Shown here: one piece after another, positions 1-36,842 of the stretch | Layout: every line of letters starts with the position of its first letter | Numbering within the stretch: position 1 is the first letter of the stretch | Assembly (NCBI GenBank): GCA_001600815.1 | Contig: BCKZ01000013.1 | Coordinates: 248,001 to 284,842 of the forward strand | Reading direction: 5' to 3' | DNA from: Alloascoidea hylecoeti | Taxonomy: Eukaryota | Length of the DNA: 36,842 bases | Position numbers and translations under genes: made by a program | Notes under the pieces: generated by a model | Databases searched by the model: none | What the model was told of the DNA's origin: nothing | Seen by the model: the letters and a program-made list of their open reading frames with translations, nothing else

Positions 1-1557
1 CTTCATTTTAGTGTATATAAAGGTTTTAAATGTGCACAGGCGTTGTATCTCGTATCTGAAAGTTAACAAATAGATCTTTATAAAGCAGCGTACTTACCAG
101 GGTAGTAAACTAAATTTAAATATAATTAGTAACTAACTAAATAGCTATATAGCTATGGCCAGATCTCTGATATACCACGATAGAAAATTATTGTTATTAT
201 TATATGTTATTATTATATTAAATAAACCCTATTAATTAGATATAAGACGAATTTTTAGATCTATCAAATAATTGGAATGATACCATTTAAATTAATTGAT
301 TAGATATACGGAGAAATTTAATATCAATATTATGAGTATTATATTATACTTAGCTTGATATTGCAATTGTAGAACGTTTTTTTCATTATCTTGTATAATT
401 ATATAATTATATATCTACAACGTTAATATGTTGAATTTGTGTAGGCGCGAATGTGCTATATCCTTATAGTTAAGTAGTAATTATAACGTTGGAATTGATA
501 TAATCATATTACTACAATACCGATATGTATATATATAATGGTACCTATGATAAAATGATAGATAAACTAATATCAGTATTGTGACTCGTGAGATTACTTT
601 AAGCTTCAAATTCAATTCTTCTTTATGATAATGAACAATCGAAACACCAAAAAATACTCCCAATTAGGCCATATTAAGACTCAGATTAAAAGGTATTGAG
701 TCTTGATCATGACGATCCCTTACATTTCTAATTGCGATAAATCCAATATTTAATTCGATTTAATTTAATTTAACTTTAGAACAATTAGAAAAATCAAAAT
801 AAGCGGTTTTTCCAACTCTCTTTGGATTTTGCATTTCACGCAGAACTCATCGCGTATCGCAACATTAATCGCCTCATACATTACACAACGTAAACATAAC
901 TTAATTATAATTATATAATTCATATTCCCAATGTGGACCATTCAATTTCATAGCCACAAAAAAGTATGTGTACAATTAAGCTAAACGTTATATCCTGATC
1001 AGTAAATAAGATCGTTATATCTGGTGTAGATACAAATTGAAGGTGTTAACATCATCTTATAATAGCATAATCCGCTTTCGGATTAGGTCTAAGGGGTGTA
1101 TTAATATACCAATAATTTGCTCCTGGTATGTTTCAGCTCTTGACCAATAGATTAATTGTATTAATATCAAAAAAAATCTCGAATCAATAATAACTCCGGC
1201 AAAATTGGAATAAATTGAATCCCATTATGGATAATATGGAATAATAGTTCATTACAAGGTATCTGTAGTAATAGTAATACACAGTTTCAATATCCATAAT
1301 AAGAAAATCGACTATCACATCCTGAGCTAGGTCGTGTTAATCCTCATATTTCCGATCAGATTTTGGCATTCGATTATACAAGCGAAGATCATATCAAGAA
1401 TATAAATTAAACCTCAATTCCACTCTTTGAAACTACATTTTCAAATCTTCATCAGTCTTGAGCTCTCTCTACTTAGTAACTACAGCTGACTTTAAGTTAT
1501 TAACCTCATACCTAATTATAAATTTAAAGGTTATATTACAACAATTAAACAAACACA

Positions 1558-1832
1558 ATGGCTTTTATAAATAATTCATTAACCTCATACGTTGATAAAA
1601 AATTCTTTTTATTTCTTGGATTACTTATGGTACGGGAAGTTCAAGCTCATTCTGAGGATTTATCTCAAATAATCAGTCAAGATGTAAGTCTTTAAATTTA
1701 TGATTAAAATTGAAAAGAAGATGAATTAGGCACATTGAAGCAGTACTAACTTATGATTAATTATAGGAACTTTTGAAATCATCATTAGTCTTAATATCAA
1801 TCCTAAGAGTTACATCAATCATTAATATTTAA
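1558..1832 (+). CDS. Putative two-exon micro-protein, 63 aa (exons 1558-1683, 1767-1832)
   Basis: ATG in an A-rich context (aaacaaacacaATG), 42 codons, canonical phase-0 intron, then 21 codons to TAA. Product MAFINNSLTSYVDKKFFLFLGLLMVREVQAHSEDLSQIISQDELLKSSLVLISILRVTSIINI. No homolog recognised. Confidence 0.5.
1684..1766 (+). other. Spliceosomal intron (83 nt)
   Basis: GTAAGT at 1684, TACTAAC at 1744-1750, TAG acceptor ending 1766. Confidence 0.65.
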
Positions 1833-2348
1833 TCCTCCAGTTTATATTTAGTTTTTACGGTCATTTTTATCGTTGTTGATAGGGGTTTTCACTTTGAATT
1901 TTATAAAAGGGTACATGTTTCAAAATTTCCTTCGTTATTTTCTATTTAAAATGCGTTTCTGTTTGTTATTATTATTGTTCAATATATAAAGAATCTAAAA
2001 TTTACAATTAATTGCTGTTGTCATTTAATGAATATTAACTGTAAAACCATATTAATATATAAAGCCGATTACAAAATTATTCGGTTTTTTTTTTAAAGTC
2101 ATAAGATTCTTCTACAGCTCCGGTTATGTATTTTCAGTCATCTCCGACAGAAAGCAGTCCTGCTTTAATTATGTAATGAGAATCACGTGTGCTACTTTAG
2201 ATATTGATTTTTGCTACATCCTTTGTTAAACTTAAACAAATATTTATACCACAAAAAAACTTTATGTCTGTGTTTTTCTAAAGAGGTAGTATTATTCTAA
2301 AATCACCGAAGTATATAATTCATCGTTTGGCTAGGTTCACCCATATCA

Positions 2349-3944
2349 ATGGACTCGGATGATCAAGGAACTTTACCACAGGATATCAATGACCTGGATT
2401 TCTTAGATGAATCTTTAATAAATATTGGATTGGGCAATGGGACTAATGATAATGATCTTATAGCACCGCTGTTAGATGAGATATCGCAGGCTGCTCCAAA
2501 GATTTCCAGAATAATACCATCTTCTGGTCCTATTCGGGGAGGTATAGAGATTACAATTTTAGGTTCAAATCTTCATCCAGGGCTTTCAATTTCTTTTGGC
2601 CGAAACAAAGCCCTTGTGGCTCACTGTTGGAGTGATAATACAATCGTTACTTATTTACCACCAAGTGATAAACCAGGTCCTGTTAATGTTTTTGCCGACG
2701 ACCCCGATTTCATACTATCACGTCCGAATAATAATACCACTGTGACTCGAGCCTCCTCTAGTGAGTTCCCATTACGTGATCCCAACGGGCTAATATTTAC
2801 ATATTTAGACGATTCAGATCAAGAACTGATTGAACTAGCTTTGCAAATTATTGGTCTAAAAATGAACGGAAAACTAGAAGATGCCAAAAGTGTGGCAAGA
2901 CGGATTGTTGCAGGCCATCCTAACCCTCTTGGTTCATCAATTGGATCATTTTTAAGTCATAACGGTTATCAATTTACATCTTTTGAAGAAACAACATTAC
3001 AAATTTTAAAAACAACTGTACCTAATCAGGATTCTAGAAAACGAAATTGGTCTCTTCGAAACACAAGTGGTCAGACAATTTTACATTTAGCTGCTTTACT
3101 CGGTTATGAAGAGCTTGTAAAGTTCATTATACGCCATTTAAGATCTCAAAGTGTTGATATAAATATTAAGGATAATAATGGATTGACCGCTGAAACGCTT
3201 GCGAGATTTTATAACAAATTTCAGATTATGGACCTATTAGATCATACTACTAGTAATCATGATAATCTGATCTCCAATAATAATACAAACCGTGATATTA
3301 ATAATATTGGTGATATTAGTACTCATGATAACAATAATAATATAAACAACATTACCGGCTTAAATAATCCCATAATCGATTCCTTTAATAGCTTGAAGAT
3401 TGCATCTAGAACAATAATGACCCAGCTAAGCACAACTGAACAACCTCAATCAGAACCCCCATCATATGATGAATTATATCCAGAAACCTCAGATTCTCGA
3501 AAAGATTCAACGGGTTCTATTTCATCGTCCGGTAGTAATACTAGTGGCACAAGTACAAGAACTACAACAAGCACATCATCTCAACCTCGACTCCATTCAC
3601 CGAATTCTTCCGTCAATAGACACCACAACCACCGACAACAACAACAACGGCGTATACGAAATAAAAAACTAAGAGATGATCGTATGCTAATATATTTCTG
3701 GATCCCTCTTTTAATTCTCATGATAGGACTAACTGTCCTACACACAACAAACTCTACCCCTGATTATATTTTATACTTAGAACATGAAGCCGGTGAGTTG
3801 ATAAGAACATGGTCTGGAAGAATAATATTGGGTAGTAAGCGGATCCAGGCTATGAATAGAAATAGAAATGCTAATAATAATAATGATATTGACTTTGGAA
3901 AAATATTAGAAGGAGTGGCCGATGCTTTTAATGGTGTGGTATAA
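2349..3944 (+). CDS. Mga2/Spt23-like ER membrane protein (IPT/TIG domain, ankyrin repeats, PPxY motif, C-terminal TM helix); N-terminally short
   Basis: IPT motif PKISRIIPSSGPIRGGIEITILGSN...CWSDNTIVTYLPP; family motif FTYLDDSDQELIELALQIIGLKMNGKLEDA; ankyrin GQTILHLAALLGY; PPSY; TM DRMLIYFWIPLLILMIG resembling the Mga2 sensor helix. Confidence 0.85.
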   Translation: MDSDDQGTLPQDINDLDFLDESLINIGLGNGTNDNDLIAPLLDEISQAAPKISRIIPSSGPIRGGIEITILGSNLHPGLSISFGRNKALVAHCWSDNTIVTYLPPSDKPGPVNVFADDPDFILSRPNNNTTVTRASSSEFPLRDPNGLIFTYLDDSDQELIELALQIIGLKMNGKLEDAKSVARRIVAGHPNPLGSSIGSFLSHNGYQFTSFEETTLQILKTTVPNQDSRKRNWSLRNTSGQTILHLAALLGYEELVKFIIRHLRSQSVDINIKDNNGLTAETLARFYNKFQIMDLLDHTTSNHDNLISNNNTNRDINNIGDISTHDNNNNINNITGLNNPIIDSFNSLKIASRTIMTQLSTTEQPQSEPPSYDELYPETSDSRKDSTGSISSSGSNTSGTSTRTTTSTSSQPRLHSPNSSVNRHHNHRQQQQRRIRNKKLRDDRMLIYFWIPLLILMIGLTVLHTTNSTPDYILYLEHEAGELIRTWSGRIILGSKRIQAMNRNRNANNNNDIDFGKILEGVADAFNGVV

Positions 3945-5082
3945 TATAATAATTTAACAAATATCACCTAACTTCAGTTAAATAATTGAACCAAATTGCA
4001 ACATCATGATATCACTTACGATCCCGATATCGTTTTACAAAAGTTACATTTATTATTATTCAAGATATCACTAAATTGAAAAAAACACAAAAGTACAACA
4101 AGATAGATATATATTAAATTTAAATATGTTACTGGCTCTATAAGTTAATATTATGAAATCGCGATGGAATGTTTTTGAATTTGTATTGCAAATTGCTTTT
4201 TTATTATTGTTATTGTTGCATTTTCAGCTAATTTAATTAATCAATCATTCATTATTTTAAAACGAAGCAAAAGCCTTATAATTTTTTTTTAATCGTTTAT
4301 TAAAGTTTTAAACGATTCAATTTATAGCACTGTTGTAACTTGGAAGTATAGCTCTCAGTGGCCACTTAGCCTCTACGACGATTAATCTAATTATAATTAT
4401 AAGTATCTCAATCCACAGTAAGTGGCTAGTATTATATTTGTTTAAACTAAAAGCGTACATTATTGCAATTGATATAAAGCCAAGGAAGTAAATCGATTAT
4501 TTAATTCACAAGAATTTGAATAAACAAAATATAAATATATATTAGAAGTAAAAAAAACTACGAAGCAAGGTACTTGAATCTAATATCAGGGCTTTTGGAA
4601 CCTTCCGAAAAAAGTGCATCACAAGACAGAAGTTGCGATTATTAACTTTCAACATCGTTTAGAAGTGAGGAGAGATCTAAATTTTGTGTTTCAAACCATT
4701 TGGACATCGTGGATCAAGATACCATTGATAATTTGATTGATTCTCTGCAGGAGTTAAGGGTGCCAACACCAAGCATCAAATTCAAATTGTTTATATAGAC
4801 CAATAGAATTTGTGGAGTTTGGGGAACATTTTGGACTATCTTAGGAATCGTTTAGGGTCTTGTATTTAATAGGTAGTTAAAATAATGCCATCTTTTTGTT
4901 TGGAGTGTCTCTGAAGAAGATGTAGGCCCGCCTGGTAAGCTATTTAACCTTATAAGGTTGTACCATATTAAATATTAAAATCTGCCAATATATTATATTC
5001 CTGTTGTATCATTTTAAAGCTTAAGGTTTTCTTAATCGGGAACCTTGCATCACCGAAAAACAAAACTTCAATTGCAAATTTT

Positions 5083-5103
5083 AAAACTTTTCAGTTTCTC
5101 ATC
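5083..5103. promoter_or_regulatory. RRPE-like and PAC-like elements upstream of MAK11
   Basis: AAAACTTTTCA at 5083-5093 (near TGAAAAATTTT on the - strand) next to CTCATC at 5098-5103 (GATGAG), 54-74 nt before the ATG of a ribosome-biogenesis gene. Confidence 0.55.
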
Positions 5104-5156
5104 ACCAAAACACACAAAAAGAAATAATATTAATATTTATATAAATAATTTATATA

Positions 5157-6653
5157 ATGGGAAAAAAAAGAAGTAAACCATCTTTATCAAAAGTGAAATC
5201 TCACAAGAAGGTTAAAATAGAATCACAATCTGAAGGACCGAAATCCATCCTTAAGAAAAAAAAAATTATATCTGAAGTTATCTCAACATCATCTTCATCT
5301 CCAACTACAGCTTCCCCAATTGTCAAAACTAATAATAACAAAGTTTCATCACCATATAAGAAACCAACGACATTTCGTTTAATTACAGGATCCTATGAAC
5401 ACAATTTATTATGTCTTTCTCTTTCTTTATACCCATCTGGACCTATCTTTACACCAATCTTCCATTTCGAATCACATATTCAAAGTATTAGATGTTTAGC
5501 TTGGAGTAAACGATATCTTGTTAGTGGTTCAAATGATGAGCAGATTCGAATTTATGATTTAAAGAAAAGAAAAGAATTGGGGTCTTTGATGAATCATACT
5601 GGTAGTATTACAGCATTACGATTTTCGAATAAAAATAATGCTGATATTAAGAACAACAAAAAGAATGATGATAAAGAAATAGAAATTAATAAATTAGAGC
5701 CTCAAAATTCATCAGAAACAGATGGGAAATGGCTTTTATCAGGTTCAGAAGATGGGAAAATTTTTATTTGGAGGACTAAAGATTGGGAAATTTTAGGAAC
5801 GTTAAAAGGTCATCGTGGTAAAGTTTTAGATTTATCAATCCATCCTTCAAATAGACTGGCTATTTCAGTTGGTGATGATAGAACATTAAGATTATGGAAT
5901 TTAATTACTTGTAAAAAAGCAAGTATGTTGAAATTTGGATATGATGGTGTTGGAGAATTGGTCAGATGGAGTAAGGGTGATGGAGAAAAAGATATTAATG
6001 AGAAAAATCAACAAAAATCAACGAAGAACAACGAAGAAGTAGAAGAAAAAGAAGAAGAAGAGAATCTGATTGATAAAGGTGGAGATCATTTTATTGTTGG
6101 GTTTAGAAATAAAGTATTAATATATAGTACTTTCAAAGCTGCACTTATTAAAAGATTACCATTAAGTAATCCAAAATTAACTTTATTACATTTAGAAGTT
6201 GAAATAATTGATGGCAAACAATATCTTATTCTTGGTTTATCAAATGGATCTATTGAATTTATTGAATTTAATAAAATTATAAAATCAAGTGATAATGATA
6301 TTAAAGAAGATAAAAAAGATGTTAAAGATTCAGAACAAGGAAGTATTGTTAATCCAACATTTACATTAACTGGTCATATTACTAGAGTTAAAGATTTCAC
6401 ATTTAATATTAACCCAGAAAATCAAAAAATTCAATATATGTCATCGGTTTCTTCAGATGGTAAAATTGTAGTTTGGGATTTATTAAGTGAAGATAAAAAT
6501 CAAGTTGCTGTTTATGATTCAGGTGACAGGTTAACATGTGTTATTGCAGTTCCTGAAGAAATCGAACAGGCTAGTACTATGAAAAGACGAATGAGTGAAA
6601 AGGAATTTGAAGGAACACAATCTGAAGTTGAATCGGAATATGAGTCCGATTAA
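5157..6653 (+). CDS. MAK11: WD40 60S ribosome biogenesis factor Mak11 (PAK1IP1 family)
   Basis: TGSYEHNLLCLSL, FTPIFHF..H, SKRYLVSGSNDEQIRIYDL.KRKELG, LSIHPSNRLAISVGDDRTLRLWNL; basic N-terminus. Confidence 0.92.
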   Translation: MGKKRSKPSLSKVKSHKKVKIESQSEGPKSILKKKKIISEVISTSSSSPTTASPIVKTNNNKVSSPYKKPTTFRLITGSYEHNLLCLSLSLYPSGPIFTPIFHFESHIQSIRCLAWSKRYLVSGSNDEQIRIYDLKKRKELGSLMNHTGSITALRFSNKNNADIKNNKKNDDKEIEINKLEPQNSSETDGKWLLSGSEDGKIFIWRTKDWEILGTLKGHRGKVLDLSIHPSNRLAISVGDDRTLRLWNLITCKKASMLKFGYDGVGELVRWSKGDGEKDINEKNQQKSTKNNEEVEEKEEEENLIDKGGDHFIVGFRNKVLIYSTFKAALIKRLPLSNPKLTLLHLEVEIIDGKQYLILGLSNGSIEFIEFNKIIKSSDNDIKEDKKDVKDSEQGSIVNPTFTLTGHITRVKDFTFNINPENQKIQYMSSVSSDGKIVVWDLLSEDKNQVAVYDSGDRLTCVIAVPEEIEQASTMKRRMSEKEFEGTQSEVESEYESD

Positions 6654-7878
6654 ATTTAAAAATAGCCGTCAGGATTGATATTTATTGCTTAAAAAAAAGT
6701 CAGTAGCATACATACCACATAGCTATAAGATATAAATATTTCAGATTTAATTGTTATTCACTGACGACTAATATTAGTAATAGAAAATATCGTTCATCTA
6801 AGATAGAAAACTCGATTTATTATAAATGAATCTGTTGACTAATTCTTAAATTCAAATGTAAATTTATCAAAGTCACAAGTTGTTCATAAAAAAAGGTTTA
6901 TTTTTTTATTGGCTAGCATTGATCTTTTCTAGTTCAAACTTTAATTGTACAATATTGGTATAATTTCAAACAATTACAAATTAAAACCTAAGGTAGGATT
7001 CTAATCTTGAAGGTAACTTAACTAACTTATGTCTTGGTAACTTATGTCTTTCAAATGTTAAGGAAGTGTAATAATTCTCCAGACCCTTTAAATGCGTTAG
7101 ACAACTCACTAGTTACTTATTTTTAACAATAGAAGATGAAGAAAGTGATGAATCTATGCTATTAATGTACGTTCATAACTACAAAACTTACGGAATTACA
7201 ATTTATTTGATCAGAACATATTTGGCACATTTTTAATATCAAAGTTTGGCCTATACAAGTGAAATCCTTAATCTACAAGCTAGTATTGGTGCTAAGAACA
7301 AAGAAAAGTCCTGATATTAGACATTTGAAAAAGTTTTTCATGTTTGGTTAAGTTATTGATTGTATTTTCATTTATCATTTCTGTGTAATTATATTTTATT
7401 GAGGTATACGACACCTTTTCAAACTACATGAGGAGGGCGAGTATGGGGTCGTTATCTGGGAATACTATCAAATAATATCTGCCACTAATAAGAGATGCTC
7501 ATCTTACTCTTCTACCAATACCTGGCATGGTATAGGACTATCGGCTATGCTGATGTCGTAGCAGTGTGTTTATGTTATAATTAACGTTCTGAGCGTATAT
7601 CAAATAAGTTAAGATGATAAATTAAATATAATTATGTGCGATATTTGAGTAATTGAAGCGAAAATCAGAAAATAAGACCAATAACTTACTTAAAAGATTT
7701 TCATTTATGATCATAACAATTCCTTTAAACACAAATTCAGAAAAATATCAATTAATTACTATTTATTCTATTAATTATTAATTGTTAATATATGAATTAC
7801 AAGTTAATACCACTTCTATGACTTCAACATCTTTATAAATTTAAATTAGATTAGTAAAAGTAATATATTTAGATGGAA

Positions 7879-9009
<1,131 letters not shown>

Positions 9010-9079
9010 CTAATTTGTAAAATACTTTTCAAAATACTTTTTTAGATAAGAAAGAAAAAGGAGTGGAAATTTCAAATAC

Positions 9080-9086
9080 TTTTATA
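9080..9086 (-). promoter_or_regulatory. TATA box of LYS1
   Basis: TATAAAA on the - strand, 80 nt upstream of the ATG and downstream of the Gcn4 sites. Confidence 0.5.
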
Positions 9087-9110
9087 TCCATGATTTTATT
9101 ATGTTTCGAA

Positions 9111-9165
9111 TGAGTCAGAATCATATGACTCACGATTATGTCATTTTACAGTACGTGCTGACTCA
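9111..9165. promoter_or_regulatory. Three Gcn4/AP-1 sites (TGASTCA)
   Basis: TGAGTCA 9111-9117, TGACTCA 9126-9132 and TGACTCA 9159-9165 upstream of a lysine biosynthesis gene. Confidence 0.8.
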
Positions 9166-9277
9166 TTTATTTTTTGTTTTCGTTTGTTCAAACCTTCAAG
9201 AAACACGATGAAATTTAGATTTACAAGAGAAATTATTCAATTAACAGAATAAAAATAAAATAATAAATATTATAAAA

Positions 9278-11293
9278 ATGGCACATGTTCCAGGGGCACC
9301 GAGAAGAGGAAGGAAACCTTTAAACCAACAAATACAAACACCTACAAATAATCCTGGTCCTGATCCCACGCCCACGACGCGAACCAATATTAATACTACA
9401 TCACAACAACCAAAAAGAACACCACAGTCGTCCATGTTTTCGACTCCTTCAACAGGAGGTTATAGTCCAACTTTACAACAGAGAATGACACCATTGGGCT
9501 CTGCTACTCCTAGTGAGGATGATGCGAGTGCTTCTTTGTCAGCAGGACAGCCATTATCACAGGCTGATAGATTACGATTATGGAGACACGATGCTTTAAT
9601 TCAACATCATTATCAAACTGCGGTTTATGTTGGTGACAAAGTTTTAGCTTTAACCAATGATCCTAATGATGCATTTTGGTTAGCTCAAGCTCATTATTCT
9701 AATGGTAATTACATAAGGGCAAGGAAATTATTAGAAAACCAACAGTTAGATAAATCAGTATCTTGTCGATATTTAGCTGCATTATGCTTAACAAAAATGA
9801 AGAAATGGGACGAAGCTTTAGAATTAATTGGTGAAAAAAATCCATTTATTAATGATGATATTAATTTAACACCAACAAATAATAATTCAAATCAAATTAA
9901 AAATGTAGATGGTGGGATTAAATTAGAATCATCAATGTGTTATTTACGTGGTAATATTTATGCAAATCAAAATATTCTTGATAGAGCAAAAGAATGTTAT
10001 AAAGAAGCAATTCAAATAGATATTAAATGTTTTGAAGCATTTGATCAATTAATTTCAAATAATTTATTAACACCAATAGAAGAATGGGATTTATTACAAA
10101 ATTTAAATTTTCAAAAATCTGATGATAATTCAGATTTAATAAAAGCTTTATATACAACAAAATTAAATAAATATACAAATTTATCAAAATATGAAGAAGC
10201 AAATATATTATTAAATGAAGAATATGGTTTAGGAAATAATGGTGATGTTCAATTAAGTAAAGCAAATTTATTATTTACACAATGTAGATTTCAGCAATGT
10301 GCTAATGTTTGTGAAGAAATTTTAAAAAAAGATGCTTATAATTTTGAAGTTTTACCTAATCTATTGGCTTGTTTATATGAATTAGGTGGGAAAAATAGAC
10401 TATTTATATTAGCTCATGAACTAGCTGATAATCATCCTGAAAAACCAATAACTTGGTTAGCAGTTGCAACTTATTATTTATTGATTGGTAAAGTTTCAGA
10501 AGCTCGTTCATTTTTCAGTAAGGCATCAATGATGGATCCTTTATTTTCACCTGCTTGGATTGGATTTGCTCATACATTTGCACAAGAAGGGGAATATGAA
10601 CAAGCAATATCTGCCTATTCAACAGCAGCTAGATTATTTCCTGGTAGTCATTTACCAACGTTATTTCTAGGAATGCAACATCTACAAATGGGTAATATTA
10701 ATCTTGCTGAAGAGTATTTACAAACATCTTTACATTGTTGTAATACTGATCCTTTAATTTTAAATGAACTAGGGGTTGCACAATATCATAAACATGACTT
10801 AGAGAAAGCTGAATCATTATTTGTACAAGCATTAAAAGCAGCAAGACAACTTGATTCAGACCCAAGATCTTGGCTTTCAATTTATTCAAATTTAGGCCAT
10901 ACATATCGAAGACTTGAGCAATATAACAAAGCACTTAAATGTTTTTATTATGTATTAAGAATATCACCAAAAGATGCAAATATTTTCTCAGCATTAGGAC
11001 TTGTCTATTTAAATTCAGGTCAAATTGATGAAGCAGTTGAAAAATTTAGTGATGTTTTAGCATTAAATCCAAATGATACAATTGCAACTGATTTATTAAA
11101 TAGAGCAATGAGTAGAAATACTATAAATTTAATGAAACAATCGAATTTAGATAAAATTTATGAAAAATCAATGAAAGAGGCTGAAAATATGCATATTTTA
11201 TTAAATAGAAATAATAATGGCAGTAACAGAAATACTGTTAATTTATTTGATGAAGAAAGTTCAGATGATGAAGAAAGTATGGAAATTGAATAA
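9278..11293 (+). CDS. CDC16: Anaphase-promoting complex TPR subunit Cdc16/Cut9/Apc6
   Basis: LRLWRHDALIQHHYQTA.YVGDKV, DPNDAFWLAQ, DGGIKLESSMCYLRG, FSPAWIGFAHTFA.EGE.EQAISAYSTAARLFPG; TPR repeats; S/T-P-rich N-terminus. Confidence 0.95.
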   Translation: MAHVPGAPRRGRKPLNQQIQTPTNNPGPDPTPTTRTNINTTSQQPKRTPQSSMFSTPSTGGYSPTLQQRMTPLGSATPSEDDASASLSAGQPLSQADRLRLWRHDALIQHHYQTAVYVGDKVLALTNDPNDAFWLAQAHYSNGNYIRARKLLENQQLDKSVSCRYLAALCLTKMKKWDEALELIGEKNPFINDDINLTPTNNNSNQIKNVDGGIKLESSMCYLRGNIYANQNILDRAKECYKEAIQIDIKCFEAFDQLISNNLLTPIEEWDLLQNLNFQKSDDNSDLIKALYTTKLNKYTNLSKYEEANILLNEEYGLGNNGDVQLSKANLLFTQCRFQQCANVCEEILKKDAYNFEVLPNLLACLYELGGKNRLFILAHELADNHPEKPITWLAVATYYLLIGKVSEARSFFSKASMMDPLFSPAWIGFAHTFAQEGEYEQAISAYSTAARLFPGSHLPTLFLGMQHLQMGNINLAEEYLQTSLHCCNTDPLILNELGVAQYHKHDLEKAESLFVQALKAARQLDSDPRSWLSIYSNLGHTYRRLEQYNKALKCFYYVLRISPKDANIFSALGLVYLNSGQIDEAVEKFSDVLALNPNDTIATDLLNRAMSRNTINLMKQSNLDKIYEKSMKEAENMHILLNRNNNGSNRNTVNLFDEESSDDEESMEIE

Positions 11294-12059
11294 TTATTTT
11301 TAAACTGAAAATTTGTTATTCATTAATGAAGTTTTTAATTATCTATAATAGCTAATGAATTACAGGAAGATATTGATCGCAGCAAACACCGATCAGCAAT
11401 GCTGACTAGTACATATACTCCGCCTAATCATGAATAGTTGCCCTCCGTTATAAATATAGATAACTGAAAAAATCGTTCAATTCGCATTCAATTTCCATTG
11501 TCCCTTTTTATATAACTATTTTTCAAATTTTTTCCTGTAATGATAGCTAAACAATCGTATTCATGAGCAGATCAACATGAGTGAATCAACTTCTATTCCT
11601 CTATTCTGATAATCTCAAATTGCTAATATTTAAAAGCGTTGCAATAATTAATATTAGCGTTAACATATTCGAATTCTTCGTTCATGAACAATATTCTTTT
11701 TGTAGTAAGATTATCAATGTCTCAGAAAATAGTTAAATAATAGAAATTAGCATGACCAATAAAAGTAATTTGGACACCAAATAACTTATAATCACAAGGA
11801 AAAATCATTAATATAATTTTTAAGATTGACTCTCTGCATAAGGCTGCCGCGCATGTAAAAATGTGATGTTAATATAAGATAAAATAATTACAATCGCAAT
11901 ATAAAAGATTTCAATCAGAAATTTAAATAAAAAGCAGCTCAACTCCCCTTCTACTTTTTCCTCTTCGAAAACCCCCCGTTTCTCCAACAAAGCATTAAAC
12001 GTTGTGACCCTTCAAAATAGTAAACTTCTATTTGTTATTTATTTATAATAACATCCGAA

Positions 12060-12332
12060 ATGTCCCATAGTACAAGCATGGTGATGACAACAGGTCACAA
12101 ACATAATATTTCAATTTCAAAACTTGACCTTGAAAGCCTTGAACATAAATATAACGAGGAACGAATTTATAATGAAGAGGAAGCTTTAAAAGGAGAATTA
12201 TTTACAATATTCTTTTATCTTCTAATAGTTATATTCTGTTTGGGTTTATTGGTAGCATTGTTTGCTTACCTGTTTATAAATTATCAAAGGGCTGTGGCCA
12301 TTACGGATTTGACTGTTAAGCGAATAAGATAA
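12060..12332 (+). CDS. Small single-pass membrane protein, unknown function (90 aa)
   Basis: ATG start, upstream TATAAAA near 11900 and a pyrimidine tract, one long hydrophobic segment followed by a basic tail; only sizeable ORF in a 2.6-kb interval. Confidence 0.5.
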   Translation: MSHSTSMVMTTGHKHNISISKLDLESLEHKYNEERIYNEEEALKGELFTIFFYLLIVIFCLGLLVALFAYLFINYQRAVAITDLTVKRIR

Positions 12333-13959
12333 TTATAGACGATGGAAAAGGAGTTCTCTCGGTAGACTCGCTTATCTCTCGAGCTCGTCCGTGAAGTTTA
12401 TGAATGTTATCTATATCAATTTACGTTTGAAGCTTAAGACTTTTGCACTTGAACACAACTTAAGAGATAACCATATCTCATTTATACCTTATTTTTTCAT
12501 GTTCTAAACAATTTCCTCAGATTCTTTTTTCGCCTTCTTTCAAATGCCTTAATTTTAGGTCAACCTTATAATATAATAATTTATATTATATAAATTAAAA
12601 ATTCATCTTTGAATCTACAACAGAATGCACTATTAAAACATTCGACTATTTCTGTTAATTTTATCAACACCAAACTTTCAAATAACCTTTAGGATATAAA
12701 ACAGAATGGATTTCATCACCATACACATCTTTTTTTCTTATCACAAAATATTCATAATCATGAATCCCCAAGCTAGTCTTTGAAATTGGACTTTAGTACC
12801 ATGAATGACCCGTTTTTAATTACAAGCATTAATGTTATTTTTGCGTAAATTAAAAGTTAAAAATTCCGAAGATTTTTCTCCGCAGTTAATCTTCCTCCCA
12901 CATCTTCCTCTCACGCATAAAAAAAAGAGATACAATCTGCATCGTTTTTTATTTCATAAAATTGTTTTTATTATTTAATGGTATGTATTCTTATATTGTT
13001 ATTGTTATTGTTATATGATTATTGTTTTTGTTTGTTTTGTTGCATTTGATTAAACTTGTTTTATAACATTTGTTGTTGTTTACACTGGTTTTTCATACTT
13101 CATCAGCTCATTAAATATATAGCGATTAATTAAATTTTTTAACTATATTCTATAAGTATTAAATTGATCCGTAATTGTAAGCTTAAAATCACATAATTAA
13201 TTATAAGGCTTCCAGGTTCCAATAATATCCATTGTCTCTGAATTTTCATACATTTCAATTTAAGGTTTCAAGAACGTCTTACCGAGATTTTCAGAGAACA
13301 AAAGATGTACCGGGAGCGTTGTAATTAGTTATACTGGTACCAGACTACCAGTGTAGTTGCAACTTGCAACCTTCGAGGAATTTCGCAAAATATACAGAAA
13401 CAAGTTCAAATTTGTAATATTAATCGTGCCAATAAGCTTATAATTATCATACTGCAGACTCTTGCTTTTGAAGAGTTGCATAAACCTCATTTTCTACGGA
13501 TTACAAATTAAACACTATTTTTACCATACCAAAACTTGACATTTTTTAATTGTTTTCTAGGATTTTTTTCTTTAAAAACTTTCTTTAAAGTATTTAAAAT
13601 AACATGGTATAGATAATATATATGGTATATTTAGAACAACTTTTGCAAAAGATCGTATACTTGTCATACGTATTTTTATCTGTTTGTTCAATTCAATCAA
13701 ATATTTTGAGTATTTACTACTTAATGCAATGGAAGGCTATCAGAATGTTCAATTCTCATCGGAATGAGTATAAAAATAATTAAACAGTCGCTTCTTTAAC
13801 TAGTTAGAGAAAAAAAATCTAGATCCTCCACAATCCCCGCGACTACTTTAAAAGTTTATATGATCAACAACTTACTTATATTTATTGGGATCCACAATTG
13901 TGATAGGTTTTAACCAACTACTATTCCTTAATTTCCTGTACATACTTTTAAATCTAGAA

Positions 13960-16900
13960 ATGGCCTCGCGATCGATAGCTGAAGTGTTATCCGATGACGA
14001 ATTCAGTATCCTTTCCGATGAAGAATTTGAGGGCGGTATAAATGTTTCCAATTTTACACTACAGTCGGAGAAGGATTCACAACGGTTTGAAGTTGGAATA
14101 GAAAAGGATATTGAAGACGATAATATTTTTATAGGTGAAAATGATCATATGCAATTAAGTCCTGTGGCAGAAGATGATACACAAAAGCGTCTGCTTCCGA
14201 ACTTCAAAGTAAGGAATGACTCAGATATTGGCATCGATTATAATGTAGATAAGAATATTCATCCCCAGATTCAAAATCATGACAAGGATAGTTATATTTC
14301 AATAAATGATGGATCATACAGTGTTTCCAACTACAACGAATATGACGACGAAGCCATCCTCGAAGAAAGTTCTAATGATGATAATTTACCGACAACTACA
14401 GCCGATAATAATCTCCATCCAAATACCAATAATACTTCTATCTATGAAAGATCAAGAAAAAGCTATCCACCACGTTTAAGGTTGATAGCAAGATCTTCAA
14501 GCTCATCTTCATTAAATGCTGTTTCATCACCCATAGGCAATTCTTGGCCTAAACGTAGAAGCTATGGACCCCGTGTTCAAAGGGAACAATCATCGGAATT
14601 AAACAACCACTACAACTACTATCATGATTTGAAAAACCGGGAAGTCGAAGAAGTTGAATCAGAGTCTATTGAAAATGATGATGATAACCATGCACAACTT
14701 ACTTCAAAACGATCATCTATTAATCCTTATATCCTAACAAATTTTGGTTCAACGACAATTACAAACGATGGTAATAATAATAGCAACAACAGAATTTCAA
14801 AAAAGACACGTTCATCATCATTTTCCTCGACTTCAATTTCAAGCAGTAATACCCAAAATACAAACTCCATGCTATCGGAAAAACGTATTTTTGGAACTTC
14901 AGCTCAATCAGAAACATGCTTTATGTGTGTTGGAAATATAATAACATATGCTGCCGGTGCCGGAGTTGTTGTTGCATCTGTTATAAGTGGTCAAATAGTT
15001 GGTCAAAGATATTTCTGTGCTAATAATTATCAAACAACAGCAACTCATGGTTTTGGATCAAATTATGAAAAAGTAACCAGTCCAACATGTACAACAACAA
15101 TTTTTACAAATAATTCATCATTAGGTGATGATGGTTCATACATGAATATCAATAGAGAAGAACATGTCATTGTTTACAAAAAAAATATAAGGTCAACTCC
15201 TAATTTAGAAGATTCAAATTCAAAAAAAGGTTCATTACATGATAAAGTTAGAACAATATCTTGTTTAGCTTTCTCACAGGATGCAACATTATTAGCTGTT
15301 GGAGAGGTATGTCTATAATTATCAGAGTTTTTTAAAACATTTAGTTACTTATTTACTAACATTTGAAATCTATTCATAAAGGCTGGTTATCGTCCTAGAA
15401 TTCTAATTTATTCAGCTAAAAAATCAACTGACACCCCAATTGCAATAATCTATGAACATCAATTTGGGGTTAAAGCTTTAGCATTTTCACCAAAAGGAAA
15501 TTTCTTATCCTCCCTAGGGTTTTCAAACGATGGTTATTTATATATTTGGTCCTTAGAATATATAAATAAGTCCTCACAAAAAGCCAAAATTTTATTACAT
15601 TCAAGTAATAAATGTACTGCAGAAGTTAATAAAATGCTTTGGATAAATGAGAATAAAATTATAACTTTAGGATTAAGACATTTAAAAATCTGGAGGTTTG
15701 AAAATGATAATTATAACCAATCAAATTATTATGATGATAATGATAGAAAATCACAACCTATTAATTCTGCATTAGCCAAACCAAAAATAATAACTGGGAA
15801 GAGCGTTATTACTGGCAATGCTTATATAAGTAACCCAAATTTTACCGATTGTATACAAATCTTTGAAAATCTATTACTATTACTTACTGAAAATGGAGAA
15901 CTTTGTACTTTAATTGATTTCAATGATGATTATGATATTGATAGATTTAATAACAATATTGATAATAATAATAAAATTAAATCAAAAATTTTAGTATTAG
16001 ATTGGAGAGGTGGTATTTCAATGTGTTTTAAAAGTGGTTTGTTTGATACTAAGTCGATGAAAGTATGGTTGATCGGTAATGAAATTAATGAAATTGTTTC
16101 ATTTGATATAACTGATATATTAAACCTACCAATTATTAATAATGAAAAAGATTTTAAAAGGAGTATTCAAACTATAAATATTAATAATAAAACAAAAAAA
16201 AAATTGTATGATAAACAACAAAAAAATGGTTGTATTTCAATATCTTTACTTTCTGATGGTGGTATTGCATGCCTATCAAATTCTGGAGATATTGTGTATT
16301 TTTCAGCATATCAAAAAAAGCATGAACAATTTTTACAATTGAATACCTCAAAATGTTTAGTTTCTGGTTATAATTGTGGTATTAAAGGTATTAAAAATCT
16401 TAATAATACATGCAGTAAAACAATTCCATATAATATTAATTCAAATCAATCGGAGAATGGAAATGATATTGATAATGGGAAAAGTTTCTTAACATGGTCA
16501 GAAGATGGTTTAATTCGAATACGGAATTTTAATGATGGTTTCTATGAATTGAGTAATAAAACAATTGATGTTAAGTTAATGAAAAATCTAGATCTTGAAT
16601 TTCCATTGGACAATGTTTTAACTGCTGTTGCTGTTGGGTTTAATAATGAAATAATTGTTGGTGATAGATATGGAATTTTAAAAATATTTTTGCCAAATAT
16701 TAACAATAAAACAGATAGTGGTGAAAATAGTGATAGTGATGATAATTATGGTACTTTTGATAACAAAGAAAAAGTATTATATGAAGTCAAGGCTCATAGT
16801 TCTGAAATAAATGATATTCAAATCAGAAGATACGAAGAATTAGGTCTAGATATGATTTTTTCAATAAGTCGTGATAGAACAATTCAAATTTTTTATAAAT

Positions 16901-18810
16901 GGTATAAAAATTCTTCCTCATATTCACCTTCACCTAATATTAACCATGATAGTGATAATATTGAAGATGAAGAAGAAGGTTCTCCAAACGATTGGAATGT
17001 ATTACAAACACTTATTGTTCATAAAGGAAATGTTCAAAAATTACTTATTAGTGATGATAATAAATGGATTATAACTGGATCTTTGGATAGAACCGTTGCA
17101 ATTCATAAATTTAACTATCTCCCTGAATCTGGTAAATTATTTTTTACGTTATATAAATCCTTATCTTTGAAGTCATCACCAATTGAAATGTGTTTACATA
17201 GATTATCCTCACATTCACAATCAAGTGTTCAAACTCCAACTGGTTCACGTTCATTCTTATCACCATTTTTATCACCACTTAAACTACATCATAGCACATC
17301 TAAACTCAATTTAAAGAAGAATGATAATATTGATAATAGTGATTCATGTAGAGAAGAGCTTATTATTGTCACAAACGATAAACAAGTTAATATTTATAAA
17401 TTCCCCAATGGCCAATTTCATAGATCATTACGTTTAGCAGATACTAATGGGGAAACTTTGGGATTTTCTTTCTTATCTCTTGTTCCATTTCCAAATGATA
17501 TTACATTTATGATTGGTATTGGTACTGATAAAAGTATTCGAGCTTATGATTATAACACTGGACAATTATTATCATCTCGTTGGGGTCATTCAGGATCAAT
17601 TTCTAGTTTTATTGCATTTGAAAATAATAATAATGATTATATTTTTATAAGTTCTGGTTTAGATGGTTGTGTTTTCATTTGGGATTTTTCTCCTAATCGA
17701 AGTAAATTATTAAGAAAATCACAAAGTACAAGAAATATACATGATTTATTATCAATCGATTCACCAAGTATTGGTAGTTTTTCAGAGATCAATAACGAAG
17801 CAAATCAAAGTTTATTAAAACCTATAAGGAAAGTATGGGCAAAAAATGATTTATTAATAGCAAAGGATAATGAAGAACGATCACATTCATCAAGAAGTAC
17901 TTATAGATCACCATATTTAATGACACCAACATCTAGATCAAGCTCTCAAGTAAGGAAGCAGAAAAGTATGGAAATGTCTAGTAACAATACCCATAAACAT
18001 CCAATACATTCATTAAGTAAGGCTAGATCATTCATGAATATTTCTACTCAAAAGAACAATGATGATAATGATAATAATTTGAATGATGTGCGAGTGAATG
18101 AATTATCGGTTGTTGATAGATTAAGTCGAAGATCAATCTCGAGAATGTCAAGCCGTTCAAGTTTAAGAGAAGTACCAACACCACCACCATCTTTACAACG
18201 TAAACCATCAATGTCAATAGTGACTAATACTAATAGGACACTACAAAAGAGAGATTCATTCAGTTCTTTAAGAAATACGAATACTGAACTTAGAAGAAGA
18301 GCAAGCACAACTTTTGTAACTGATAAATCAAGATCTGAAAATACTAATAATAGCGATAACAAAACTGCACAGTCAACAATAGGAAAAAGACCACCAATAC
18401 AGCGAAACACTTCACGTCGAAGAGTATCATCATCATCGAGTAACACCAATATTAGTACTCCCCAACATATCAAAAACATCGATGATCATATTGAAGGACT
18501 AATTGACCAACTAGTGTCTTTTAGATCTTATTATAGCTGCCATGTTTATTCAGATCAGGCAAGATTAGAGAGACTAAAGAATCAGTTACATCAAACATTA
18601 TCTCAATTAAATGTTCCTATTGTTGAAAGAAGTCGAATGGATGAATTATTGGAACATTTTGCTGATAAACTTTGTAATGTTATTGAAAATAGAGATAAGG
18701 AGCCAGTAACTAATGAACTCCAAGATCAAATTCTTCATAAGATTGATGAAGATAAGAAAATTATTACATATGATAATGAAGATAATGATAAATGTGAAAA
18801 TGAGGGTTAG
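13960..18810 (+). CDS. Large WD40 protein, WDR62/MAPKBP1-like, 1591 aa (exons 13960-15306, 15382-18810)
   Basis: Splicing joins two track ORFs in frame: ISCLAFSQDATLLAVGE|AGYRPRILIYS...EHQFGVKALAFSP...NDGYLYIW...LHSSNKCT, with further WD repeats and Ser-rich termini. First ATG at 13960 (track start is TTG). Confidence 0.8.
15307..15381 (+). other. Spliceosomal intron (75 nt) with AAG acceptor
   Basis: GTATGT at 15307, TACTAAC at 15354-15360, first downstream AG ends 15381 and restores the frame. Confidence 0.85.
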
Positions 18811-18942
18811 CCATATGTATTTAGTTAAGCATAGTTTATAGTTTCATTTTTGTAATTTTGCTTATAGTTTTCATATTTTTTCCATTTTTTATTATTATAG
18901 TCTATTTATAATCATACCCTATATACAAGTAAGTGGTGATTA

Positions 18943-19530
18943 TTAATTTCTTTTGACCGGTTTAACTGTAGAAGACTGAATTGGTCCATCCTCCGATTCT
19001 TCTACTCTGAGGTATTTTGGTGTTTTACCTTTATCGCTTAATGGAAGTGGTTTACTAACTTTAACATTTATATTCTTACCACTTTCACCCTTCTCTGTAA
19101 ATTTTAAAGGAACCGATTCCCATTCTTTGTTGATTTGTGCTGCCCTTTGTTTAACAATCTGTTGCCTCAATAGATCACCGCGTAATTCTTCTAATGTTGG
19201 ACTATCAATCCTAGCATATCTTAACCATTGTGCCCATTGTGGAGCTATTTTATGATCAGCCCAATTCTTCTTAGTACGATATTCAACAATTCTTCTTAAT
19301 CTACCAGGGCTATTATTCCCAATCCGAAATTCCCAAAAGGTGTTTCCTTCTAAATCATATCCTAAACAATAAAAGAAATCAATATTAATAATTGAAACAA
19401 AATGATTCGCTAGAAATAAAAAGCACTTACCAATAAAAATCTTGTTCCTATACGGAATACCTTTGAGTGCTCTCCATTTATGGTATAATTGAGTAATATA
19501 AGATACTTTCCCTTTTAGAAAGTTTGACAT
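18943..19530 (-). CDS. NDUFA12-family complex I assembly factor (NDUFAF2/B17.2L-like), 172 aa spliced (exons 19530-19431, 19361-18943)
   Basis: KWRAL..IPYR.KIFIG|YDLEGNTFWEF, RLRRIVEY, PQWAQWLRYAR...PTLEEL..D..RQ. First ATG at 19530. Confidence 0.85.
   Translation of the reverse strand: MSNFLKGKVSYITQLYHKWRALKGIPYRNKIFIGKCFLFLANHFVSIINIDFFYCLGYDLEGNTFWEFRIGNNSPGRLRRIVEYRTKKNWADHKIAPQWAQWLRYARIDSPTLEELRGDLLRQQIVKQRAAQINKEWESVPLKFTEKGESGKNINVKVSKPLPLSDKGKTPKYLRVEESEDGPIQSSTVKPVKRN
19362..19430 (-). other. Spliceosomal intron (69 nt, in frame, stop-free)
   Basis: GTAAGT donor, TTTAG acceptor, only a weak TATTAAT branch candidate; removal restores FIGYDLEGN. Confidence 0.8.
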
Positions 19531-20210
19531 CTCCAAATCAATGTAGCAAAATTATGAATAAGAAATATTGAAGTGTTTCATTATCGTGATTCAATATACT
19601 CACAGTATGAAATAAACTCACAGAAGTATATTTCAGACACAAGTTTATGAGTTGAAATCGCTTAATTAATGGAAAATATTAACTCGTACTTAATTGATTG
19701 TGTTATAATCAACTAGTCTAATCATTACTGTTAATTTTGGAATGGTTCACTTATACCTACTATATGTAGTAATCTTATAATGCTTTGACGTGAGTAGTTC
19801 AGACCAGACTGAAATATACGCGTTTGTATCCAACCTCAATTGAAAGCCTTTTCAACTTAAAATACCATATGACTATTACATACATTGTATATCACACATA
19901 AGGGTTAAAAAACATTATTATATATGATTTTTATATAATTCAAAAGTTGCAAAAAATGATAATGAGAATATATATGAAAATTAAGAAATATATTGTTCAA
20001 AGAAGAAACAGAAAAAACTTTAGATACCAACTTCAATGTAAAAAATTTTAAAAATTCAAAAGTAAAGTGAAATTAAAGAATTTTATTAATAATAAGTTCA
20101 AAAGTTGAACTCGAGAGACTAAAAATCATTTTCAAATATTTTGTCAAAATTGTAATATTGATCTTCTCTATGAATATTATTGATAGTTAAAGTTATAATT
20201 GGTGTTATAA

Positions 20211-21541
20211 TTAACACTTAACAAGGTCAACAACATTAAGATAAACAGGTTTACATTGTGTTCCAATAGCTTGGTCATATAAATTGAAAAAGTCACCAGA
20301 GAGACATTCATAAAAGACCGTTTCATTACCAATGGCTAATTTTCCACCAATAATATTCCAACCTGCGGCATAGATGGCACCAGCTTGTGGTGGAGGTCCA
20401 TCAAATTGGAATTGTCTATTAGCAACAATGGATCCAACACGCCCATGGGCATCAAGCAATATAGAGTCTTTAAGTGTCAAGGCTAAAGACTGATCAGAAA
20501 CACATGATACTGTATTGATCTCTTTCTTAGCAGGTGATTTGGGATCAATAGCATGCTTTTTATTTGCTTGCTTTACAGCGTGCTTTGGCTTATTATTTTT
20601 TTTGTTTTTACCTTGTATCTGACCATCTGTAATTTGGCTAATGACTGATGTAGTTGGAGCTTGGACCTGACCATCCCCAATTTGACTAATGGCTGGTGCA
20701 GTTGTGGTTGGAGCTTGAATTTGACCATCCCCAATTTGGCTAATTACTGGTACAGTTGTGGTTGGAGCTTGAATTTGACCATCCCCAATTTGGNNNNNNN
20801 NNNNNNNNNNNNNNNNNNNNNNNNNNNNNNNNNNNNNNNNNNNNNNNNNNNNNNNNNNNNNNNNNNNNNNNNNNNNNNNNNNNNNNNNNNNNNNNNNNNN
20901 NNNNNNNNNNNNNNNNNNNNNNNNNNNNNNNNNNNNNNNNNNNNNNNNNNNNNNNNNNNNNNNNNNNNNNNNNNNNNNNNNNNNNNNNNNNNNNNNNNNN
21001 NNNNNNNNNNNNNNNNNNNNNNNNNNNNNNNNNNNNNNNNNNNNNNNNNNNNNNNNNNNNNNNGAGCTTGAATTTGACCATCCCCAATTTGACTAATTAC
21101 TGGTACAGTTGTAGTTGGAGCTTGAATTTGACCATCCCCAATTTGACTAATTACTGGTGCAGTTGTTGTAGTTGGAGCTTGAATCTGACCATCTGTAATT
21201 TGAGAGACAACATCTGTAATTCCTGTTGAGGCTTGAACTTGGCCATCTGAAATTTGAGAATTGGGATTTTGACCACTTTTAGTAGCAGTGACAATGGTAG
21301 TTCTTTGTTCTGTCGATCGTATCTCTGCTGCTGCTGTTGTTGTTAGCTCAGATGTATATGTATTTCCAGCACTATCAGTTGAAATTGGAACAATTGCAAC
21401 CCCAAAGGTTCCAGAGTATCCTGTATTAGCACCAGCTAGATGTTTAGCTTCGGGTTTCAGAGCTTTCCAAGGATCTTTAGGAACGTATGCACCAAAAGCC
21501 AAACCGGCTGCGATAAGAGGAACAACTAGTTTTATTTGCAT
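20211..21541 (-). CDS. PIR (protein with internal repeats) cell-wall protein, interrupted by an assembly gap
   Basis: Signal peptide, YVP.DPW..LKP, DGQIQ repeats and a C-terminal four-Cys domain with [29 protein letters not shown]. The track ORFs at 20744-21541 and 20211-20480 are one gene. Confidence 0.92.
20610..21260 (-). repeat. Coding tandem repeat, mostly 54-nt units ([18 protein letters not shown])
   Basis: Eight DGQ[I/V]Q units visible, four on each side of the gap; true copy number unknown. Confidence 0.92.
20794..21063. other. Assembly gap (270 N)
   Basis: Run of N inside the PIR repeat array. Confidence 1.
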
Positions 21542-21639
21542 TTTTATCCCAGATTCTTCAAAACTTCGACAAAATACAAATGGAATGATCTCCTTAGATT
21601 GTTTAGGTTTATAGCTACTGAAAAATTGGAACGAAGCTC

Positions 21640-21739
21640 TTATATATAGAAGTTCTATATATATTTATAGAGTTTCATCTTTTTCTTTTTCTTTTTTTCG
21701 ATAAACAATTGCAATATGAGTAGCTAGCTCTATATATAG
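21640..21739. promoter_or_regulatory. Rlm1-like MADS sites / TATA region upstream of the PIR gene
   Basis: CTATATATAG at 21730-21739 fits CTAW4TAG; TAW4TAG also at 21641-21649 and 21662-21670. PIR genes are Rlm1 targets in S. cerevisiae. The AT-rich background lowers specificity. Confidence 0.45.
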
Positions 21740-23611
21740 AAGATACATGTGGATCAATGCCAAAATGACAAATATTACCATTTTAAAACTCTAATATTCA
21801 ACAAGGGGGAAACTTTGTTCTTCCTTTAACAGCTCTTAATTAGTGTTTTTTTTTTTTAATATATATCTTAGCAATCTTACTCCTTCTTCTGTATTATATT
21901 AGCTGTATTAGGATGGAAAGCTTATTGCCAAAATGATTTTAACTCAGCTGTTATTTCATAGCAATTCAAATCAATTTCAAATCTAAAAGAGTAATATGCA
22001 GATCTAAAGATATAGATAGCTGCAATATCAGTAGAACTAGAAATCGATTTGGGATATATAAATTCTTGCTCTTCTCTGCCATTGAATATATGTAGAAGTA
22101 TAAACATACTCGACCATTATTTTTACCAAATATTCGACAACAACAAAACTCAAATTCATTGTTCATATAAAATCTAAACTGCATCACGCGTATCTTGTTT
22201 ACACAGCGTTGCAATGCAATCAATTTTTGCAATTTTGAGTACGCGTCCATTATCCTCATAAAAAAAGGGAAAACATCAATATGCATATATCAATCACATA
22301 CCTACATATGCACCATCTTTATTTTAAAGCTTTTTCATCTTTATAATTAGGCAAAGCCAAGGTTCTTATAAATTATATGACACAACGATACTGTAGTAGC
22401 AATATTAATATGAAATAAATTTTAAGAGATGGTGACTTAAAATACTCATAATTGATTGAAGAAACAGCCTGCAGCACCCGTTGTATAAATATGCCTAATA
22501 CAGTAATATGCATATACGTGTAAGTTAAATTAATTTCAAGAGGAACAAATTGTAATTGATGATTATTGAGCTCGACATTTGTTTTTCAGTTGGTATAATA
22601 TTAAAAAAAGAGCAGTCGATAGATATATTCAACATATTTGTACTATGACATAGCACCATCTTGAAGCACTGATTTCTTAGTTGATCTCCTGTAATGTATC
22701 GGTGAAATTTCGAAACTATAAGATATTAATATTAATTTCATTAAATAACTTTATACAGATCTTATTGATGTAATTGGATTGAGGGATTATGTGTGGAATT
22801 GTGAATCCGATCTTCATTTAGATGGTTTAAATTGTGATTGTAAGGTTAGAATTATCTATAATTAGATAATTATACTTCAAGCAGAGTTAAAAGAATATAG
22901 TACCCTTTTAAAGATCTAGAAATAGCAACAGATATTCTTTTTTCAAAGGATTCCGATAGCAGCCAGTCCCAAATAATTGAAAACCATGATGAAAGCGTTT
23001 ATAATTTTATCTGTACATATCTATAATTGAATCGAGCATATTCATATAACTTCTGATTATGAACTGTAATTATTATCGATATATACAAACTTAAAAGAAC
23101 CCTATATATCTCATATGCTCTGTTTTATATTGCAAGAACAACATTAGTTTGCTATTAGTATTCTATAGTTAGTAACTATAATTTATTAATTATAAAAAAT
23201 GATTATATATCTTAAGTGTTAAAATTTTAAGTTTCTATATATAGTAGATGCTTTTGGAAAAAGAAATTCTGATATAAACGCCGATTGGATTTTAACAAGC
23301 TTGTGCTAATAAAGCGAATGATTCAATGATTAACTAAAGTTGGGACATTACATTTGAAAGCTTAAGGGAACTATTATCAATTTTTCCGGATGTACCGATT
23401 CTTTCCCAGAAATTTATCAAATACAGTATTTTCTACCGATAATCTACCACCTGCCTAATTTGCAGAACATTTCGCTTCCACACGCCCATTTTAAGTGCAA
23501 TTGTAATTGCCATTGTTAGATAAAATAGATTCCTGATTGAATATATATCATGGTGAATTCAATTGAACACATTTATATTCAATATATTTATATTTGAAGA
23601 ATAATATTGGT

Positions 23612-23780
23612 CCGTCGAATGGGATTAACTTGGTTCATCAACAAGAGAGATAAGAAGTTATATGAAATTGAACTGACCCATGAAGAGACTTGCTAGCATG
23701 ATGAGCTCATGAGATTGGTTTTGGGATCATATAACTTCTTATCTCTCTTGTTGATGAACCGAGTTAATTCCATTCGACGG
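23612..23780. repeat. Long inverted repeat: 54-bp arms (23612-23665, 23727-23780), 61-nt spacer
   Basis: Arms match at 52 of 54 positions by manual alignment; both differences form G-U pairs on the + strand. Confidence 0.95.
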
Positions 23781-24892
23781 GCAGCACCAGTAAAACCAAA
23801 ATCCCAAGGTTTGAACGAATCTCTTTCCAACATAAGCTTGGACGGTGTCCACGAAGTTGTTAAGACGCGGACATAGCACCCCTACCATATTCGCTTTTAC
23901 TCTCCCCCAACTTCACAAGCACTTGCATTGTTCCAGCTAAATGCTTAATATCACTCTCTATCCAATAAATAACTATTGCCCACATGATATACTAAATATT
24001 CGGGCACCGCTCTTTGAGATAAATGTAAGATATTAGTGCTGGTTTCTGCGCAGGTTCTCAGTTATACGGTTACTATTAAGATTAGAGTTATTTCTCTCAT
24101 GTGACGACTTACCTTCACAACTTTTTAATCAATGCTTACTAATTTCTGCGCGTCAATGCAATAATATGGAGGATATCCACGTGCAGAAACCCTCAAAAAA
24201 TCTTAGGATTTCACCCTCTTAGGGTACACGGATCACATTTTCTCATAGGAATGAGGGTAAATCTGACCCTTTGTGGTGATCCATATATATGAAACACCCA
24301 AAGACCTAATAATATAAGTAATGAAATTTGAAAGAAAGAAAACAAATTCCATTAAGTATAGTTATCTTTTACTTATTTAATAGATTATTACACTTGTGAC
24401 AGATCACTTACTTAGTGGTTCGTAAACTCTACTCGGTACCCGATTTTAGTAGTTCCCTTTGGTTGGATACTTTCCTTACTGTTGGTTAGTAACTCCCATA
24501 CCTAGTGATTATCATGTAAGTAACTGAAACGTTAACCACCCGTTTACAAACTAAATTTCCACTGTTTATGACTTCGATATAATAGCTAATTTTTTATTTC
24601 ACTGTTTAAAAGCTATATAAACTACTTATGAAGTAGAGATAAATTCAAGATAATGGGCTTTTTGACGAAATTGAAAACAATCAGATAAAATTAATTAAAA
24701 GAATAAAAATTAGAAAATGGGTAATCCTCTCACAATTACCAACTATGACGAAAAATTTAAAATAGTAAACAGTGAACTTAGTTTATCCATTTTTTAACTC
24801 TTTAATAATTTAAACCAAGGAAATAATTTAAAGAGCCAATTTTTCTGATCAGTTGTATTTGTAATTGCGAGTATTACCGGGGGAGTTGATTG

Positions 24893-25594
24893 TCAACAAA
24901 CCGCCACTGGTTCTCTAACCATACAAGGTAATTCAATAATATCATTATTATGAATATTAATTGTAACTGTTCTTTTTGTTTCAAAACCAAATCTATTATA
25001 AATTGGAATATTTGATATTTTTGATGATTCTAAGTAACAAGGTTCATTTGCAGCATCAGCGATATCAGTAACAGTATTGATTAATTTTCTAGCAAAACCT
25101 TTACCTCTAGCACATGGTAATGTACCAATGTAAGTTAAATACCATGAATTTTCATCTCGATCTTTTAAGATATCCAATTTAACATTTTCAAGAACACTTT
25201 CATATTCATCAAAAATAATTCTTCTGCCTTCTTTACCGAGTTTGAATAATAATTTCCATTCTCCGCTTCTTAAGGAAGTAATCCAATCTGTAGTATCAGC
25301 GCCCGGCGGTAACCAACAAGCAACAGCTTCAAAATCACCAACGGCATAAACTACACCTTTAAGAATATGAGCATAAACAATACATTCAAACATTTCTAGG
25401 TCTAATTGTTTTGCTTGTTCTGGAGTTCTACCACCGACCTGGGAAAGATAGGATTCCAAAGGGTCATCTTCAAACGCAATTTGAAGAGTCCTTGCAGCTT
25501 GTTTATAGTCAGCTAAAGTGAGGATGCGTACATTATAAATATTTTGTGGGGAATTAGAATTTTTGAGTGAAATGGTGGATAAGCTCTCTGACGT
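24893..25594 (-). CDS. Fungal GNAT-family N-acetyltransferase; start uncertain, probably non-AUG (drawn from ACG at 25594)
   Basis: Motif A WYLTYIGTLPCARGKGFARKLI, motif B PCYLESSKISNIPIYNRFGF. Frame is open upstream to a stop at 25616-25618 and encodes VRILTLADYKQAARTLQIAFEDDPL before the track start. Confidence 0.85.
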   Translation of the reverse strand, partial: TSESLSTISLKNSNSPQNIYNVRILTLADYKQAARTLQIAFEDDPLESYLSQVGGRTPEQAKQLDLEMFECIVYAHILKGVVYAVGDFEAVACWLPPGADTTDWITSLRSGEWKLLFKLGKEGRRIIFDEYESVLENVKLDILKDRDENSWYLTYIGTLPCARGKGFARKLINTVTDIADAANEPCYLESSKISNIPIYNRFGFETKRTVTINIHNNDIIELPCMVREPVAVC

Positions 25595-26466
25595 AAAACG
25601 ATAACTAAATGCTAATTAATTGAAATTATTAGCTTGGCCCTAACAAGGGTTGGGAAAAAGTATGAAGTTTTGTAGTTGTGAAGAAGAGAAAAAAGAAAAT
25701 GAGAAATTGGCACGTTTATATAATATGCATAAATCGCTCGAATATCAGCCACTGCCCAAAAAGGAAGCTGAATGCTTGCATAAGACACTCGGCTGTCATA
25801 CAACTGAACGCATGTGAGTACCGCCCTTCTCCATTCATGTTCGAAGCCTTTCATCAAAATTCTCACGATTTAGGTATATAAGTCAGAAAGTTTATTAACT
25901 CTCATGATGGTTATTATTGTTATCATTCTTCAATTATTGCCACAGAAAATAATACCCTTATCTTTAAAGTTCGGCTTTCAGCCACGCGTATGTGCAACCG
26001 ATGAAAGTTCTTTATGGTAACTGGAGCCGTTCAAGATCACGGCCAATGAAACATATTATTATCGTGGGACTCATGGCGTTTCTGACATGTTCCGATCAAC
26101 AAAAAAATATTCCTATACATATTACAGTAACCCACGGAACATTAAGTTTAATGACTGCGTAAAGTTTATACTGAGTAATTATCAGCATGCTTGCGACCAA
26201 AAAAGCCAACCAGATGATATCAAAAGATATTCTTTTAAGATTTTAGAAACAAATGATTATATATATCAAACTTTGAGGGTCTTCATAATGAACTCTTCTT
26301 GTTACTTTGAAAATAATCACTACATTGTACCAACTTTTTAGTACCAAGCTTTTTCGAAAAGCCTATCTCGATTAATGCATTATCTATCTCAAATATATTT
26401 CTATTTATGCAGGTAAATATTTTTATCTATTTCTATTTAATAAATTATTCCATTCAATTCAATTAA

Positions 26467-27780
26467 TTAAAACTGTTCAAAATATCTTTTAACAGATTCA
26501 ACTTCTCCTTTGTTGTATGTCAAAACTTTTCCTTGCCATTTACCTTTAGCACCACCTCCTTTAATTTCTTTGATTAATTCCTTAATTTGAGTCGAAACCT
26601 CTGTACATTTTTCACCTTGAATAATAACAGCTCCACCATCTTCTCTTTCACCACAAAATAATAATAAAGTCCCTAATTCTGGTGTTTTTAATAAGTTTAT
26701 ACCAAGATTATTCAATTCTTTTAATACTGCGTTAAGATATTCCATACCTGAATCACTTCTATAAACTAAAGATTTTTTATTAACTAATAATTCTTCTTTA
26801 ATTCTTTTAGCTTCATATGATGCAACTTCAGACATCCAATTACGTTCTTTAGTTGTTAATTTTCTTAATTGTGAATTAACTTGTAATATTTTTTCTTCTA
26901 AATTATCTTGCTGACAAGATAATTGAGAATTAATATTTCTAATTAATTCATTTTGTTTTATTGTAAAATTAACAATTCTATCGCCACAAATAAAATGTAA
27001 TCTACTATTTGTACCTCTAATTGAAGTTTGATATAACAAAACCATTAAACCAATTTCAAAAGTTGATTTTAAATGAGTACCACAACATGGATTTGAATCC
27101 AATTCACCAATATGAATAACTCTTAATATACCTTGTGATGTATCATAATCATCTGGCATTTTTGATTTATTAACATTTTCAGGATTTGGAATTTCTAATC
27201 TAACTGGTATAGATTTTTTAATTGAATCATTTACTTCTTTTGATACTTTTTCAATTTCATCATTCGTTAATTTTCTTGGTAATTCAATATAATTTATAAC
27301 TTCACCCATTGACCAACTTAAAGTATTTAAATTCATTTTATCTAAAATTGCAGAAAGTAAATGTTGTCCAGTATGTTGTTGCATATGATCATATCTTTTT
27401 GACCATTTTAAATTCAATTCAACTTTTGTACCTGGTTCAATAAAATCTTCAACTTCATGTTTTGCTAATAATCCATCACGTCTAACATATAAAACAGGAA
27501 TTTCTAAATTTGAAGATAAAATTTTAATTGTACCTGTATCTGAAGGTTGACCACCACCTTCTGGAAATAATATAGTATTTTCTAATTCAACTTCATATTT
27601 TCCAAGTTTCTTTTCTATTTGTGATGATTCATCATTACTTTTTTTACCTTTTGCTTTATTTTTACTTTTACCTTTTGGTTCCGCTTTTAATATATTTTCA
27701 ACACATGAAGTAACTGTTGTAGTATAACTTCTTAGATATGAATCATTTTGACAGGCCAAAGCACCAACAATTGCAGTCAT
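26467..27780 (-). CDS. ALX1: AlaX-type alanyl-tRNA editing protein (AlaXp; YNL040W-like)
   Basis: TILFPEGGGQPSDTG, zinc ligands in HMQQHTGQHLLSA and NPCCGTH, C-terminal KGGG..GKWQGK. Confidence 0.9.
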   Translation of the reverse strand: MTAIVGALACQNDSYLRSYTTTVTSCVENILKAEPKGKSKNKAKGKKSNDESSQIEKKLGKYEVELENTILFPEGGGQPSDTGTIKILSSNLEIPVLYVRRDGLLAKHEVEDFIEPGTKVELNLKWSKRYDHMQQHTGQHLLSAILDKMNLNTLSWSMGEVINYIELPRKLTNDEIEKVSKEVNDSIKKSIPVRLEIPNPENVNKSKMPDDYDTSQGILRVIHIGELDSNPCCGTHLKSTFEIGLMVLLYQTSIRGTNSRLHFICGDRIVNFTIKQNELIRNINSQLSCQQDNLEEKILQVNSQLRKLTTKERNWMSEVASYEAKRIKEELLVNKKSLVYRSDSGMEYLNAVLKELNNLGINLLKTPELGTLLLFCGEREDGGAVIIQGEKCTEVSTQIKELIKEIKGGGAKGKWQGKVLTYNKGEVESVKRYFEQF

Positions 27781-27816
27781 TTTATATCTTATCTTTCTGT
27801 CTTATCGAAAAAAAAA

Positions 27817-27892
27817 GATGAGTAATAAATATTATGTCAAACACCCGTTCTCCCATCTGTGTTTACGCGTTCGCACATTTCCAAATCTCATC
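27817..27892. promoter_or_regulatory. Compact bidirectional promoter with PAC, forkhead and MCB motifs
   Basis: GATGAG 27817-27822, TGTTTAC 27860-27866 overlapping ACGCGT 27865-27870, CTCATC 27887-27892. Confidence 0.5.
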
Positions 27893-27919
27893 AAAATCAA
27901 AAACCGAATAAACAAAAAA

Positions 27920-29758
27920 ATGGATCCTTCAAGAAGACAAACAGTTTTACAAAACTCTTCAGAAATACGATCTCAAACTGAAGAATTAGAACATCTTGAA
28001 CAAGAAATCACTTTAACTTTACAAGAAATTGATAGGAATTTTGCAAGATCACATAAAATTGTAAATGAATCAATAATACCAGTTGTTAAGAAATATGGAG
28101 CAGCTTCAAAAGGTGTTTGGGATGGTGTTAAATTTTGGGAAGCATTTTTTGAGGCAAGTGCAAATGTTACATTAAGTGGTTATAAAGAAGCTGTTAATCA
28201 AGAAGAACAGGGTCCTTCTATGATTTCAAGTGATTTGGTTAGTACAAGTTTTAATCAACAAATTCCAATACATGATATTACAAAAGATTTAACTGCTTTG
28301 GCGTCCATATCAGGAACAAATGGAACAGATGAATTATCTTCACGTTTAGAAAGAGTTGGACTAAATGATTCGATACAACTACAAAAATCACGACAGATTA
28401 ATGATGATTCAACTATTACAGATTTCAAAAAACCATTTGCTCTACAAAAAGTAATTAAAAATGAAGTGACAAATGATAGTATTTTAAGAGGTTTAGACTT
28501 GGAAGATCAATCAACTCCATATAAAGGACAGTCTAAATTTCCATCTTCGTTTAAACAAATTAATAATACAATTGGTGATGATACATCATCTATATATCCT
28601 GAAATGCCACATGTTAAATCAAAAGCTGGACTTTCATATGATTCTATTGATGATGAACCACCGGTTCCTATACCAACTTCTCACTTAAGTGTAATAAATG
28701 AATCTTCTTCACTTCCTTATACTCCTACGGGATCATCAAAAATGTCTTCATTATCAATTCAAAATTTACACACTCCACAATCATTACATCCCGATTTTCA
28801 ACAACAGCAGCAGCAGCAACAACAAGAGCAACAACAGTCCCGATACGATTTTGATGACGATGACGAAGATGATGATATTATAATGAATTCTTCACCATTC
28901 AAAACGGAGAATATAAATCCTTCAAGTTATACCCCAGGTTTTACAAATAATATTATAATGCATCGAGTTTTAGATCAAAATTATAGAATACAAGCAACCC
29001 CAAATCATTCATCATATAGACGTCCTGGATTACCAATCACATCCGTATCCAGAAACAATAATAATAAAACCCCTGATAGAGAAACAAGAAGAAAAACAAT
29101 AATGGCTAAATATGATAGTTCACCCTTAACTATATCTCCACCGAAATTAACATCATGGAAATCTAATAATAATAATGATGCTGTTACACCAATACGATCG
29201 AAAATAAAAAATAAAAATCGCAATGAAAATCAAAATCAATTATCAAGATTTCCAACAACACCAAAATATGGAGGAGGAGTTGATTTATTAAAAACACCAA
29301 GGAGAAATATTACAAATAATTATAATTATGATCATGATGATAATACAACAACAGCTGGAATAACAACAACAAATGTTTTTAATAGAAATGAAATTGGTGC
29401 AACAACTTCAACATCAGCAGCAAATTTACCAGCTGAATCATTTTATGATTCAGATTCAGATTCAGATGTTATTCTTGGAATGTCACCACCAGTAACTTAT
29501 CAATTTACAGTTCCGGTTTCTAAATTAGAAAAAACTCCTGCAAGACAAGTTGCACATAATTTAGTTGAAGATATGTTAAGAACTGTTGGTGGTGAAGATA
29601 GTACAAATACAAATAGTGTTAATTTTAGTACTAATATTGGTGGTACAAGTTTAAATAATAAATTAAAATCTTTAGATACTGGGAATATTACAAATTCTTT
29701 TATTGATCATCAATATACTATAGATGAAGATATTAATTGGAGTGATGATGATTTATGA
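27920..29758 (+). CDS. ASK1: DASH/Dam1 complex subunit Ask1
   Basis: EELEHLEQEITLTLQEIDRNFARSHKIV...IIPVVKKYG..SKGVWD..KFW..FFEASANVTLSGY; long disordered tail with TP-x-K/R sites and a poly-Q tract. ATG 27920 preferred (aaaaaaATG, close to the domain) over 27818. Confidence 0.9.
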   Translation: MDPSRRQTVLQNSSEIRSQTEELEHLEQEITLTLQEIDRNFARSHKIVNESIIPVVKKYGAASKGVWDGVKFWEAFFEASANVTLSGYKEAVNQEEQGPSMISSDLVSTSFNQQIPIHDITKDLTALASISGTNGTDELSSRLERVGLNDSIQLQKSRQINDDSTITDFKKPFALQKVIKNEVTNDSILRGLDLEDQSTPYKGQSKFPSSFKQINNTIGDDTSSIYPEMPHVKSKAGLSYDSIDDEPPVPIPTSHLSVINESSSLPYTPTGSSKMSSLSIQNLHTPQSLHPDFQQQQQQQQQEQQQSRYDFDDDDEDDDIIMNSSPFKTENINPSSYTPGFTNNIIMHRVLDQNYRIQATPNHSSYRRPGLPITSVSRNNNNKTPDRETRRKTIMAKYDSSPLTISPPKLTSWKSNNNNDAVTPIRSKIKNKNRNENQNQLSRFPTTPKYGGGVDLLKTPRRNITNNYNYDHDDNTTTAGITTTNVFNRNEIGATTSTSAANLPAESFYDSDSDSDVILGMSPPVTYQFTVPVSKLEKTPARQVAHNLVEDMLRTVGGEDSTNTNSVNFSTNIGGTSLNNKLKSLDTGNITNSFIDHQYTIDEDINWSDDDL

Positions 29759-30500
29759 GATTATATATGTTTTAATATTATTACAACTTATAAGTTAATA
29801 TTCCTAATTATAGGTTGAAGAATAAAATAGAGGAAAGTTCTCTAATAATATAGACTGTTATAATTGGACTATACGCCTTAAGCTAAACTAGAGAAACAAG
29901 ACTTTGATTACGTTCTTTAGATTGGTTTAGCTTAATTCCTTCTAAGCTTCAACAGGTTATGCACCTTATATCCGTTTTTTCTTCTCCGTGCAAAATTACA
30001 GTAACGAATATGCTATAACGTCGCCAATTGCAAATTTATTTTATGATGATATTTAAATTTTATTCAATTGAATCTTGCAATTGCTTGTATAGAGCAATTA
30101 TAGACTATTTTATTCTCTATTACTTTCTGGGATATAGAGTTAATAGTTATAAATCTTGCACTAGTTGAGTATTTGAAAGAAAGGTTATGGTGGATTGTTT
30201 GAATAGTTCTAAGTAAGCGTATTTTGTAGTAGAATTAATTCGTCGACTTGAAAGCGCTATATTTTGCTGATTATTTGAAAAGTTTATAATAAATTACGAA
30301 AATTCTACGTGGGAACGTGCGATTACTTATTAAGATCCCACAACCACTTATTATTCGATCGACTTAATATCAACATCAAGATTCAAAATCAAGTAATCAA
30401 AATTTAAAATTATCTTTACCACTTTCAGGAATTTTCCACTTAACTGTATATTTGTTTTCTGGAAATTCTATTGACTTCATAAACACATTGAAAAGGGTAG

Positions 30501-30716
30501 CGCCTTTCATCCCCCTAAGTTTTATAAGTTCATGCATTGTGTCGGCCAATTGCTTGATATTTCTATTTCTGTAGTAATAATAACTAAGAATATATTGATT
30601 TTCCTAAACACATACTATTATTATGCATAATACAGAAATAGTAGAAATAGAAACATCAAACAATTGGCCGGCAGACACAATGCAAGAACTTATGAAGCTT
30701 AGGGGGATGAAAGACG
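30501..30716. repeat. Long imperfect inverted repeat, about 70-bp arms (30501-30570, 30643-30716)
   Basis: Manual alignment: six substitutions and one 4-nt bulge; 72-nt AT-rich spacer. Confidence 0.92.
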
Positions 30717-32043
30717 AAAAGTAGAGTATTAAGCCTTCTGCTTATTTCATCAATTGAGAAGTCTTGTTTCCTCGGATTACAGATTTCAATCTGCTTATTT
30801 TGATTTTTTTGATCTTTGATGTTACCTTGCATCTCACTTTACTGAATGCTAGAAGCAAATGGTCTATCGGAGATTTCTTGGTGTATTTTTGGATGCAATG
30901 AGAGCTTGATAGATCAAAACCTGTGAAGAAATGTACTAGGAAGGATATCGTACGTAATATAAACCTCTTTCTCCAAAAATCCGAATGAAGACAATAGCAA
31001 AAATGAAAATAAAGCATAAATCATAAATCAAAAGAATAATATAAAATTTGAAGTATCGTGAAGTCATAAAATAAGTCATAAAAAGAATCCAACTATATTA
31101 CTAATTTTCAAGCCAACAACAACTTTAAAATAGAATATGCTAATTTTTGTTAAGTGTTTCATTTACACATTACTCTTATTTTTAATCCATAAATACTTTT
31201 TTTTTGTCTTTTGAAGGTGTTATTCTATATCGAAAAGATTGAAATTTCAAAAATTAACCTTCAAATCTTATTACTTTAAGACCTTATATCTCTAGCTCTT
31301 TTTGAAGATATTTTAATTTAAGCTAAACATTGTTCAAATTTGGACATCTTTCGAAAATTCAAAACTATAATATTTGACCATCAAACCACCAATTATTATA
31401 TTCTCTGAAATTGAAATTTTACCAATTTTGGAATTAAAATTAGACCTAGAGTTATAAATCCAACAGAAATTTTAAGTAAAATAATTTAACATTTAATTGA
31501 ATAATTCATACTTAAATTGAATAAAATGAATTATAAAATCATAAATTTTAAAGTATGAATATGGTTGGTCACTGAATTCCTCAACTTTAGATACATATGG
31601 CTCAGATACATAAATCTTACGTTTAATGCTATATCTTAGAAAAATAAAAAGGAATGAAACTTAGCCAATTTAATATTATATTTATATATTAAAGTGTATA
31701 AGTTAATATATAAAATTATATCGATCAATACCCTAAAGAAATTCGCAAAAGTTAAAAAAAATATTACAAAAGAAGATGAATAAATATAGAATTTCAAATG
31801 TTATATAATATTATAATCAAATGAAATAAAAATACAATTCCAAGAAAAGGAAAGTAAATGCAAGAAATAAAGAATATTAATTAGCAATAGCAAGAAATCA
31901 ATTTTTTAAAAATCAAATGACATGTATTATGTTTAAAAATCAAATGTAAGCTTGTCGATTATAAAGCTTGAACTGTATAAAATTATAATGAGAAAAATGA
32001 ATAATATAAAATATAAAAATGAATAATGAATGATGAAAAAATT

Positions 32044-34084
32044 TCAAAATAAGAATTGTAAAATTAAAGCAGTAACAATCATAAAAAATATACTTTTCCA
32101 AGTAAAATTCCAATTATCATTATTATCATCATCAATTGTATCTTGTAAGACTTTTAAAGTTACTAATGAATTATTACTATTAGTATATCCATTAAACTTT
32201 GAATTTGTGTTGTAATTTGAATTTTCAATATCGATTTCAGATTGAGATTCATTTTCATTTTCATTTTCAATAATTAATCTTGATAAATCTTCATCTAATG
32301 GTAATGAATAAGATCTACTTAATGATGATAATCTTTTCTTTTTAATTCCATTTTTCATTCCGTTTTTTAATTTTGTTTTTGATTTTGAATTTAATTTTGG
32401 TTTTAAATTTGAATTGATGATAATATGTTCATCTTCATCAACTTCATCAACTTGTTCTAAATTTTTCTTTCCATTAATATTATTATTATCAAAATTTTTA
32501 TTATTTTTATTATTTTTATAATAATTTAATTGTAAATTTTCCCATTCTTTTTCATCATTTGAATTAATATCACTTAAATCAGAATCTGAAAAATAATTAA
32601 AATTTTCATTTTCAAAATCTAAATTTGATGAATCAATTGAATTAATACTACCAAATGACGAAATTCTTGATGATATTTTATTATTTCCATTTCTTTGATT
32701 AATATTATTTGAATTATAAAAATTTGATGAATTATTTGATGAACCAGGTAATGATAATCTTTTCAAACTTTTTGATTTTTTTTTAATGTTTAATTGTGAT
32801 TGAGATTTTGATTTTAATCTTGATTTTAAAGATAAAGAACCAAATGATTTTCGTTTATTAACTTTTCTATTTGATGTTATTGTCGAAGAATATTTTAAAA
32901 TATTAAAATCTTCTGTTAATTGTTGTAATTTAGTTGATAAATCATTAATTTTTTCAGTATATATAGTATTTTGTAATGATAAATTATCAATTATTAATTT
33001 ATCTTTATATGATTGTGATTGAGATAAAGATCTAGAACTAATATTTTCATCTATATTAGATAATGATTTATCATTAAAAATATTATTTTTATTTTTATTT
33101 TTTAAAATATCTTTTTCAAAAGAAAAACTATCATCATCATCATCATCATATGTATCATTATCATTTAAAATTGAATTTGAATTAGAACTTTTAATTGGTG
33201 ATAAATTTAAATGTTTTAATTTTTTTTCACGTTCTTTTTCTAAATTTAAAATTTGATATTCAATATGTTCAATATATTTTAAAGATTCAACAGATTTTTT
33301 TTTTAGTTCGTTATATTTAGAATCTTTTTCTTTTATTACTTTTGATAATTGATTTTTTTCAAATGTTAATGATTCAATTATATTATCCCTATATTCAATT
33401 TCAATTTCATTATCATTACTATCGTTAACATTAATTTCATTTTCTTTATTATAATTATAATCATTGGTATCTATTGGCTCATCGTTTATGAAAGTGGTTG
33501 AATTTGTGATAGATGCAGGATTGATATTAAAATCTAATTCTGGATTTATAGGAGTATTTGGTAGTAAAGTTAAGGAACCATGTTTATCATTAAGGTTATG
33601 GGAAGAAACAGGTAAAGGATGGTTTTTTTGTGGGCTTATAACCAAAGGAGTAACACCTATAGATTTTCGCCGTCTTAGTTGTTGCTTTTTGTATTTTTTT
33701 AGGATATGAGGCGGAATGATAACTAAAGCATTGAATAATTCTTGAAATTCATCCCTTGTCATGGATAGTTCCAAGCGTGGAGTCAACGTTAGAGGTGGGC
33801 TTTGCAGTTGGGGGATTTGTAGGAACTTTTCGGTATCTAGACGGGTTGAGCTGGATAACAGCGATTCTGCTGGAAGTTGAAGTTTTGCTTCCAGAAGGTC
33901 GATTACAGATATAAACTGACCACATGGGATCTACAATTAGTACTAGTCAGTCAGTCGCCCCGGAAAACTAAATTAAATAGAAGTAAAAGCAACATACCGT
34001 TCCGTCGACGGAAAGAAACTCCAAGCGGTCCCAGACAAGATCCACGACGTGTGAATAAACATCCAAATCGATGTCCAAATCCAT
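32044..34084 (-). CDS. Tail-anchored coiled-coil protein, Mps2/Csm4-like N-terminus, 657 aa (exons 34084-33998, 33930-32044)
   Basis: Exon 1 MDLDIDLDVYSHVVDLVWDRLEFLSVDGT splices in frame to IPCGQFISVIDLLEAKL...LLSS...MTRDEFQELFNALV; central coiled coils; terminal TM SIFFMIVTALILQFLF. Gene model is solid; family call is by pattern recall. Confidence 0.65.
33931..33997 (-). other. Spliceosomal intron (67 nt)
   Basis: GTATGT donor at 33997, TACTAAT branch at 33942-33936, TAG acceptor at 33931; phase 0, frame-preserving. Confidence 0.85.
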
Positions 34085-34243
34085 TTTGAAGAAGGTCGAA
34101 AAGTGAAAAATGGGAAGATGAAAAGTCGGAGGTTTGAGTGAAGCAAACTGGACGTAGGGTGTGCATTGGTATACATTGAGTATGCGTCCTAATGCGGCAG
34201 CACATCAACGCAACATTTGTTGTTTTGTATTCTTTCCTCTACC

Positions 34244-35374
34244 ATGAAGGCACGTGCCGCCCCACGTATCCACCCTAGGCCCTCCCAGCTGGCCCTGCTG
34301 GACAATGCTAACCTCACCTCCTTCCCGGAACCTCACTTCTCTTCACCAGTCTCGACCAGGTCCGTGTCGGCCGCCAGCACCCCGGACACCACGCTGGTCG
34401 ACATTCCACACATCGCGGATTGCGAAGTCTACATAACAATATCAACCGATGTTATCACACTAATAGAAGACTATGTTCCTGGAGATGCGATCGTGTCTGG
34501 CGATATAAATGAGCCTGAAGATGGCATTGGAATGGAAACTGAAAGTAAAATCCGGGACTTGGCTTACTACACCGAGGTGGATCCTTACGACAACGAATCA
34601 ATTTCTTCAACATTATCGACAATCCCAGATCTACACATTCCAAACACCAGAACTAGTACCTCGACAATACATAATGGTAAATATAAAGAAACCAATACAT
34701 CTTCTAACAATACATCGCATCTTGAACTTAATGATCAATTAAAACCCCCTATTTCTTTCAATTTTACCAAATCCTCACAAGAAAGTTTAAACACTATGAA
34801 CATTCATAATCATAGAAAATTATCAGTTACTTCAAAACATTGTCTTGTATGTAAAAAATCATTAAAAGAAATAACATCATCTCAATATTTCTTGAACCCA
34901 ATAATTTATAATAAAATCATTTGTCAAAAATGTATTCCACAATATGATAATTATATAACAATATTGGATCATACTGAATTAGTTTATAAATTTCAACTTT
35001 CTTTAGCATTAAAAAGAGAAAAATCAATTCATAATTTAAATATTAGAAATTCAATTCTGATTGGAAATTCAAATACAAATTCAATTAATAATAATAATAA
35101 TAAATTTATATTTTCTGATTCCTTAATGACAATACTTCGAAATTTGCAATCACGACCTTCATTTTTAAACATACAATCACAATATTATGTCGACAGGAAT
35201 TCAAATTCAAATTCAAATTCAAATTCAAATTCGAAATCATGTACTCCTTATTCGAATCTTCAAGAATCAATGGAATTTATGCAAAGAAAATTTAGATGGA
35301 GATGGAGAGTTAAAGGTTTAATACCAAAAGCTATGTCTCAATTAGATTTAAGGTCTAGAAGTTTGAATATATAA
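34244..35374 (+). CDS. Hypothetical protein with two CxxC motifs and a basic/Trp-rich C-terminal motif (376 aa)
   Basis: accATG at 34244 (track start is TTG); CLVC...CQKC; RKFRWRWRVKGLIP. Confidence 0.75.
   Translation: MKARAAPRIHPRPSQLALLDNANLTSFPEPHFSSPVSTRSVSAASTPDTTLVDIPHIADCEVYITISTDVITLIEDYVPGDAIVSGDINEPEDGIGMETESKIRDLAYYTEVDPYDNESISSTLSTIPDLHIPNTRTSTSTIHNGKYKETNTSSNNTSHLELNDQLKPPISFNFTKSSQESLNTMNIHNHRKLSVTSKHCLVCKKSLKEITSSQYFLNPIIYNKIICQKCIPQYDNYITILDHTELVYKFQLSLALKREKSIHNLNIRNSILIGNSNTNSINNNNNKFIFSDSLMTILRNLQSRPSFLNIQSQYYVDRNSNSNSNSNSNSKSCTPYSNLQESMEFMQRKFRWRWRVKGLIPKAMSQLDLRSRSLNI
35198..35232 (+). repeat. Coding microsatellite (AATTCA)n giving Asn-Ser repeats
   Basis: About six AATTCA units inside the 34244 ORF. 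Confidence 0.85.
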
Positions 35375-35483
35375 TTTTGATTTCATTATTTAAAGTGAAT
35401 ATTTGAACCCATTTTTTATTTCTTTGGTATTTTTTTTTTTTGTTTGTTTGTTTTGTTGATTTATGGTGATAATTGCATTTTTA

Positions 35484-35529
35484 TCTATTGATTTCTATTG
35501 ATTTCTATTGATTTCTATTGATTTCTATT
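35484..35529 (+). repeat. 10-bp tandem repeat (ATTTCTATTG), about 4.5 copies
   Basis: Directly visible downstream of the 34244 ORF, followed by T-rich low-complexity sequence. Confidence 0.9.
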
Positions 35530-36751
35530 TTATTTTTTTTATTTTTATCTATTTATTTCTACCTGTGTATTTATTCATATTTATCTATTTATTTTTATTT
35601 TCATGTTTATCTATTTTTATTTTTATCTTTGAATTTATTTCATCATGATTTATTTGTATTTATTTTTGATTTATCTTCGCTAGCTATACCTGGAATATGA
35701 TTAATCGATACCTTATACATAAAAATAACTAATAATTAAATAATAATAAAAAATAATGAAAACCCAAAAGATATAAATTTATAACCAACTTATCAAAATA
35801 TCAATGATATTGGCCAAGTTCATGAATTCATAATATGATGTGAAACGGATCATTTTTGTGAATTGTGCCTTTTAAGCGGTTTTAACCTTTTCAATACGAA
35901 GTTAAAAATTTGGAACAATGATAGTTTTGGATATCTAGGAATCATAAACCAGGATACCATAAAGGTTTTAATATACTGCCTACGTACAGTTTCTGAAGGT
36001 TGGGGAACACAAACCTTGCGATATTATCGGAAATATCGAAACCAATCTTTAAGGGTTTAAAGATAGCAATATTAAGGAGAATAAATGCAATGAAAAAGAA
36101 TTTGAAAAGAACAGAGTATGGTAGTTCCGTGGTTGTTGGTAGCGCGTGAAGCTTTGCTCTCGTGTATGATTGATTGATTGTTATCAACAAAATGGTAAAG
36201 TAATAAAACTATAAAAACTAAATTATAAAAAGAAGCTGGTAAAAGGTTTGTATTATTATTCCAACCCTAATCACCAACTTCTTATTTTCCAAAACCATAA
36301 ATCGTTATAAACTAGGAACAATGTAAATATTCTTACCTTTCAATTGAATTTTCTTCATCAGCTACATAACAAAACTTGAAATTTAAAGTAAGCCTGCGAC
36401 TGCACCTATGAACTCATCCTATAATAAGTGCTGCATACTAATATCATAATGTTAGCTATGTTAAGAGGAAGTTTGATAAATCTTTGATGGCTTCAACCAA
36501 AGCTTCAAGTATATGTAAATTATAGCAATGTGTGAAATGTTATTGAATGCGTATAAAACATAAATTTATTAAAAGAATAGATTACCTAAAAATAAGAACA
36601 AGAACAGTGAGAAATCTTTTATAAAAGCAATATCACACTGAATAATAAATATCTATTTAATTAATTAACACCACGGTCAACATGATTATATGTTTACTTC
36701 AATTTAAACTCAATGGAAAAATACATATAAACTAGTAATCTATGTGCTAGT

Positions 36752-36842
36752 TTAACAAGAAGCTCCAGAGCCACTTGGGATACCAGTACAATCGGAAGAA
36801 CTCTTACCACCAGTAACACTAACATCAGTCCATGTCCAGTCG
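36752..36842 (-). CDS. 3' end of a GH28 endopolygalacturonase (PGU1-like), truncated by the window edge
   Basis: DWTWTDVSVTGGKSSSDCTGIPSGSGASC* matches the characteristic C-terminus of fungal endo-PGs. Confidence 0.85.
   Translation of the reverse strand, partial: DWTWTDVSVTGGKSSSDCTGIPSGSGASC

Follow-up and report, generated by a model that had tools for sequence, protein, structure and literature searches.

Initiation at near-cognate codons in budding yeast reaches only a few percent of the level obtained at AUG. Among the yeast genes with non-AUG N-terminal extensions, ALA1 starts at ACG and GRS1 at UUG. Such extensions have been described in yeast and in Neurospora (PMC6582344; PMC5487733 on cpc-1). 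Genes of the ALA1/GRS1/cpc-1 type have an in-frame near-cognate codon 5' of the first AUG in a leader that is AUG-free, and the downstream AUG also yields a working protein, giving two isoforms. The S. cerevisiae gene HFA1, encoding the mitochondrial acetyl-CoA carboxylase, has an upstream AUU start (PMC4263661). In the account given there, the functional product of this budding yeast gene needs in-frame, AUG-free sequence 5' of the first AUG, read from the near-cognate start, and the resulting extension is a mitochondrial targeting signal that is conserved in other yeasts and was mapped experimentally.

The gene considered here encodes a GNAT acetyltransferase and lies on the minus strand of a stretch of Alloascoidea hylecoeti DNA of 36,842 nt (contig BCKZ01000013.1, positions 248,001-284,842, assembly GCA_001600815.1), the whole of which we call the window. 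Like HFA1, it has required in-frame coding sequence 5' of its first AUG, no in-frame AUG within that sequence and an AUG-free leader. It differs from HFA1 in that the AUG-free part belongs to the catalytic fold, and in that the case is known here from sequence alone. It differs from the ALA1/GRS1/cpc-1 type in that the downstream in-frame AUG would give a broken fold, so that a non-AUG start would be obligate. In fold and family the protein goes with puromycin N-acetyltransferase (PDB 7k09), and the fungal "N-acetyltransferase domain-containing" proteins of Nadsonia (ODQ63618.1) and Yarrowia (YALI0E34221p) belong to the same family; compared with these members, the initiator ATG is absent only here. 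The gene also resembles start-lost alleles and young unitary pseudogenes, which likewise combine a single base change in the start codon with an otherwise perfect ORF. Further decay is expected of a pseudogene, but there is none in the GNAT gene, which limits only the age of such an event. In the literature searched, no GNAT of this family is reported as a non-AUG case, a point on which an earlier note on this DNA had asked for a check.

The GNAT frame is open on the minus strand from 25615 to 24893, giving 240 codons between an upstream TAA and the TGA at 24895-24893. The space 5' of it on that strand is bounded by the stop of the neighbouring gene at 26467. The features of the locus are as follows.

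25616-25618, minus strand: in-frame TAA that closes the GNAT frame upstream.
24893-25594, minus strand: coding region of the puromycin-N-acetyltransferase-like GNAT, from the ACG candidate to the TGA, 233 codons plus stop, with Pfam, AlphaFold and PDB 7k09 profile matches.
25592-25594, minus strand: ACG, near-cognate candidate 1, codon 8, T at -3.
25571-25573, minus strand: ATT, near-cognate candidate 2, codon 15, preceded by ACC, A at -3.
25538-25540, minus strand: ATT, near-cognate candidate 3, codon 26, preceded by AAT, A at -3, three codons ahead of beta1.
25513-25533, minus strand: first AUG of the presumed mRNA, out of frame, A at -3, opening a 6-codon ORF that ends at TAG 25515-25513.
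25391-25393, minus strand: first in-frame ATG, codon 75, start of the public 166-aa model (P0001), within a helix.
25534-25729, minus strand: ATG-free stretch of 196 nt, with no ATG in any frame of the minus strand; presumed leader and N-terminal codons.
25715-25722, minus strand: TATATAAA, possible TATA box 121 nt 5' of the ACG, its function presumed.
25091-25108, minus strand: R-G-K-G-F-A, acetyl-CoA pyrophosphate-binding motif; G171, K172 and G173 are invariant in alignment A1.
25796-25801, minus strand: GTATGA, donor-like, used in an upstream-exon model with ATG 25854 or ATG 25838.
25628-25634, minus strand: AGCTAAT, weak branch-point-like motif, used in the same upstream-exon model with GTATGA 25801.

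The positions that the earlier note had given for the TAA (25618-25616), ACG 25594, ATT 25573, ATT 25540 and TATATAAA (25722-25715) are all correct. So is its statement that the first ATG after TATATAAA is the one at 25533, out of frame and six codons long; it is the next minus-strand ATG after 25730. It is followed by a second out-of-frame ATG at 25467 (minus strand), which opens an ORF of 21 codons. CTG codons are absent from the GNAT ORF, so an alternative genetic code is irrelevant to its reading. The length of the ATG-free stretch is not significant taken alone: it was matched in 13% of 5000 composition-matched shuffles, and 3% of the window's gaps between one ATG and the next reach the same length. 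The T at -3 of ACG 25594 makes a poor context. ATT 25573 and ATT 25540 have A there, which is not beyond chance in DNA so rich in AT; A at -3 is also found at 8 of the 12 first ATGs of the window's long ORFs. RNA folding gave no stabilising hairpin downstream of the candidate start codons (z = +0.81). A bacterial-type promoter and terminator scan, of a kind not applicable to yeast, found nothing above shuffles.

GNATs carry an acetyl-CoA motif, R/Q-x-x-G-x-G/A, after beta4. The motif is present here in the form listed above. Pfam matches are to Acetyltransf_9 at 26.8 bits (cut-off 25) and Acetyltransf_1 at 24.1 bits (cut-off 20.7), with Acetyltransf_7 slightly under its cut-off (26.5 bits, cut-off 27). 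A family profile built from 59 members matches puromycin N-acetyltransferase (PDB 7k09) over profile positions 7-226, near full length, at E 3.8e-35. The AlphaFold model of the 233 aa counted from the ACG has a mean pLDDT of 93.3. Its best Foldseek match is again 7k09, at E 1.2e-13, and the other matches listed are likewise solved GNAT acetyltransferases. By predicted fold and family, the gene product is a puromycin-N-acetyltransferase-like GNAT, and the assignment to the GNATs in the earlier note is borne out by all three of these approaches.

In the model, residues 1-20 are disordered, beta1 occupies residues 22-24, and helices follow at 27-40, 45-52 and 58-79. The codon of ATG 25393 is model residue 68, in the middle of helix 58-79. 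A protein started there would, on the predicted structure, lose beta1, helices 27-40 and 45-52 and half of helix 58-79, which agrees with the earlier description of this ATG as lying well inside the fold. A complete fold would result from a start at any of the three near-cognate codons, since all are predicted to lie in the disordered leader or at its end.

All retrieved homologues, named and unnamed, have a Met from 2 to about 90 residues ahead of beta1, and some start as little as 2-4 residues ahead of it. The nearest is a protein of Nadsonia fulvescens (P0013) at 47% identity. The BLASTP match to it reaches 17 residues upstream of beta1 and comes within two residues of the homologue's Met. 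Query residue 11 pairs with P0013 residue 3, which puts Met1 of P0013 at about query residue 9; the ACG is residue 8. A metagenome scan with the single protein as query found no relative, and a scan with an alignment found 80 homologous loci, none above 50% identity. Nine of these lack the N-terminal part in the alignment and one runs off its contig end, leaving 70 that are testable. In 68 of the 70 there is an in-frame ATG ahead of beta1 in the same uninterrupted frame, many of the 68 being near-duplicates rather than independent cases. The two ATG-less loci, L062 and L063, are near-identical to each other; they were rejected as parallels, being bacterial-like, with 60% GC and an in-frame TTG. 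The ATG-less state is therefore found in 0 of the 68 eukaryote-like loci that are testable. Because it is unique against that background, the missing ATG is, judged from the homologues, a derived loss peculiar to this yeast and recent on the time scale of the family, and such a loss would suit a young null allele just as well. Nothing in these comparisons points to a non-AUG start that is conserved or selected. The position of the Nadsonia Met within one residue of the ACG does agree with the reading in the earlier note, whose description of a conserved domain with no AUG ahead holds for the N-terminal conserved part.

One of the closest metagenome relatives (49% identity) is at 1471-2151 on the plus strand of locus L001, a 16-kb contig of 48% GC, and has a normal ATG start seven codons ahead of beta1 with A at -3. 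Protein collections of 5.8 billion clusters and 1.84 billion representatives yielded no GNAT ortholog above 50% identity, and neither did the metagenome loci. The nearest named family members are in Nadsonia, Yarrowia and Schizosaccharomyces. The family is patchy among yeasts, and this distribution suggests that it is dispensable in them. The host itself is, from the sequence of the window, an isolated and very AT-rich (29% GC) budding-yeast lineage. The window encodes a LYS1-like saccharopine dehydrogenase (7879-9000, minus strand), whose best non-self match is at 76% identity and whose matches are spread over many yeast orders. It also encodes complex I (NDUFA12) and PIR proteins. In the 3.3 kb at 21541-24893 there is no ORF of at least 150 aa, and Rfam and tRNA scans, run on the whole window, found nothing there or elsewhere.

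At columns at least 80% conserved among 58 homologues, the query keeps 25 of 25 non-Met residues: all 5 that precede residue 68 and all 20 that follow. The sole conserved column that it misses is the initiator Met. In the ratio of mean identity before residue 68 to that after it, the query ranks 25th of 59 sequences. By these measures, the ATG-less N-terminal part is under no relaxed constraint and is kept as in normal members of the family. A codon-usage model trained on the 12 long ORFs of the window gives log-odds of +0.24 per codon in frame from the ACG to beta1, compared with +0.10 and -1.18 in the two other frames; the in-frame values are +0.51 from beta1 to codon 74 and +0.74 over the rest. 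The 233 codons contain neither a stop nor a frameshift, and all conserved residues are kept. In codons 8-240, a stop would arise from 122 of the 2097 possible single-base changes. By a rough estimate that assumes uniform mutation and ignores indels, an unselected copy would have less than a 5% chance of being stop-free beyond about 0.07 neutral substitutions per site, and the chance would be less with indels. On this evidence, the alternatives are a translated N-terminal part and a very recent loss of the start. The search for pseudogene lesions beyond the start codon thus found no disabling change and no relaxation of constraint, a result compatible with a very young null allele.

The earlier note had allowed for the ACG being a misread ATG. 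This was checked in Logan contigs from three DNA runs of three studies. Each spans 24800-26100 in one piece, with 0 differences from the window and 0 gaps over 1301 bases. A sequencing error of ACG for ATG, or an indel near 25533, is therefore very unlikely. The label of one run is a wood-decay metagenome; the other two bear the same organism name. The runs possibly are the window's source or the same strain; since contigs drop minor variants, a second minor or heterozygous allele may also exist. One metatranscriptome run, from the same study as one of the DNA runs, had no match on the stretch.

This yeast does place start codons behind 5' introns, and two introns in the window show the canonical signals that it uses. 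One is in the gene at 32044-34084 (minus strand), which has no Pfam match. The intron, 33997-33931, is 67 nt long with GTATGT, TACTAAT and TAG, and it joins an 87-nt first exon, with ATG 34084, exactly to the start at 33930 of the long frame that ends at 32044. Because exon 1 carries ATG 34084, the first ATG of the long ORF, at 33762, is not the start. The other intron, 15307-15381, is in a WD40 gene and has 75 nt with GTATGT, TACTAAC and AAG. The plus-strand ORFs at 13960-15318 and 15634-18810 (WD40 repeats) appear to form one gene, partly joined by this intron. There is also a candidate intron of 83 nt at 1684-1766 (plus strand), with GTAAGT, TACTAAC and TAG, upstream of a TIG/ankyrin ORF at 2349-3944, a gene in which a first exon may likewise lie upstream. 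A TACTAAC at 24485 (minus strand) has a GTATGG just 4 nt ahead of it, and no intron would fit that spacing.

Upstream of the GNAT frame, neither GTATGT nor TACTAAC occurs on the minus strand from 25615 to 26466. The only donor-like sites are GTGGGT, GTGAGA and GTATGA, and the only branch-like sites are TGCTGAT, TTCTGAC, GGCTGAT and AGCTAAT. An exhaustive search under relaxed rules gave eight frame-compatible, stop-free joins, three of them with GTATGA. The least bad combines GTATGA 25801 and AGCTAAT with an acceptor ending at 25612 or 25605, for an intron of 190-197 nt.

A normal AUG start would be restored if such an intron had gone unrecognised, with an exon from ATG 25854 or 25838 spliced from GTATGA 25801 to the acceptor at 25605 or 25612. 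That frame-compatible joins exist under relaxed signals, and that 5'-proximal introns are real in this organism, speaks for it. Nevertheless, we regard an upstream ATG exon as improbable, because the window introns use GTATGT with TACTAAC or TACTAAT and the model can offer only GTATGA with AGCTAAT. It requires a branch site three positions off TACTAAC and an intron of well above the 67 and 75 nt of the two clear ones, and it would put the TATA box inside the intron. In addition, the uninterrupted frame from ATG through beta1 at 68 of 70 testable loci means that no N-terminal intron is needed there. The splice model that the earlier note had called weak (GTATGA 25801, GCTAAT, acceptor 25605) thus exists, yet is poor by the organism's own intron standards. 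It is still less probable that the public 166-aa model is right and that the truncated protein is the product. ATG 25393 is indeed the first in-frame ATG, and the model is in the protein collections as P0001. But the start deletes the elements of the fold named above, the homologues have a non-conserved internal residue (I, M, F or L) at the aligned position, and two out-of-frame ATGs (25533 and 25467) precede it. The 47 codons upstream of it also keep every conserved family residue, which is unexpected for untranslated DNA. No more credible is the reading in which ATG 25533 is the old start, its frame lost by a one-base indel, and the open frame upstream is due to chance. This ATG has A at -3, it overlaps the codons just ahead of beta1 where some homologues start, and we roughly estimate that an open frame of 28 codons would arise by chance about 10% of the time at 29% GC. 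Against it are the reach of the BLASTP match toward the Met of the Nadsonia homologue, the positive in-frame codon score and the absence of an indel from the contigs of the three runs. A programmed frameshift from ATG 25533 into the GNAT frame was considered and rejected; it would have to be -1 or +2, no slippery site is seen, and the product would be without a proper beta1.

What is left to weigh against near-cognate initiation is a young null or hypomorphic allele, an incipient pseudogene in which the change from ATG to ACG is so recent that no second lesion has appeared and any near-cognate translation is unselected noise. We put its odds only a little below those of near-cognate initiation. 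None of the 68 eukaryote-like loci shares the ATG-less state, and the ACG is one transition from ATG at nearly the position of the nearest homologue's Met. Its context is poor, the patchy family is probably dispensable, no closer ortholog was found in any collection searched, and the three matching read sets may share one strain. On the other side, the lack of any lesion in 233 codons and the unrelaxed N-terminal part would require the loss to be very recent, on the rough estimate given above. Functional near-cognate initiation at ACG 25594, ATT 25573 or ATT 25540 is the reading we put forward tentatively, at somewhat under an even chance. It is favoured because the ORF is intact, the conserved columns are kept, the codon score is positive in frame, the sequence is identical in the contigs of the three runs, two of the three candidates have A at -3, and there is precedent in yeast; the AUG-free leader adds a weak point. 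It is weakened because the ACG has T at -3, no hairpin follows the candidates, no other eukaryote-like member tested shares the state, the family is patchy, and non-AUG efficiency is low. All of the points in its favour would equally be expected of a very young null allele. On balance, that the GNAT gene is still used, at low output, is narrowly favoured. Obligate non-AUG initiation, as proposed in the earlier note, is accordingly offered as a candidate reading rather than a finding. The anatomy, the reality of the sequence and the poverty of the intron escape are on its side; no sign of conservation of, or selection for, a non-AUG start was seen.

Under near-cognate initiation, the events may be pictured as follows. 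The gene would have lost the AUG that is found in every other examined eukaryotic member of the family, most simply by a change from ATG to ACG at 25594. The mRNA presumably starts between the possible TATA box (25722) and about 25600, and its leader would carry no AUG until the out-of-frame AUG at 25533. The full fold would be made only if a scanning 43S complex started at ACG 25594, AUU 25573 or AUU 25540. Ribosomes that scanned past all three would translate the 6-codon ORF, and possibly the 21-codon ORF after it, and would be largely lost to the enzyme. It is conceivable, though less likely than not, that selection has retained the loss of the AUG because it keeps output very low, or links it to start-codon stringency, and that the first AUG of the mRNA serves as a sink outside the frame. 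That enzyme output might be set by eIF1/eIF5 stringency is pure inference.

The public 166-aa model at the locus appears to be a truncated artefact of choosing the first ATG. A young null allele would make the gene an ordinary start-lost variant, of interest for annotation only. Should it still be used, it would stand among the rare eukaryotic genes in which the core of an enzyme depends on an obligate non-AUG start, most known cases concerning an optional targeting extension. It would then also provide a natural and simple reporter of start-codon stringency from a yeast lineage that has been little studied.
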